Below are positions 1-64,000 of a DNA stretch of 64,000 nt, one piece after another. The stretch comes from an uncultured Actinomycetota bacterium (GTDB lineage: Bacteria > Actinomycetota > Actinomycetes > DATJPE01): contig CAWFYH010000005.1 of assembly GCA_963819985.1 (NCBI GenBank), positions 531,710 to 595,709 of the forward strand, in the 5' to 3' direction. How positions within the stretch are numbered: the first letter of the stretch is position 1; each line of letters starts with the position of its first letter. The notes below the pieces were generated by a model. The model was not told where the DNA came from. It ran no database searches and saw nothing but the letters and a program-made list of their open reading frames with translations. The translations under genes were made by a program, and so were the position numbers.

Positions 1-33
1 AGCGACCTCCTCGAGCAGATCCTGCAAGCTCAT
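1..33 (-). CDS. 5' end of a gene translationally coupled to the sigma factor (partial, runs off window)
   Basis: ATG at 33-31 overlaps the sigma TGA (ATGA); GGAGG upstream; reads MSLQDLLEEVA. Confidence 0.5.
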   Translation of the reverse strand, partial: MSLQDLLEEVA

Positions 34-596
34 CGCGCCACCTCCTGGGCGTCGCCGGCGGGCGTCTTGTCCAGCCCTGGCAGCAGGTCCTTCAGCTCTG
101 GTGCCATAGCTCGCAGGCGCCGTACGGCGTCATGGGTCTGCGATTTCACGGTGCCGATCGAACAGTCGAGGAGCGCCGCTGTTTCGGCCTCCGAACGATC
201 CTCGTAGTAGCGCAGTACGACGCACGCGCGTTGCCGGGGTGCCAGTGCGGCCAACGCTCGTTGCAGCGCCAGCCTCACGTCCACCGTCTCCGCGAAGTCG
301 CCACCAGATCCGGAGGCGGGCTGAACTTCGGCCATCGACACCTCGCGGATCACCCGGTGACGGCGCCAGCCGGACACGAAGCGGGTGTAGATCACCCGGC
401 GGACGTATGCCTCCGGGTGCCCGTCAGCATCGAGGCGTCGCCATCGCAGAGCCGCCTCGGCCAACGCCGTCTGTACGAGGTCCTCGGCCGCCGGACCGTC
501 ACCGGTGAGCAGGTAGGCGGCGCGCAAAAGAGCGGCCCGTCGCGCGACGACGAATTCCGTGAACGACGCGTCGTCGGCTGCTCGTCGGTCCCCCAC
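30..596 (-). CDS. SigE-family ECF RNA polymerase sigma factor
   Basis: AEDLVQTAL region 2; LAPRQRACVVLRYYEDRSEAETAALLDCSIGTVKSQ region 4. Confidence 0.92.
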   Translation of the reverse strand: MGDRRAADDASFTEFVVARRAALLRAAYLLTGDGPAAEDLVQTALAEAALRWRRLDADGHPEAYVRRVIYTRFVSGWRRHRVIREVSMAEVQPASGSGGDFAETVDVRLALQRALAALAPRQRACVVLRYYEDRSEAETAALLDCSIGTVKSQTHDAVRRLRAMAPELKDLLPGLDKTPAGDAQEVAR

Positions 597-658
597 AGCC
601 TAAGTAAACGCAGACCGACCGCCGAAGGTTGGGTTCATGCGCACATAGGGTCTAGGCC

Positions 659-1912
659 GTGAGCGCGCCGACCAAGAAGAGCCGCACGTTTCTGGATCGC
701 CTTCCCACTCCCGAAGGCACGTTCGTCGCGGATGCGCTGCGTCAGGAGACCACCGGCGGGATCCTGCTGCTGATCGCCGCGGTTATCGGGCTGATCTTCG
801 CCAACACGGGTTTGGCCGACTTCTACGAGTCCCTGAAGGACTTCAAGATCGGTCCGTCGGCGCTCGACCTGCACATCAGCCTGGAGCACTGGGCCTCTGA
901 CGGCCTGCTCGCGATCTTCTTCTTCATCGCCGGGCTCGAGCTCAAGCGCGAACTCGTGGTTGGCACCCTTCGCGACCGGACCCAGGCCGTCCTGCCGATC
1001 GTGGCCGCCGTCGCCGGCATGGCGGTTCCAGCGCTGGTCTATCTAGCAGTCGTTTGGGTCAAGAACGCGTCCGCGTCGGGCTGGGCCATCCCGACAGCCA
1101 CGGACATCGCCTTCGCCCTAGCAGTCCTCGCGGTGGCCGGTCGCTCACTTCCGTCCTCGTTGCGAGCGTTCCTTCTCACCCTCGCCGTCGTCGACGACAT
1201 GGGCGCGATCCTCATCATCGCCCTTGTCTACACCGCGACGATCTCACTGGTCCCGCTGGCGGCAGCGGCTGCTGGTCTGGGGCTCTACGCCTACCTCCAG
1301 CACAGGAGAGTCCACACCTGGCTGGTGTATGTCCCCGTCGCCTTCGCCGTCTGGACCCTGGTCCACGCTTCAGGCGTGCACGCCACGATCGCCGGTGTCG
1401 CCCTCGGCCTGCTCACGCGGGTCCGACCCGATACCGACGAGGAGCACTCTCCAGCCGAACGCCTCGAGCACCGACTTCGCCCCATGTCGGCTGCCGTCGC
1501 CGTCCCGATCTTCGCCTTCTTCAGTGCCGGAGTCGTTCTCTCGGTGAGCGCCCTCGGGGAGTGGGCGGACGACCCGACGGCCTACGCCATCTCGATCGCG
1601 CTCGTGGTGGGCAAGTTCATCGGAGTCTTCGGCGCCACCTGGTTGGTCGCTCGCGTCACGCGTGCGGAGCTGGCTGCCGATCTGGCCTGGCGTGACATCG
1701 CCGCCGTGGGGATGCTCGCCGGGATCGGATTCACCGTGTCGCTGCTCATCAGCGATCTCGCCTACGCGCAGAACCCAGGTGAGCTCGAGCTGGCCAAGAC
1801 CGGAGTTCTCATCGGTTCTGTGGTTGCTGCACTGCTCGCCGCGGTCCTTCTCAGAGGCCGCAACAAGCACTACAGAGCGTTGGAGGAGGCGGGCTCCAGT
1901 CAGGCCGAATGA
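659..1912 (+). CDS. nhaA: Na+/H+ antiporter NhaA
   Basis: DGLLAIFFF..GLELKRE, GWAIPTATDIAFAL, LAVVDD, GIGFTVSL motifs. Confidence 0.95.
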   Translation: MSAPTKKSRTFLDRLPTPEGTFVADALRQETTGGILLLIAAVIGLIFANTGLADFYESLKDFKIGPSALDLHISLEHWASDGLLAIFFFIAGLELKRELVVGTLRDRTQAVLPIVAAVAGMAVPALVYLAVVWVKNASASGWAIPTATDIAFALAVLAVAGRSLPSSLRAFLLTLAVVDDMGAILIIALVYTATISLVPLAAAAAGLGLYAYLQHRRVHTWLVYVPVAFAVWTLVHASGVHATIAGVALGLLTRVRPDTDEEHSPAERLEHRLRPMSAAVAVPIFAFFSAGVVLSVSALGEWADDPTAYAISIALVVGKFIGVFGATWLVARVTRAELAADLAWRDIAAVGMLAGIGFTVSLLISDLAYAQNPGELELAKTGVLIGSVVAALLAAVLLRGRNKHYRALEEAGSSQAE

Positions 1913-2039
1913 ACGGGCTGGCGGGCGGTGGGAGTGCCACCTGCGGCATGATCGACGCGGTGAGGGGCAGAACACCCCTTGATCGCGGTCCGAGGAGCGC
2001 GCTGCACCAAGCGGCCACCGACTTGAACAGGAGTGAGAC

Positions 2040-2558
2040 ATGGCGACCCAGGACGAGCCATCGCTGAGCGAGCTGGTGACTGGCGCCGTTCATGACGTCA
2101 AGACGCTGATCACCGGTCAGGTTGAGCTCGTCAAGGCGGAGGTCAGCGCGTCCGCAAAGCGCGGCGTCACCGGAGCCGTACTCATCGGACTTGCCGTCTT
2201 CCTCGCGCTGTTCGCGTTGCTCATGCTGGCTTTCTCAGCGGCGTACGGCCTCGTGGCGGCCGGGCTCGACCCGTGGGCTGCCTTCCTGATCGTCGGCGGC
2301 GTGATGCTGCTGGTCACCGCGATCGTTGTCTTCTTGGCGATCCGGGAGTTCAAGAAGGTCAGGGGCCCGGTGCTTGCCCAGGAGGAGCTGGCCAAGACCA
2401 AGGCGGCGCTTAGCGGCGTGGCCGCAGACACGGCGACCGAGGTTGCCGACGGCGTCAAGACGACCGCCAAGAGCGCGCGCGACAAGGTGCAGGGCGCCTC
2501 GACCACGGAGTCGACCACGGTGTTCCCCTCCTACGGAGGCACACCGCCATCACCTTGA
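2040..2558 (+). CDS. Actinobacterial holin-X / phage holin family membrane protein
   Basis: SLSELV...GQVELVKAE N-terminus, two TM helices, AGGAG SD; conserved position after nhaA. Confidence 0.8.
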   Translation: MATQDEPSLSELVTGAVHDVKTLITGQVELVKAEVSASAKRGVTGAVLIGLAVFLALFALLMLAFSAAYGLVAAGLDPWAAFLIVGGVMLLVTAIVVFLAIREFKKVRGPVLAQEELAKTKAALSGVAADTATEVADGVKTTAKSARDKVQGASTTESTTVFPSYGGTPPSP

Positions 2559-2621
2559 TCCATCCGGTTCGGCTGAGGCAGCGCTCTGACTCGGGAGCCG
2601 CCGACCCCATCGGACTCCGCG

Positions 2622-3533
2622 GTGGCTGAGGATCCCGATGTCTACGTGGCCGGTCCCTGGACTCACAGCACACTCACGGCGAATGGCATCCGGTTTCACG
2701 CGGTCTCGGCAGGATCCGAGTCGGGACCACTTGTCCTGCTCCTCCATGGGTTTCCGGAGTTCTGGTGGGCCTGGCGCGCCCAGCTCCCGCCGTTGGCCGA
2801 GGCTGGGTTTCGGGTGGTGGCCATCGACCTCCGTGGATACGGCGCCACGGATCGGCCACCGAAGGGCTACGAGCCCTATACCCTCACCAACGACCTGGCC
2901 GGGGTCATCCGGGCTCTCGGCCGACCCTGCGCGCACGTGGTCGGTCACGGATGGGGCGCCTGGCTGGCCTGGTCGGCCGGGGTGCTGCAGCCAAGCTGCG
3001 TTCGGTCCGTGTCCGTGCTGTCGATGCCGCATCCCCGGCGACTGCGATCCGCTCTCACCCGAAGCGCTCGCCAGATCAAGGTGGCCGGTCCGCTGGTGGG
3101 TCTCGCGATGCCGTACGTCCCCGAGCGCCAGCTCGTGGAGAACGACGCAGCGCTGGTCGGAGACGTCCTACGCCGTTGGGCAGCACCCGGCTGGCCGCCA
3201 GCAGACGTCGAGCACACATACCGGCGGGTCCTCTCCCGCCCGGGCGTTGCCGGCTCAGCGCTCGAGTACCACCGGTGGGTCCTGCGTTCCTTGGTGCGTC
3301 CGGACGGCCTGCGGTATGCCCAGCGCATGGCCGCACCAATCAACGTTCCCGTGCTGCAGATTCACGGCGCACTCGACGGCAGCATGGCGCCTGCGACAGC
3401 CCAAGGTGCCGAGCGATACATCACGGGCTCGCACCGGTGGCGCCTGATCCCCGGGGTCGGCCACTTTCCGCACGAAGAAGCCACTGGTCAGGTCACAGCC
3501 GAACTGCTGGACTTTCTCTCAGCGGCCTCCTGA
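2622..3533 (+). CDS. Alpha/beta hydrolase (epoxide hydrolase-like)
   Basis: LLHGFPEFWWAWR, DLRGYG, VGHGWG, GHFPHEE. Confidence 0.9.
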   Translation: MAEDPDVYVAGPWTHSTLTANGIRFHAVSAGSESGPLVLLLHGFPEFWWAWRAQLPPLAEAGFRVVAIDLRGYGATDRPPKGYEPYTLTNDLAGVIRALGRPCAHVVGHGWGAWLAWSAGVLQPSCVRSVSVLSMPHPRRLRSALTRSARQIKVAGPLVGLAMPYVPERQLVENDAALVGDVLRRWAAPGWPPADVEHTYRRVLSRPGVAGSALEYHRWVLRSLVRPDGLRYAQRMAAPINVPVLQIHGALDGSMAPATAQGAERYITGSHRWRLIPGVGHFPHEEATGQVTAELLDFLSAAS

Positions 3534-3536
3534 TCG

Positions 3537-4724
3537 TCACCCGGGCGCGCAGGCGCCCGTGGGCACGGCCAGCGTGGCGGTCCGGCTGGCAGCCAACGCG
3601 GGGCGTACGGCATCCGGGGTCAACGCGTAGCCGGTCGAGGGGTCGTCCACCGAGGCTGCGAAGACCATCCCGACGACATCGCCTGCCGGGTTCAGCATCG
3701 GGCCGCCGGAGTTCCCGGACCGGACCTTCGCCCGCAAGGCGTACACGTCGCGCTCGACAGACCCGGTGCCGTAGACGTCCGCGCCGACCGCCGTGATCCG
3801 CCCCCGAACCCTCGCCGGGGTAGCCCGCAGCGGCCCGTTGCCGGGATAGCCGGCGACGACGGCGTCGTCTCCCCGGCTCAGCTCTGCGCCGAAGTGCAGC
3901 GCTGGGGCTTCAAGCCCGGGCACATCGAGGATTGCCACGTCGGTGTCGGGGTCGAACACCACCACGGTCGCCGGCAAGGCGACGGTGGAGCCCGCCGGGA
4001 GGACGGCGAGGCCGGCGGTGCCGGCGACAACGTGCGCGTTGGTCATGACCCGGTGATCGTCGACAACGAAACCAGAACCCTCCAGGCGGCGACCGCAGGA
4101 CGGAGCGTCTCCGAGCACCTTGACAAGACTGGCTGCCGCGGCACGGACTCCCGGAGCATCGAGGACAGCCGGGTCAGGGGCCGGCACTGGCGAGATCTGC
4201 TCGAGGTCAGCGTCCGAGAAGACGGATGGGAAGCCGGACCGATCCACCATGGTCGCGAACGACGACAGCAGGTCGCTGGACTCGACCGGCGCGTTTGAGT
4301 CGAGAGCGCTGACGATGACCGAGTCACGGGCGGCCTCGGCAAACGGAAGATCGTCGGCGTCGGCAGCGGCCGAACCGACCAGCCATGCCCCGGTGAACAG
4401 CGCCAACAGCGCCGCCACAGCGCCGAGCGCGGCATCGACCCGCAACGTGGCCCGCCCCGACATGGAGTTGCGAGCCGTTGCGCCGATGAAAGAACCAGCC
4501 GACTGGGCCAACACACCGAAGAGCAAGACCACAGCGAGGGCCAACAGCGCTCGCGCCGGTCCGGGATCAAGGCCACCGACGACGTGGGGCGCTGCCGCAA
4601 GGCCCACCAAGATGCCCACCAAGAAGCCACCGAAGGACAGCACTGACACGAGAAGCCCGAGGCGATAACCGGCGTAGGCCAACAGCGGCATCAAGACGAC
4701 GATGGTGAGGTCGAAGCCGGTCAT
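3537..4724 (-). CDS. marP: MarP-family membrane serine protease (CvpA-like TM + trypsin domain)
   Basis: TNAHVV, GNSGGP; N-terminal TM helices; start moved to ATG 4724 (MTGFDL). Confidence 0.88.
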   Translation of the reverse strand: MTGFDLTIVVLMPLLAYAGYRLGLLVSVLSFGGFLVGILVGLAAAPHVVGGLDPGPARALLALAVVLLFGVLAQSAGSFIGATARNSMSGRATLRVDAALGAVAALLALFTGAWLVGSAAADADDLPFAEAARDSVIVSALDSNAPVESSDLLSSFATMVDRSGFPSVFSDADLEQISPVPAPDPAVLDAPGVRAAAASLVKVLGDAPSCGRRLEGSGFVVDDHRVMTNAHVVAGTAGLAVLPAGSTVALPATVVVFDPDTDVAILDVPGLEAPALHFGAELSRGDDAVVAGYPGNGPLRATPARVRGRITAVGADVYGTGSVERDVYALRAKVRSGNSGGPMLNPAGDVVGMVFAASVDDPSTGYALTPDAVRPALAASRTATLAVPTGACAPG

Positions 4725-4740
4725 CGAGTGCTCTCGGGCG

Positions 4741-5427
4741 TCATTCGAGACCCGGTGGGCGAGTGAGATCGGGCAGGTCCGACAAGCTCTGTAGGGCGGC
4801 GGCCGGCAGATCCCGAACACGACTCGCATCCCACGGTTGTTCCCAGCCAGCCAGGGACATCAGTCGGTCGAGAAGGCCGGCCGTGAAACCCCAGACCACG
4901 AGGTCGCGCACGCCGAACGCGGGCCCGATCCATCCGCTGGGGTGGCGGACCTGCCATCGGTTCTGCGGATCGGCAAGTTCCTGGATCGGCACTCGATGGA
5001 CGGCGGCTACCTCGGCCGGGTCCACCACCGAGACGGGGGAGGGCGTTCGCCACCAGCCCAGCACAGGGGTGACGACAAACCCGGAGGGCGGCAGCCACAG
5101 CGGGGGAAGCTCGGCGACCACGTCGACTCCAACCGCGTCGAGGCCCGTCTCTTCGGAGGCCTCTCGGAGTGCCGCTGCAACAGCATCCGTGTCGTCAGGA
5201 TCGACCGCACCTCCCGGGAAGGCCGGTTGGCCTGCGTGGGACCGCATGTCGTGGGCACGCTCGATGAGCAGGACATCCGGCCCGGCCGTCGACTCCCCCA
5301 GGAGGACGAGCACCGCGGCATCGCGGCCGCCTTCATCCGGTGGCGGAAATCGGGTGAGATCCTCGCTCGACAGGTCAGTGCAGGCCGCAGCCAACGGCAG
5401 CATCCACTGCGGAAGCTGGACGGTCAT
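4741..5427 (-). CDS. Nudix CoA pyrophosphatase
   Basis: MRSHAGQPAFPGG, ALREASEETG Nudix box, VWGFTAG. Confidence 0.9.
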   Translation of the reverse strand: MTVQLPQWMLPLAAACTDLSSEDLTRFPPPDEGGRDAAVLVLLGESTAGPDVLLIERAHDMRSHAGQPAFPGGAVDPDDTDAVAAALREASEETGLDAVGVDVVAELPPLWLPPSGFVVTPVLGWWRTPSPVSVVDPAEVAAVHRVPIQELADPQNRWQVRHPSGWIGPAFGVRDLVVWGFTAGLLDRLMSLAGWEQPWDASRVRDLPAAALQSLSDLPDLTRPPGLE

Positions 5428-5440
5428 GCCCACAGCCGGC

Positions 5441-6193
5441 TCATTCCTGCGGCTTCTTCACCAGGGCCTGCGCCTTCACCGGATCGGTTTCCCCGACGCC
5501 GAAGGACGGGCACCAGCGAGCCACCGGGCATGCGCCGCAGGCAGGCCGGCGAGAATGGCAGCACCGACGACCGTGAAAGATCAGCCGGTGCGAAAGCATG
5601 GTCCATTCCTTGCGGGGCACCAAGGCGCCGACCTCGTGCTCCACCTTCACGGGGTCGGTCTCGTCGGTCCATCCCAGCCGCCGGGACAATCGACCGAAGT
5701 GGGTGTCGACCGTGATGCCTGGCACACCGAAGGCGTTGCCCAAGACCACGTTGGCTGTCTTGCGTCCCACCCCAGGAAGGGTCACCAGGTCGGCCAGGCG
5801 ATTGGGTACGTCCCCGCCGAAGCGGTCGCACAACGCCTGCCCCAATCCGATCAGCGATGTCGTCTTGTTTCGGAAGAACCCGGTTGAGGCGATCAAAGAC
5901 TCGAGCTCAGCCCGGTCGGCTGCGGCATAGTCGGCAGCGGTGGGGAATCTCGCAAACAGTGTCGGAGTCACGAGGTTGACCCGAGCGTCAGTGCACTGGG
6001 CGGACAGGATCGTGGCTACGACCAGCTGAAGCGGGGTCTCGAAATCGAGCTCACAGTGGGCGTCGGGGTAGGCCACGGCGAGCTCGGTGTTGATCTTGCG
6101 GGCCCGACGCACCAAGGCAAGACGAGACTCCCCCGTCGGCGTCGGCGGGGCAGCGTCGACCCGTTCCACGGCCTGTGCCGTTTTACTGGTCAT
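5441..6193 (-). CDS. nth: Endonuclease III
   Basis: [19 protein letters not shown] HhH, VDTH, C-x6-C-x2-C-x5-C Fe-S motif; TACCCT 6 nt before ATG 6193. Confidence 0.96.
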
Positions 6194-6390
6194 GAGCCCA
6201 GGGTATGGCGCGCCGCCGACGCTCGGGCCCGGAGTTCCCGGCCGACTCCCAGCCCGATCCGGCGCAGTTCTGGGGCCGTACGGGTGACGACCGGACGGGT
6301 GACCTGTCCTCAACCGCAGGCTCAACCGCGCCGAACGCCTCTTCAGACAGCACGACAGTGCCACGGCGGGGTTTGGGGGTGGATGACGCG

Positions 6391-7020
6391 ATGGCTGCAC
6401 GAACCGGATCCCGGGTCGGCACATCGGCTACGACCGCGTCGAGTTCCACCGTAGCGGACGGCGCAACTGCCGCAAGCACGTCGACGGCCAGCACCGAGCC
6501 CCCGCCCAAGGCGACCACCCGGCCGACGCGACCCGTGCCCGTTCGCAGTCACGACTTCGACCACCTGACACTGGCTGCGCTGCGCGCCTACCGCCGTACG
6601 CTCACGCACGAGGAGAGCAGGGTCTCGTACTGGCGTCGGCTGATCCAAGCGCGCTTGGACGTGCTCAGGGACGATGCCGGGCCGGCCGCCCTGGCGATGA
6701 CCGACGTGGACAAGGTCGAACGACTTCGCGGCGTGCTCGCCGAGGCGAGGGTCGGGGAGTCACGACAGGCCCTGGTCTCCGTCGTGCCGATCGACGACAT
6801 CCCCCCGTTGCCCGATCTAGAGGACCTTTGGTCACGCGAGCTGCGCCCCACCGACCCGGCGCACTGCGAGGCGATTCGTCGCGATCTCTCCTTTGCCGAG
6901 CTCCAGCTCTCGGCCTACCGCTCGGCGCTGCACGACCGCCTGGGTGCAGCGACCCAGGAGCTCATCGCGCGCTACCGCGAAGAACCAGCCCTGTGCCTGT
7001 CAGTCCTTCCATCCCGCTGA
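6391..7020 (+). CDS. RsiG/AmfC-like anti-sigma factor (c-di-GMP-binding motif)
   Basis: [16 protein letters not shown] matches E-x3-S-x2-R-x3-Q-x3-D; C-terminal [10 protein letters not shown]; start uncertain. Confidence 0.75.
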
Positions 7021-7047
7021 GGGCCATCCATTCGGCATGATGGGGGC

Positions 7048-7728
7048 GTGACAGACGATCCGTTGGCCGGGGCGCCGCTGTTTGCTGCCCTCGAGGACGA
7101 AGCCGCTGCTGCGCTGCGTGCGTCCATGACCAGAGTCCTCCTCGAGCGCGGCCGCGTCCTGTTTTCCGAGGGTGAGCCCGGAGACCGGCTCTACGTCGTC
7201 GTCGACGGCAAGATCAAGCTCGGGGCCAGCTCGAATGACGGCCGTGAGACGTTGCTTGCGGTTCTCGGTCCCGGTGAGATGTTTGGCGAGCTCTCGTTGT
7301 TCGACCCTGGGCCTCGTACGGCTACCGCGTCCGCCCTCACTGACACGGCCCTGCTCGGACTCGGTCACCACGACCTGACGCCATGGCTCACCGGTAGACC
7401 CGAGGTTGCCCTTTCCCTCCTGCGAGCCCTCGCCCAGCGACTCCGACGCACCAACGAGGCCATGGCAGATCTGGTGTTCTCCGACGTCCCCGGGCGGGTG
7501 GCCAAGGCGCTGCTCGATCTGGCGGCCCGCTTCGGCGTCACCCAGCCCGACGGTTCGGTGATGGTCACGCACGACCTGACTCAGGAGGAGCTTGCCCAGC
7601 TGGTCGGCGCCTCCAGGGAGACAGTCAACAAGGCCTTGGCCGACTTCCAGAATCGTGGTTGGGTGCGCCTCGAGCAACGCACAGTGACATTGGTGGAGTT
7701 CGACCGACTCAACCGCCGCGCGCACTGA
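7048..7728 (+). CDS. crp: Crp/Fnr family cAMP receptor (GlxR/Crp)
   Basis: FGELSLFDPGPRTATA, LTQEELAQLVGASRETVNKAL HTH. Confidence 0.95.
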   Translation: MTDDPLAGAPLFAALEDEAAAALRASMTRVLLERGRVLFSEGEPGDRLYVVVDGKIKLGASSNDGRETLLAVLGPGEMFGELSLFDPGPRTATASALTDTALLGLGHHDLTPWLTGRPEVALSLLRALAQRLRRTNEAMADLVFSDVPGRVAKALLDLAARFGVTQPDGSVMVTHDLTQEELAQLVGASRETVNKALADFQNRGWVRLEQRTVTLVEFDRLNRRAH

Positions 7729-7751
7729 TCCAGCCGCAGCGATTCACTGGA

Positions 7752-8570
7752 TCAGCTCTCGCTCTTCTCCAGGTAGAGCAACTGGGCTTCTACGCTGAGC
7801 TCGGCGGCCGGCCACAACGAGGTGTCGACGTCGGCGTAGACCCGCTCCACGACCTCACGTGCACCAATGGCGCCATCCAGCACCGCCTGTCTCACCTGCT
7901 CCAGCCGCTCGGCCCGGTGGGCTAGATAGCCCGCAATCACCCCGGCCGGATCCGGCAAGGCTGGGCCGTGCCCGGGCAGGACATAGGCGAGCTCGTAGGT
8001 CTCGGCGAGAACGGCCAACCGCTGCAACGAGTTCAAGTAGTCCGCCAGTCGACCGTCGGGATGCGCGACGAACGAGGTGCCTCGCCCGAGCACGGTGTCG
8101 CCGGTGAGGACAGCAGCGTCGGCCACCAGGTGGAAGGACAACGAGTCAGCCGTATGACCGGGCGTGCCCACCACGCGCACCTCGAGCTCACCGACGTGGA
8201 CTCGGTCACCCTCCGAAAGCCCCTCGGAGCCCAGGCGATGGGCTGGATCCAAGGCTCGGACGGGAATCCGACCAGCCAGCTCAGCCAGCCTCCCGGCCCC
8301 CTCGGCGTGGTCGGCATGGCCATGCGTGAGCAGGATGACCTCGGGTCGAGCCTCGACGCGCTCGAGTGCTGCCAGGACCGCCCGGTGGTGCTCCGGCAGA
8401 TCCGGGCCGGGATCCACCACCACGGCACGAGGCCCGTCGGCCTCGACGAGCAGCCAGGTGTTGGTCCCGTCCAGGGTCATCGGGCCTGGGTTTGGCGCCA
8501 GCACGCAGCACGAGCGGGGTGTGACCTGTCCGCCCGTCCATCCGCTCGGTGCGATCGATGGATCGTTCAC
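7752..8570 (-). CDS. MBL-fold metallo-hydrolase
   Basis: APNPGPMTLDGTNTW, THGHADH, TPGHT; GTG 8570 overlaps the upstream TGA. Confidence 0.9.
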   Translation of the reverse strand: MNDPSIAPSGWTGGQVTPRSCCVLAPNPGPMTLDGTNTWLLVEADGPRAVVVDPGPDLPEHHRAVLAALERVEARPEVILLTHGHADHAEGAGRLAELAGRIPVRALDPAHRLGSEGLSEGDRVHVGELEVRVVGTPGHTADSLSFHLVADAAVLTGDTVLGRGTSFVAHPDGRLADYLNSLQRLAVLAETYELAYVLPGHGPALPDPAGVIAGYLAHRAERLEQVRQAVLDGAIGAREVVERVYADVDTSLWPAAELSVEAQLLYLEKSES

Positions 8571-9145
8571 CGGCGCAGCTCGCGGCCGTCCGGGAGGATC
8601 ACCCGATATCCCTCCGGATCGCGGATGAGCTGTGGCACAACCGGTTCCAGGTCGCGGCCCGTCGCTGCGACGTACACCGCAGCAACATCGGTGCATGCAC
8701 CAATCTCCTGCAGGGTCACCCAGGTGGGCGGCCAAAGGGTGATGTCTCCAGACCGACCGGCCGCCAAGGCGTCAGCTGGGGACCACCAGCCCGACGTGTC
8801 CATCTCGGTGCCGAGACCGACGGGGTCTGCCGCCGCGGGAAGCCCAGCCACGAAGAATCGGGTGTCATAGCGCCGAGGCTCCCCTTCCGGGGTGATCCAG
8901 CGCGCCCAGGGACGCACGGCCGACGGTTCGAGGCCGACGCCGGTCTCCTCGATCACCTCACGGACCGCGGTGGCTACCAAGTCCTCGTCGGCCGGGTCGA
9001 CGGCTCCGCCGGGGAAGACATGCACCCCGGCGGCGAACGCCATGCCCGGAGAACGACGTTGCAGATAGACCTCGAGCCCTTGGGCGGTGTCACGGAGCAG
9101 CACAACGGTTGCTGCATCCCGGACTGGCGCTGCCGGGACAGTCAT
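8567..9145 (-). CDS. Nudix hydrolase
   Basis: FPGGAVD, AVREVIEETG, WITP...RRYDTRFF. Confidence 0.88.
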   Translation of the reverse strand: MTVPAAPVRDAATVVLLRDTAQGLEVYLQRRSPGMAFAAGVHVFPGGAVDPADEDLVATAVREVIEETGVGLEPSAVRPWARWITPEGEPRRYDTRFFVAGLPAAADPVGLGTEMDTSGWWSPADALAAGRSGDITLWPPTWVTLQEIGACTDVAAVYVAATGRDLEPVVPQLIRDPEGYRVILPDGRELRR

Positions 9146-9196
9146 GGGATCGATCGTACGGCTCCGTCTGGACCCGTCAGGGCCCAGCCTTCGGTC

Positions 9197-9933
9197 ATGA
9201 TCACCCGCGCTGCCTCGCCGCAGCGCGGATTGACGATCAGCCAGGTTGCCGAGCAGACCGGCTTGTCAGTGCGCAACATCCGGGCCTACCAAGGCCGGGG
9301 GCTGCTTCAGCGCCCCGAGCTGCGTGGCCGCGTGGGCTACTACGGGGTCGAGCACCTCGAACCGATCGCACTCATCCAGCGCTTTCACGCGCAGGGCTTC
9401 AACTTGCAGTCCATCGTCACCCTGGTGGAAGGGGGAGCCGTTCCTCGCCGAGATCGAGGACCTCCGACGCGACCTGCAGCAAGGCGCCAACGCGGGCTGG
9501 GTGCCGATGTCCGAGGAAGGCATCCAGCTGTTGGAGGAGGGGGCGCCCGGTTGCCTCGCGCAGCTGCAGAAGGTCGGCACGATCCGAGTCGCCGACGACG
9601 GGGCGCTGCTGACGCACCAGACCCTTGTTCGAGGCCGGCTGGGAGCTCAACCGCCTGGGCGTCGACCCGGCGACGATCATCGAGCTGGTGCTGTCGATGC
9701 CCCGCGTCATCGCCAAGGTGGCCGACATCTACGTCACGTTGATTCGTGACAAGACCGAGCAGGCGATGGCGAACCCGAAGAACCCCGCCAACGTCCAAGC
9801 CATGCGAGATTCCTTCGAACAACTGACGCCGCCGGCGGTGGCCATGATGACCAAACTGTTCGAAGTGGTGCTCCGCAAGCAAGCACCGGTCGCGTTCGAG
9901 CAGGCGGTCAGGAGTGCGGCCGCGCCGAGCTGA
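9197..9933 (+). pseudogene. MerR-family regulator split by two frameshifts (pseudogene or sequencing error)
   Basis: LTISQVAEQTGLSVRNIRAYQGRGLL HTH from ATG 9197; continues in other frames after ~9433 (G run) and ~9625. Confidence 0.75.
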
Positions 9934-9943
9934 GAGCGACTCG

Positions 9944-10405
9944 CTAGCTGACCTCGACGACGATCTCGACCTCGACTGGCGCGTCGAGTGGGAGCACGGC
10001 GACCCCGACGGCCGATCGGGCATGGCTCCCGGCATCGCCGAACGCCAGACCAAGCAACTCACTGGCCCCGTTGATGACGCCGGGCTGCCCCGTGAACGAC
10101 GAATCGGAGGCCACGAACCCGACAACCTTGACGACCCGCTTCACCTGGGACAGCTCGCCGACCAGCGAACGTACGGCCGCGATCGCGTTGAGCGCGCAGA
10201 TCTCGGCTAGCTCCTTGGCGCGCTCGGGCGTGATCTCCGAGCCGACCTTGCCGACCTCAGCCAACGATCCCTCGACCATGGGCAGCTGTCCGGAGGTGTA
10301 GACGTAGGACCCGGTGCGGACGGCCGGCACGTAGGCGGCCACGGGCCTCGCCACGTCAGGCAGCGTGTGACCGGCCGCGCTGAGTCGTTCCTCGGGAGTA
10401 GCCAC
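9944..10405 (-). CDS. RidA/YjgF family protein
   Basis: AAYVPAVRTG, SGQLP, HARSAVGVAVLPLDAPVEVE. Confidence 0.92.
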   Translation of the reverse strand: MATPEERLSAAGHTLPDVARPVAAYVPAVRTGSYVYTSGQLPMVEGSLAEVGKVGSEITPERAKELAEICALNAIAAVRSLVGELSQVKRVVKVVGFVASDSSFTGQPGVINGASELLGLAFGDAGSHARSAVGVAVLPLDAPVEVEIVVEVS

Positions 10406-10422
10406 GGTTGTCTCCGCTCAGC

Positions 10423-10587
10423 TCAGGATGCACTCGGGATGGGCCGCTTGAGATAGGCGACGAGCTGCTCGGGATTTGGTCCGGGCACCACCTGGACCAG
10501 CTCCCAACCATCCGAGCCCCAGGTGTCGAGGATCTGCTTGGTGGCGTGCACCAGCAAGGGGACGGTCGCGTATTCCCAGGTCGTCAT
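10423..10587 (-). CDS. DUF4177 small protein (54 aa; absent from ORF track)
   Basis: MTTWEYATVPLLVHATKQILDTWGSDGWELVQVVPGPNPEQLVAYLKRP; TAGGGT 6 nt before ATG. Confidence 0.9.
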   Translation of the reverse strand: MTTWEYATVPLLVHATKQILDTWGSDGWELVQVVPGPNPEQLVAYLKRPIPSAS

Positions 10588-10689
10588 GCCCGCACCCTAG
10601 CCGCCGCGTCAGCCATCCTGCCTCTCCCCGCGACCCCTCGACCCGACGTGAGTCGAGCCGGTCTGAGGTGAGCCGCCTAGGGTTGAGCC

Positions 10690-11667
10690 ATGGGCGACTG
10701 GGACGGCGTCAGCCTGCACATCGTCACTGGCAAGGGTGGGACGGGCAAAACAACGGTCGCCGCAGCACTGGCCTTGGCGCTGGCATCCGGCGGGCGCAAG
10801 ACCTTGATCGTCGAGATCGAGGGCCGCCAGGGTGTGGCCCGACTGTTCGACACCGACCCGCTGCCATACGAAGAGCGCAAGGTGGCCGTCGCCCCGGGAG
10901 GCGGGGACGTCTACGCGCTGGCCGTCGACACCGAGGCGGCGCTGCTGGAATACCTCGAGATGTACTACAAGATGGGTCGCGCCGGTCGGCTGCTCAAGAA
11001 GATCGGTGCGGTCGACTTCGCGACCACGGTCGCGCCCGGTCTGCGAGATGTGCTGCTCACCGGCAAGGTCTACGAGGCGGTCGGCCGACGCCGATCGGGC
11101 CGCCGGGAGTACGACGCCGTGATCCTGGACGGGCCCCCCACAGGTCGGATCACCCGGTTTCTCAACGTGAACACCGAGGTCGCCGGGCTGGCCCGCACAG
11201 GTCCGTTGCGAACTCAGGCCGATTCGATCATGGGTCTGCTCACATCGAAGCGGACCGCGGTGCACCTCGTGAGCCTGCTCGAGGAGATGCCCGTGCAGGA
11301 GACCATCGACGGAGTGGCAGAACTGACCGCCGCCGGTCTACCCGTGGGAGGCATCGTGGTCAACATGATGCGTCAACCCCCGCTTCGCCCCGCGCAGCTG
11401 AGCGCCGTCGCCAAGGGCAAGGTCGACACGGCCGAGGTTGCCGGCGGCTTGGCGTCTGCCGGCCTTCCGGACGGACCGGGAGAAGTTGCTGCATTGCTGG
11501 ACGAGGGCGCCGATCTGGCTGCGCGGGTGGCCTTGGAGAAGCGCGAACGACGCAAGCTGAGTGCGCTGGCCCTGCCCACCTACGAGCTCCCGCTGCTCCC
11601 CGACGACATGGATCTTGCTGGGCTCTACGACCTCGGACTGGCGCTGAGCGACCAGGGTGCAACGTGA
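10690..11667 (+). CDS. ArsA/Get3-related P-loop ATPase
   Basis: TGKGGTGKTT, DGPPTGRI. Confidence 0.9.
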   Translation: MGDWDGVSLHIVTGKGGTGKTTVAAALALALASGGRKTLIVEIEGRQGVARLFDTDPLPYEERKVAVAPGGGDVYALAVDTEAALLEYLEMYYKMGRAGRLLKKIGAVDFATTVAPGLRDVLLTGKVYEAVGRRRSGRREYDAVILDGPPTGRITRFLNVNTEVAGLARTGPLRTQADSIMGLLTSKRTAVHLVSLLEEMPVQETIDGVAELTAAGLPVGGIVVNMMRQPPLRPAQLSAVAKGKVDTAEVAGGLASAGLPDGPGEVAALLDEGADLAARVALEKRERRKLSALALPTYELPLLPDDMDLAGLYDLGLALSDQGAT

Positions 11668-12833
11668 GTCGCCTCGTGCCGTTCCCTGGCCATCCGAGTC
11701 CTCCCTACCTCGACGTCGACGCCCTCATCGACGATCCGGCGACGCGCACCATCGTGTGCTGCGGCTCAGGTGGTGTCGGCAAGACCACGACTGCGGCCGC
11801 CATCGCCTTGCGCGCTGCGGAGCGCGGACGTTCGGTGGTCGTCCTCACCATTGATCCGGCGAGACGCTTGGCTCAGGCGATGGGCTTGTCCGAGCTCGGC
11901 TACGAGCCGCACGCCGTCCGCGGTGTCGACGCGAGCTCGTCGGGGTCCCTCGACGCGATGATGCTGGACATGAAACGGACCTTCGACGAGATCGTTTGTG
12001 CGCACACTGACGCCGAACGCGCTGAAGCTATCCTGGCCAACCCGTTCTACCAGTCCCTGTCCTCGTCGTTCTCCGGCACCCAGGAATACATGGCCATGGA
12101 GAAGCTCGGGCAGCTACGCGCTCAGGCTGATCAGGACGATCGTTGGGATCTCATCGTCGTCGACACGCCGCCCTCACGGTCCGCCCTGGACTTCCTGGAC
12201 GCCCCGCAGCGGTTGGGGTCGTTCCTGGATGGTCGGTTCATCCGCATCCTGCTCGCTCCCGCCAAGGTCGGCGGACGCGCCTACCTGCGGGCCTTCGGAG
12301 CCGGGCTCGGCGCAGTTACGTCCGTGTTGACGCGAGTGATCGGGGCCCAGATCCTCAAAGACCTGCAGACCTTCGTGGCAGCACTCGACTCCACGTTCGG
12401 GAGTTTCCGCGAGCGTGCGGATGAGACGTACGCGCTGCTCAAGGCTCCGGGGACCGCCTTCCTCGTCGTGGCGGCACCAGAGCCGGACGCCTTGCGCGAG
12501 GCGTCGTACTTCGTCGAGCGGCTGGCGGCAGACGGCATGCCGCTCGCCGGCCTCGTGGTGAATCGCGTTCACACTCCGCGTTCTCGCTTGACCGCGCCGC
12601 AAGCCCGAGCCGGGGCTGAACGGCTCACGGAAGCAGGCGAGCATGCGCTGACGGCGGGGTTGCTGACCATCCATGCCGACCTGGCGACCCGCTCGACGAA
12701 CGAACGACGGCTAGTGGCCCGATTCGCCGCCGCACACCCCCTCGTGCCACAGGTGGCCGCCCCGGCCCAGTCGGTCGACATCCACGACTTGCCCGGTTTG
12801 CGGGGCATTGCCGAAGCGTTGGCAGCTCGCTGA
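11664..12833 (+). CDS. ArsA/Get3-family ATPase (partner subunit)
   Basis: CGSGGVGKTT, TIDPARRLA, DTPPSRSALDFL; GTG 11664 overlaps the upstream TGA. Confidence 0.9.
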   Translation: MSRLVPFPGHPSPPYLDVDALIDDPATRTIVCCGSGGVGKTTTAAAIALRAAERGRSVVVLTIDPARRLAQAMGLSELGYEPHAVRGVDASSSGSLDAMMLDMKRTFDEIVCAHTDAERAEAILANPFYQSLSSSFSGTQEYMAMEKLGQLRAQADQDDRWDLIVVDTPPSRSALDFLDAPQRLGSFLDGRFIRILLAPAKVGGRAYLRAFGAGLGAVTSVLTRVIGAQILKDLQTFVAALDSTFGSFRERADETYALLKAPGTAFLVVAAPEPDALREASYFVERLAADGMPLAGLVVNRVHTPRSRLTAPQARAGAERLTEAGEHALTAGLLTIHADLATRSTNERRLVARFAAAHPLVPQVAAPAQSVDIHDLPGLRGIAEALAAR

Positions 12834-12837
12834 GCGC

Positions 12838-13146
12838 CTAGGCCCCCACCGAACAATCGATCGACGTGAGGGATCCTTCGTAGTCGTCACGCGCGGTCTC
12901 GAGCAGCCGCCGCCAGGACGTGACGTGTGGTCGGCGGCGCAGCAGGGCTCTGCGCTCGCGCTCGGTCATGCCTCCCCACACGCCGAACTCGACTCGATGG
13001 TCGAGCGCATCGGCCAAGCACTCGGTGCGGACCGGGCAGCCGCTGCAGACGGCTTTGGCGCGATTCTGCGCCGCCCCCTGAACGAACAGCTCGTCCGGGT
13101 CAGCGGCCTTGCAGGCCGCTCGCGCGCTCCAGTCTGCTTCCCACAT
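12838..13146 (-). CDS. WhiB-family Fe-S regulator (WhiB4/WblA type)
   Basis: C..DELFVQGAAQNRAKAVCSGCPVRTEC, FGVWGGMTERERR; divergent from ponA. Confidence 0.92.
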   Translation of the reverse strand: MWEADWSARAACKAADPDELFVQGAAQNRAKAVCSGCPVRTECLADALDHRVEFGVWGGMTERERRALLRRRPHVTSWRRLLETARDDYEGSLTSIDCSVGA

Positions 13147-13351
13147 GTTGCGGAAGGTACGGAAGTTGATGGTGCGCACGACAGGCCCGAACGGCCGATT
13201 GTGTCGTAGTCATTAATGACTATGGACACCGCCACACTCGCCACATTCGTCACATGAGTCACACCCGTGAACTGAAGGTTCGACCAGGATTGCCGGCCTG
13301 CGGCGACCGTCCGATCAGGGCGAAACTACGCGGGTCACGTACTCTCGGTCC

Positions 13352-15733
13352 ATGTCCGCGGTGTCCAAAACGAGCTCCACGCTCTCGCGGATGGCGCTGT
13401 TCGTGGCGGTCAGCATGGTGTCCGGAGTGCTGGTAGCCGGTCTGATGCTGCCCGTCGTCGGTTCGGTGGGTCTCGCGGCCCGGGCGGCCTCGGACGGCTT
13501 CCAGGAGATTCCCGACGTCCTTCAGCCACCGGCCCTGCCCGAGCAGTCGGTCCTGCTGGCCGCCGACGGCTCGCGCCTGGCGACCTTCTACAGCGAGAAC
13601 CGCATCGTCGTGGGGATCGACAAGATCAACCCGTTGCTGCAACAGGCAGTCGTGGCCGTCGAGGACGCCCGGTTCTACGAGCACAACGGGGTCGACCTTC
13701 GGGGCACCCTTCGCGCCCTGGCCGCCAACAGGAAGTCCGGGGAGATCCAGCAGGGCGGTTCCACGCTGACCATGCAATACGTGAAGAACGTGCTCGTGAC
13801 CGCCGCTACCACCGACGAGGAGCTCGCGGCTGCGCGCGAGGACAGTGTGAGCCGCAAGCTCAACGAGTGGCGGCTCGCCATCGGCTTGGAGAAGCGCTGG
13901 TCCAAGCAGCAGATCCTGGAGGGTTACCTCAACATCGCCTATTTTGGCGCAGGCACGTACGGCGCCGAAGCCGCCTCGCGGCGCTACTTCTCCAGGCACG
14001 CGGCCAACCTCGACCTTCCCCAGGCGGCCCTGTTGGCAGGGATCGTGCAACAACCAGTCGCGTTCGACCCCTTGCGCAACCCCAAGAACGCGCGCGACCG
14101 GCGCAACGTCGTGCTGCAGCGCATGCTCGACCAGGGCTACATCACGCCTGCGGAATACACGGCCGCAGTTGCGACGTCCATCAAGTCCTCGCTGAAGCCC
14201 AAGGACCTGCGCAACGGCTGCTCCTCGACGTATGCGCCGTACTTCTGCGACTACGTCTACCAAGTCATTCTCAATGATCCGGTCTTCGGCGAGACCCCTG
14301 ACGACCGCGATGCCTTGCTCAAGCGCGGCGGACTCGTCATCCACACGACGTTGGTTCCCAAGACACAGAAGGCCACTCAGAAGGCCGTGGACGCTGCGAT
14401 CCCGCGCAAGGATCCGAGCAAGAAGGTGGCCACCGCCGTCTTCGTGCAGCCCGGCACGGGTGATATTCAAGCGATGGCCGAGAACCGCAACTACGGGTTC
14501 AGCAAGAAGCTGGGCATCACCTCGATCAACTATGCGGTCGACGCGAAGTACAACGGCTCTGTTGGCCTCCAGGCCGGCTCAACGTTCAAGGCCTTCACGC
14601 TCACGGCCGCGCTGGAGGCCGGCATCCCGGTCAACGAGCGGATCAATGCTTCCAACCCCAAGGTCTTCCCAGCCGGGAGCTTCTCCAACTGCAAGACTGG
14701 GGCACCTTTCCCGGAATACATCGGCCACAACTCCACGAGCAGCGGCACGATGGACATGCGGCAGGCCACGGCTTACTCCGTCAACACCTATTTCGTCGAG
14801 CTCGAGCGGCGGGCCGGGCTGTGCGAGACCGCAGCGGCTGCCCGGGCACTGGGCGTGCGCAGCGCTCTCGGCAAGAAGATCGACCCCGTGCCAACGTTCA
14901 CCCTGGGGACCTCGAGCGTCTCCCCGCTGACCATGGCCGAGGCCTACGCAACGCTGGCGGCGAGCGGGCTGCGCTGCGACTCGCGCGCTATCACCTCGAT
15001 CACCACCCGAGAGGGCACCGAGCTCCCCGTCCCGGCCAGACGGTGCAAGCAAGCCATCGACAGCGGCGTGGCCGACGGGGTGAGCAGTCTCCTCGCGGGG
15101 GTCATCGACGGGAGCATCCCAGGTCGCACCGGCCAGGCCATGAGCCTGGGGCGACCGGCCGCCGGGAAGACCGGGACCACCGAGGAGAACGCGACCGTCT
15201 GGTTCTGCGGATACACGCCCGACCTGGCTGGCGTCGTCGCGGTGGTGGACCAGCGCAGCGGAGTCGCTCACCCGCTGCGGAATGTCACGATCAACGGCCG
15301 GTTCTATCCGGTTGTGTACGGCGGCCAGTTCGCCGGGCCGATCTGGAAGCGGATCATGCTCGCTGCGTTGAAGAAGGTGCCGCCCACGCCATTCCCGGCG
15401 ATCGATCCATCCGTGGTCAAGGGAGTCACGGTCCGCATCCCCAGCCTGGTCGGCCTTGACCCCGACAACGCCGTGGCACAGCTGCAGTCGTTGGGGCTGA
15501 GCCCGCGGATCGACGCGAAGCCCGTGGAGTCCGGCCTCCCAGAGGGCACCGTCGCCTATACCAACCCCGGCGCGGGCAGCTCGGTGAGCTCGGGACGCGA
15601 AGTCGTCATCTACGTCAGCTCGGGCGTGCCACCGCCACCCAAGCCGGAGAAGTCGCCCAAGCCCGACAAGTCACCGACCGACGGCCCGACCGCCAGTCCC
15701 AAGCCCGACCCCACGGGATCACCCAGCCCGTGA
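13352..15733 (+). CDS. ponA: Class A penicillin-binding protein with PASTA domain
   Basis: EDARFYEHNGVD, QGGSTLTMQYVKN, STFK, SVN, KTG motifs. Confidence 0.93.
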   Translation: MSAVSKTSSTLSRMALFVAVSMVSGVLVAGLMLPVVGSVGLAARAASDGFQEIPDVLQPPALPEQSVLLAADGSRLATFYSENRIVVGIDKINPLLQQAVVAVEDARFYEHNGVDLRGTLRALAANRKSGEIQQGGSTLTMQYVKNVLVTAATTDEELAAAREDSVSRKLNEWRLAIGLEKRWSKQQILEGYLNIAYFGAGTYGAEAASRRYFSRHAANLDLPQAALLAGIVQQPVAFDPLRNPKNARDRRNVVLQRMLDQGYITPAEYTAAVATSIKSSLKPKDLRNGCSSTYAPYFCDYVYQVILNDPVFGETPDDRDALLKRGGLVIHTTLVPKTQKATQKAVDAAIPRKDPSKKVATAVFVQPGTGDIQAMAENRNYGFSKKLGITSINYAVDAKYNGSVGLQAGSTFKAFTLTAALEAGIPVNERINASNPKVFPAGSFSNCKTGAPFPEYIGHNSTSSGTMDMRQATAYSVNTYFVELERRAGLCETAAAARALGVRSALGKKIDPVPTFTLGTSSVSPLTMAEAYATLAASGLRCDSRAITSITTREGTELPVPARRCKQAIDSGVADGVSSLLAGVIDGSIPGRTGQAMSLGRPAAGKTGTTEENATVWFCGYTPDLAGVVAVVDQRSGVAHPLRNVTINGRFYPVVYGGQFAGPIWKRIMLAALKKVPPTPFPAIDPSVVKGVTVRIPSLVGLDPDNAVAQLQSLGLSPRIDAKPVESGLPEGTVAYTNPGAGSSVSSGREVVIYVSSGVPPPPKPEKSPKPDKSPTDGPTASPKPDPTGSPSP

Positions 15734-15757
15734 CGGGTTGCCGAGGAGATCTGAACC

Positions 15758-16732
15758 ATGCGAGCTGCCGTCCACCGCAGGTATGGCCCGCCGGAGGTGT
15801 TGTCGGTCGAGGACGTGCCTCGTCCGGTCCCGGCCCCCGACGAGCTGCTCGTCAAGGTCAACGCGAGCACCGTGAACCGCACCGACTGTGGCTTCCGCTC
15901 GGCAACCCCGGCCTTCGTCCGTGCGTTCAGCGGGCTACGGAAACCCAAGCAGCCGATCCTCGGCAGTGAGTTCGCAGGGACGGTGGAGCAGGTCGGCTCC
16001 ACGGTGAGTGCCTTCTCGGTCGGGGACCGCGTCTTCGGAGTGAACGCCGACAGGTTCGGGGCAAATGCGGAGTACGTCTGCGTGCGAGAAACCGCTCCGA
16101 TCGCGCGGACCCCGGAGTGCCTGAGCGACGTCGAGGCGGCGTCGATGAGTGATGGCTTCGTCCTGGCGTTCACGTGCCTGACCTGGGGCAAGGTCGGCAA
16201 GGGTCAGCGAGTCCTCATCTATGGAACGTCGGGTTCGATTGGATCCGCGAGCGTTCAACTGGCCAAACACCTCGGCGCCGAGGTGACGGCGGTTTGCCCG
16301 ACCCATGCTGTCGAAACCGTGGGCTCACTCGGACCCGACCACGTCATCGACTACCAGCGCGAAGACTTCACCGCCAAGAAGGACGCCTACGACATCGTGC
16401 TCGACGCTGTTGGCAAGAGCACCTACGGCAGGTGCAAGGACTCGTTGGTTGACACCGGGAAGTTCCTGTCGACGGACCTCGGAGTGAAGTACCAGAACGT
16501 CGGGCTAGCCCTGACCACCCGCTTTGCCGGAAAGCGGGTGATGATTCCGCTGCCGCGCTATCGGCAGGACAAGATCCTCGCGCTGAAGGAGCTGGTCGAG
16601 CAGGGCGCCTTCCGGGCGTTGATCGACCGTGCCTACCCCCTCGAGGACGTGGTTGAGGCCACCCGATACGTCGAGACCGAACAGAAGATCGGGAATGTTG
16701 TGCTGACCATCGGGGACGCGACGAACACCTAG
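15758..16732 (+). CDS. NAD(P)-dependent medium-chain dehydrogenase / quinone oxidoreductase-like
   Basis: YGPPEVL, ILGSEFAG, GTSGSIGS. Confidence 0.85.
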   Translation: MRAAVHRRYGPPEVLSVEDVPRPVPAPDELLVKVNASTVNRTDCGFRSATPAFVRAFSGLRKPKQPILGSEFAGTVEQVGSTVSAFSVGDRVFGVNADRFGANAEYVCVRETAPIARTPECLSDVEAASMSDGFVLAFTCLTWGKVGKGQRVLIYGTSGSIGSASVQLAKHLGAEVTAVCPTHAVETVGSLGPDHVIDYQREDFTAKKDAYDIVLDAVGKSTYGRCKDSLVDTGKFLSTDLGVKYQNVGLALTTRFAGKRVMIPLPRYRQDKILALKELVEQGAFRALIDRAYPLEDVVEATRYVETEQKIGNVVLTIGDATNT

Positions 16733-17226
16733 TCGGTCATCCCCAGCTGGCTGCGTACCTCCGCTGCAACCCGACCGCCCTCCGCGCGGCCACTGATCGT
16801 TGGTTGCACGAGCTTCATCACCGACCCCATCGCTCGTGGCCCCTCCGCCCCGGCAGCCACCGCCTCGGCAACAGCCGCGGCCACGATCGCGCTCAGCTCC
16901 TCGTCGCCCAGCTGTGCGGGGAGATAGCCAGCGAGCACGTCGCCCTCCGCCCGCTCGCGCTCGGCGAGTTCTGGTCGACCCCCGTCGCTGAACGCCTCGG
17001 CCGCCTCACGTCGCTTCTTCGCCTCCCGCCTCAGAACGCCGACGACCTCCTCGTCGGAGAGCGTGCGAGACGCTTTGCCGGCAACCTCCTCGTTGGTCAC
17101 CGCCGTCATGGCCATGCGCAACGTCGAGGTACGGAGCTCGTCGCGGGCTCGCATGGCCGCGATCATGTCGTCACGAAGTCGCTGCTTCAGGTCGGAAGGC
17201 GGGTCGGAGGTCATGTCTGGGGTCAT
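16729..17226 (-). CDS. GatB/YqeY domain protein
   Basis: REAKKRREAAEAF, YLPAQL, RAMGSVMK; start approximate. Confidence 0.9.
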   Translation of the reverse strand: MTPDMTSDPPSDLKQRLRDDMIAAMRARDELRTSTLRMAMTAVTNEEVAGKASRTLSDEEVVGVLRREAKKRREAAEAFSDGGRPELAERERAEGDVLAGYLPAQLGDEELSAIVAAAVAEAVAAGAEGPRAMGSVMKLVQPTISGRAEGGRVAAEVRSQLGMTD

Positions 17227-17294
17227 GCCGACATCCTCGCCGATGATCTTCGTCACAGGCATGCCGGGCGGCAGATGGGGGAGGATGACTCACC

Positions 17295-18200
17295 ATGCGG
17301 TCATCTTCACTCATCGGCAGGGCGGTCACGGCAGGCGCATTGGTCGGGCTCGGATCCTTCGCCTACGCGGCGCTGTACGAGGTGCGCGCGTTTCGTCTCC
17401 GCCGGGTTACCGTGCCCGTGCTGCCTGCCGACGCGACGCCGATCCGGATCCTGCAGGTCACTGACCTTCACCTGACCCCGACTCAGCCGGCCAAGCGCGC
17501 CTGGGTGCACTCGCTGGCAGCTCTCCAGCCCGACCTCGTGATCAACACCGGAGACAACCTCGCCCACGTCGATGCGGTGCCCGAGGTGCTGGACGCGCTC
17601 GGTCCGCTGCTCGACCTTCCGGGCGCGTTCGTGCTGGGCTCCAACGACTACTACAGCCCGGTCCTCAAAAACCCGTTTCGCTACGTTGCAGGTGACACCG
17701 GTGGTACGGCGGGCCGCAGGATCGACCTCCCGTGGGGTGATCTCGTCTCGGGTCTGAGCGCTGGTGGCTGGTCGGACCTGACCAACGCCCGCGCCTCGAT
17801 CAAGGTGGATGGCCTGAAGATTGCGCTGCGGGGAGTCGACGACCCGCACATCGATCGGGATGACTACTCAGCCGTGGCTGGGCCAGCCGCTGACGAGGAC
17901 GCGGACCTCTCCCTTGGGGTGGTGCACGCTCCGTACCATCGGATCACCGACGCGATGGCCCTCGACGGTGTACCCCTGGTCCTTGCTGGACATACCCATG
18001 GCGGTCAGGTCTGCGTGCCGTTCTACGGCGCACTGGTGTCCAACTGCGACCTCGACCCGCGGCGGGCCAAGGGCCTTTCCCGGCACAGCGACGACACCTG
18101 GCTGCACGTGTCGGCCGGCGTCGGCACTTCGCCATATGCCCCGTTCCGCTTCGCGTGCCCCCCGGAAGCCACCCTGCTCACTCTCATCCCCGCCGGCTGA
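17295..18200 (+). CDS. Metallophosphoesterase
   Basis: DLH, TGDN, GSND, GHTHGGQ. Confidence 0.92.
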   Translation: MRSSSLIGRAVTAGALVGLGSFAYAALYEVRAFRLRRVTVPVLPADATPIRILQVTDLHLTPTQPAKRAWVHSLAALQPDLVINTGDNLAHVDAVPEVLDALGPLLDLPGAFVLGSNDYYSPVLKNPFRYVAGDTGGTAGRRIDLPWGDLVSGLSAGGWSDLTNARASIKVDGLKIALRGVDDPHIDRDDYSAVAGPAADEDADLSLGVVHAPYHRITDAMALDGVPLVLAGHTHGGQVCVPFYGALVSNCDLDPRRAKGLSRHSDDTWLHVSAGVGTSPYAPFRFACPPEATLLTLIPAG

Positions 18201-18259
18201 GGCCCCTGCCGAGTGGAAGTTGGGGGCGGGCCTGCCCGGCGGCTATCCTCAGCATGCTT

Positions 18260-18333
<74 letters not shown>

Positions 18334-18342
18334 CACAGTGAG

Positions 18343-18386
18343 TGGGGCCCCTGGTCTGCGGAGACGCGACCGGGGGCCTTCTCTTT
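18343..18386 (+). terminator. Probable terminator after tRNA-Pro
   Basis: GGCCCCCTGGTC...GACCGGGGGCC stem followed by TTCTCTTT. Confidence 0.7.
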
Positions 18387-18503
18387 CGCCGCAGAGTCTG
18401 GCACCCCGTCCGCGGCGACGTGCCCCCGAGCCGGGATATGAGACGAAGGCGCCTCCCGCTTGAGGCACGAGCCCAAAAATGAGTAGCACCATTGCCCACG
18501 CGC

Positions 18504-18561
18504 CGAATGGCAACGAACGGGGCAATCTGAGCGGTCCAATCGCCCCGTTCGCTGCCATTCG
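18504..18561. repeat. 58-nt imperfect palindrome (REP-like)
   Basis: CGAATGGCAACGAACGGGGC ... GCCCCGTTCGCTGCCATTCG. Confidence 0.75.
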
Positions 18562-18888
18562 TCGAGTCACTTCGCCATTCACGACGCAGTCTTCGCGCAG
18601 AGTTCCCTCGCGCGAGTCCGGGTTCCATCGGGTCAAACCGCACCAGCCGACGAAGACGTCATCGGAGATTCGGTCAATCGCCAGCCGAGCGCCGCTGCCC
18701 TCGTCCTCGATCTGCCGGCACGCCGCGATGAAGCGGTCGGCGCGCGCGCGTTCGCTCCACGGTGGGGCGTCCCAGTAGCGCAGCACGGATGCGTCGCTCT
18801 GCAACGCGAAGAGCGCGCCAGCGTCCCGGGCGTTGAACGGTCGCAACCGCAAGCGGGCGGTGTGCAGCGCCGGGGTGGGCAGCGCCAT
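18562..18888 (-). pseudogene. RimJ/RimL-type GNAT acetyltransferase remnant
   Basis: LHTARLRLRPF...WCGLTRWNPD joined directly to REGTLREDCVVNGEV; acetyl-CoA motif region and C-terminus missing. Confidence 0.75.
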
Positions 18889-19210
18889 GCGAGCCACACT
18901 GCCCACTCGGGAAGTGCCGCACCGGTCGCCGTTCTAGCTCGCTACCCACGTGTTCGTTTAGAGGGGTACGTACTCCTGCCTAGCCGCTCATTGAGCCACC
19001 AGCGACCCACCCGCGTTGCTTCTCGTCGTCGGACCCGAGCAGCCCAGTCGCCCCTGCGCATGCGATCCCCTCGATCTCGTGACTGGTGGGTCGACCGGCC
19101 GCAGACGTGACGGGCCCGGGCTCGGCCATTTCTGGACGCTTCAGGAACCTTCGATCGCGGTCGAAGATCACTAGGACAACTGCCGTACGACTGCCGGGGG
19201 GTCAACCGCG

Positions 19211-20194
19211 GTGAGCCTCACCTCGCCCACCGACGTCGAATCGCGCCCGGCCGCTGACACGGGTGGGATTGCGACCCTGGTGTCACGCCAGCTCGTCGAC
19301 AACGTCCAGCTGGTGGTGCGGGGCCGCGAGCGAAGCGTCCATCTGATCGCTGCCGCGATGCTGTCCGGTGGGCACGTGCTGCTCGAGGACGTTCCCGGCA
19401 GCGGTAAGACCACCCTGGCCCGCGCCTTCGCTGCTTCGGTGGGTGGCAGCTTCGGTCGCATCCAAGGGACTCCTGACCTGATGCCCGCCGACATCACCGG
19501 ATCGAGCATGTGGATCCCCACCGACCAGGCCTTCACGTTCGTCCCCGGCCCGGTCTTCGCCCACGTCGTTCTGGTCGACGAGATCAACCGGACGCCGCCG
19601 CGTACGCAAGCCGCCTTCCTCGAGGTCATGGACGAGGCAGCGGTCACCGTGGACGGGCGCCGTCACCCTGTCCCTGACCCGTTCTTCGTCCTAGCAACGC
19701 AAAACCCGCTGGAGCAGCACGGCACCTATCCCCTGCCCGAAGGCCAGCTAGACCGCTTCGCCCTGCGTCTGCGGCTGGGTCAGCTCGACCTCGCGTCAGA
19801 GACTCGCGTCGTCCGCGAACAGCTGGCCCATCCAACGGTGGACGATCTGGGAGCGGTCACAACAGCCCGCGAGCTCCGAGCGGCACTGCACGAGGTCCGA
19901 AGCCTGCACGTCGCCGAACCAGTGCTCGACTACGCCGTGGAGGTCACCCGGGCCACCCGCGCCGACCCCCGCGTCCATCTCGGAGCGAGCTCGCGAGCCG
20001 CGATCGCTCTGGTGCGCGTGGCCCAGGCATGGGCGGTCGGACAGCGACGTCACTACGTCGTCCCCGATGACATCAAAGCGGTGGCCACGGCCGTGCTGGC
20101 CCATCGCTTGATGATGCAGCCGGCGCACCTGGAGCAGGACGAGCAGGTCGTCGGGGACTGCCTGCAACGGGTGGCCGTTCCCGTCGGTCGGTGA
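19211..20194 (+). CDS. MoxR-family AAA+ ATPase
   Basis: LLEDVPGSGKT, DEINRTPPRTQ, ATQNP, YPLPEGQLDRF. Confidence 0.93.
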   Translation: MSLTSPTDVESRPAADTGGIATLVSRQLVDNVQLVVRGRERSVHLIAAAMLSGGHVLLEDVPGSGKTTLARAFAASVGGSFGRIQGTPDLMPADITGSSMWIPTDQAFTFVPGPVFAHVVLVDEINRTPPRTQAAFLEVMDEAAVTVDGRRHPVPDPFFVLATQNPLEQHGTYPLPEGQLDRFALRLRLGQLDLASETRVVREQLAHPTVDDLGAVTTARELRAALHEVRSLHVAEPVLDYAVEVTRATRADPRVHLGASSRAAIALVRVAQAWAVGQRRHYVVPDDIKAVATAVLAHRLMMQPAHLEQDEQVVGDCLQRVAVPVGR

Positions 20195-20201
20195 CCGACC
20201 G

Positions 20202-21302
20202 ATGACGGCGCCGGCCACGGTGCGAACCGAGTCGCCGGTCTCAGCTCCGCGTCACCACTTCACCCGCTATGCCTGGATACCGGTCGGCCTCGCCGTCGCA
20301 TTCGAAGCCCTCGCATGGCTCACCGGCGACATCTGGCTGCATGTGCTCGCCGCACTCAGCGCAGCTGTCCTCATCGCCGCATTCTTGGAGAACCCACGCA
20401 TCAGCGGGCTCACTCTCGAGGTCGAGCACCCCCGATCGACGACCGTGGGAGAGACCTCGATTCACCGCTTCACGGTACGCAACACGGGACGACGTACGAC
20501 ATCGACAGGACATCTACGCGACCACACCCACGGTCTCGAGGACCTGTCGATCCTGTTGCCGCGCTTGGCTCCTGGTGCCAGCACCAGCATCGACGTTCCA
20601 CGCTCCGGCACGGCTCGTGGGGTCACTCCAGGTCATATCGTGCTGGTGAGCAGCTCGGCACCGTACGGGCTTCGGCTCGTGACCTGCGCGGTGCAGCTGA
20701 GGGCGGCCGTCATCGTCCGGCCATCGCTGGTGCCCGTGCCCGTCATCCGCCCGGTGGAACGCGAGCTCGACGAAGACTCGGGCCGCATCCAGCTGCGACG
20801 CGACGGTCCCACCGTTCGCGGATTGCGCGAGTGGCGCAGCGGAGACGACGCGCGGGCGGTCCACTGGCGTGCGAGCGCCCGGCGAGGCCAGCTCGTCGTC
20901 CTCGAGCGCGAAGCACCAAGACGTCCTACTCTCACGCTGCTGGCCATCACCGGCGCCAACCCGGAGCTGTGGGAGCACTCGGTCTCGGTGCTCGCCTCCG
21001 TGGCGTTACAGGGGATCCGGGCTGGGCTCGAGGTGAGCTTGTTCGCCGCGCAGGACGAGCACGACTCACTCATGGAACCCTCCATCGACGCCGTTCTGGA
21101 CGGTTGCGCAGCGCTGGCGCCGGCTGGCTGGCCATCGGCTGATCTCCTCGAGCGTGCCGCGTCCACCGCTGGTCCTGGAGGACGTATCCACGTGGTTGCC
21201 CACGGCATGGATCCCTCGGCCTGGCGGGAGCTGAGTGCCCGCCTCGCGGCGTACGGCGTGTCGGTGGTCGATGTTGCGAACCTGCGGACGCCCCGCCGAT
21301 GA
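20202..21302 (+). CDS. DUF58 domain protein
   Basis: GLREWRSGDDARAVHWRASARRG. Confidence 0.88.
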   Translation: MTAPATVRTESPVSAPRHHFTRYAWIPVGLAVAFEALAWLTGDIWLHVLAALSAAVLIAAFLENPRISGLTLEVEHPRSTTVGETSIHRFTVRNTGRRTTSTGHLRDHTHGLEDLSILLPRLAPGASTSIDVPRSGTARGVTPGHIVLVSSSAPYGLRLVTCAVQLRAAVIVRPSLVPVPVIRPVERELDEDSGRIQLRRDGPTVRGLREWRSGDDARAVHWRASARRGQLVVLEREAPRRPTLTLLAITGANPELWEHSVSVLASVALQGIRAGLEVSLFAAQDEHDSLMEPSIDAVLDGCAALAPAGWPSADLLERAASTAGPGGRIHVVAHGMDPSAWRELSARLAAYGVSVVDVANLRTPRR

Positions 21303-23425
21303 CACAGACTTCAGCGGACCATCGGTGCATCACTCCGGCGCGGGAGCCGCAACGACTGCCGGACGGCGTCGGCCTCGACGCGGGTGACGATCACCTGCTT
21401 CGGGCGCTCGTTGTCACCGCGACCGGATGCGGGGTGCTGGGCCTGGCGGTGTCCGGTCTGCTCTCCTCAGAAGGAGCGTTCTGGGGGCTCGCAGCCGTAG
21501 TCACCGCAGCCCTGCTTGCGTGGAGATGGCAGGGAGTCACCGGGCAGACGGTGCGCAAGGCGGCGAGCTTCGCAATCTTGTTGATCATCGCCGCTGCCCT
21601 CTTGGTGGGCCACGGACTGCAGCTCGAAGGGCTTCCTTCCACCTTGGCCAAGACGTTGCTGGGGCTGTGCGTGGCGCACACCTTGGTGCACGACAAGGAG
21701 CGCGATCTCGCGGTCGGCCTGCTGGTAGGGGCGATGATGCTCGTGCTGTCAGCGGGCACCGCCGTCGACCGGACCATGGCCGTGCCCTTGCTCGCCGGAT
21801 GGGCAGCCGTTCTGGGGTGCATCGTCGTGCTCCACCGAAATCATCAGGTACGGGCTGCGCACCTGATGGCCCCGCCGTCGAGGACAGCCCTCGCTCCTCG
21901 CCATTTCGGCACCGTCGCGCGCGCCATTGCGGCCGTCGCCATCACTGGGATGCTGCTGCTGCTGCTCGCCCCGCTTCCCAACGGCTCCTCCCTGCGAGAC
22001 CGACTGGCGGCCAGCGCCCTCCCCCCGAGCGGCCAACCGACGGTGGACGGCCGCAGCGTCGGCTTCTACTCCAACGGCCTTCTTGACCTGCGGGTCCGTG
22101 GCGACCTCCCGGAAGGCCCGGTGGCCTTCGTCGCCGGGGACGCGCCGGAGCTATGGCGAGGCACGGTCTACGACACCTACGACGGCACCACGTGGCAGGC
22201 AACTCCAGCAACCGGGATGGGTAGCTTCAGCCAGTTGCCGCAAGGGGTTGTGCTCCCACCACCGCCCGCCGACGGATCCAAGACCGAGCCGCCGTCGGAG
22301 ACGTACTCCGTGGCCGTCACAGACCGCTGGGACCACGTCATCCTGGCCCCTGGCCGGGTGGCCACGATCCGAGCCGACAGCCCGGTCCTCGATGGGGTCG
22401 GCATGCTGGTGCTTGCTGGTGATCCTGGGCCCGTGAACCTGGACGGGGACGGTGGATCACTGGCGCCGGCCTACGCGGCGGGAGTTGTTCCGATCCCCGA
22501 CGTCCATCAGATTCGCGACACTTCGGCCGGTGGACAGGACGCCGGACCAAGTTCGTTGTGGATGACGTTGCCGCCCAGCGTCCCCGCGCGCGTCCTGGAC
22601 CTCGGACGGTCGCTGACCGCGGGAGCTCCTGACCAGGCTGCAGCCATTGCCACGGTCGAGTCCTTCGTTCGCAGCAGCGCGAGGTACACCCTCGACTCGC
22701 CGGTTCCCAAGGCGGGGGAGGACGCTGTCGACGACTTCCTGTTCGTCTCACACCTGGGCTTCTGCGAGCAGTTCGCGAGCGCGGAGGTCGTCCTGCTCCG
22801 GGCCGGTGGCATCCCTGCCCGACTCGTGACCGGGTTCGCCTCGACGCCTTCGACTGAACCGAGCCGTCCGCTGCGCGGTGACGAGGCTCATGCCTGGGTC
22901 GAGGCATACGTGTCAGGTGTCGGCTGGGTCTCCTCCGACCCCACGGCGGGCGCAGAGCTCGCCTCCGAGTTTCAGTCATCCGGCACAAGCCTTCGGCAGC
23001 GCCTAGGTGATCTGTTGTCCAGCACCTACGGCCGCGTCGGAATCGCCTCGGTCATCCTGATCGTCCTGATCCTGTGGTTGGCCGTTCGCACGATCCGCCG
23101 GCGGGTGATCGTGAAGCAGCCGAGGTTTGCGTCTGCACGCCCGCGGGCTGGTGAGCCCGATCCGCTCCCGGCGTTCCGGCGCCTCGAGGACGCCTTGGTC
23201 GGAGCCCGGGCCGCGAGGTCACCCGACGAGACGGTCGATGAGCTCGCCGCGCGGATCACGACTCCGTCCAGCGATCGCAGCGCTTTCGCTGCTGTCGATG
23301 ACGCCTCTTACGCCCCGAGCCCACCGGACCCAAGGACCGCCGATGCGGCCGCGGCAAGCATCGACAGCCTCGCCGACCAGATCCGCCGAACCTCCCGCCC
23401 CACCCAACCCCGCCCACCCCGCTGA
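21299..23425 (+). CDS. TgpA-like membrane transglutaminase-domain protein
   Basis: Multi-TM N-terminus; GFCEQFAS, GIPARLVTGF, HAWVE..WVSSDPT (Cys-His-Asp). Confidence 0.88.
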   Translation: MTQTSADHRCITPAREPQRLPDGVGLDAGDDHLLRALVVTATGCGVLGLAVSGLLSSEGAFWGLAAVVTAALLAWRWQGVTGQTVRKAASFAILLIIAAALLVGHGLQLEGLPSTLAKTLLGLCVAHTLVHDKERDLAVGLLVGAMMLVLSAGTAVDRTMAVPLLAGWAAVLGCIVVLHRNHQVRAAHLMAPPSRTALAPRHFGTVARAIAAVAITGMLLLLLAPLPNGSSLRDRLAASALPPSGQPTVDGRSVGFYSNGLLDLRVRGDLPEGPVAFVAGDAPELWRGTVYDTYDGTTWQATPATGMGSFSQLPQGVVLPPPPADGSKTEPPSETYSVAVTDRWDHVILAPGRVATIRADSPVLDGVGMLVLAGDPGPVNLDGDGGSLAPAYAAGVVPIPDVHQIRDTSAGGQDAGPSSLWMTLPPSVPARVLDLGRSLTAGAPDQAAAIATVESFVRSSARYTLDSPVPKAGEDAVDDFLFVSHLGFCEQFASAEVVLLRAGGIPARLVTGFASTPSTEPSRPLRGDEAHAWVEAYVSGVGWVSSDPTAGAELASEFQSSGTSLRQRLGDLLSSTYGRVGIASVILIVLILWLAVRTIRRRVIVKQPRFASARPRAGEPDPLPAFRRLEDALVGARAARSPDETVDELAARITTPSSDRSAFAAVDDASYAPSPPDPRTADAAAASIDSLADQIRRTSRPTQPRPPR

Positions 23426-23433
23426 GGGTGACG

Positions 23434-23934
23434 TCAGCCGCGGGCCATCGCATCGACGCACACGGTGATAGCCAGCATCAAGGCGACGTCCGCTCCGTCG
23501 ACGACCTCGACACCATAGGTGTCACGGATCCGAAACCACTTCTTGGAGACAGTCGCCACCGTGTCGCCATCTCGTTCGATCTTGTACTCGTGGTCGAGGA
23601 TGTTTCCATGAGCCTTGATGTTCTCGGCGCCGTCGACATCGATGACGTAGTGGTCGCGGATCCCGATCAGCCTCTTGTGGACGGTGGCCTTGAAGTCGCC
23701 CCGCTCGATGGTCATCTTGTCGCGGACGCTGAGCTTCTTCTCCTGGATCTTGGCCAACTCGACGCCATGATCATCCTTGAGCAGGAACGTCTGGCGTAGG
23801 CGTACTGCCAAGCCATCGACCTTGAAGACCCGCTCTCCGTCCGCGTTCTCGATCCAGTAGTCGTCGCCGATGGCGAACATCTTCTCGCGCATCTGGAAGT
23901 GCTGAGCACCTGACGAGCCACGCCGCAATCCCAT
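23434..23934 (-). CDS. LURP-one-related / scramblase family protein
   Basis: FQMREKMFAIGDDYWIE, VSKKWFRIRDTYGVEV; TAGGCT 7 nt before ATG 23934. Confidence 0.85.
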   Translation of the reverse strand: MGLRRGSSGAQHFQMREKMFAIGDDYWIENADGERVFKVDGLAVRLRQTFLLKDDHGVELAKIQEKKLSVRDKMTIERGDFKATVHKRLIGIRDHYVIDVDGAENIKAHGNILDHEYKIERDGDTVATVSKKWFRIRDTYGVEVVDGADVALMLAITVCVDAMARG

Positions 23935-23997
23935 ACCCGCCAGCCTAGTCGCGCCGCCGGTCATCGCGGCTCGCACTGGCACAGGCAGAGGGAACTC

Positions 23998-24264
23998 TCA
24001 GCCACCCGCGAGGAGCGCCGCCAGCCGTGCTTCGGGTTCCTCGGCGCCGACGACTTCGACGATCTTGGTACGGCTGCCCGCTCCCGACCGGAGCCGAATG
24101 TCTCGTCGTCGTACGCCGAAGGCTCGCGCCACAGCGACCAGAGCCGCCTCGGTTGCGGCGCCATCCACCGCGCGAGCACTCACCCGCACGACCAGCGCCC
24201 CGTCATAGTCCCCGCCGACGAGTGGGCGGGCCGAGCCGGGACGAACCCGCACGGCGAATCGCAT
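23998..24264 (-). CDS. DUF167 family protein
   Basis: VRVRPG..VRVSARAVDGAAT, G..SRTK. Confidence 0.85.
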   Translation of the reverse strand: MRFAVRVRPGSARPLVGGDYDGALVVRVSARAVDGAATEAALVAVARAFGVRRRDIRLRSGAGSRTKIVEVVGAEEPEARLAALLAGG

Positions 24265-24273
24265 GAGGGCAGG

Positions 24274-26579
<2,306 letters not shown>

Positions 26580-26699
26580 GACACGCACCTCCTGCCCGGG
26601 TTTGTCGAGATCTCGGCCAGGTGCCGATTGTACGGGCGTCGCCGGCTGGGCTCGGGAACCTCCCAGGTTCTGGAAGCTGGGAACCGGGGAGTCCGACGC

Positions 26700-27272
26700 T
26701 CAATCCCGCAGCAGGGCGTCCGCCTCGGCTGCGATGGCGGTCTCCTCATCAGCGTCAAGGCGCTGGTGGCTGATCAGCGACAGCAGGGCGCGTTGGGCGG
26801 CCAGCGCGTGCTGGCCCCAGCTGGACAGATAGGAGAACTGCCACCACCACAGGGCCTCGGCCACTCGGCCGCCTTCGTAGTGCCGCAGACCGTGCGCGAG
26901 GTCGACCGCGATGTCGGCGACGTCGTCGCTGACCCGCCCGAGGTTGGGCTCACCGGGCAGGAGGGGGTCGAACACGAAGGCGTACTCGTCGATCCCTTCC
27001 AGCAGCTCGGCCAGACCCTCCCGGAGGGCATCCGGGTCAGGATCTGGTCCCGCGTCGGTCTCGTAGCGCTCTGCTGGGACGACGTCCTCCACCGCGGCCA
27101 GCATGGCTCCCGCCATCGAGATCTGGGCAAGCTGAACCACCAGGGCCGAGATCGCCGTGTCGGGGTCGTTCCCGTGGGCGATCTCGGCGGCACCGGCCAG
27201 GAAGGTCCGGGCGTGTGCCTCCACGTCACTGGCGAAGTCGACGAGGTCCTCGGGCATCAGCTCTCCTGTCAC
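26700..27272 (-). CDS. DUF5063 domain protein
   Basis: GLRHYEGGRVAEALWWWQFSYLSSWG; conserved recR-ask context. Confidence 0.85.
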   Translation of the reverse strand: MTGELMPEDLVDFASDVEAHARTFLAGAAEIAHGNDPDTAISALVVQLAQISMAGAMLAAVEDVVPAERYETDAGPDPDPDALREGLAELLEGIDEYAFVFDPLLPGEPNLGRVSDDVADIAVDLAHGLRHYEGGRVAEALWWWQFSYLSSWGQHALAAQRALLSLISHQRLDADEETAIAAEADALLRD

Positions 27273-27321
27273 GGTTGTTAGCCGTCCACCCTGTCAGATC
27301 GAGGCCAGGAGGGAAGGGACC

Positions 27322-27921
27322 TCAGACATCGAGCAGGCGACGGCCCTCGAAAGCGCGACCAAGGGTGACCTCGTCGGCGTACTCCAGGTCGCCCCCGACC
27401 GGCAAGCCACTTGCCAGCCTGGTGACGCGCAGCCCCATCGGCTTCACCAGGCGCGCGAGGTAGGTGGCGGTCGCCTCGCCTTCGAGGTTGGGATCGGTCG
27501 CAAGGATGAGTTCGGTCACGGCACCGTCAGCGAGTCGGGTCATGAGCTCTCGGACGCGCAGGTCGTCAGGCCCAATGCCCTCGATCGGGCTGATCGCGCC
27601 GCCCAGCACGTGGTAGCGCCCCCGGAACTCCCGCGTCTTCTCGACAGCCACGACGTCCTTGGGTTCCTCGACCACGCAGATCACCGAATCGTCGCGGCGG
27701 GTGTCGAGGCAGATCCGACACTCCTCGGCCTCCGCGACGTTGCCGCAGGTGCGACAGAACCGCACCTTGTCCTTGACCTCGGTGAGTGCGTGGACCAGCC
27801 GCCGTACGTCCGCCGGGTCCGCTGCAAGCAGGTAGAAGGCGATCCGCTGGGCGCTCTTCGGTCCGACTCCGGGCAGCCGCCCGAGCTCATCGATCAGGTC
27901 CTGGACCGCGCCCTCATACAC
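27322..27921 (-). CDS. recR: Recombination mediator RecR
   Basis: [12 protein letters not shown]4 zinc finger, [14 protein letters not shown]; TAGGCT 7 nt before GTG 27921. Confidence 0.97.
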
Positions 27922-28030
27922 GCCGGCCAGCCTATGTCCACGCCGGGACACCAACGCGCAAGCCGACGGCGTGGGGAGGGAGGGGCGGGCCAAAGCAGTA
28001 GACGCGGGGGGAGCGAGGCACGACCATCGG

Positions 28031-28660
28031 ATGATGTCGCCCGACCCCTCCCAACAGGCACTCGCGGGCTCGCACCTGTCGCCAGCGGCACCGGAGTTGA
28101 TAGATCTCGGTCGACTCGTCCTGCGTCGTTGGCGGGTCGCCGACGTCGAGGCGCAGGACCGGCTCGTGGCGAGTTCGGTGATCCATCTGACACCGTTCAT
28201 GGGATGGGCGCAGAACAGCGGTCCGGAGATGTCACGCGAGTTCCTGGAGCGCACCGAGCGCGAATGGGTCGCCCGCGAGTCCTTCCAGTACTCGATGAGG
28301 CTGCCCGGCGAAGCGACGATGGTGGGTTCCTGCGGGCTGATGGCCCGAATCGGGGAGGGCGCCTTGGAGATCGGCTACTGGGTGGCCGTGGATCAGGTGG
28401 GACGGGGCTTCGCAACGCTCTCCGCGGCCGGGTTGACCGACGTCGGCTTCAGCCTGGCTGGCATCGACCGGATCGAGATCCACCACGACCGGGCCAACGT
28501 CGTGAGCGAACGGGTACCTGCGCGGCTGGGATTCACCCGGCTGCGGGAGCAGGCAGTCGAGCCAACCTCGCCCGCGGAGACGGGTACGCACGTGATCTGG
28601 GCGATGTCACGCGAAACGTGGGCCGCTAGTCCCGGAGCCCTGCTGCTACGCGGGACCTAG
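28031..28660 (+). CDS. RimJ/RimL GNAT acetyltransferase
   Basis: [27 protein letters not shown]. Confidence 0.85.
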
Positions 28661-28737
28661 GGACAACCCCTCGTCGCCTAGTGGTCGAAAGTTGGTTTCG
28701 CGCCGCCCGAATCTCGAAATATTCGTCCGCCTCCACG

Positions 28738-30762
28738 TCAGCCCGGGCCGAACTCGCCGATGACCTTCCCACCGAGTTCACGCGCGACCAGATCGGCTCC
28801 CGCCACGTCTGGGTCATCGGCGTCCTCGTCGTCATCGTCTGCCCGGTCGTCCTCGGGCCGGACGGTGGGAGTCGCCGGCGATACAGACGCTGGCTCGTGG
28901 ACCGGCGCCGATCTCCCGTCCTCCGACGCGGCGCCATCAGGGTCGGACGGACCGTCAGGCGGCCCGCCGGCTGAGCCGGTTGACGCCGCGGACTCGTCCG
29001 CTGGTGAAGGGGCGTTCGGCTGGACAGAAGTCGGTGCCGTCGCAGCGGGCGACGGGCCAGCGGTGGCGACATTGGGGTCCAGCACGGCGTCGATTCGGCG
29101 ATCGAGACCGAGTACGTCGATCAACGCCTGCCGCACGATCTCGTCATGACCACTGCCCGAGAACGCCCGCCGCTTGCCCTCGTTGGCAAAGGCAAGCACG
29201 AGGACTCGGTCATCGAGCGACGTCACCTGCACCTGCTCCATCAGCAGCATCCAGGTCACGCGGCGGCTTTGCTTCACCCGCTCGAGAACCTGGGGCCACA
29301 GCTGCCGGATGGCGTGGACATCGACGCCGGCCGGAGCCGATGGCGCCTCCGCCGACGCGCCGACCGACGGTGGCTCGGTCTCGGAGGAGATCGTCGCCCG
29401 CGCTGGCGCTTCCTCTTCGGTCGCCACTGGCGTGCCGACCGCCCGCGTCTGTGGCCCAGCCTTCTCCGTGTTCGCCGGTGCCGGTTCCGGCGAGGGCTGG
29501 GTCAGCGCGGCGTCCTTCACAGGCGTGGGGGAGGCGTCCTGGGGTTCGTCGCGTGGCGCAGCCCGTAGGTCCTGCGGTGGCGCCGACGCTCCCGGACCGA
29601 CCATGTCGAGGCGACGTTCGAGTCGGTCCAACCGAGCGTGAGCGCCTCGTGCATCCTCCTCGACCCCGGGGAGCAGCACCCGTGCGCACACGATCTCCAA
29701 CAACAGGCGCGGAGCCACCGCACCACGCATGTCGGCCAGCCCCGTGTTCACGACGTCCGCCGCCCGGGTCAGCTCCGCCGGTCCGAAACGAGCAGCCTGC
29801 AACCTCAGCCGCTCGAGCTTGTCGGCCGGGGCGCGGACGATCCCGTGATCGGCGGCGTCCGGGACGGACTCAAGAACGAGCAGGTCGCGCAGCCGCTCGA
29901 GCAGATCCTCGGCGAAGCGGCGAGGATCATGCCCCGTCTCGACCACGCGGTCGACGGCCCGGAACATCGCACCCGCATCGTGCGCCGCGAAGGCGTCGAT
30001 GACGTCGTCGATGAGCGACTCCTCGCTGAAGCCGAGCAAGGACGCCGCCAACGCATAGGTGACCCCGTCCTCACCCGATCCGGCGATCAACTGGTCGAGC
30101 ACCGACATGGAGTCACGGACGGAACCGCCACCGGCGCGGACGACGAGGGCCAGTGCGGCCTCGTCGATGGTCACCGCTTCGGCCTCGGCGATCCGACGCA
30201 GGTGCGCCTCGAGCGCACGAGGGGCGACCAGCCGGAACGGGTAGTGGTGGGTCCGCGAGCGGATGGTTTGAAGGACCTTCTCCGGCTCGGTCGTCGCGAA
30301 GACGAACTTCAGGTGCTCGGGCGGCTCCTCGACCAGCTTGAGCAAGGCGTTGAAGCCCTCCCGGCTGACCATGTGCGCCTCGTCGATGACATAGACCTTG
30401 AACCGGCTGGCCACCGGAGCGAAGAACGCCTTCTCGCGGAGGTCTCGAGCGTCATCGACGCCGCCGTGGCTCGCTGCGTCGATCTCGACGACATCGATGC
30501 TGCCGGGGCCGTTGGGAGCCAGCTCCACACAGGACCGGCAGGTGCCACACGGTTCTGGCGTGGGGCCTTGGTCGCAGTTGAGCGCGCGGGCCAGAATGCG
30601 AGCGCTGGACGTCTTTCCGCAGCCACGGGGGCCGCTGAACAGATAAGCGTGATGAACCCGGTTGCTGCGCAAGGCCTGCTGCAGGGGCTCGGTCACATGC
30701 TCCTGACCGACCACCTCCGCGAACGTGGCGGGGCGGTATTTCCGGTACAGAGCGAGGGACAC
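28738..30762 (-). CDS. dnaX: DNA polymerase III gamma/tau
   Basis: ALYRKYRP, GPRGCGKT, IDEAHM, LLKLVEEPP. Confidence 0.97.
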   Translation of the reverse strand: MSLALYRKYRPATFAEVVGQEHVTEPLQQALRSNRVHHAYLFSGPRGCGKTSSARILARALNCDQGPTPEPCGTCRSCVELAPNGPGSIDVVEIDAASHGGVDDARDLREKAFFAPVASRFKVYVIDEAHMVSREGFNALLKLVEEPPEHLKFVFATTEPEKVLQTIRSRTHHYPFRLVAPRALEAHLRRIAEAEAVTIDEAALALVVRAGGGSVRDSMSVLDQLIAGSGEDGVTYALAASLLGFSEESLIDDVIDAFAAHDAGAMFRAVDRVVETGHDPRRFAEDLLERLRDLLVLESVPDAADHGIVRAPADKLERLRLQAARFGPAELTRAADVVNTGLADMRGAVAPRLLLEIVCARVLLPGVEEDARGAHARLDRLERRLDMVGPGASAPPQDLRAAPRDEPQDASPTPVKDAALTQPSPEPAPANTEKAGPQTRAVGTPVATEEEAPARATISSETEPPSVGASAEAPSAPAGVDVHAIRQLWPQVLERVKQSRRVTWMLLMEQVQVTSLDDRVLVLAFANEGKRRAFSGSGHDEIVRQALIDVLGLDRRIDAVLDPNVATAGPSPAATAPTSVQPNAPSPADESAASTGSAGGPPDGPSDPDGAASEDGRSAPVHEPASVSPATPTVRPEDDRADDDDEDADDPDVAGADLVARELGGKVIGEFGPG

Positions 30763-30822
30763 GCGGCCACCCTATGCGCGGTCAACGACAGCCCGCTCGG
30801 GTCGTCCACCGCGCCCAACGCA

Positions 30823-30915
30823 GCGACCCCCCGCGCACCCGCCAGAGCCCGCCTGCCCTTGCTGCCTTCCGGCCCTGGGGGAGTTCAGCAGGGTGACGCC
30901 GCACGAGGGGTCGGC
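30823..30915 (-). ncRNA. ffs: Signal recognition particle 4.5S RNA
   Basis: CCAGGGCCGGAAGGCAGCA domain IV motif in a long hairpin closed by GACCCC/GGGGTC; upstream of dnaX. Confidence 0.92.
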
Positions 30916-31066
30916 GCCCATCGTACGGGCAACGGTTCGACCGGAGATGCCGGTCCACTCGTCCGCGCCCCGCCAGAAACGCGGCCCGGGGAGACGGCAG
31001 GTTGAGGTGGCCCGGCCGTACGGCCACGATTTCGGAGCCGTACGCCCCGCCGGTATCCTCAACGAC

Positions 31067-31154
31067 GGAGGATTCGCATAGTGGCCGAGTGCGCACGCTT
31101 GGAAAGCGTGTAGGGGGCAACCTCTCGCGGGTTCAAATCCCGCATCCTCCGCCA
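31067..31154 (+). tRNA. tRNA-Ser(GGA)
   Basis: GGAGGAT/ATCCTCC stem, CACGC-TTGGAAA-GCGTG, long variable arm, encoded CCA. Confidence 0.97.
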
Positions 31155-31296
31155 AAGCGCCGCCGGATGTGCTCGGCAAGAGGCCCTTCGGATCTCCGCC
31201 GAGTCCGGGGTCACAAGGGTGACTCGACGAGCGGTTAGAAGCGGGGCGATCGCCCACCCTGACATCGCCCCGTCTCGTCCAGCCTGTTCTCAAGTC

Positions 31297-31357
31297 GAGA
31301 AGTGGTCCAAGATTCGGACATTTCAGACGCGGAAAGGGCGATCTGTGACCACTTCTT
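31297..31357. repeat. ~60-nt imperfect palindrome (REP-like)
   Basis: AGAAGTGGTC ... GACCACTTCT terminal inverted repeat. Confidence 0.65.
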
Positions 31358-31468
31358 GCTGCTGCGTCTGCGCACCGCAGGGTCTGCGCCGAAAAGACCC
31401 CGCACCCCGCTCCGCAAGACCGCAAGAACGATCAAGACTGCCGAGCAACGGTCGGTCAGGATTGCTGC

Positions 31469-32446
31469 ATGGACGCCATCACCGAACCCCAGGTCGACCG
31501 GCTGAGGTCGATCCTCGAGCTCGTCGAAGACAGCCTGGACGAGCCTGAACTCACCGGCGAGGACCTCGCCGCTCGGGCCCACCTGTCGCGCTACCACTTC
31601 GACCGGCTGGTGAGCGCCGCACTCGGCGAGGCGCCCGGAGCGTTTCGCCGCCGCCTGCTTCTCGAACGAGCCGCCCACCGGCTCAGCTCATCCGAGGACA
31701 GGGTCATCGAGATCGGGCTGGACGCCGGCTATGCCTCCCCCGAAGCCTTCACCCGCGCCTTCACCCGCGCCTACGCCCTGACCCCCACCGAGCTTCGACG
31801 CACTCGCCGACCACCGCACGATCTCACCGGACCGAGCGCGGTGCACTTCCACCCACCCGGCGGCCTCCGGCTGCCACCGACCACAAGGAGCAACGCCATG
31901 GACACCCTGGTCAAGATGATCGATCACCATCTGTGGTTGGTAGGAGAGATCGTCGACCGTACGGCTGCCGTCGACGACACCGTCCTCGACCGCCCCATCG
32001 AGCTGAGCGTGGAGGGCATCGATGAAGAGCCCACCCTTCGCAGCGTGACCAACCGCTTGGTGGGACAGCTGGAGATGTGGAACACCGCCGTCGAGGGCGG
32101 CACCGCGATGCCTCCCGAAGGCGATCAGTCACCGGCCGGGATGCGCGAGCGACTCGACGCCGCGGGACCACGGTTTCGCGAGATCGTGGTAGCCCCTCTC
32201 CAGGAAGGGCGGGCCGGAGAGACATTTATCGACGCGGTATGCGAACCGCCGGAGACATTCACGATCGGCGGCATGGTCGCCCACGTCCTGACCTTCTCCG
32301 CCGTCCGCCGAACCATGGCCATCGGCGCACTTGAGACGGCCGGCATCTCCGACCTCGGCTCGGGAGATCCCATGCACTTCGTCGGTGGGACCGGCAACGA
32401 CGCCTCAACCATCAGCCGTACGTCTTCGGACCGCGCGACCAGCTAG
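31469..32446 (+). CDS. AraC-family regulator fused to a DinB-like C-terminal domain
   Basis: AHLSRYHFDR, GYASPEAFTRAF; C-terminal MIDHHLW...AHVLTFSAVRR. Confidence 0.85.
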   Translation: MDAITEPQVDRLRSILELVEDSLDEPELTGEDLAARAHLSRYHFDRLVSAALGEAPGAFRRRLLLERAAHRLSSSEDRVIEIGLDAGYASPEAFTRAFTRAYALTPTELRRTRRPPHDLTGPSAVHFHPPGGLRLPPTTRSNAMDTLVKMIDHHLWLVGEIVDRTAAVDDTVLDRPIELSVEGIDEEPTLRSVTNRLVGQLEMWNTAVEGGTAMPPEGDQSPAGMRERLDAAGPRFREIVVAPLQEGRAGETFIDAVCEPPETFTIGGMVAHVLTFSAVRRTMAIGALETAGISDLGSGDPMHFVGGTGNDASTISRTSSDRATS

Positions 32447-32495
32447 CCCACTTGCGTGAGCCGGGGCGGGGGGGACCCCACCCTCGTGGAAGAGT

Positions 32496-34049
32496 TCAGC
32501 GGCGCTTTCGGGACGCCGTACCGAACAGTCCGCGGACGATCTCGCGTCCCAACGTCGCAGCCGCAGCAGTGGCGAAGATCTTGGCCGTCGAGCCGGCCGT
32601 CGACGAGGACTTTCGAGGCGCGGGCTTCGGGGACGGGTCAGCCTCGGCGGGCTTCTTGCCGGTGGCAGAGTCCTCCGCCGCCTGGGCAGCCGCGAGTCGA
32701 GCGGTCAGCTGCTCGTATGCGGAGTCTCGGTCGATCGGTGTGCCGTACTCCGCCCACAACGGCGACGCCGCGACCATGGCCGACATGGCGGCCGCCTCGC
32801 TCGGGGCCATCAGCGACTGCGGCGCCTGCAGCCGGGTCCACGCGACTGGAGTCGGCGCACCACGCTCTGACAGCACTGTGACCACCGCCTCTCCGATGCC
32901 GAGCTGCGTGAGCACTTCCTCCAGGTCGTAGGAGGAACGCGGGAAGGTCGACACCGTGGCACGCAAAGCCTTCGCATCATCCGGCGTAAACGCGCGCAGC
33001 GCGTGCTGAACCCGATTCCCCAGCTGGGCCAACACATCAGCGGGTACGTCCTTCGGCGTCTGCGTCACAAAGAAGACCCCGACACCCTTGGAGCGAATCA
33101 GCCGAACGGTCTGAGTCACCTGAGTGAGAAAGTCCTTCGACGCACCGGTGAACAGCAAGTGCGCCTCGTCGAAGAAGAAGACGAGCTTGGGCTTGTCGAT
33201 GTCGCCGACCTCGGGAAGGTCTTGGTAGAGATCGGCCAGCAGCCACATCAGGAACGTCGAAAACAGTGCCGGTCGATCCTGCACGGCCGGCAGCTCCAGC
33301 ACCGACATGAGCCCACGGCCATCCGCGGCCAGCCGCAGGAGCTTCGCTGTGTCGAGCTCCGGCTCTCCGAAGAAGACGTCAGCACCCTGGTCCTGGAACG
33401 CGATGAGCTCACGCAAGATCACCCCGGCAGTCGCCTTCGACAGTCCGCCGAGCCCGTCGAGCTCACCCTTGCCCTCGTCACTCACCAGGTGCGACACCAC
33501 CGCCCGCAGGTCCTTCAGGTCGAGCAACGGCAGACCCGCCTGGTCGGCATAGTGGAAGACCAGGCCCAGGCTCGACTCCTGCGTTGAGTTCAGGCCTAGG
33601 ACTCTCGAGAGCAGCACCGGCCCGAACGAGGTCATGCTCACCCGGATCGGGATCCCCGTACCCAGCCCACCAAGGCCATAGAACTCGACGGGGTACGCCG
33701 TCCCGACCCACGCCTGCCCTACCTCACCGGCACGTGCTGCCACGCGGTCGTTGGACACTCCGGCCGTCGCCAAGCCTGACAGGTCTCCCTTGATGTCGGC
33801 CAAGAAGACCGGAACCCCTTGCTCGGACAGCTGCTCGGCCAGCCGCTGCAGCGTCTTGGTCTTTCCGGTCCCGGTGGCGCCCGCAACCAACCCGTGCCGG
33901 TTGACCATGGCCAGCGGTATTCGGACCCGGGCCTCAGGCGCAGTCCCATGACCTGCATCGACGACGAGCGCGCCCATCTCCAGGGCGGGGCCATCGAAGG
34001 CGTATCCCTGGGTCACCGTCTGCACCACGTCTTCGGTCGGTTCAGCCAC
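32496..34049 (-). CDS. HerA-like ATPase (DUF853/YjgR)
   Basis: NRHGLVAGATGTGKT, FFFDEAHLLF, RSKGVG, QHALRAFTP. Confidence 0.92.
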   Translation of the reverse strand: MAEPTEDVVQTVTQGYAFDGPALEMGALVVDAGHGTAPEARVRIPLAMVNRHGLVAGATGTGKTKTLQRLAEQLSEQGVPVFLADIKGDLSGLATAGVSNDRVAARAGEVGQAWVGTAYPVEFYGLGGLGTGIPIRVSMTSFGPVLLSRVLGLNSTQESSLGLVFHYADQAGLPLLDLKDLRAVVSHLVSDEGKGELDGLGGLSKATAGVILRELIAFQDQGADVFFGEPELDTAKLLRLAADGRGLMSVLELPAVQDRPALFSTFLMWLLADLYQDLPEVGDIDKPKLVFFFDEAHLLFTGASKDFLTQVTQTVRLIRSKGVGVFFVTQTPKDVPADVLAQLGNRVQHALRAFTPDDAKALRATVSTFPRSSYDLEEVLTQLGIGEAVVTVLSERGAPTPVAWTRLQAPQSLMAPSEAAAMSAMVAASPLWAEYGTPIDRDSAYEQLTARLAAAQAAEDSATGKKPAEADPSPKPAPRKSSSTAGSTAKIFATAAAATLGREIVRGLFGTASRKRR

Positions 34050-34164
34050 CAACTTCTCCTTGATGTCGTTCCGCGATGCGCCGATCTCCGGGCACCAGCG
34101 TCCCTAGTGCGACCGCGCTACTTTACGACCGCTGCTCGTGGCAGACGTGAATACACTGGCGCGG

Positions 34165-34530
34165 GTGATCTTCCTGCGGGTCGGTGACAGCCGTCCCTAC
34201 CCCGAGCACGGGCTGTCTGCCCGTGACTGGGCTGCGGTGCCGCCGCGCCAGGTGCGCCTGGCCGAACTGATCACGACCCGCCGCGCGCTCGACCTCGAGA
34301 CGCTGCTGGCCTCCGATGCAACCATCTTCGGCGACCTGTTCTGCCATGTCGTGCGTTGGAACGATGAGCTCTATCTCGAGGACGGTTTGCACCGGGCAGT
34401 ACGCGCTGCGCTGCAGCAGCGTCAGGTGATCCACGCCCGCGTCCTGGATGTCGACGCCCTGCAGGGAGTCATCGCAGCGCCCAAGGAGTCGGCCACGTCG
34501 CAGCCGCGGGAGTCACCGAGCAACGCGTAG
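34165..34530 (+). CDS. Conserved actinobacterial small protein (often labelled VapB antitoxin; ParB/Srx-like motif)
   Basis: IFLRVGDSRPYPEHG, LYLEDGLHRAVRAAL; TACACT 7 nt before GTG. Confidence 0.8.
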   Translation: MIFLRVGDSRPYPEHGLSARDWAAVPPRQVRLAELITTRRALDLETLLASDATIFGDLFCHVVRWNDELYLEDGLHRAVRAALQQRQVIHARVLDVDALQGVIAAPKESATSQPRESPSNA

Positions 34531-34540
34531 ATTGTGGTGA

Positions 34541-35098
34541 ATGACCACGTTGCGGCCCACCGGTGGATCGGGGCGACACAGCGCCATGATCCCCGTTCTC
34601 GTGGTGGGGCTCCTCGCGCTCATCGTCGGCGGCGCCGTGGGGTGGTATCTGACCGGGCGGGGCGACGACCCCGCTACCACGGCTCCCCCGGCAGCGAGTT
34701 GCACTCCCTCTCCGGACGCCTCGGGCGGCTCACGAGCAGCCTCGACCAAGCCGCCGCCCAAGCCCTCTTCGATCACTGTGGACGTCTACAACTCCACGAC
34801 CCGGCAAGGACTCGCTGGCACCACCGCGGGCCAGCTCGAGAAGCGGGGCTTCGTCATCGGCGCCATCGCCAACGATCCATTGGGCAAAGCGCTGGCCGGC
34901 ACGGCTGAGATCCGCTACGGCCCGAAGGGCAAGTCACGGGCCATCGTGGTCGCCGCGCAGGTGCCAGACTCCAAGCTGGTCAATGACAAGCGCAAGAACA
35001 AGACCGTGGCGATGTCGCTGGGGAAGGCCTTCGAAGGCCTGGCCACCCCGGAGGAAGCGGCCGCGGCACTGTCACCCTCCCCCTCGCCCACCTGCTGA
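34541..35098 (+). CDS. LytR C-terminal domain protein
   Basis: TM helix, VDVYNSTTRQGLAG, GFVIGAIAND, IRYG. Confidence 0.85.
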   Translation: MTTLRPTGGSGRHSAMIPVLVVGLLALIVGGAVGWYLTGRGDDPATTAPPAASCTPSPDASGGSRAASTKPPPKPSSITVDVYNSTTRQGLAGTTAGQLEKRGFVIGAIANDPLGKALAGTAEIRYGPKGKSRAIVVAAQVPDSKLVNDKRKNKTVAMSLGKAFEGLATPEEAAAALSPSPSPTC

Positions 35099-35126
35099 CG
35101 GACGGCGGTCAGGTCCCGACCCACCC

Positions 35127-35912
35127 TCAGGCCAGATCCAGTGTCGCATTGCGACGGCTCTCCACCTCAAAGGCCTTGAGCATCACCAAGCCGATCGCGG
35201 CATAGACGATCCCGATGGTCGCCTCGTCGACTATGAGCGGAGTGACCTGCCCCCAGCTGGCTCCCGCCGCCAGGGCTCTGGCCGCCTCGATCGCGTGAGT
35301 AAGCGGGAGATAGCTGCCGATCGCCGCCATCCAACCGGGTAGGGCAGCCAACGCGACGTTGACACCGCAGAAGATCAACAGGATCCCCATGATGATGTTT
35401 GACAGGACGGCGGTCTCGCGCACCCGAAGCGCCAGGGCAGCCGCGGCAAGGCCGAGCCCGGTGCACGAGAACGACGCCACTGCCACCACGACCACGAGGA
35501 AAGGCAGCGAGCTGAGCGGCAAGGTGACCCGAAGCACCAGGGCACCTAGGGCGAGAGCCAATACCGAGCACAAGAAGCCGTTGAGGATCACCGGCATCGC
35601 CCGACCTAGGAAGAGCGGGATCCGCCGCGCCGGACTGACCATGAGCAGACCGAGGGTCTGGGCGTAGCGCTCGCCCCCGATGGTGTTGCCCATGGCGAAC
35701 AGGCACGGGATGGACGCGTACTGGATCGCGTTGCCGATCAGAAAGAACGAGTCGTCACCGACGCCTGCGTCTCGTCCAACAAGCGCGAAGAACAGGATCT
35801 GAAAGATCGGCTCGATGATGAAGGTTGGGATGAGGATCCACGGGCTGAGCCAACCGAACAGAGCCCGATAGCTCGTCCAGCCACCGAGAAAGAAGATTCG
35901 TACGGAAGTCAC
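35127..35912 (-). CDS. ABC-2 type transporter permease
   Basis: Multi-TM; ERYAQTL, YLPLTHAIEAAR. Confidence 0.88.
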   Translation of the reverse strand: MTSVRIFFLGGWTSYRALFGWLSPWILIPTFIIEPIFQILFFALVGRDAGVGDDSFFLIGNAIQYASIPCLFAMGNTIGGERYAQTLGLLMVSPARRIPLFLGRAMPVILNGFLCSVLALALGALVLRVTLPLSSLPFLVVVVAVASFSCTGLGLAAAALALRVRETAVLSNIIMGILLIFCGVNVALAALPGWMAAIGSYLPLTHAIEAARALAAGASWGQVTPLIVDEATIGIVYAAIGLVMLKAFEVESRRNATLDLA

Positions 35913-35921
35913 CAGATCACC

Positions 35922-36695
35922 TCAGGTCAGTGCCAACGTGGCTTCTCGGCGCGCCGAGTCCACCAGCCGCGCTGACAGCTTCGTACCGACAACTCCGTAC
36001 ACCATCGAAAGAAGTAGGCACACGCCCATGTCGAGCCAGGGCGACCCACCGAAGGCTGCGTCCTTGATGGCCGCGACACCCCAGGTTGGCGGCAAGACCC
36101 ACGAGATCGGCTGCACCCAGGCAGGCAGGGTGGCAACGGGGATCAGGAATCCACAGATCAACCACACCGGAAGCTCGAAGGCGGTGCCAAGGGCCCAAGC
36201 GCCTCGATAGCGAACCGCACTCACAGCGAGCAGGAAGCCCATGAGGCTGACCCCTATCGCTGTCACCACGGACGCGAGGACAAACACGAACGGATGCTCG
36301 AGCGAGATCGGAATGCCGAAGGCGAACCTCCCCCAGAGCAGAGTCGCCACCAGGCTGTAGAGCCCGATCGTCGCCATGGCCATCGTCATGGGCACGATCA
36401 ACAACGAGAACGGCGTCGGCGCGGCGACCAGGAGTTCCAGGGTGCCGAGACGCCGTTCCTGCTGCAACGAGGTCGAAGCCGTCGTGGCGACCGCCGACCA
36501 GACTCCGAGCACACTGGCTCCGACGGCCGCCCCGATCAGCGCCGACTCGTCGCCACCTTGTTGATACATCAGCAGAACCGTGGTCGCGAAGAACATCGGG
36601 TAGACGATCCCGAGGATGCCATCGAAGGCCGATCGGCTGCGCATCTTCAGCTGCAGCCACCAGCCGACGACCAGCAACCTGAGGCTGCCTCTCAT
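35922..36695 (-). CDS. ABC-2 type transporter permease
   Basis: ERRLGTLELL, LPAWVQPISWVLPPTWG. Confidence 0.88.
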   Translation of the reverse strand: MRGSLRLLVVGWWLQLKMRSRSAFDGILGIVYPMFFATTVLLMYQQGGDESALIGAAVGASVLGVWSAVATTASTSLQQERRLGTLELLVAAPTPFSLLIVPMTMAMATIGLYSLVATLLWGRFAFGIPISLEHPFVFVLASVVTAIGVSLMGFLLAVSAVRYRGAWALGTAFELPVWLICGFLIPVATLPAWVQPISWVLPPTWGVAAIKDAAFGGSPWLDMGVCLLLSMVYGVVGTKLSARLVDSARREATLALT

Positions 36696-37669
36696 CCAGC
36701 TACTGCACTTTCGACAAGCTCGACGTAGGCATCTTCGAGGGTGGGCTCACGGGTGGCCACCCGTCCCAGGGGGATACCGGTGAGGCACGCGAGTATCGCA
36801 GGAGTCACCTCGGCGCCCGGCTCGACGTGAACGACGAGCAGCTGCGCTTGACCACGTTCGTCCACCCCAACTCCGGTCACGCGAGGCAAGGCGCGAACCG
36901 CGTCGAGGGACTCCTCGGCGGACCCGAACACCTCGACCTCGACGACCTTTCCGGCTGCCACTCGAGACTTGAGTTCCGCCGGCGTTCCGTGCGCCACGAT
37001 GTCGCCACCAGAAATCACCGCGATCCGGTCACAGAGCTCGTCGGCCTCGAACATGTAGTGGGTTGTGAGCAGAACCGTGGTGCCGTTCTCCACCAGCGAT
37101 GCAACCGTCTGCCTCAGCTCTCTGGCACCAACGGGGTCGATGCCGATGCTCGGCTCGTCCAGGAAGAGCACCTCGGGTCGATGCAGCAGACCGCGTGCGA
37201 TGTGCAACCGCTGACGCATTCCGCGGGAGTAGCCCTCGACGCGTTCGCGCTCGCGCCCGTCGAGGTTCACCAGCTCGAGAAGCTCACCGATGCGGGCGGT
37301 CTGTTCGCGAGGCGGGACGCCGTACAGCTCGCAGAAGTAGCGGAGATTGTCGAGCCCGGACAGCCGCTCGTAGAGACCACGGTCGCCGCCGAAGACGTAG
37401 CCGACCCGACGTCGAACCTCGCGTGCATCGGCCACGACGTCGTAACCGAGCACCCGCGCCGACCCCCCGGTGGGCAGCAGCAGCGTGATCAGCATCTTGA
37501 TCGTCGTGGTCTTGCCCGCTCCGTTCGGACCGAGCAGGCCGAATAGTTCGCCACGCTCCACGCCGAAGCTGATGCCCTTGACCGCGTGGACCTCTCTAGT
37601 TGAACGACGCCGAATGCCCGTCTTCGCCCGGTAGCTACGCGCCAAGTCGTGAACCTCGATGACCGCCAT
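36692..37669 (-). CDS. ABC transporter ATP-binding protein (exporter type)
   Basis: GPNGAGKT, YSRGMRQR, LFLDEP. Confidence 0.92.
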   Translation of the reverse strand: MAVIEVHDLARSYRAKTGIRRRSTREVHAVKGISFGVERGELFGLLGPNGAGKTTTIKMLITLLLPTGGSARVLGYDVVADAREVRRRVGYVFGGDRGLYERLSGLDNLRYFCELYGVPPREQTARIGELLELVNLDGRERERVEGYSRGMRQRLHIARGLLHRPEVLFLDEPSIGIDPVGARELRQTVASLVENGTTVLLTTHYMFEADELCDRIAVISGGDIVAHGTPAELKSRVAAGKVVEVEVFGSAEESLDAVRALPRVTGVGVDERGQAQLLVVHVEPGAEVTPAILACLTGIPLGRVATREPTLEDAYVELVESAVAG

Positions 37670-37835
37670 GCGGGACCAGCCTTCCGTCGGATGTTCCGGA
37701 GGCTATCCGGCGCGCCCGACGGGGCCCCAACGAGTTTTGTCTGGACCCGATCGGGCCGGCCAGGACTAGCTGCACGTCCGTGTCCGTTAGCGAAGATTCC
37801 CCCGCGCACCGGCCTGGGGGAGACTGGGAGCCAAC

Positions 37836-39116
37836 ATGGACAGGCGCCCGCGACTCTGGGCCGCGTTTCTGACCGCCACGGCCTTCTCGGCCGCCGGGTT
37901 GACGGCTTGCGGCCAGGCGAGCCCGTCCGGCTCGGCGGCCGCACCCACACCGTCGGCCTCCGTCTCGGCGCCAGCGTCGCCCAGAGCCTCGTCGACGGCC
38001 CCGACCACGTCCACGTCGCCGACAACTTCGCCTTCGCCGGTGTCGCCCAGCTCGCCGGCAACCACAAGCGGCGTGAGCTGTCCCGAGCAGACCCTCGCCG
38101 ACCTGACGCTGCCGGCCAAGGTCGGCCAGCTGATCATGCTCGGCTTCGATTCCGGCGGGAGCAGCGCGGGTGCCATCCGGGCGGTGCGCAGACACCACCT
38201 CGGCGAAGTGACCATGACCGGGCGCAACTACTCCGGTGTCGAGGCCGTGCGCACCACCACCGACCGGCTGCAGGCTGCAGCGTCACTTCCCCTCTTCGTC
38301 GCGACCGACCAGGAAGGCGGACAGGTGCAGGTCCTTCACGGGCCAGGCTTCCCGGAGATGCCTTCGGCGAAGGAGCAGGGGCGGCTGCCCACCGGGGTGC
38401 TGGAACAGCGGGCGCAGCGATGGGGGACTGCCCTGAAGAAGGCAGGTATCAATCTCGACCTGGCGCCGGTATTGGCAGTGGTCCCCAAATCCTTGGGCGT
38501 CGAGAATCTGCCGCTCGGCCAGTACGACCGGCAGTACGGCTCGCTCGCTTCCCGGGTGACGACGCACGGCCTCGCCTTTGGGGCAGGACTCGAGGGTTCG
38601 GGCGTCGTTCCCGTGGTCAAGCACTTCCCTGGTCTCGGGTCAGTGCGCGCCAACACCGATGACACAGCCCATGTCACTGACACGACGACAGGGCCGAACA
38701 GCGACGCCATCAAGCCGTTCGCCGCTGCCGTTCGCGCGGGACTTCCCGTGATCATGATCTCCTCGGCGACGTACACCCGGATCGACGCAACGAACCCAGC
38801 CATGTTCTCGGCGCCGGTCATCACCGGCCTGCTTCGCGAGAAGCTCGGCTTTGACGGTGTGGTTCTCAGCGACGACATGGGAGCAGCCGCGTCCGCGGTG
38901 GCCTTCGGCACCGCGGCCCGGCGAGCCATTGCCTTCATCAGCGCCGGCGGGGACGTCATCCTCACCGTGAATCCAGCAGATGTCCCGATCATGATCCGCG
39001 CACTCGTTCGGCGCGCCAAGGACGAGCCGGCCTTCGCCGAACTCGTCGACGCGTCCGTCCTCCGGGTCCTTGTCGCTAAGAAGGCAGCAGCGGTCCTACA
39101 CTGCACCAAAGGCTGA
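37836..39116 (+). CDS. GH3 beta-N-acetylhexosaminidase-like lipoprotein
   Basis: Lipobox LTAC, DQEGGQV, KHFPG, SDD. Confidence 0.88.
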   Translation: MDRRPRLWAAFLTATAFSAAGLTACGQASPSGSAAAPTPSASVSAPASPRASSTAPTTSTSPTTSPSPVSPSSPATTSGVSCPEQTLADLTLPAKVGQLIMLGFDSGGSSAGAIRAVRRHHLGEVTMTGRNYSGVEAVRTTTDRLQAAASLPLFVATDQEGGQVQVLHGPGFPEMPSAKEQGRLPTGVLEQRAQRWGTALKKAGINLDLAPVLAVVPKSLGVENLPLGQYDRQYGSLASRVTTHGLAFGAGLEGSGVVPVVKHFPGLGSVRANTDDTAHVTDTTTGPNSDAIKPFAAAVRAGLPVIMISSATYTRIDATNPAMFSAPVITGLLREKLGFDGVVLSDDMGAAASAVAFGTAARRAIAFISAGGDVILTVNPADVPIMIRALVRRAKDEPAFAELVDASVLRVLVAKKAAAVLHCTKG

Positions 39117-39136
39117 GTCCCCTGCGTGAGTGCGGC

Positions 39137-39550
39137 TCAGCCGCATCTCACGCAGTGCGCAGCCTGCGGCCTTAGCTCCAGTCGTCCTGCAGGGATCGGA
39201 TCGAGGCAGGTGACGCACCAGCCGTACGAGCCATCGTCAAGCCGCTGAAGAGCTGCCTTCACCTCAGCCGCCGTCTGCTTGGCCGCCTCGAGGCGGTGCA
39301 TGGCAGCGAGGTAGGACGTCTCGGTGCTCGGCTCACGAACCAGGACTGGGCGCAGACTGTCCATCTCGGCGCGCAACTCACCGGTGAGCCCCATGGTGTC
39401 GCCAAGCAGTCGGTTCAGCTGTTCGCGGATGGCCTCCTTGTCGATCGAGACGGCCGTCGGAGCGTCCGGAGGAAGCTCCGGCTCCACCGACCAAGGGTTT
39501 CGGCTGGGGCGGCTGATCGAGCGGGTTGTTGCCTGGTCGACGGTTGACAT
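39137..39550 (-). CDS. TraR/DksA C4-type zinc finger protein
   Basis: ALQRLDDGSYGWCVTC..IPAGRLELRP..CVRC; AGGAG SD. Confidence 0.88.
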   Translation of the reverse strand: MSTVDQATTRSISRPSRNPWSVEPELPPDAPTAVSIDKEAIREQLNRLLGDTMGLTGELRAEMDSLRPVLVREPSTETSYLAAMHRLEAAKQTAAEVKAALQRLDDGSYGWCVTCLDPIPAGRLELRPQAAHCVRCG

Positions 39551-39609
39551 GAGCTTCTCCTACGGTCGATGGATGTGTGGGATGAGATGACGTTCGGTCG
39601 GACATCAGG

Positions 39610-39646
39610 AAAAAGAAAAAGCCCCAGCATCACGGGGATGCTGGGA
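39610..39646 (-). terminator. Intrinsic terminator (attenuator) in the dksA-like leader
   Basis: Minus strand CCCAGCATC-cccgt-GATGCTGGG then gcTTTTTCTTTTT. Confidence 0.85.
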
Positions 39647-39668
39647 CGCAGAAGGCGTCAAACCAGCA

Positions 39669-39764
39669 TCACGGCGGCATGCGCCCGGGGACCACGACCC
39701 CAGCGGTCATCGGACAGCGCGCAGACGCGACCGCCGATCGGACCGAACCACACAGGGTGAACAT
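39669..39764 (-). CDS. Putative leaderless leader peptide (31 aa, ends RMPP)
   Basis: TACCAT 6 nt before ATG 39764; MFTLCGSVRSAVASARCPMTAGVVVPGRMPP*; stop overlaps the antiterminator copy. Confidence 0.65.
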   Translation of the reverse strand: MFTLCGSVRSAVASARCPMTAGVVVPGRMPP

Positions 39765-39854
39765 GGCTTCATGGTAGGCCAGATGCAGCCGGGCCGCGTC
39801 GTCGTTTTGGGACGCACGCTGTTCCACTCCGAGCACCGAAGCTGCCCGACCGAA

Positions 39855-39878
39855 GAAAGTTAGGTCACCCTCACTTGG
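39855..39878 (+). promoter_or_regulatory. IdeR/DtxR-like iron box upstream of feoA
   Basis: GAAAGTTAGGTCACCCTCACTTGG holds two overlapping ~12-13/19 matches to TTAGGTTAGGCTAACCTAA. Confidence 0.6.
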
Positions 39879-39885
39879 CTCGCCT

Positions 39886-40155
39886 ATGCTGGTGCGGTGC
39901 TCGACCCTCAGACTCTGGCCGCAGTACCCGCGGGCGGGCGGGCGGGCAACGCTTGGCATACCCGACCTCGAGCCGGCCAGAGTGCGACGGTTGGCCGAGC
40001 TCGGGTTGCGGGCAGGAGCGGACGTCACCGTGGTGGCGCGCACAGCCGGTGGTGGAAGAGTCGTTGCCCTGGCCGATGACCGCATCGCGCTCGACCGGGA
40101 CACGGTGCGGTGCCTTCGCCTGGAAGACCCGTCCTCGCCCGAGGGTGCCGGATGA
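39886..40155 (+). CDS. feoA: Ferrous iron transport protein A
   Basis: RRLAELGLRAGADV, RIALDR; coupled to feoB by ATGA. Confidence 0.75.
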   Translation: MLVRCSTLRLWPQYPRAGGRATLGIPDLEPARVRRLAELGLRAGADVTVVARTAGGGRVVALADDRIALDRDTVRCLRLEDPSSPEGAG

Positions 40156-40940
40156 CCGAGTCCCCTCCGCCCAGTCGAGAATCCAGTACGGCTGGCGCCA
40201 CGCCTGTCATGTCAGTTCCTTCCTGCCACTCAGGGGGTGGTGGACGCACCGCGACCGCCGGTGTGCCAGTGGTGGCGCTAGCCGGCGCTCCCAACGTCGG
40301 AAAATCCACCCTCTTCAACGGACTGTGCGGCGCTCGGCGCGACGTCGGGAACTGGCCTGGCACAACAGTTGAGGTAGGTCGCGGCGCCTGGCACACCGGC
40401 CAGGCCGGTGAGGCGTCCGAAGTCGACCTGGTCGACCTGCCTGGTGCCTACAGCCTCGACCCGATGTCGCCGGACGAAGCGCTTACCCGAGCCCTGCTCG
40501 TGGAGCCCCCCATCGACGAGCGACCCGACCTCGTTGTCGCCATTGCGTCTGCTGTCCACCTGTCTCGGAGCCTCTACCTCGTGGCTCAGCTTCGCGAGCT
40601 GCCCCAACGCGTCGTCGTGGCTCTGACGATGAACGACGTCGCTGAGCGACGCGGGGTGACGGTGGACACAGCCGCACTCGCGGCCGGCCCCGGGGTCCCA
40701 GTCGTGGTCATCGACCCGCGCAAACGGTCTGGGGGCGAACTGCTGGCGGCACAGGTGGCCGCGGTTTTGTCCGAGCCGCCACCCGCCGCACGGCCAACAC
40801 CTGCCGAGGCTGACGACCTCGACCTTGCCGATGCGCGGTTTGCGTGGGTCACCGAGGCGGTCGAGGGAGCGACCACCCGCGACGCGGAGCGTCGCCGTAC
40901 CTTGTCGGACCGGGGCCGGTCCTCGTCGCGCTGTCGTTGA
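40152..40940 (+). pseudogene. feoB: Truncated FeoB (GTPase domain only)
   Basis: GAPNVGKSTLFN, VGNWPGTTVE, DLPGAYSL; ends after RRTLSDR before any TM domain. Confidence 0.85.
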
Positions 40941-40987
40941 TCCCTGTGGGTAGGCCCAGCTAACCGGCCCCAAGCTGCTCCGACCCG

Positions 40988-42328
40988 CTATCTCCTAGAA
41001 GGTCGTTCGGCCAGCGAACCCATCGGATCCCAGGCCGGTAGAACGATCGGCTCGTCGTCCAGCGCCGCAACCAGTTCGGCGGGCAACCGGTCCTTGCGTG
41101 CGGCCACTTCAAAAACGTACTCATCGAACCACGAGTCGTTCATCGTGTAGAAACCTTTGACGCCGTTGTCGTCGCCCCAGCTGTTCTCTACCCGCCAACG
41201 GCGAGGGGACTCGCCGTCGAGGTCGACACCGGTGAACAGCATCGCGTGGGTCATCTGCGTCTCGTGGTAGTCGAGGCGAGCGGCCTTGTCGAGGCCGAAC
41301 GTGGCATCGTAGACCGAGCCGTAGTCGAACAGGTTCGCGTCCCAGATTCCCAGGTCGCGGCGCATCTGCGGGCTGACGTCACACCCGAACCAAACGGGCT
41401 CCCCCTCGGCGATGGCGCCGATGACGGCCGTCTTCAGGACGCCTGCATCGACATTGAGATACGTCACTCGCTCGCCGCCGACGATGTTGCCCAGGAAGTC
41501 GACGGTGAACGTACGGCCCCGTGGGCTGGACGGCCGCGGGTCGTCCACCAGGCAGACGTAGTCGTCAAGGTCGATGGTGACGTACTTGGCGGCGAACTCG
41601 CGCGGTGTCAGCTCGCCATCGCGATGAAACTGCTTGTCCTTGTCGGTCCACTGCCAGACAAAGCTCTCGGGTGGCGTCCCCAGGTGGATGGACAGGATGC
41701 GGTAGCACGTGGCCAGCACGTCGCTCCTGATGGCGGCCTCAGCTGCCGTGTCGCTCGCCTCGCGCAGCGCTTTCGCGCCCTGCCGAAGGATGGAGCACAG
41801 CGCAGAGTTCATCTGGTGCGTCGACGACGACGACTCGGTCTCCGGCATGGCGTTCTTGGGCACGAGCCCGTGCTTGCGCACCAACGCGACGAACATGTTC
41901 CACTGACCGCCGTCGCCCATGACTTCGTCATGCAAGAAGGCCACCGTCCGGTCGTCTGCTTCTCGATCCTTGGTGGCGAGGATCGCCTCCAAGTAGTAGT
42001 TGACGCGCTCCAACTTGTCGAAGAAGAGCACGTGGTTCTGCGAGAACTCGAACTCGGTGGTGTTGAGCTTCTTCATGGCGCCGGCGCGCAGCAGGTTGAG
42101 TCCGGCGAACATCCAGCAGCGGCCGCTCTTCTTCTGGTTCGTGACCGCCCAGTCATCGAGCTGGTGGGACATCGTGTGATCGACTCGGGTGACGATCTCG
42201 CGGTCGAGCGCGATGTCCTCCACGCTTGTCTGGGTGACGGCGTTCTGCACGATCCGATAGGTCGGGTTGCTCGCAAACTCTTTGCGGAGCGCTTCGAGGT
42301 CCGCGCTGGTGATGGTCTGCTCGGGCAT
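40988..42328 (-). CDS. pepC: C1B cysteine aminopeptidase (PepC/bleomycin hydrolase)
   Basis: NQKKSGRCWMFA, MTHAM, VENSWG, AWDPMGSLA. Confidence 0.93.
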   Translation of the reverse strand: MPEQTITSADLEALRKEFASNPTYRIVQNAVTQTSVEDIALDREIVTRVDHTMSHQLDDWAVTNQKKSGRCWMFAGLNLLRAGAMKKLNTTEFEFSQNHVLFFDKLERVNYYLEAILATKDREADDRTVAFLHDEVMGDGGQWNMFVALVRKHGLVPKNAMPETESSSSTHQMNSALCSILRQGAKALREASDTAAEAAIRSDVLATCYRILSIHLGTPPESFVWQWTDKDKQFHRDGELTPREFAAKYVTIDLDDYVCLVDDPRPSSPRGRTFTVDFLGNIVGGERVTYLNVDAGVLKTAVIGAIAEGEPVWFGCDVSPQMRRDLGIWDANLFDYGSVYDATFGLDKAARLDYHETQMTHAMLFTGVDLDGESPRRWRVENSWGDDNGVKGFYTMNDSWFDEYVFEVAARKDRLPAELVAALDDEPIVLPAWDPMGSLAERPSRR

Positions 42329-42381
42329 GGTTTGCCACCGCTTCCGATCCGGGTTCATGGGTCTCCTCACTATAGGTTCGG

Positions 42382-42531
42382 CGGCAAGCGCTCACGGGGT
42401 CCTACCGGTTCAAGGGAACTGAGCGCCGCCTTGGACCTGCCGGCGCGGGAAAACTGCCCGACTCACCTGGGACTGCTGCCCCTGGACGGCGGGACTCTCC
42501 CGACTGAAGGCTGTTCGGATCAGTCTTGCCG
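42382..42531 (+). ncRNA. Candidate structured cis-regulatory RNA (unassigned)
   Basis: Nested helices, two loop-to-downstream complementarities and a 7-bp 5'/3' closing helix, found by hand. Confidence 0.4.
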
Positions 42532-42548
42532 AGCATGGGAGATACGCC

Positions 42549-43244
42549 ATGAACAATCGTTCACGCGGTTGGTTCGCTGCTGTTGCGGCAGGGGGTCTCG
42601 TCGTGATGGGCATGGGTATCGCCCATGCGAGCATCCCCGCCCCAGACGGCACCATCACCGCCTGCACGACAAGGGTCAGCACACGGCTCATCGACACCAC
42701 CAGCCAGCGCTGCCGGGGCAGCGAGAAGCCGGTGACCTGGAATGCAGCCGGAGTGGCGGGCGCCGTCGGGCCGGCCGGACCCGCTGGACCAGCTGGCGCA
42801 GCCGGCCCTCCCGGGCTTGCGGGCGCGCCGGGCGCCGTTGGGCCGCAGGGCGAACCTGGCCCGGCAGGGCCTGCGGGACAACCCGGCACGGGTACCTCGA
42901 CCCATCTCTACACCAGCGGACTCGTGAGAGTCATCGGCCTGGGAACCATCGCAACGCTCGAGCCGCCCTCGGGCGACTATCTCGTCACTGTGAGCGGGCA
43001 GTTGGATGCTGTCGGCGAGGCGGCTGCCAGCTGCGGCATCGCTGTCTACAACGAGGCCGCGCAGACCGAAACCCAGTTGGCCGTCATCCATGTGGACAAG
43101 TCCACCAACAACGGGGTCAGCGCGTCGATCCCTGCGCACACCGTTGACGGCGACTCACTGGTGTTCTACTGCGACTCGAGCAACAACACCTCCCAACTCA
43201 CGTATTCGGCGCTCAACGCACTGCGCATCGACCAAGTGAACTGA
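42549..43244 (+). CDS. Secreted collagen-like protein
   Basis: Signal peptide ending AHA; ITAC...C domain; ~16 Gly-X-Y triplets; beta-rich C-terminus. Confidence 0.8.
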   Translation: MNNRSRGWFAAVAAGGLVVMGMGIAHASIPAPDGTITACTTRVSTRLIDTTSQRCRGSEKPVTWNAAGVAGAVGPAGPAGPAGAAGPPGLAGAPGAVGPQGEPGPAGPAGQPGTGTSTHLYTSGLVRVIGLGTIATLEPPSGDYLVTVSGQLDAVGEAAASCGIAVYNEAAQTETQLAVIHVDKSTNNGVSASIPAHTVDGDSLVFYCDSSNNTSQLTYSALNALRIDQVN

Positions 43245-43418
43245 AGCAACGGAGCCCCAAACATGTGATGTCTTGTCGAAGCTGGTGCCGATCCGGGCTC
43301 AACTCGCCCGCGATCGGCGCGGTCTGAGAGGGCGGTGAGACCGCACGCCTGGCCCTTCGCCAACGACGTACCCGCGGTGCCTCTGGTGAGGACGCGGTCG
43401 GCAACCTAGGGTCCAGGC

Positions 43419-44855
43419 ATGTCGATCCCCATGGCGCCCCCGACCGATCCGGATCTTGAGCTGCCGACGGGCGCCGCTGATCTACCGGGACCTCGGAGCC
43501 AGGCCTGGTTCGACCGAGTCGACGGGCACCTCACCGGCACGATGGCCGACCATGAGCTGGTGCCGTTCGTCGCGGCCGGGAAGCGCGGCTACCTCATCGT
43601 GGATGCGGACGGCAACACGTACGCGGATCACATGTCGTCCTGGGGCGCCTCACCCTTCGGCCCGGCACCGGAGTCGGTCCGAGACGCGATGGATGCGGCT
43701 TGGCAGACCCACGGGATGCAGATCAGCGGATGGGTCCAGAACGAGCCCGCGTTGAACCTTGTCGAGAAGCTGGTCGAGATCGCTCCCGGTCGGCTCAACC
43801 GGGTTGAGTACTCGGTCACCGGCACGCTCGCGGTCGAGGGCGCCGTCAAGTTCATGCGGGAGGCGACCGGGCGCCCGTTGATCCTCACCTTCGGTGGTCA
43901 GTACCACGGCGAGTCCACCTACCTCACCGCCGGCGTGTCCAGCGACCTGTCGAACGTCACCTCGATGCGGGCCCAGTACGTCGCAGGTGTCATCACGGTG
44001 CCGTACCCCAATCGCTACCGATCTCCGTTCCGACCGGGACCCGGTCCGTTCGACGACACCGAGGTCCTGGACTACCTGGAGAACTACGTCCTGGTGCAGC
44101 AGATCCACCCCGACCAGATCGCCGGGCTGCTCATCGAACCGGTACTCGGCGAGGGTGGAATCCACGCTCCATCGCAGGCCTTCTGGGATCGCCTCGGCGC
44201 TCTCGCGAAACGATGGGGCTGGCTGGTCTGCCTGGACGAGGTCCAGACCTGCATGGGGCGTTGCGGCGAGATGTTCGCGATGCAACGCTGGACCGGCATC
44301 GACCCCGACCTGCTTCTTCTCGGCAAGGCGTTCGCAGCCGGCGGACAGCCGATCGCCGGGTTGCTGGGCACCGACCAGGTGATGGCGGCCTCGGACCTTC
44401 ACCTAGGCAGCACGTACGGGTTCACTCCTGCCGCGTGCGCCGGTGCGCTCGCCGGCATCGATCTGATCGAGAGCGCGGGGGTACTGGCAAACACCCGCCG
44501 GCTGGAGGAGGTCTTCCTCGAGGAGCTGACGCCGCTGATCGGCGAGGTCGAGCAGGTGGGGGACGCCCGAGCGGTCGGAGCCTTGGCGGCGTTGGAGTTC
44601 GTGCAGGACAAGGCCACGATACGCCCAGCCCCCGCCTTCCAGGTGGCCGTCTATCAGGCAGCCCTGAGCCGCGGAGTTCTCGCGATCACCCAGCGCGGGA
44701 AGTGGCACCTGCGGCTGCAACCCGCCCTCACCATGCCGCCGGAAGTTTTCCGAGATAGCTGCGCGAGGCTCAAGGACGCGGTCCGGGCCACGGCGGCCAA
44801 CCCACCCAAGGAGCACGAGCGAGTACTCGAAGCAGTCGCCGGCGAAGCCCGATGA
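43419..44855 (+). CDS. Class III PLP-dependent aminotransferase
   Basis: IEPVLGEGG, DEVQT, LLGKAF; TAGGGT 6 nt before ATG. Confidence 0.9.
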   Translation: MSIPMAPPTDPDLELPTGAADLPGPRSQAWFDRVDGHLTGTMADHELVPFVAAGKRGYLIVDADGNTYADHMSSWGASPFGPAPESVRDAMDAAWQTHGMQISGWVQNEPALNLVEKLVEIAPGRLNRVEYSVTGTLAVEGAVKFMREATGRPLILTFGGQYHGESTYLTAGVSSDLSNVTSMRAQYVAGVITVPYPNRYRSPFRPGPGPFDDTEVLDYLENYVLVQQIHPDQIAGLLIEPVLGEGGIHAPSQAFWDRLGALAKRWGWLVCLDEVQTCMGRCGEMFAMQRWTGIDPDLLLLGKAFAAGGQPIAGLLGTDQVMAASDLHLGSTYGFTPAACAGALAGIDLIESAGVLANTRRLEEVFLEELTPLIGEVEQVGDARAVGALAALEFVQDKATIRPAPAFQVAVYQAALSRGVLAITQRGKWHLRLQPALTMPPEVFRDSCARLKDAVRATAANPPKEHERVLEAVAGEAR

Positions 44856-44913
44856 CGACGACGCCGTCCGAGCGGGTCGGCGGCCTCCGTCACCGAGGCG
44901 AAGCGTTGTCCTC

Positions 44914-45171
44914 TTAGTCCTCCCTGCGCGCCTTTCGGCGGCGGTGCCGACGCATCACACCAAGCCCGAACCACACCAAGGCCCCGAACGCGGCCACGAT
45001 GACGGTGTAAAGCCAAAGCGGCGTAGTGAAACTCCAGAGAAGGAACTTGATCTCGACGTCCTCGTTGTTCTGGAGGATCACGATCAGCAGGACCGCAAAG
45101 CCGGAGATCGTCGCGATCGCCCCTCCGCCGAGTCCCCTTCCACCCTCGCCCTCTTCACCGGGTTGACTCAT
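44914..45171 (-). CDS. LapA/DUF1049 small membrane protein
   Basis: ILQNNEDVEIKFLLWSFTTPLW; AGGAG SD. Confidence 0.8.
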   Translation of the reverse strand: MSQPGEEGEGGRGLGGGAIATISGFAVLLIVILQNNEDVEIKFLLWSFTTPLWLYTVIVAAFGALVWFGLGVMRRHRRRKARRED

Positions 45172-45309
45172 CTGGCTCCTCTCGCACCAATCCGAATGTG
45201 CGACAACGAGATGATCGTGGCAGTCCTCGCGGCGGGGCAGCCCGATTTTACGGAAACCCGGCAAATTGGCGGTGGCCGTGGACTTTGAACTCCGCCCTCG
45301 GCAGTGCCG

Positions 45310-45630
45310 TCACGACGGATTGGCCACGAGGAACGGCAACCAGGCCTCCGCCGTCATCAGCCCCTCGGCAACCAGCCGCGCGGTCTCGTCGGGCAGGGCG
45401 AGCACGAAGGCGGCCACGAACGCGAGCGGCCCGATATGCAGCTCGGGGTGGTCCGCGTAGAGGTCGAGGCCGGAGCCGTTCGCCAAGAGCCGGGCACCCT
45501 CGGGGAAGAAGTGCCAGGACAGTCCAGAAGGACCCGCATGGGCCGTGGCCCAGAACAACGTCCAAGCGATGATCCCCACCCAGCAGGCTCCGGCGATCCA
45601 GCGGGTACGCCGAGGCTGCGCCTGCTCCAC
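45310..45630 (-). pseudogene. Probable N-terminal fragment of a membrane protein
   Basis: GGAGG SD; SWHFF..GARLL..LDLYADHPELHIGPL resembles the start of longer actinobacterial membrane proteins (from memory). Confidence 0.45.
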
Positions 45631-45693
45631 GACCTCACCTTCCTCCGCCGTGAGCGTAGGTTCGGCGCGATCGAACGAACGAACTGGCTCCTC

Positions 45694-48006
45694 TCAGACA
45701 GGAACGCCGAGGGTCGTCGCCTGGTCGTGGACGAGGCTGAATGCGCCTTCCTCCTCCTGAGCATCGTGGAGGCGGAGAATCGCGTACAGCCCGTAGAGCA
45801 GCCCGCGAAGCTCGACGACGTCCTCCACGTCGGCCACCTCGCCGTCGAGCTCCTCGAGCAGACGCGCGAACCGCCCGACCTGGTGCTCGATCTCGGCGTG
45901 ACTCCGACTCAGGGCGCCGGTCGGGTCGGCGCCGCCCAGTGCTCGTGCCAGGGCAGGGTAGAGCCGCTCCTGCTCGGCCCGCTCGTGCGGCAGCGTCTCG
46001 GCCTGCAGTCGATGCAACAGTGCTTCCGCGGTCACGAGACCACTCCCGTCGGCCGTGAGCGCATCGGCCACTACGCGCACCTGGTCGATGATCGGACGGA
46101 CCGCGCGGTGCTCGAGGTGGAGGCGCTTCAGCAGCGCCACATCGGCTGGCGGCATCACGACGGCCGCGGATGGCGGCGCAAGCACGGCGCGCAGCGCGAC
46201 CGCGATCGCAAGAACGTCGATGACCTCCTGGACGAGCGCGCCGGCGGCGGGAGGGAGCAGCCCGAGGGCCGCTGCGCCCATCGCGATGAGCGAGAGTCCC
46301 ATGCCGAGGGTGGCGGCCTGCATCGCGATCCGACGTGACCGACGGGCGACGAGGATGGCGTCGGCCAGGACACCGATCCGGTCAACCGTCAGGACGACGT
46401 CCGCCGTCTCCGAGGACGCCGTCGCCCCGCGCACAGCCAGCGCGACTCCGACTCCCGCGGTGGCGAGGGCGGGTGCGTCGTTGACTCCGTCCCCCACCAT
46501 GATGGTAGGGCCGTTGCGCGCCTCGTCCACGACGACGGCGACCTTGTCGGCTGGGTCACGATCGGCTTGTACGGCGTCCACGCCAACGATGCGTCCGACC
46601 GACTCCGCGATGTCGGCCCGGTCGCCGGTCACCAGTACGGTGCGCGCGATCCCCGCCGCGCGAAGAGCGCGCAGCATCCGAGGCGCATCGGGCCGGATGG
46701 GGTCCTCGAGCAGCAGGACACCGGCCGGTTGCCCGTCGACCGAGGCGAACACGGTCAGTGACCCGTCGAGGCTGGCCCGACGACGAGCGTGCCGCACCCA
46801 GGCCGGTGCGGTGCCGGGCACGATCCAGTCGGCCTTCCCCAGGCGCACCTGACGGCCCGCGACGCGGCCCTCCAGACCGTAGCCGTGGTGCTCGACGACG
46901 TCCTCGGGAAGGGTGATGTCGAGTCCGCGGGCGCGGGCTGCGGTCACGATGGAGGTGGCCAGGACGTGGGGTGAGACCTGGTCGAGGGATGCGGCAAGGG
47001 CGAGCAGCTCGTCCTGCCCGACGTCGGCGGGTGCGATCACCGCCGCCAGCACCGGCTTGCCCTGAGTCAGCGTTCCGGTCTTGTCGAAAAGCAGGACCCG
47101 ACCGGCGGCGAGCCGCTCGAGCGCTCCCCCGCCCTTGATGATCACGCCGATCTTGGCGGCTCGTGAAAGCCCGCTCATGATGGCGATGGGGGCCGCCAGC
47201 AGAAGCGGACAGGGCGTCGCGACGACGAGGACCGCCACGGCTCGGACGGCGTCACCGCTGAGCAGCCACGCGAGTCCCGCAAGGACGAGGGTGAAGGGGA
47301 CGAAGTAGATGGCGATGCGGTCGGCAGCACGGACGAACGGGGCGGAGGAGGCCTGGGCCTGCTCCACGAGACGCAGGACCCCGGCATAGGTCGACTCCGA
47401 GGACGAGGCTGTGGCGATGATCTCGATCGGGCCGCCCGCATTGACGACGCCCGATCGGATGTCGTCGCCCGCGGGTCGGTCGATCGGCAACGGCTCCCCG
47501 GTGAGGGCCGACTCGTCGAGCACGGCGGATACAAGCAGACGGCCGTCGACCGGGACCACCTCCCCGGTTCCGACGAGCAGCCGGTCGCCCCGCACGACCT
47601 CCTCGACCGGCACCTCCACGAGGGTGTCCCCCTGGTGGCGACGAGCCGTACGCGGTGTCCGGGCCACGAGCAGGCTCAGCTCGCGACGGGCGCGCGCCGC
47701 CGCGCGCGCTTCCAGAAGCACCCCCGTGGTGAGCATGACCGTGACCACCGCACCGGCGAACGGTTCGCCCACGGCGAGCGCCCCCGCGAGGGCGAGCAGC
47801 GCGATGACGTCGACGCTGGGCTGGCGGCGGCGCATCGCCGCCCACATGGAGGTCCCCGAGAGCACGAGACCCAGCACCGTCGCGGCGATCCAGGCGGTCT
47901 CAGCCGCGGCGCCGTTGCCGCGGACGAGGGCGACGACACCGAGCCCAAGCAGCGTCAGGCCGGTCACGAACCCGATCAGCTCGCGGCGGTCACGAAGCCA
48001 GGTCAT
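45694..48006 (-). CDS. P1B-5 heavy-metal P-type ATPase with C-terminal hemerythrin domain
   Basis: TGE, ATPCP, DKTGTLT, GDGVND, QEVID; His/Glu pattern HLEH..HERAE..HAEIEH..HDAQEEE. Confidence 0.92.
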   Translation of the reverse strand: MTWLRDRRELIGFVTGLTLLGLGVVALVRGNGAAAETAWIAATVLGLVLSGTSMWAAMRRRQPSVDVIALLALAGALAVGEPFAGAVVTVMLTTGVLLEARAAARARRELSLLVARTPRTARRHQGDTLVEVPVEEVVRGDRLLVGTGEVVPVDGRLLVSAVLDESALTGEPLPIDRPAGDDIRSGVVNAGGPIEIIATASSSESTYAGVLRLVEQAQASSAPFVRAADRIAIYFVPFTLVLAGLAWLLSGDAVRAVAVLVVATPCPLLLAAPIAIMSGLSRAAKIGVIIKGGGALERLAAGRVLLFDKTGTLTQGKPVLAAVIAPADVGQDELLALAASLDQVSPHVLATSIVTAARARGLDITLPEDVVEHHGYGLEGRVAGRQVRLGKADWIVPGTAPAWVRHARRRASLDGSLTVFASVDGQPAGVLLLEDPIRPDAPRMLRALRAAGIARTVLVTGDRADIAESVGRIVGVDAVQADRDPADKVAVVVDEARNGPTIMVGDGVNDAPALATAGVGVALAVRGATASSETADVVLTVDRIGVLADAILVARRSRRIAMQAATLGMGLSLIAMGAAALGLLPPAAGALVQEVIDVLAIAVALRAVLAPPSAAVVMPPADVALLKRLHLEHRAVRPIIDQVRVVADALTADGSGLVTAEALLHRLQAETLPHERAEQERLYPALARALGGADPTGALSRSHAEIEHQVGRFARLLEELDGEVADVEDVVELRGLLYGLYAILRLHDAQEEEGAFSLVHDQATTLGVPV

Positions 48007-48080
48007 GTCAGTCGCCCTCGGACCTCTGGGCCGGCCCATTCCGCCAGCCGCGCCACGGTCTCGCGCGCCCCGATCCACAT
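48003..48080 (-). CDS. 25-aa ORF coupled to the ATPase start
   Basis: GAGGAGG SD; MWIGARETVARLAEWAGPEVRGRLT*; ATGA overlap. Confidence 0.45.
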   Translation of the reverse strand: MWIGARETVARLAEWAGPEVRGRLT

Positions 48081-48143
48081 GGGCACCTCCTCGATCGCTC
48101 CCTGCGCCGTACCGTGCGATCGCACTGTCGGAAGTAGCTTCAT

Positions 48144-48171
48144 CATTATCTGCGTGACTACGCAAATAATG
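48144..48171. promoter_or_regulatory. ArsR (KmtR-like) operator palindrome
   Basis: CATTATCTGCGT-gact-ACGCAAATAATG, 11/12 inverted repeat between the divergent ATPase and ArsR genes. Confidence 0.75.
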
Positions 48172-48263
48172 ACACTCGTGCCCGCGTCAGTCAAGTGACC
48201 ACCACGTGGGCGGTCTCCCGAGAGGCGGTTGACCCTGGTCGACCAGTGCGTCACTCTCTGCGT

Positions 48264-48629
48264 ATGCCAGCAGATACGCAGCCGACCACCCTCGCGAGCG
48301 AGACGGCGCGTGCCGCGGCCGCGTCCTTGGCACTCCTAGCAGACGACACCCGCCTGAAGATCCTCTGGACCCTGATGCAGGGCGAGCAGCACGTCAACGC
48401 GCTGGCCGACATGGTCGGCGCCAAGGCCCCTGCGGTGAGCCAGCACCTGAGCAAACTGAGGCTGGCAAACATGGTCTCGGTCCGCCGCGAGGGGACCTAC
48501 GCCTACTACCGCGCGTCAGACGACCATATTTGCCGCATGGTGAGCTTGCTCGTCGATCACACCTCCGAGGAGCTCGAGGCCCTCGCCCAGGTCAGGGCGC
48601 TTCGCGCTCAAGCAGCCAAGAAGCGTTGA
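48264..48629 (+). CDS. ArsR/SmtB metalloregulator
   Basis: LADDTRLKIL, AVSQHLSKLR, RREG..AYY. Confidence 0.9.
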   Translation: MPADTQPTTLASETARAAAASLALLADDTRLKILWTLMQGEQHVNALADMVGAKAPAVSQHLSKLRLANMVSVRREGTYAYYRASDDHICRMVSLLVDHTSEELEALAQVRALRAQAAKKR

Positions 48630-48667
48630 GCGAAGCGCCCTCAGCTCAGCAGGGCCACGTGCATCAC

Positions 48668-49235
48668 CTACACGCCGGCCACTCCTGCAAGACGCCCGAT
48701 GAGTGCCGTCACCAGCATGGCTGCCATCCTGCCGAGAACGACGCGAAGCGTCGGACGGATCAGCGTCGAACCGGCGGCTCGGGCGCCGAGCACCCCGGCA
48801 AGTGCGAGGCCGAGGGGCCTCGCTGCTCGCGAGCTGGCCCAGGAATGGGATCGAGCCACCGATCGTAAAGCTGATCGAGGAGGCAGCCGCGGCCCGCACG
48901 GGCCGGGCCTTGGAGTGCTCGCCGCGCTCCTGGTAGATCCTCGTGAGCTCCTCGAGCTCTGCCGCAGGATGGGCCGTCAGCTCCGCGAACTCCTTCGCCC
49001 GGTCGGCGTCCTCCACGTCGGACTGCGCGCTCACCGACACGAACTCCCCGGCAGCCATCGCCCCGGCCGCGAGCCCGGCGATGCCAGCCGTGACGATCGC
49101 CCACGCCGACGCACCGCTTGCTGCGACACCGATCATCAGGCTCGACGTCGAGACCAGCCCATCGTTCGCCCCCAGGACTGCAGCGCGCAACCAGCCCGCC
49201 CGACCAGTCGCGTGCCCCTCGGAGTGCCCGGCCAT
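48668..49235 (-). pseudogene. VIT1/CCC1 Fe/Mn transporter remnant
   Basis: LRAAVLGANDGLVS, AGEFVSVS; internal deletions and a frameshift; 3' end (LAGVLGAR..ALIGRLAGV) in another frame. Confidence 0.8.
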
Positions 49236-49720
49236 CGCAGCGAAGAGGGCCATGCCATCACGATCGGCGCGCGACAGAGCTGTGTGGTCACGGACATCCC
49301 GCGCCGGACGCTCCGGTTCGTGCGACCGCCACGAGGTCGCGGGCTTGGCCAGTCCGGCTTCTTGCCGCACCATCCGCGGCAGTCTGTGAGCAGATCGGTG
49401 AGCACCGACGACAGCGACTGCGATCTCCAGTGATTGCGCACTCGGCGTTGTCGACTCATGAGCTCGCTCGTCTCGTACGCTGACGCCGTGGCGCCAGGGG
49501 CCATCCGAAATTCCCGGTCACCGGGATGTTCGAGCGGACGGTCGAGCCACGGCGGGCTCAAACGGCGTTGCGCAGGACACGTGGCGGTGGCGGTGGGATT
49601 TGAACACCCGCTACGCGTGTCCGTCCGGTGTTGCCCAGAAGTGGCTGGGAGTGCATCGTCGCAGGTCAGCGGCCTGATGGTGTCCCTCAGTCACCAGCAC
49701 CGTCCCCCAGTGTCCAGAGT

Positions 49721-49780
49721 TTCTGTGACCACTTCTGTGACCACTTCTGTGACCACTTCTGTGACCACTCCTGTGACCAC
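49721..49780 (+). repeat. 5 x 12-bp tandem repeat TTCTGTGACCAC (likely integrase arm sites)
   Basis: Four exact copies and one TCCTGTGACCAC. Confidence 0.9.
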
Positions 49781-49891
49781 CTGGCCGGCTCACTTGATGG
49801 CGACCGTGACTGTCGCGTAGCGATGGGCCGCGGCTGGCCGTCTCGGAGACAGCTCCACGCCGAGGTCGAGAGCGGACGTATGCACAAGGGC

Positions 49892-50905
49892 TCAGGTCTT
49901 GGGCGCCCGCTTGTACTTGCTCGCCTGATACTCCTTGACCCACTTGCGTGAGCTCTGCCAGGTGCCGTCAGGCATCTTCTGCGCGCGGAGTCGCCCCCGT
50001 GTGGCCGCCACCCGCAGCGCGTTCGACGTCAGGCCGGCCTTGTCCTCGACGAGGCTGGCCAGCGGGACGAGTCGGGCCGGGCCGGCTACGGCGGGGACGA
50101 CGAACCGGTACAGATTGTTGGTCACCGCCCGGGCGATGAGCTCTCCCAGCGGGCCGTAGTCACCGGCGTCGGAGCGCCGCATGGCCTTGAGGTACTGGAT
50201 GCGTTCGTTCTTGTAGACGATCGCGGGCGGGTACCCCAGGCGCAGGAGCGCAAGGTTCAGGAGCAGCCGGCCACTGCGCCCGTTCCCGTCGAGGAACGGG
50301 TGGATCTTCTCGAACTCGTTGTGCACCCGGGCCAGGCGCTCGGGGAAGGGCGCGGCCTCGTCGCCGTCCCGGAGGACTCTGAGGCCGGTTACCCAGTCGC
50401 GCATCAGGTGGTCGACGTCGGGGGACGGAGGCGGCTTCATGCCTTCGGCGAACGCGAGGATGTCGTGACGCCGCCAGTTGCCCGGCGACTCCTCCGGTGT
50501 CGCCTGCGGGTGTGGGGCCACGCCCCAGACGGGGGTCATCGCACGGAAGTGCACCTCGCGGACTTCCTGCAAGGACAGCAGGTCGCCGGTCGTCCACTCG
50601 CCGGGCTCCAAGCCCTGCCCGTACACCCATCGTGCGGCGTCGGCGTAGCCGATGACCTCCATGTACTCGCGCAGTTCCTTGGAGCCGACTGCGCGTCCCT
50701 CGTCGAGCAGCTTGCGCACCTGGTCGAGGACGAGGGTGTTGCCCTCCAGCGCCGTGGAGTGGTGCGCCTCCTGGTGCCAGAGGTCGTCCCAGATGTCATC
50801 GCCCTCCGCCGGCGTCGGCAGACCGCCTAGCCTCGTGTTGAGGTCAGCGATCGCCTCGTCGAGGCGCGTGTAGATGGCCTGTCGTGATGGGCGGCCGCCG
50901 GGCAT
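49892..50905 (-). CDS. Fic family protein
   Basis: HPFLDGNGRSGR motif; STALEGN inhibitory motif; GAGGAG SD before ATG 50905. Confidence 0.93.
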   Translation of the reverse strand: MPGGRPSRQAIYTRLDEAIADLNTRLGGLPTPAEGDDIWDDLWHQEAHHSTALEGNTLVLDQVRKLLDEGRAVGSKELREYMEVIGYADAARWVYGQGLEPGEWTTGDLLSLQEVREVHFRAMTPVWGVAPHPQATPEESPGNWRRHDILAFAEGMKPPPSPDVDHLMRDWVTGLRVLRDGDEAAPFPERLARVHNEFEKIHPFLDGNGRSGRLLLNLALLRLGYPPAIVYKNERIQYLKAMRRSDAGDYGPLGELIARAVTNNLYRFVVPAVAGPARLVPLASLVEDKAGLTSNALRVAATRGRLRAQKMPDGTWQSSRKWVKEYQASKYKRAPKT

Positions 50906-51111
50906 GGGGTGGTGTCGCTCCTCAGGTGTCCGGAACAAGTTGTTCGGTTCCGACTAAAGTAACTGTACCGAACACTTCAGACGCTGCCGCCCATCGGCGT
51001 GCTGCAGTTGGTTCGGCTGACTCTCCACAAACGGCACCGAACACTCCTCGCGGTGCGGACACCTCGGGCGCTGCGCCTCACCCGACTGCAGCCTCAGGAT
51101 GCCGGTTCGCT

Positions 51112-51507
51112 CGTCAGAAGGTCGCCCTCGACGATCCAACAGTGGCTGCACTTCGACTCCACCGGTCACGGCAGCTGCAGGAGCGGCTTGCTCTGGGAGC
51201 CCTCTACGACGACGGCGAGCTGGTCGTCAGCCTCGCTGATGGTCGACCGCTCCACCCGAAGGCTCTGTCGTACTACTTCGGGCGATGGGTCAAGCAGCTC
51301 GGCCTGCCCCGGATCCGCCTGCACGACCTGAGGCACACCCATGCGACGCTCGCCCTTCGCGCCGGCGTCCATCCCCGCGTGGTCCAGGAGCGCCTTGGAC
51401 ACGCGAACGTGTCCGTCACGTTGGACACGTACTCCCACGTCGACATGGAAATGCAGGCCATGGCGGCGGCTCGCGTATCGGCCCTTGTCACGGGCGATTC
51501 GGACTGA
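51112..51507 (+). pseudogene. C-terminal fragment of a tyrosine integrase
   Basis: RLHDLRHTHAT, ERLGHANVSVTLDTYSH; N-terminal part absent. Confidence 0.9.
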
Positions 51508-51517
51508 TTCCGCAGGC

Positions 51518-51541
51518 TTCTGTGACCATTCCTGTGACCAG
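51518..51541 (+). repeat. Two further copies of the 12-bp arm-type motif
   Basis: TTCTGTGACCAT-TCCTGTGACCAG directly after the integrase stop. Confidence 0.85.
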
Positions 51542-51608
51542 AGGGCCAAATCGGGGGTGCTGACGGCACCCCTGCAGGCCTCTGACCTGCAGGAATACCA
51601 TCGGCGAC

Positions 51609-51698
51609 TGGCGGTGGCGGTGGGATTTGAACCCACGGAGAGGTTGCCCCCTCACACGCTTTCGAGGCGTGCTCCTTCGGCCGCTCGGACACGCCACC
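51609..51698 (-). tRNA. tRNA-Ser(CGA)
   Basis: GGTGGCG/CGCCACC stem, CACGC-CTCGAAA-GCGTG, long variable arm, CCA. Confidence 0.97.
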
Positions 51699-51730
51699 GC
51701 CGACGAGGGTACCGGAGACGGACGGCGAGC

Positions 51731-52246
51731 TCAGGACCGAGCGGGGCCGTGGGATCCACCGCTGCGGCCGCCGCCGCCGGACTCACGTTGTTGCCCGAAC
51801 CACTCGCTCAGCACGGCTCCGCATTCGGCCTCGAGCACCCCACCGATGACCTCCGGGCGATGGTTGAGCCGGCGGTCTCGAAGCAGGTCCCACACCGATC
51901 CGGCCGCACCCGCATCCGGGTTCCACGCCCCGAAAACGACCCGGTCCACTCTGGCCAGCGTGGCAGCGCCAGCACACATCACGCAGGGTTCGAGCGTCAC
52001 GACCAAGGTGCAGCCCGACAGTCGCCAACTCTGGAGCGCCGTCGATGCTTGTCGCAGCGCCAGCACCTCCGCATGTGCAGTGGGGTCGGAGGTCAGCTCA
52101 CGGGCGTTGACGCTGCGTCCGAGGGTCGAACCTTCCGCATCGACGACTATCGCGCCGATGGGTACGTCGCCGTGCGCCGGAGCCGTACCAGCCTCGTCCA
52201 GCGCCAGGCGGACCCACTGCTCGTAGCGTGAGCGCACGATGCCCAC
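51731..52246 (-). CDS. tadA: tRNA adenosine(34) deaminase
   Basis: DVPIGA, DPTAHAE, TLEPCVMCAGA, LNHRPEV. Confidence 0.92.
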   Translation of the reverse strand: MGIVRSRYEQWVRLALDEAGTAPAHGDVPIGAIVVDAEGSTLGRSVNARELTSDPTAHAEVLALRQASTALQSWRLSGCTLVVTLEPCVMCAGAATLARVDRVVFGAWNPDAGAAGSVWDLLRDRRLNHRPEVIGGVLEAECGAVLSEWFGQQRESGGGGRSGGSHGPARS

Positions 52247-52741
52247 TCAGCCGAGAGCGTCGATGACTGACTCGAACTGGTCACCGAAGCCCAACCGTGC
52301 GGCCACCGACCCGATCTGTTCATCCGGATAGAGGTCGAGGTCCTCACACAGCATGGCCATCTCCATGGCGGGAACCCCGAGGTCTGCGAAGATGCCCAGG
52401 TCGCCGCCAGGAGTCACCTCGTCCAGCTCATCCCCCGTCGGCCGGGCGAGACCGAGGTGATTGAGGACGGCCGCTGCCAAGGGCCAGTCCTCAGCGCAGG
52501 TCACGTCCGAGAGGAGCAGGCGATCCTCGTCTGCGTGTACGCGGGCCGCCACGAAGAAGTCTTCGCCAACTGAGACGAAGCCGAGTGCACCGTCGTCGCC
52601 AGGCTGCTGACGCAGGACGTGCAGGAGGGCCGACAGTTCCTGTCCAACTGCGTTGGACAGCGGTCCCACGTGCCAGCGACCTTCCTCGCGGACCGCAACC
52701 ATCGCGAAGTCCACGCCTGAATCGTCGACCTGCCCGCTCAT
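52247..52741 (-). CDS. tRNA adenosine deaminase-associated protein
   Basis: REEGRW, LLLSD, GDLGIFADLG, YPDEQ; conserved tadA-upp context. Confidence 0.85.
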   Translation of the reverse strand: MSGQVDDSGVDFAMVAVREEGRWHVGPLSNAVGQELSALLHVLRQQPGDDGALGFVSVGEDFFVAARVHADEDRLLLSDVTCAEDWPLAAAVLNHLGLARPTGDELDEVTPGGDLGIFADLGVPAMEMAMLCEDLDLYPDEQIGSVAARLGFGDQFESVIDALG

Positions 52742-52812
52742 GGCCGCATCGTCGCAGACGGCGGAGATGATCGACAGGGCGTTGGGAAGCCGGACCGCGC
52801 TAGCCTCCCCGC

Positions 52813-53448
52813 ATGCGCACCCTCGTCGCGGACCACCCGCTCATCGCCCACAAGCTCACGACCCTGCGCGACGAACGCACGGACTCACCAACATTCCGTC
52901 GGCTCGCCGACGAGCTGGTGACGCTGCTGGCCTATGAGGCGACCCGTGAGGTTCGGACTGAACCAGTGGAGGTGACCACCCCCGTCGCCCCGGCAGTGGG
53001 GGTACGGCTCGCGTCTCCAAAACCTCTGGTGGTGCCCATCCTTCGAGCGGGGCTCGGCATGCTCGACGGAATGCAGCGGTTGCTCCCTACGGCCGAGGTG
53101 GGTTTCTTGGGGATGGTGCGCGACGAGAAGACGCTCGCCGCAACGACCTACGCCAACCGGATCCCCGAAGACCTAGCCGGCCGGCAGTGCTACGTCCTTG
53201 ATCCGATGCTCGCCACAGGCGGCACGCTCGTGGCCGCCGTACGGCTGCTGCTTGATCGCGGTGCTGCTGATGTGACCGCGGTCTGTCTGCTTGCGGCCCC
53301 GGAGGGAATGGCCCACGTCGAGGTCGAGCTCGGCGCTGACGCCCCGGTGTTCCTTGTGACGGCCGGGCTCGACGAACGGCTGAACGAGCACGGTTACATC
53401 GTCCCCGGCCTTGGCGACGCCGGCGACCGGCTCTACGGCGTCGTCTGA
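52813..53448 (+). CDS. upp: Uracil phosphoribosyltransferase
   Basis: [32 protein letters not shown]. Confidence 0.97.
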
Positions 53449-53531
53449 CCTCGTCTTCACGCGCGAAATGTGGGGCGTTGAGCGTGGTATTCCAGACGCA
53501 ATGACGGCGTGTCGCGCGTGAAGGCGAGGTC
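53447..53531. repeat. 85-nt palindrome between convergent genes (possible bidirectional terminator / REP-like)
   Basis: GACCTCGTCTTCACGCGCGA / TCGCGCGTGAAGGCGAGGTC, 19/20 inverted repeat. Confidence 0.8.
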
Positions 53532-53540
53532 GGGCCGGGG

Positions 53541-54920
53541 CTAGAGGGACTTGAGCGCGCTGACGACCTTCGTCAGGGAGTCTTTGGCGTCGCCGAACAG
53601 GAGGGTGGTGTTCTGGTGGTACAGCAGCTCGTTCTCGATGCCGGCGAAACCCGGCCGCATCGAGCGCTTGAGGAAGATCACGTTCTGCGCGGCATCGACG
53701 TCGAGGATCGGCATCCCAGAGATCGGCGTCCCGGGGGTGCGGGCCGCCGGATTCACCACGTCGTTGGCCCCGATGACCAACACGACGTCGGTCGTGGCGA
53801 ACTGCGGGTTGACCTCGTCCATCTCCTTCAGCTGCTCGTAGGGCACGTTGGCCTCGGCCAGGAGCACGTTCATGTGTCCGGGCATCCGACCGGCAACCGG
53901 GTGGATGCCGTAGAGCACCTCGACACCGCGCTCCTGCAGCAGGTCGGCCAGCTCCCGCACCGTGTGCTGCGCCTGAGCGACCGCGAGGCCGTACCCGGGC
54001 ACCACGATCACCTTCGAGGCGTAGCCCAGCAGGATCGCCACGTCGTCGGGACTCGCCGAGCGCACCGGTCGGTCGCCGCCCACTGTCGTCGCCCCAGCGC
54101 TCGACCCGCCACGTAGGGCACCGAACAACGTCGACGTGATCGGACGCCCCATGGCCTGGGCCATCAAGCGGGTGAGGATCGTGCCGGAGGCCCCGACGAG
54201 GGTGCCGGCCACCAGCAGCAGCACGTTGCCGAGGACGTAGCCCGACGCGGCAACGGCCAGCCCCGTGAACGCATTGAGCAAGGAGATGACGATGGGGACG
54301 TCGGCACCACCGACGGGAAGCACGAACAGCACACCGGAGATCAGCGAGAGCAGCGCGACACCGGCGATGCCGTACGTCGCCGCACTCCCGACCCCGTCCT
54401 CAGTGAACACCCAGGCGGACAAGCCGATCGCGCCCACCATCGAACCAACGAACAGCACCGCATGGGCCGGCCAGACGACCGGTCGGGTCGTCATGACCTC
54501 TTGGAGCTTGAGGAACGTGACGACCGACCCTGAGAAGGAGATGGAGCCGACGACCACCGTGAACAACGAGGCCACCAAGGCGAAGCCACCGTCGGTCTTG
54601 GGGATCTCCATCGCCGCGACGATCGCTGCGGCGCCACCACCGACTCCGTTGAACAAGGCCACGAGCTGTGGCATCGCAGTCATCTGCACGCGCCGCGCAG
54701 TCGGAACAGCAACGACCGAGCCGACCACGATCGCCGCCAGGATGAGGGGCAAGTGGTTGAGGTCGTAGGCGAACAGAGTCGTGACCACGGCGAGCACGGC
54801 GCCGAAAGCACCGATCAGGTTGCCGTTGCGGGCCGTGCGGGGAGACGACAAACCCTTGAGAGCGAGGATGAAGCAGACCGCCGCGATCAGATAGGCGACA
54901 GCCACCCAGGTATCTGTCAC
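53541..54920 (-). CDS. pntB: NAD(P) transhydrogenase beta subunit
   Basis: MPQLVALFNGVGG, VPGYGLAVAQAQ, HPVAGRMPGHMNVLLAEA. Confidence 0.96.
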   Translation of the reverse strand: MTDTWVAVAYLIAAVCFILALKGLSSPRTARNGNLIGAFGAVLAVVTTLFAYDLNHLPLILAAIVVGSVVAVPTARRVQMTAMPQLVALFNGVGGGAAAIVAAMEIPKTDGGFALVASLFTVVVGSISFSGSVVTFLKLQEVMTTRPVVWPAHAVLFVGSMVGAIGLSAWVFTEDGVGSAATYGIAGVALLSLISGVLFVLPVGGADVPIVISLLNAFTGLAVAASGYVLGNVLLLVAGTLVGASGTILTRLMAQAMGRPITSTLFGALRGGSSAGATTVGGDRPVRSASPDDVAILLGYASKVIVVPGYGLAVAQAQHTVRELADLLQERGVEVLYGIHPVAGRMPGHMNVLLAEANVPYEQLKEMDEVNPQFATTDVVLVIGANDVVNPAARTPGTPISGMPILDVDAAQNVIFLKRSMRPGFAGIENELLYHQNTTLLFGDAKDSLTKVVSALKSL

Positions 54921-55202
54921 TTCTTCTTGCCCTTGAACATCTCGAGCATCCGGTCGGTGACCACGAACCCACCGACCATGTTGACAGTCGCCAGCACCAC
55001 AGCGACGAGACCGAGAGAGATCTCAGCAGCGCCCTTCGGCCTGGCCGGTGACGATGATGGCTCCCACCAAGATCACGCCGTGGATCGCGTTCGCCCCCGA
55101 CATGAGAGGGGTGTGCAAAGTGGTCGAGACCTTCGACACGACCTCGAAGCCGACAAAAACGGCGAGCACGAAGATCGTCAGCAGCGCCATCGACTCGCTC
55201 AT
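54917..55202 (-). pseudogene. pntAB: NAD(P) transhydrogenase alpha-2 subunit with a single-base frameshift (likely sequencing error)
   Basis: LHTPLMSGANAIHG then early stop; removing one base at 55032-55034 restores NMVGGFVVTDRMLEMFK. Confidence 0.88.
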
Positions 55203-56305
55203 ACGTCTACCCCTTCACGTACGGCTCCGTCTCGGGTGACCCAGCAACCCGCGACGACCTCGTCCGCCCAGTCAGGGGTCACCACACCGTCCTCGGTCAT
55301 GAGCAGCAGCAGGTCGGCGACGTTGCGCGCATACAGCCGACTCGCATCCACCGGCATCTGTGAGGGCACGTCACGTCCTCCCCAGACAATGACGCCCGCC
55401 ATGTCGACTTCCTCACCGGCCACCGACCCCTCCACGTTGCCGCCACTCTCGGCAGCAAGATCCACCACGACCGACCCCGGTCGCATCGCCTCGACCATGG
55501 CTCGCGTCACCAGCAGCGGTGCTGGGCGGCCCGGGATGGCTGCAGTGGTGATGACTGCATCGGCAGCGGCGACGTACGGCGCCAGCAGCTCGCGCTGGCG
55601 GGCGGCGCGATCCTCACCCATCTCACGGGCGTACCCTCCGGCTCCCTCGAGCGCCTCGAGATCGAGCTCGACGAACTTTGCGCCCATCGACCGCACTTCG
55701 TCGGCCGACGCCGGTCGAACGTCGTACGCCTCGACCACGGCGCCGAGGCGCTTGGCCGTGGCGATGGACTGCAGGCCGGCGACGCCCGCGCCGAGGACGA
55801 GCACCTTGGCCGGCTTGATCGTGCCCGCTGCCGTCATCAGCAGGGGGAAGAACATCGGGAGCCGATCCGCGGCTACGAGCGCAGCTCGATAGCCGGACAC
55901 CAACGCCTGCGACGTCAAGGCGTCCATCGACTGCGCCCGGGAGATGCGCGGCAACAGCTCGACCGAGAAGGCGGCAACACCGCCGTCACGCGCTGCCCTG
56001 ATCGCTTCCGCATTGGTCGAGGGGGCGAGAAAACCGATCGTCAGAGCGCCCTGCTTGAGGCGTCCGACCTGCTCGACGCTCAAGGGCGAGACATGCAGCA
56101 CGACATCTGCGTCGGCGAGCACGTCGCCGGTAATCACCGTAGCCCCGACCGCCTCGAAGGCACTGTCGGCTGCTCGTGCTGCAGCCCCCGCGCCGGCCTC
56201 CACGACCACGTCCAAGCCGGCCTTGATCAAGCGGCCGACAGATTCGGGAACGGCAGCGACCCGGAGTTCACCCGGTCGCTTCTCAGCTGGAACAACCACC
56301 TTCAC
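55199..56305 (-). CDS. pntAA: NAD(P) transhydrogenase alpha-1 subunit
   Basis: ELRVAAVP, RAQSMDALTSQ, GAGVAGLQ, DLAAESGGN; TAGGTT 7 nt before GTG 56305. Confidence 0.95.
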   Translation of the reverse strand: MKVVVPAEKRPGELRVAAVPESVGRLIKAGLDVVVEAGAGAAARAADSAFEAVGATVITGDVLADADVVLHVSPLSVEQVGRLKQGALTIGFLAPSTNAEAIRAARDGGVAAFSVELLPRISRAQSMDALTSQALVSGYRAALVAADRLPMFFPLLMTAAGTIKPAKVLVLGAGVAGLQSIATAKRLGAVVEAYDVRPASADEVRSMGAKFVELDLEALEGAGGYAREMGEDRAARQRELLAPYVAAADAVITTAAIPGRPAPLLVTRAMVEAMRPGSVVVDLAAESGGNVEGSVAGEEVDMAGVIVWGGRDVPSQMPVDASRLYARNVADLLLLMTEDGVVTPDWADEVVAGCWVTRDGAVREGVDV

Positions 56306-56437
56306 GCGCCGAAACCTAGCGAAGTGGACCACCGTGCGTGGCACCGCCCCGCCGGATCGTCTCGAATGTCAACAGCGATGGGACATACTGTCCGCAGGTG
56401 CGCGGCATCGGATCGCGCCACATGAGAGGTGTACTAC

Positions 56438-56824
56438 ATGAACGCCGGAGACTTCCTCTGGTATCTGATCGCCTTCTTCTTCTTCGTCATCTACTTCATG
56501 ATGATCTTCACGGTCATCGGTGACCTGTTCAGAAGCCCGGACATGTCCGGCTGGTGGAAGGCCATCTGGATCATCGCTTTGCTGTTCATCCCGCTCCTCA
56601 CCATGCTGGTCTACGTCATCGCCCGCGGCAGCGGCATGTCCGACCGCGCGATGGCCGCTGCACAGCACAACCAGGCGCGCCAGGTCGAGTACGCGAACCA
56701 GATCGTCGCGTCACAGGGCGGCAAGAGCGCCACAGACCAGATCGCCGACGCGAAGAAGTTGCACGATGCCGGAACGATCAACGATGAAGAGTTCGCGGCC
56801 CTCAAGGCCAAGGCTCTCGCCTGA
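56438..56824 (+). CDS. PLDc_N + SHOCT domain membrane protein
   Basis: DLFRSPDMSGWWKAIW, AKKLHDAGTINDEEFAALKAKAL. Confidence 0.88.
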   Translation: MNAGDFLWYLIAFFFFVIYFMMIFTVIGDLFRSPDMSGWWKAIWIIALLFIPLLTMLVYVIARGSGMSDRAMAAAQHNQARQVEYANQIVASQGGKSATDQIADAKKLHDAGTINDEEFAALKAKALA

Positions 56825-56838
56825 TCAGCAGTACGGCT

Positions 56839-57594
56839 ATGACCGGGGCGGTCGACCTCTCGAGGTCGGCCGCCCTTGTCACGGGCGGCGCCGACGGGAT
56901 CGGCGCCGCCACCGTCAGGGCGCTACGCGCCGCGGGCTGCCAGGTAGCCATCGCCGATGTCGACGTCGACCGGGGTTCGGCCCTGGCCGCTGAGGTCGAC
57001 GCCTCCTTCCTGCGCTGCGACGTGACCGACCCGGTCTCCGTGGCTCAAGCCGCCGAGGATGCTGAGGGGGCGTTCGGTCGGCTCGACCTGGTCCACCTCA
57101 ACGCAGGCGTCACCACCGACACGATGTCGGTCGAGGTGCCCGATGAGATCTACCGACGGCTCCTGGCGGTCAACGTCGATGGCGTCTTCTTCGGTCTCAG
57201 GGCAGCCCTGCCCGCGCTTCGACGCGCTGGCGGCGGCACGGTCATCGCGACCGCCTCGGTCGGAGGTCTCGCGCCCATACCGATGGACCCGGTCTACGGC
57301 CTGACCAAGCACGCCGTGATCGGCCTGGTCCGCTCGGCCGCTCCCGCCCTGGCAGCGGAGAACATCAGATTGACTGCGCTGTGCCCGGGCTTCACGGACA
57401 CGCGACTGATCGCGGACCAGCGCGATGCGGTGGCCTCGTTGGGCTTCCCCTTGATGACACCTGAGACGATCGCCTCAGCCGCTCTGCGGATGGTCGCGGA
57501 CGCGGAGCCCGGGGAGTGCTGGTTCGTCCAGGCGGGGCGCGAACCGCAGCCGTACGGCTTCCGCGGCATCCCCGGTCCGCTGACCGGCACCTGA
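56839..57594 (+). CDS. Short-chain dehydrogenase/reductase
   Basis: TGGADGIG, NAG, YGLTK, CPGFTDT. Confidence 0.92.
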   Translation: MTGAVDLSRSAALVTGGADGIGAATVRALRAAGCQVAIADVDVDRGSALAAEVDASFLRCDVTDPVSVAQAAEDAEGAFGRLDLVHLNAGVTTDTMSVEVPDEIYRRLLAVNVDGVFFGLRAALPALRRAGGGTVIATASVGGLAPIPMDPVYGLTKHAVIGLVRSAAPALAAENIRLTALCPGFTDTRLIADQRDAVASLGFPLMTPETIASAALRMVADAEPGECWFVQAGREPQPYGFRGIPGPLTGT

Positions 57595-57618
57595 CGCCCT
57601 CACGGAGCCGGTCCGGGT

Positions 57619-58287
57619 TCAGGCGTTGGCCGTGCCAGCTGTGTCGAAGGCCATGAAGCGCTGCAGCGCAGCGGCGCGCAGCCGCTCCGGAATCTCCACC
57701 GGTCCCCCGAGGCCGGACGCGTGGATGCCGGCCGCCGCCGCTTCCTCGACGACGCTGCCCGTGAGGATGGCCAGCTCCGGACTGCGGTGAAAGATCAGAA
57801 CTCCATGGTTGGCGAGCAGCACAGCCGGGACCCCCGGCAGGACAGCCGCCCGAATGCTGGCCACCGCCTCGTCGGACCCACGGGGGCCATAGGCAGCCAC
57901 CGGGACACCGTCGGGCAGGCCGAACATGGCGAGTGCCTCGATCCAACAACCGATCGGACGCTGAGCGACGGCATACGCGGTGGCGAACGGTGAATGCGTG
58001 TGCACGACGCAGCCAACGTCTGAGCGGTCCTGGTACATCGCCGTGTGCATCGCGACGACCGCACCCTGGATCGGGGGCAGATCACCCTCACGGAGCTGCC
58101 CGTCGAGACCGACCCGGACCACTGCCGAGGTCGGGTGGTCACGCAGAGACGGCGCAGCGGTGAAGTACATCTCATCGGAGCCGGGGACTCGCAGACTCAC
58201 GTTTCCGTGGCTGTTGATCGAGATCGCGCCGCTAGCGACGACGCGGCTGGCGACATCGACGACCTGCTCGACAAGGTCCTTGTCCAT
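57619..58287 (-). CDS. Class II aldolase/adducin family protein
   Basis: GNVSLR, HTHSPFATA, LLANHG. Confidence 0.9.
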   Translation of the reverse strand: MDKDLVEQVVDVASRVVASGAISINSHGNVSLRVPGSDEMYFTAAPSLRDHPTSAVVRVGLDGQLREGDLPPIQGAVVAMHTAMYQDRSDVGCVVHTHSPFATAYAVAQRPIGCWIEALAMFGLPDGVPVAAYGPRGSDEAVASIRAAVLPGVPAVLLANHGVLIFHRSPELAILTGSVVEEAAAAGIHASGLGGPVEIPERLRAAALQRFMAFDTAGTANA

Positions 58288-58365
58288 GGGTCCTCCTGCT
58301 CACTGGTGCAGCCACTATCGCCGATCCGCGGCCGGTCGGAGTGCGAACGCCAAAGGGCAGACGAC

Positions 58366-58929
58366 CTAGGTCGCGAGGTCTGGTCCCGGGACGAACGGCG
58401 CTCCATGACCCGGAACGATCAGCGCCGGCCCCAGGGCGAGCACGGACTCGCGTGAGGCTCTGAGCAGGTCCCGGTCACGAGCAAAGGGATCATCGGCCGG
58501 CCCGTCGGCCGTCCACCACAGGTGGGTGAGCACGACCAGCCCCTCGACGGTCTGGACCAGCGTCGAGAGATCCTCGTCCGTGTGCCCCGGCGTCGGCATC
58601 AGCTGCACGGACGGCCCCAGCGGCGGAGTGTCCGGCGTGCGGTCGGTCCACACGTCCGCCTCGTACGTCGCCATGAAGTCGTGCACCCGAGCATTGAGGA
58701 AAAGCGCCGCGTTGACGGTGTGGTCGGGATGGTGATGGCTGAACACCACATCGGTGACCTCCTCGGGGCGAATCCCCAGGGCGGCCAGCGGGTCCAGGAT
58801 CGCCGAGCGGTCCGCCACCATGCCCGGATCGACCACGATGACGGCCGCGCCGTCGCGGATCAGGCTGACGGTGCTGGCCACCCGATCGTCGGCGTAGCCG
58901 TCGGTGAGAACGTTCAGCTCAGCGGTCAT
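58366..58929 (-). CDS. Small MBL-fold metallo-hydrolase
   Basis: [23 protein letters not shown]. Confidence 0.88.
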
Positions 58930-60343
58930 GCACCGATCTTGCCGTCATCTCCCGCACCGCGGCATACCGGGCGCGCACGTCGACCGCCGGACGAGCTTCA
59001 TAGGTCCGGGCACCGGACTGCTCCCAGCCCGGCGGGTCGATAGCACCGGAGAGCACCCAGGCGGCTTGCCGCGCCGCGCCGTCGGCGACGTACTCGCCTG
59101 CCTCGGGAACCACCACCGGCCGGCCGAAGATGCTCGGAGCAATCTGCCGTACGGCCTCCGACCGCGCGCCACCACCGATGAGGAGAACCCGATCGACGAC
59201 CGCTCCCTGGACGACCAGCGCGTCCAACCCGTCGGCCAGGCCACACAACATCCCCTCGATCGCGGCGCGGGCGAGGTGCGCGGGCGTGGAAGTGCGCAAG
59301 GTCCAGCCGTGAACGGCGCCGGTTGCCTCCGGTCGGTTGGGCGTGCGCTCTCCTTCGAGGTAGGGGACGACCACGAGGCCCTCCGCGCCGGGGGGAGCCG
59401 ACAGCGCCAGGTCGGACAGCTCCGCCAGGCCCACTCCCAGGATTGTCGCCGTCGCGTCCATCACCCGGGCTGCGTTCAACGTGCAAACGAGCGGCAGGAA
59501 GCGACCGGTTGCATCGGCGAACCCAGCGACCTCTCCCGACGGGTCCGCGGAGGGAACAGTCGAGACGGCGCAGGCAACGCCAGACGTCCCCAGCGACACG
59601 ACCAGATCACCCGGGGCGGCGCCCAGGCCCAGCGCGGAGCCGGCGTTGTCGCCCGCTCCCGGCCCGAGCAACGCCCCGGCCGCCGTCCGCCCCGCCAGAT
59701 CGCGCGGACCCAGCACACGAGGCGTCACGACGTCGTGCCCGAGGGCCAGCGTGAGCAGGTCGAGGCGGTACGTCCCCGCGGCCGGCGACCAGTACCCGGT
59801 GCCGCTTGCGTCGCTGCGGTCGGTGACCAGGGAGCCCAGACTGGACGCCCCGGACAGCTTCCAGGTCAGCCAGTCGTGCGGGAGGCACACCGCCGCAGTC
59901 CGCTCGACCGACTCCGGCTCATGGTCGGCCAGCCACCGGAGCTTGGCGACCGTGAACGAGGCCACCGGAACCGACCCGACTGCGACGGACCAGGCCATCC
60001 GGCCAACAGTCGCGTCGCCGTCACCGAGCTCGTCGATGAGGTCAGTGGCAGCATCAGCGGATCGGTTGTCGTTCCACAGCAGGGCTGGACGCACCACCTC
60101 ACCCGCTTCGTCGAGGCAGACCATCCCGTGCTGCTGACCGGCGACCGAGATGGACGCGACGTCTTCGACGCCGCCCGCGTCGTCCAACGCCTCGGACAGA
60201 GCGGCCCACCAAGCGTCCGGGTGGACTTCCGTGCCGTCCGGGTGCGCGGCCCGTCCGCTGCGCACGAAGGCGCCCGAGTCCGCTTCCCGAACGACCACCT
60301 TGACCGACTGAGTCGAGGAGTCGACCCCCGCGACGAGGCTCAC
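58919..60343 (-). CDS. xylB: Xylulokinase
   Basis: [30 protein letters not shown]; downstream of xylA. Confidence 0.93.
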
Positions 60344-60368
60344 GAGCGGCAGTCTGGCAGCCAGGCGA

Positions 60369-61574
60369 TCAGCGGGCGCCGAGCAGGTGCTCGACGGCCA
60401 GCTGGTCCAGCACCCCGAAGCCATACCCCTCGACGGCGCGGCCGTCTGCGTCGAAGTCTTCGAACGCCGAGCGGTCGGCGAGCAGGTCGGCGATGGACTC
60501 ACCGGCCGCGAGCGTCGGCTGGGAGAGCTCCGGCACTCGACTGGCCGCGAGGGCTGCCTGCACCTCGGGATCGGAACGGAACGCCGCCGCTCGCTCCTTC
60601 AGCAGCAGGTAGGTCTGCATGTTGGCCGCTGCTGAGGCCCAGACCCCGTCCATGTCTTCGGTGCGCAGAGGCTTGTAGTCGAAGTGCCGTGGGCCATCGT
60701 ATGAGCGGCCGCCGTCAGGGCCACCGTTCTCCAGCAGATCGACGAGGAAGAACGCGCTGAGCAGGTCGCCGTGACCAAAGACCAGGTCCTGGTCGAACTT
60801 CGGCCCGTGCTGACCGTTGAGGTCGATGTGGAACAGCTTGCCCTGCCACAAGGCCTGGGCGATCCCATGGACGAAGTTGAGGCCGGCCATCTGCTCGTGG
60901 CCCACCTCCGGATTCACGCCGACCATCTCGTGGTGCTGGAGCGTCGAGATGAATCCCAGCGCGTGCCCGATCGTCGGGAGCAGGATGTCGCCACGGGGCT
61001 CGTTCGGCTTGGGCTCCAACGCGAACCGAAGGTTGTAACCCTGCTCGACGACGTAGCCGGCCAACGTGTCGAGGCCCTCTCGGTAGCGATCGAGGGCCGC
61101 CTGAACATCCTTGGCGGAATCGGTTTCGGCGCCTTCCCGGCCACCCCAGAAGACGTACGTGCTCGCGCCAAGCTCCGCGGCCAGATCGAGGTTGCGCATC
61201 ACCTTGCGCAACGCGAACCTGCGGACGTCGCGCCGGTTCGACGTGAACGCGCCATCCTTGAAGATCGGATGGGTGAACAAGTTGGTCGTCGCCATCGGCA
61301 CGACCAACCCAGTCTCGTCCAGGGCCTTCTTGAAGCGACCGATGTACTGATCTCGCGCGACGGTGTCCGACCCGAACGGGATCAGGTCATCGTCGTGGAA
61401 CGTCACGCCGTAGGCGCCGAGCTCCGCCAGTCGGTGCACCGACTCGACCGGGTCCACCGGCGCTCGTGTCGCATCTCCGAAGGGGTCACGGGCCTGCCAG
61501 CCGATCGTCCACAGTCCGAAGGTGAATCGGTCCTCGGGGGAGGGCTTCCTGGACTGACTGGTGTGGCTGATCAT
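60369..61574 (-). CDS. xylA: Xylose isomerase (actinobacterial type)
   Basis: [48 protein letters not shown]. Confidence 0.97.
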
Positions 61575-61610
61575 CTCGATCTCCGACCCTCATCGACTGT
61601 GGATGCCTGT

Positions 61611-61633
61611 ATTTGTTGTCTCGAGCAACATAT
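61611..61633. promoter_or_regulatory. Possible ROK/XylR operator
   Basis: ATTTGTTG-tctcgag-CAACATAT imperfect palindrome upstream of xylA. Confidence 0.45.
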
Positions 61634-61705
61634 CTGCTGAGGCCAAGATAGGACAGGGCCGCGGCATCGTCAACGAGCGGTCGGCAGCCACCCAGGTGCT
61701 CAGGG

Positions 61706-63229
61706 TCAGAACCACTTGGTGGACAGGAGCTGTTCACGCGGCACCACTGCCGCCTCGGGCGGCACGCCGCGGAACGCCTTCACGAGGCCCTCGGCCCACA
61801 GCCGTCCTCGATCCAGGAGCTCACGATCGTCGGCCTGCATTCGCCCGCGGGTGACGACCACCCCTATGTCCGCCCCCGGATAGCGATACTCACCGGCTCC
61901 GTAGACCTGCAGGTAGAACGCCTCGTTCTCGCGGCTCACGGCATGCCAGTCAGTCTCCTGCCGGACGAACCGCACCTCGCCGTCGTCATCCATCCGCCAG
62001 AGTCCCGAAGAAGGCGCTTCGGTGATCAGCTCGATCTCATCCGTTGTTTGCTTCAAGACCAGTTGGCTCCACTGGTCAAAATCGTCCCAGCGCCGCTGAA
62101 CGGCCTTCAGGTCGAGCTTCCAGTCCACGTCGGTGAACTCGAGCAGATGGAAGAGCAGAAGTGGGACACCGCCGTACGTCGCCGTGATCAGGTTCGTCAA
62201 CGGCGAGGCGCCGGAGATCCGCGGGTTGATCTCCCCGAGGTAGACCGAGCCGTCGTCGGTGTCCAAGAGGAAGTCCATGCAGAAGGCGCCCTTGTAGCCC
62301 TCGGCGTACAGCCGTTTGCCGAGCCGCCGGGCCATCTTCCGGATCCGCTTGCGGGTCTTCGCGTTGAACACCGAGGGAAAGGCGTCATTGCCGCACCAGC
62401 CGCCGCGATAAGGAGTCAGCTCGGCGTAGCCAGTCAGGTCGGTCTGGATCGGCCCGACGAGAGTGCCGTGCCTCGTGGCCACCGCCTCGACCGTCCCAGG
62501 GAGGTGGTTGATGCGCCGCATGATCTTCAGGTCCTCACCCACGAGGTCCTCGGCATAGGCGTTCCAGTCGTCGAGCGACCGGATGAAGAACGTCGTGCGT
62601 CCGGAGTCGCCGTACGGCGTCTGCACCACCAAGTCCTTGCCGAGCTTCGCCTCCTTGGCGATCTTCAGCAACTTCTTGTAGCTCTTGGCCCGCCCCATGG
62701 CGTTCGGGGCGCTGCGGACGCCGGCCTCGTTGCCCAAACGGGTGGTGACCACTTTGGAGTCAATGCGTTCGCGCAGCTCCCGGGGTGGGAGCGCAATCCG
62801 TAGGCCCAGCTCGAGCGCCCGCTTCTCGGTCTCCGCGTCGAACATGACGAAGAGCACTACGCCGGTGCCGTTGCGATCGATGTAGTCGATGACCTCCTTG
62901 TTTCCGAGCAGGTAGGTGTTGACCGACTCGAAAGACTCGAAGTCCCGTGGGCCCGAGTGGCTTGGTGCGAATGAGTGCGGTTTCAGCCCATCGAAGCTGT
63001 CGAAATAGCTGATGTAGCGAAACCCGGCGACCCACTCATCGAGGCCGAGGAGGTTGTATGGGGTGGGCGACACGAAATAGACCGGTGTCGTGTTGGAACG
63101 AAAGAAGCCATAGATGTCACTGAGGCTCCTCAACCCCGATGGAGCCGGACCATTCGGTTCAGCGGACGACGGCTCGGCCTTGCTGCCCTTGTTGGCCTTG
63201 GCCTTGGCCTTCCCCTGCGCCTGTCCCAT
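61706..63229 (-). CDS. ATP-grasp protein (biotin carboxylase-like, function unknown)
   Basis: QTPYGDSGRTTFF, GGWCGND, DFLLD..YLGEINPRISG. Confidence 0.85.
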   Translation of the reverse strand: MGQAQGKAKAKANKGSKAEPSSAEPNGPAPSGLRSLSDIYGFFRSNTTPVYFVSPTPYNLLGLDEWVAGFRYISYFDSFDGLKPHSFAPSHSGPRDFESFESVNTYLLGNKEVIDYIDRNGTGVVLFVMFDAETEKRALELGLRIALPPRELRERIDSKVVTTRLGNEAGVRSAPNAMGRAKSYKKLLKIAKEAKLGKDLVVQTPYGDSGRTTFFIRSLDDWNAYAEDLVGEDLKIMRRINHLPGTVEAVATRHGTLVGPIQTDLTGYAELTPYRGGWCGNDAFPSVFNAKTRKRIRKMARRLGKRLYAEGYKGAFCMDFLLDTDDGSVYLGEINPRISGASPLTNLITATYGGVPLLLFHLLEFTDVDWKLDLKAVQRRWDDFDQWSQLVLKQTTDEIELITEAPSSGLWRMDDDGEVRFVRQETDWHAVSRENEAFYLQVYGAGEYRYPGADIGVVVTRGRMQADDRELLDRGRLWAEGLVKAFRGVPPEAAVVPREQLLSTKWF

Positions 63230-63331
63230 AGTGCCGCCACCGTAGGACGCGGGACTGCTTCGGACAACCGACTCGCGAACATTCCAGCCGTTCGAGCGGT
63301 GGCGACGAAGGCGGTCACTAGATTTCGTCAC

Positions 63332-64000
63332 ATGGCACTGAGGCTCCAGCCTTTTGAGATCCACGTGGCAGAGCCCGTTCTCGAAGACTTACGCAGGCGG
63401 CTACGCAGCGCTCGGTGGCCGGAGCCCGCTCCTGGCCCACCCTGGAGTCAGGGAACTGATCTCAGCTACCTGCGTGACCTGGTCGACTACTGGGCAGATG
63501 GCTTCGACTGGCCACAGCAGGAGAGACGACTCAATGAGTACGACCAGTTCATGGCAGACATCGATGGAGTCCAGGTGCATTTTGCGCACCAGAGGTCGGG
63601 GAAGCCACCACTCGTCCTGACGCACGGCTGGCCGAGCTCATTCGTCGAGTTGCTTCCACTGGTGGATCAGCTGTCGGCGCACTTCGATCTCGTCGTTCCC
63701 TCGCTTCCGGGGTACGCCTTCTCTCCCCGTCCCGCACAGGTGGGCGTCGACGGGGAGTACGTGGCGCGCGTGTGGCACCGACTCATGCAGGGGCTGGGCT
63801 ACGAAAAGTATGGCGCGCACGGTGGCGACTTCGGCGCCGGAGTGGCGACGCACATGGCCCTCACCGATGCCTCGCGCATGACCGGCATCCACCTGAGCAC
63901 ACCCGAGGTGAGCCCCTACTTGGCGCTGGGATCACCACCGCTCACCCCATCCGAGACCGCCTACCTTGACCACATCCGACGATGGGACGAGACCGAGCGC
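63332..64000 (+). CDS. Microsomal-type epoxide hydrolase (partial, runs off window)
   Basis: PFEIHV..LRRRL..RWP, FDW, THGWPSSF, PSLPGYAFS, HGGDFG. Confidence 0.9.
   Translation, partial: MALRLQPFEIHVAEPVLEDLRRRLRSARWPEPAPGPPWSQGTDLSYLRDLVDYWADGFDWPQQERRLNEYDQFMADIDGVQVHFAHQRSGKPPLVLTHGWPSSFVELLPLVDQLSAHFDLVVPSLPGYAFSPRPAQVGVDGEYVARVWHRLMQGLGYEKYGAHGGDFGAGVATHMALTDASRMTGIHLSTPEVSPYLALGSPPLTPSETAYLDHIRRWDETER

What the first reader, a model, noticed from the sequence alone, without database searches (positions are those of the whole stretch)
39137..39776. Leader-peptide attenuator (leaderless uORF ending RMPP-stop) controlling a DksA/TraR zinc-finger gene
On the minus strand: a -10 TACCAT (39776-39771), ATG 6 nt later, a 31-codon uORF ending G-R-M-P-P-stop, a 9-bp hairpin with an 11-nt T-rich tail, then the SD and the dksA-like gene. 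The 12-mer CCGTGATGCTGG occurs twice exactly: over the last Pro and stop codon (39674-39663) and in the terminator loop and 3' arm (39635-39624). Both copies compete for the 5' arm CCAGCATC, giving mutually exclusive terminator and antiterminator folds. A ribosome at PP-stop would mask the antiterminator (off); a ribosome stalled earlier or absent would allow read-through (on). RMPP resembles RAPP/RGPP arrest motifs, and the logic parallels whiB7/wblC attenuation. Actinobacterial DksA-like proteins are poorly understood, so this may be an undescribed translation-stress switch. The signal sensed is unknown.
Basis: partly seen in the sequence, partly recalled or inferred. Interest (0 to 1): 0.8.

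Follow-up and report, generated by a model that had tools for sequence, protein, structure and literature searches.

The report
Proline-stop leader peptide attenuator before dksA-like gene
A short upstream reading frame ending in Pro-Pro-stop overlaps an RNA switch (terminator versus antiterminator) ahead of a DksA-like gene in a soil actinobacterium, so the gene is probably turned on when ribosomes falter, a known kind of control seen here in a new setting.

Summary
All of these are real: TACCAT, then 6 nt, then ATG; a 31-codon uORF ending GRMPP-TGA; an exact 12-mer repeat (0.04 expected by chance); a 9-11 bp terminator with a U-tract; and a competing 13-bp antiterminator whose 5' arm starts inside the stop codon.

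The only close orthologue, from a sister species, keeps the whole design although neutral sites are 41-54% diverged. Its uORF has the same length. The last 14 codons differ only by 3 synonymous changes. All stems are kept, and changes fall in loops or a bulge or preserve a pair.

A third, distant subfamily member in another family has unrelated leader sequence. It still has a uORF ending RRVPPP-stop, 20 nt before a terminator, with a duplicated arm.

No PP-stop uORF was found upstream of about 114 other DksA-like genes.

Best reading (about 0.6): a ribosome-mediated transcription attenuator with whiB7-like logic. A ribosome parked at PP-stop gives termination; slow, stalled or absent ribosomes give read-through.

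RMPP is not a validated RAPP-type arrest motif. No expression data exist, and the signal sensed is unknown. This is a new variant of a known kind.

The parts
39771..39776 (-). -10-like hexamer TACCAT (TANNNT), 6 nt upstream of the uORF ATG; the putative promoter of a leaderless transcript
   Evidence: Read. G004 has TATCAT at the same spacing. On the minus strand of 39900-39551 there are only two TANNNT hexamers, and none lies downstream of the terminator. Genome-wide, TANNNT-N6/N7-[AG]TG is enriched: 385 and 300 occurrences against about 100 at other spacings.
39669..39764 (-). 31-codon uORF MFTLCGSVRSAVASARCPMTAGVVVPGRMPP plus TGA stop (39671-39669)
   Evidence: G004 has a uORF of the same length, MYTTCSSVESPVASVGRPMTAGVVVPGRMPP. 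pN/pS is 0.50 in this frame against 1.31 and 1.68 in the other two frames.
39672..39713 (-). Invariant C-terminal 14 codons PMTAGVVVPGRMPP; candidate tunnel-interacting or pause segment ending Pro-Pro
   Evidence: With the stop codon (45 nt), 3 nt differ from G004, all synonymous third positions, and there are 0 non-synonymous changes. Four-fold sites in flanking genes are 41-54% diverged.
39637..39670 (-). Antiterminator hairpin: 5' arm GATGCTGG (39670-39663, beginning with the GA of the stop codon), TTT bulge, inner hairpin GACGC-CTTCT-GCGTC (39659-39645), 3' arm CCAGCATC (39644-39637)
   Evidence: I2. Folds to -18.8 kcal/mol. It is the minimum-energy fold of every transcript prefix ending between 39637 and 39624. 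All 13 pairs are invariant in G004; the only change is in the bulge.
39610..39647 (-). Intrinsic terminator: stem GTCCCAGCATC / GATGCTGGGGC (39647-39621), loop CCCGT, U-tract TTTTTCTTTTT (39620-39610)
   Evidence: (-20.3 kcal/mol). In G004 the stem is kept, with one G.U to A-U change at the base and 3 of 5 loop bases changed. It is one of only 52 strict terminators in the 3.38-Mb genome.
39562..39609 (-). Unconserved spacer between the terminator and the ribosome-binding site; contains no TANNNT hexamer
   Evidence: There is a 20-nt indel and little identity to G004. No -10-like hexamer occurs here in either species.
39556..39561 (-). Shine-Dalgarno AGGAGA, 5 nt before the dksA-like ATG
   Evidence: conserved in G004.
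39137..39550 (-). Regulated gene: 137-aa DksA/TraR-family protein (disordered N-terminus, coiled-coil hairpin, C4 zinc finger)
   Evidence: Pfam zf-dskA_traR, E = 5.2e-8. Below NCBIfam DksA cut-offs. AF2 model has mean pLDDT 80.2 with helices 38-72 and 74-106. Foldseek best hits are DksA2 4ijj (TM 0.64/0.67) and E. coli DksA in RNA polymerase complexes.

Best explanation
The 215-nt region upstream of the dksA-like gene is a ribosome-mediated transcription attenuator.

Transcription probably starts at the A of the uORF ATG, giving a leaderless mRNA; this start is inferred. A ribosome translates the 31-codon uORF and dwells at its end. The likely causes are slow Pro-Pro peptide-bond formation and, above all, slow release at Pro-Pro-UGA, possibly helped by the conserved 14-residue C-terminus.

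With the last Pro codon in the P site, the ribosome covers the stop codon and the next 10-13 nt or so. That is the whole 5' arm of the antiterminator (39670-39663). The arm CCAGCAUC is then free to pair with the downstream GAUGCUGG. The terminator forms, RNA polymerase releases at the U-tract, and the gene stays OFF.

If ribosomes are slow, are stalled before about codon 27, or never load, the antiterminator forms first, because it is transcribed first and is about as stable. It sequesters the terminator's 5' arm, and polymerase reads through into the dksA-like gene: ON.

The switch therefore reports translation status, which could mean starvation, ribosome-targeting compounds or ribosome shortage.

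Shown: the sequence elements, their energies, their conservation, and the geometry. Inferred: the start site, translation of the uORF, the pause, the direction of regulation, and the physiological signal.
For: 1. All elements are present and beyond chance.

2. The sister species G004 (protein 75% identical) keeps the design while four-fold sites of flanking genes are 41-54% diverged.
- The -10 to ATG segment differs at 2 of 21 nt.
- uORF codons 18-31 plus stop differ at 3 of 45 nt, all synonymous.
- The antiterminator/terminator segment differs at 5 of 48 nt: 1 in the bulge, 3 in the terminator loop, and 1 G.U to A-U change.
- The spacer after the terminator is unconserved, with a 20-nt indel.

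3. There is a coding signature only in the uORF frame: pN/pS is 0.50 against 1.31 and 1.68. A GGGG/CCCC hairpin inside the uORF is not kept in G004, so peptide constraint rather than RNA constraint explains the invariant C-terminus.

4. No TANNNT hexamer lies between the terminator and the gene in either species, so the gene depends on read-through.

5. Transcript-prefix folding shows the antiterminator as the minimum-energy fold until the terminator's 3' arm is complete, in both the window and G004.

6. TANNNT-N6-ATG is this genome's own leaderless signature, with 385 occurrences at gap 6 against about 100 background.

7. A genome-wide screen found 52 strict terminators. Only 2 have an upstream complement of 8 nt or more to the 5' arm. 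One is this locus. The other is a classical aromatic leader peptide (...SWFYAYPPG...) ahead of a DAHP synthase gene, which serves as a positive control that the organism uses such attenuators.

8. A distant subfamily member, G248 (another family; 46% identity in alignment A2), has non-homologous leader sequence (no significant DNA match to the window leader at E <= 1). It still carries:
- a 37-codon uORF (GAGG, 7 nt, GTG) ending RRVPPP-TAG;
- a -25.4 kcal/mol hairpin with a U-rich tail starting 20 nt after the stop;
- AGUCGGGGG present twice, once in the uORF and once as the terminator's 3' arm;
- an antiterminator that is the minimum-energy fold of most transcript prefixes (7 of 8 ending between 1908 and 1884).

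9. PP-stop uORFs occur upstream of 3 of 97 DksA-like loci, and those 3 are exactly the subfamily members. The counts are 0 of 97 antisense, and 0 of 20 sense and 1 of 20 antisense in further actinobacterial loci. The genome background is 0.018 per 250 nt.

10. Published precedent. A C-terminal Pro-Pro interferes with termination in all contexts tested in E. coli (PMC3834316, passages). In whiB7, efficient uORF translation gives the terminator and impaired translation gives the antiterminator (bioRxiv 10.1101/2023.06.02.543512, passages).
Against: - There is no transcript, start-site, Term-seq or ribosome-profiling evidence; no RNA run was listed.
- Comparative support rests on three loci from two independent lineages. 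The subfamily is rare: 3 genomes, counting G000, in the samples searched.
- In the N-terminal half of the uORF, substitutions look nearly neutral (5.8 synonymous and 11.2 non-synonymous). A shorter uORF starting at the conserved internal ATG (codon 19) is not excluded.
- In G248 the uORF would be SD-led rather than leaderless, and a TACCCT-N6-ATG there opens a different frame that runs through the terminator. So that locus supports the model only in outline.
- The full-length minimum-energy fold of the window leader is not unusually stable (z = -1.11).
- RMPP is not a validated arrest motif.
- The pause at PP-stop has been shown in E. coli, not in actinobacteria.
Confidence: 0.6

Rival explanations
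1. The architecture is the same, but the sensed signal is specifically shortage of an amino acid, as in a classical trp/ilv-type attenuator. Ribosomes would stall at the conserved Val-Val-Val run (codons 23-25) or at other codons when charged tRNA is scarce. That would leave the antiterminator arm free and induce the gene.
For: VVV is invariant in G000 and G004, and Val is the commonest residue in the uORF. A ribosome with codon 25 in the P site would reach only to about 39677, upstream of the arm; this follows from the geometry and a recalled ribosome footprint. The same genome has a classical aromatic leader. The whiB7 uORF responds to amino-acid deprivation.
Against: Three Val codons make a weak regulatory run. 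G248's uORF has only VV and a quite different composition. The downstream gene is not a biosynthetic gene. This reading does not explain why the final GRMPP is invariant.
Confidence: 0.12
2. The uORF and terminator form an independent small gene, either a 31-aa peptide or a roughly 155-nt sRNA or dual-function RNA, with its own terminator. The dksA-like gene is then expressed only by constitutive leaky read-through, and the alternative hairpin has no regulatory role.
For: The invariant peptide C-terminus could reflect a function of the free peptide. Leaderless small ORFs are frequent in this genome: 97 candidates of 8-59 codons.
Against: The antiterminator is perfectly conserved and begins inside the stop codon. 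An analogous duplicated arm occurs in non-homologous sequence in G248. The design co-occurs only with this DksA-like subfamily. There is no promoter-like hexamer for the downstream gene.
Confidence: 0.12
3. The terminator/antiterminator choice is set without translation, by an RNA-binding protein, a ligand (riboswitch) or RNA polymerase pausing alone. The open frame is incidental in a G+C-rich genome.
For: Long open frames are common here; the same frame is open for 144 codons in the window. No translation data exist.
Against: There is no Rfam match (the only hit was NsiR1, E = 7.9, on the terminator). The 5' half of the leader is poorly conserved, which is unlike an aptamer. Changes in the conserved half are all synonymous third positions, and only this frame shows pN/pS below 1. 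The frame length, ATG and stop are conserved in G004. A PP-stop recurs in G248.
Confidence: 0.08
4. The arrangement is a chance product of G+C-rich sequence next to an ordinary terminator, left from the upstream pepC gene in the ancestral arrangement, and has no function.
For: In G004 the pepC gene ends about 70 nt upstream on the same strand, so the hairpin could terminate pepC transcripts.
Against: In the window, pepC is separated from the leader by divergent feoA/feoB' genes, yet the leader is intact. The region is far more conserved than neutral sites. Chance expectations are low.
Confidence: 0.05

Closest known systems
whiB7 / wblC 5' leader of actinobacteria (uORF-dependent transcription attenuation)
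   Same: The logic is the same. Efficient uORF translation gives a rho-independent terminator; impaired translation gives an antiterminator and read-through. The phylum and the role as a translation-stress sensor also match (bioRxiv 10.1101/2023.06.02.543512, passages).
   Different: There is no sequence or Rfam relationship. The downstream gene is a DksA/TraR-family protein, not a WhiB regulator. The uORF is probably leaderless and ends in Pro-Pro-stop placed on the antiterminator arm. No positive-feedback promoter is evident.
Leaderless polycysteine short ORFs acting as attenuators in mycobacteria (bioRxiv 10.1101/834739; only the search listing and start of the abstract were seen)
   Same: A leaderless short ORF as the first cistron controls the downstream gene according to ribosome progress.
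   Different: Those ORFs sense cysteine through Cys codon runs. Here there is no codon run except VVV, and the defining feature is a PP-stop overlapping an antiterminator next to an intrinsic terminator.
RAPP/RGPP arrest peptides (ApdA, ApdP, ApcA; seven S. lividans uORF products)
   Same: R-x-P-P lies at the C-terminal end of a small upstream ORF in an actinobacterium, and the conserved segment is C-terminal with a variable N-terminus. PMC12992588 reports such motifs near the C-termini of small proteins upstream of genes of diverse function (passages and section 7).
   Different: Position 2 is Met (Val in G248), not Ala or Gly. Met is not among the permissive substitutions listed. Known members are much longer, mostly secreted or membrane proteins whose arrest is relieved by pulling force and controls downstream translation. 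Here the peptide is 31 aa, and the read-out would be transcription termination.
Termination pausing at C-terminal Pro-Pro (E. coli YbeL-PP) and TnaC Pro24-UGA
   Same: A Pro-Pro (or Pro) peptidyl-tRNA at a stop codon hinders release and parks the ribosome on the stop codon (PMC3834316, passages; PMC8450073, listing only). The stop here is UGA, as in tnaC.
   Different: YbeL-PP is an engineered model, not a regulator. TnaC stalling blocks Rho and turns genes on, whereas here the parked ribosome would favour an intrinsic terminator and turn the gene off.
Classical amino-acid leader-peptide attenuators (trp, ilv; the aro leader found in this same genome)
   Same: They share a leader peptide, terminator and antiterminator, with ribosome position deciding the fold. 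An example with a WFYAY leader sits before a DAHP synthase gene in this genome.
   Different: There is no conserved 1:2 anti-antiterminator pairing (tested), so no translation should give ON rather than OFF. There is no clear regulatory codon run, and the target is non-biosynthetic.

Membership tests
Ribosome-mediated (leader-peptide) transcription attenuator | Intrinsic terminator between the leader ORF and the regulated gene | tested here: met
   An 11-pair stem with TTTTTCTTTTT lies at 39647-39610 and is conserved in G004.
Ribosome-mediated (leader-peptide) transcription attenuator | Mutually exclusive antiterminator that shares a strand with the terminator | tested here: met
   I2. Energies are -18.8 against -20.3 kcal/mol. 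The antiterminator is the minimum-energy fold of transcript prefixes. All 13 pairs are invariant in G004.
Ribosome-mediated (leader-peptide) transcription attenuator | Leader ORF placed so that ribosome position selects the fold | tested here: met
   The stop codon TGA (39671-39669) overlaps the first two bases of the antiterminator's 5' arm (39670-39663). The arrangement is identical in G004. The footprint size is recalled knowledge.
Ribosome-mediated (leader-peptide) transcription attenuator | Leader ORF is actually translated and transcription starts upstream of it | tested here: inconclusive
   The evidence is a coding-type substitution pattern, a conserved -10 at the genome's leaderless spacing, and no -10 downstream of the terminator. 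There are no RNA or ribosome data.
RAPP-type ribosome arrest peptides | C-terminal core R-[A/G]-P-P, with Arg irreplaceable and Ala replaceable fully only by Gly | tested here: not met
   The core here is R-M-P-P (R-V-P-P-P in G248). PMC12992588, section 7, lists G as fully permissive and S, D, P (and V, E in ApdP) as partly permissive. Met is not listed.
RAPP-type ribosome arrest peptides | Demonstrated elongation arrest with Pro-tRNA in the A site | not testable with these tools
   This needs toeprinting or an in vitro translation assay.
whiB7/wblC leader family | Homologous leader upstream of a WhiB-family gene | tested here: not met
   The downstream gene is DksA/TraR-like, and there is no Rfam match. 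The resemblance is in logic only.
DksA / TraR family of RNA polymerase secondary-channel factors (the regulated gene) | C4 zinc finger (CxxC-x17-CxxC) | tested here: met
   Pfam PF01258, E = 5.2e-8, residues 107-136. C112, C115, C133 and C136 are invariant in the subfamily.
DksA / TraR family of RNA polymerase secondary-channel factors (the regulated gene) | Antiparallel coiled-coil hairpin preceding the finger | tested here: met
   The AF2 model has helices 38-72 and 74-106 with pLDDT around 90. Foldseek gives DksA2 4ijj at TM 0.64/0.67 and E. coli DksA-RNA polymerase entries.
DksA / TraR family of RNA polymerase secondary-channel factors (the regulated gene) | Acidic DxxDxA tip motif of canonical DksA (motif recalled from memory) and equivalog-level similarity | tested here: not met
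   The tip of the modelled hairpin is R72-E73-P74. The NCBIfam DksA score is 42.3 bits against a cut-off of 115.5. The protein is therefore a family member by fold and finger, not a DksA equivalog.
Classical amino-acid attenuator (trp/ilv type) | Run of codons for the regulating amino acid, and a conserved anti-antiterminator (1:2) pairing | tested here: inconclusive
   There is only a conserved VVV run. The CGGCGG/CCGCCG pairing seen in the window's full-length fold is not kept in G004.

The most novel reading that the evidence does not exclude
The invariant C-terminus PMTAGVVVPGRMPP, together with G248's ...RRVPPP, may define a new R-hydrophobic-P-P(-P)-stop class of very short actinobacterial arrest peptides. 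The nascent chain itself would programme a long-lived and possibly tunable arrest at the uORF end, and that arrest would be read out as intrinsic termination. Expression of a DksA-like RNA polymerase factor would then be wired directly to ribosome or release-factor status.
Probability: 0.25. Interest if true: 0.75.

Novelty: new variant of a known kind. Interest (0 to 1): 0.6.

Why it matters
Actinobacteria lack canonical DksA, and the roles of their DksA/TraR-like zinc-finger proteins are largely unknown. If this leader works as proposed, one such protein is produced only when translation falters. That would tie a putative RNA polymerase secondary-channel factor to ribosome status by a cis-acting switch, and it gives a concrete condition under which to look for the protein's function.

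The finding would also add a compact design to the known attenuators: a probably leaderless uORF, with a Pro-Pro-stop used as a parking signal placed exactly on an antiterminator arm. It extends the emerging picture that R-x-P-P-ended small uORFs regulate diverse genes in actinobacteria.

The switch is small, about 155 nt, and fully specified by sequence. It is directly testable with reporters.

Tried and rejected
Searches that found nothing useful:
- Rfam on 39400-40000 at E <= 10 gave only NsiR1 (E = 7.9) on the terminator hairpin. No known RNA family matches.
- Two genome-contig scans found no relative.
- The metagenome-contig scan used generic DksA peptides and returned only distant DksA-like loci. 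The contig of P0003 was not recovered.
- The search for homologous proteins found only 3 close proteins for the window protein and 12 for G248's protein, all on short contigs.
- tblastn against plasmids and phages gave no match at 1e-8.
- A DNA search with the leader in 401 genomes of the class gave only G000 and G004.
- Profile searches in the order of G000 (7 genomes) and in the family and order of G248 (the same 20 genomes) added no member.
- Repeating the class search centred on G248 returned no further member (2 of 400 matched: G248 and G004).
- The broader profile A2 over the phylum returned 20 general DksA-like loci without the leader.

Script caveats:
- The script stopped with an error after L149. 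re-examined all 20 loci, L133-L152. Two of these, from G009 and G056, repeat loci already in the first set.
- In one search my terminator script scored 107 of 109 loci, and 11 had some terminator-like hit. Apart from L001 and L002 these were weak, mostly A+T-rich hairpins. The script's U-tract rule would have missed imperfect tails such as G248's. I therefore rely on the PP-stop counts rather than on that scan.

Expression and population data:
- No RNA holder was listed.
- The four soil-metagenome DNA runs hold the same strain with no variant in the leader. One divergent contig stops inside the CDS.

Ideas considered and dropped:
- An anti-antiterminator (1:2) pairing of CGGCGG with CCGCCG is not conserved in G004.
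- A GGGG/CCCC hairpin in the uORF is also not conserved.
- The 144-aa in-frame ORF lies antisense to feoA, has no Pfam hit, and is closed in G004.
- Leaderless initiation in G248 at TACCCT-N6-ATG would use the wrong frame. An SD-led GTG start fits instead.
- A DtxR/IdeR-like box upstream of feoA rests on a consensus I recalled from memory, with a weak hand-counted match. It was not tested.
- Zinc control: nothing was seen and it was not tested.

Other points:
- Unpublished genomes (G012, G020, G029, G035, G037, G041, G048, G261, G302, G371) enter only as negatives in the tallies. L012, L014 and L017 are negatives. No positive claim rests on them.
- Supplementary files of PMC12992588, which hold the full mutagenesis values and lists of RAPP/RGPP uORFs, were not seen. 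They may bear on whether R-M-P-P has any arrest activity.
Full report
**1. What is in the sequence**

On the minus strand a 137-aa gene runs from 39550 to 39137. It has a DksA/TraR C4 zinc finger (Pfam E = 5.2e-8). Upstream of it, in order, lie:
- an AGGAGA ribosome-binding site at 39561-39556;
- a 48-nt spacer;
- a U-tract, TTTTTCTTTTT, at 39620-39610;
- a hairpin, GTCCCAGCATC-CCCGT-GATGCTGGGGC, at 39647-39621;
- a 31-codon ORF (39764-39672), MFTLCGSVRSAVASARCPMTAGVVVPGRMPP, with stop TGA at 39671-39669.

The ORF's ATG sits 6 nt downstream of TACCAT (39776-39771). The repeat finder returns the direct repeat, the 9-bp terminator inverted repeat, and the 8-bp alternative inverted repeat GATGCTGG/CCAGCATC.

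The alternative pairing is lengthened by an inner GACGC/GCGTC helix into a 13-bp antiterminator with a 3-nt bulge. Its energy is -18.8 kcal/mol, against -20.3 for the terminator. Its 5' arm begins with the GA of the stop codon.

Upstream on the other strand are feoA (39886-40155) and a 276-aa ORF that holds only the FeoB G-domain. The leader thus lies in a divergent intergenic region.

**2. The regulated gene**

The protein scores below the NCBIfam cut-offs for DksA equivalogs (42.3 against 115.5 bits). An AlphaFold2 model built on 10 sequences has mean pLDDT 80.2. It shows a disordered N-terminus, two long helices (38-72 and 74-106) forming a hairpin, and the zinc ribbon. Foldseek ranks P. 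aeruginosa DksA2 (4ijj, TM 0.64/0.67) and E. coli DksA in RNA polymerase complexes first.

The hairpin tip reads R72-E73-P74, not the acidic DxxDxA motif that I recall for canonical DksA. So the protein is a DksA/TraR-family member by fold and finger, and its function is unknown.

**3. Conservation in the sister species**

The gene is rare. Only three close proteins exist among 5.8 billion. Among 61 relatives, only one genome of the same genus, G004, has an orthologue, at 75% identity.

In G004 there is no feoA/feoB'. The upstream pepC-like peptidase gene ends about 70 nt before the leader. Homology between the two species begins abruptly at CTGGCCTA(C/T)CAT.

Against a neutral yardstick of 41-54% divergence at four-fold sites in the three flanking genes, the leader segments differ as follows:
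- -10 to ATG: 2 of 21 nt;
- uORF codons 2-17: 17 of 48 nt;
- codons 18-31 plus stop: 3 of 45 nt;
- antiterminator/terminator: 5 of 48 nt.

The spacer beyond the U-tract is unalignable, with a 20-nt indel.

The three changes in the last 14 codons are all synonymous third positions. The uORF has the same length and the same start and stop in both species. pN/pS is 0.50 in this frame against 1.31 and 1.68 in the other frames. The five changes in the RNA switch are one in the bulge, three in the terminator loop, and one G.U to A-U change at the stem base, so every pair of both helices is kept. A small GGGG/CCCC hairpin inside the window's uORF is not kept in G004. This argues that the invariant C-terminus is constrained as peptide rather than as RNA.

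**4. Promoter and leaderless start**

On the minus strand between 39900 and 39551 there are only two TANNNT hexamers, TAACTT at 39862 and TACCAT at 39776. G004 has only TATCAT, at the same distance from the ATG. Neither species has one between the terminator and the gene. The gene therefore seems to depend on read-through of the terminator.

In this genome TANNNT followed by 6 or 7 nt and then ATG or GTG is strongly over-represented. Across the whole genome there are 385 and 300 occurrences, against about 100 at other spacings. At candidate starts of long ORFs the counts are 230 and 172, against 10-40. This is the signature of abundant leaderless mRNAs, and the uORF has the modal spacing. Of 97 such candidate leaderless small ORFs (8-59 codons), only this one ends in Pro-Pro. 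The start site itself remains inferred.

**5. Is the design exceptional in its own genome?**

A strict scan of the 3.38-Mb genome finds only 52 hairpin-plus-U-tract terminators. Two have an upstream complement of 8 nt or more to the 5' arm within 90 nt, and only this locus also has an ORF stop at that arm.

The other hit turned out to be a textbook case. It is a 35-codon ORF ending ...QQQSWFYAYPPGLPRRAA, just before a terminator and a DAHP synthase gene (Pfam 1.1e-78). That is an aromatic amino-acid leader peptide. It acts as an internal positive control: the organism uses ribosome-dependent attenuation at intrinsic terminators, and the screen that finds the control also singles out the dksA-like leader.

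**6. An independent second lineage**

A profile of the three close proteins, run over 401 genomes of the class, found one further member, G248, in a different family (E = 1.2e-24). Its 108-aa protein is 46% identical to the window protein in alignment A2. Its leader gave no significant DNA match to the window leader at E <= 1, yet the design recurs:
- a 37-codon ORF (GAGG, 7 nt, GTG) ending RRVPPP-TAG;
- 20 nt later, a -25.4 kcal/mol hairpin followed by AUUUCGUCGUUUCU;
- the 9-mer AGUCGGGGG present both inside the uORF and as the terminator's 3' arm.

In folds of growing transcripts, the upstream copy pairs with the terminator's 5' arm, and the end of the uORF sits in the loop. This holds for most prefixes until the full hairpin and tail are made (7 of 8 prefixes ending between 1908 and 1884).

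The uORF stop lies 121, 101 and 114 nt before the gene start in the three genomes. A PP-stop ORF of 8 or more codons within 250 nt upstream occurs in 3 of 97 DksA-like loci, exactly these three, and in 0 of 97 on the antisense strand. In 20 further actinobacterial DksA-like loci found with a broader profile, the counts are 0 of 20 sense and 1 of 20 antisense in 430 nt. The background in G000 is 0.018 per 250 nt.

Caveats. G000 and G004 are not independent. G248's uORF looks SD-led rather than leaderless. A TACCCT-N6-ATG in G248 opens another frame that runs through the terminator. So G248 supports the theme, meaning a Pro-Pro(-Pro)-stop uORF coupled to a terminator/antiterminator ahead of this subfamily, but not every detail.

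**7. Mechanism**

This section is inference from geometry and published precedent. With the last Pro codon (39674-39672) in the P site and UGA in the A site, a ribosome shields roughly 13-16 nt downstream of the P-site codon; the footprint is recalled knowledge. That reaches 39662-39659 and covers the whole 5' arm of the antiterminator. The arm is largely covered even one codon earlier.

The terminator can then form, and the transcript ends at the U-tract, 59 nt past the stop codon. For this to work the ribosome must stay put while polymerase covers that distance. A C-terminal Pro-Pro is known to interfere with termination "in all genetic contexts tested" in E. coli (PMC3834316, passages). So Pro-Pro-UGA is a plausible parking signal.

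If the ribosome is absent, or is held at or before about codon 27, the antiterminator wins. It is made first and is the minimum-energy fold of every prefix ending between 39637 and 39624 (the same holds for G004). The gene is then transcribed. No conserved anti-antiterminator was found, so unlike trp, a lack of translation should give ON.

This is the logic described for whiB7 (bioRxiv 10.1101/2023.06.02.543512, passages).

**8. The RAPP question**

PMC12992588 (passages and section 7 read) reports the following:
- The Arg is irreplaceable.
- The Ala can be fully replaced only by Gly.
- Ser, Asp and Pro (and Val and Glu in ApdP) are partly permissive, and other substitutions abolish arrest. 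Met is not listed as permissive.
- RAPP arrest is EF-P-resistant.
- RAPP/RGPP motifs lie near the C-termini of small uORF products upstream of diverse genes in actinomycetes.

The register (R at -2, P in the P site, P in the A site) and the setting are alike, and G248's RVPP would be a partly permissive variant. But membership is not met for RMPP.

The full conservation of 14 C-terminal residues is more than a bare PP-stop needs. This keeps open a new, short arrest peptide as the most novel reading (probability about 0.25).

**9. Rivals**

- A valine or amino-acid-specific attenuator (the VVV run is conserved) is a sub-variant that I cannot exclude (0.12).
- An independent small peptide or sRNA gene with leaky read-through (0.12) does not explain the conserved antiterminator or its recurrence in G248.
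- A translation-independent switch (0.08) fits poorly with the synonymous-only changes and the unconserved 5' half.
- Chance, or a leftover pepC terminator (0.05), is contradicted by conservation far above the neutral level and by the intact leader after the feoA/feoB' insertion.

**10. Novelty and limits**

Searches of the paper library found no paper among those listed that links a DksA-family gene to a uORF or attenuator. One search combined DksA with uORF, leader peptide, transcription attenuation and leaderless; none of the 12 papers listed, of 69 that held at least three of the terms, contains "DksA" (the other 57 were not examined). One search combined DksA with Actinobacteria, zinc finger, Streptomyces and TraR.

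I rate this a new variant of a known kind: ribosome-mediated transcription attenuation, with a Pro-Pro-stop parking signal on the antiterminator arm, a probably leaderless uORF, and a DksA-like target.

The limits are these:
- There are three loci from two lineages.
- No expression data exist. No RNA run was listed, and the DNA runs showed no leader variants.
- The contigs of the other subfamily proteins could not be fetched.
- Negative tallies include some unpublished genomes, listed under Tried and rejected. No positive claim rests on them.

Noticed in passing
G000 contig C2, locus L153:1530-1710 (minus strand); outside the window: A classical aromatic amino-acid attenuator. A 35-codon ORF (L153 1706..1599) ends ...QQQSWFYAYPPGLPRRAA. 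It is followed by the terminator AGAGCCCCGG-GAGA-CCGGGGCTCT plus TTTCTTTG, just upstream of a DAHP synthase gene (Pfam DAHP_synth_1, 1.1e-78). An upstream 9-nt complement to the terminator's 5' arm is present.
   Followed up: partly
window 39886-40940 (+): A feoA gene and a 276-aa ORF holding only the FeoB N-terminal G-domain lie between pepC and the leader. There is no room for a membrane domain before pepC ends at 40988. G004 lacks both genes, and there pepC ends about 70 nt from the leader. This is either an insertion of a truncated feo unit in G000 or a deletion in G004.
   Followed up: partly
window 39930 (within the 5' part of feoA, in the GGGC repeat 39931-39946): Metagenome contigs of three runs (X1, X3, X4) lack 4 letters here relative to the window, inside a short GGGC tetranucleotide repeat. 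This would change the feoA reading frame. It may be slippage polymorphism or an assembly difference.
   Followed up: no
whole genome G000: There is a strong genome-wide excess of TANNNT placed 6-7 nt before ATG or GTG: 385 and 300 occurrences against about 100 at other spacings. This indicates several hundred leaderless genes. They include 97 candidate leaderless small ORFs of 8-59 codons.
   Followed up: partly
L131:2095-2112 (minus strand), G248: A perfect 18-bp palindrome, ATCACCACATGTGGTGAT, lies about 50 nt upstream of the G248 uORF. It is a possible operator for a dimeric regulator of that leader's promoter.
   Followed up: no
window 39860-39878 (+): TTAGGTCACCCTCACTTGG lies immediately upstream of the feoA ATG. 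It loosely resembles the DtxR/IdeR iron box as I recall it: about 12 of 19 positions by hand, with the consensus taken from memory. It overlaps the only other TANNNT on the minus strand (TAACTT, 39862).
   Followed up: no
window 39136-39453, run X3 contig: A contig about 85% identical (49 differences and 2 indels over 318 nt) covers the dksA-like CDS in one soil metagenome run. A further related strain or species therefore carries this rare gene. The contig ends before the leader.
   Followed up: no
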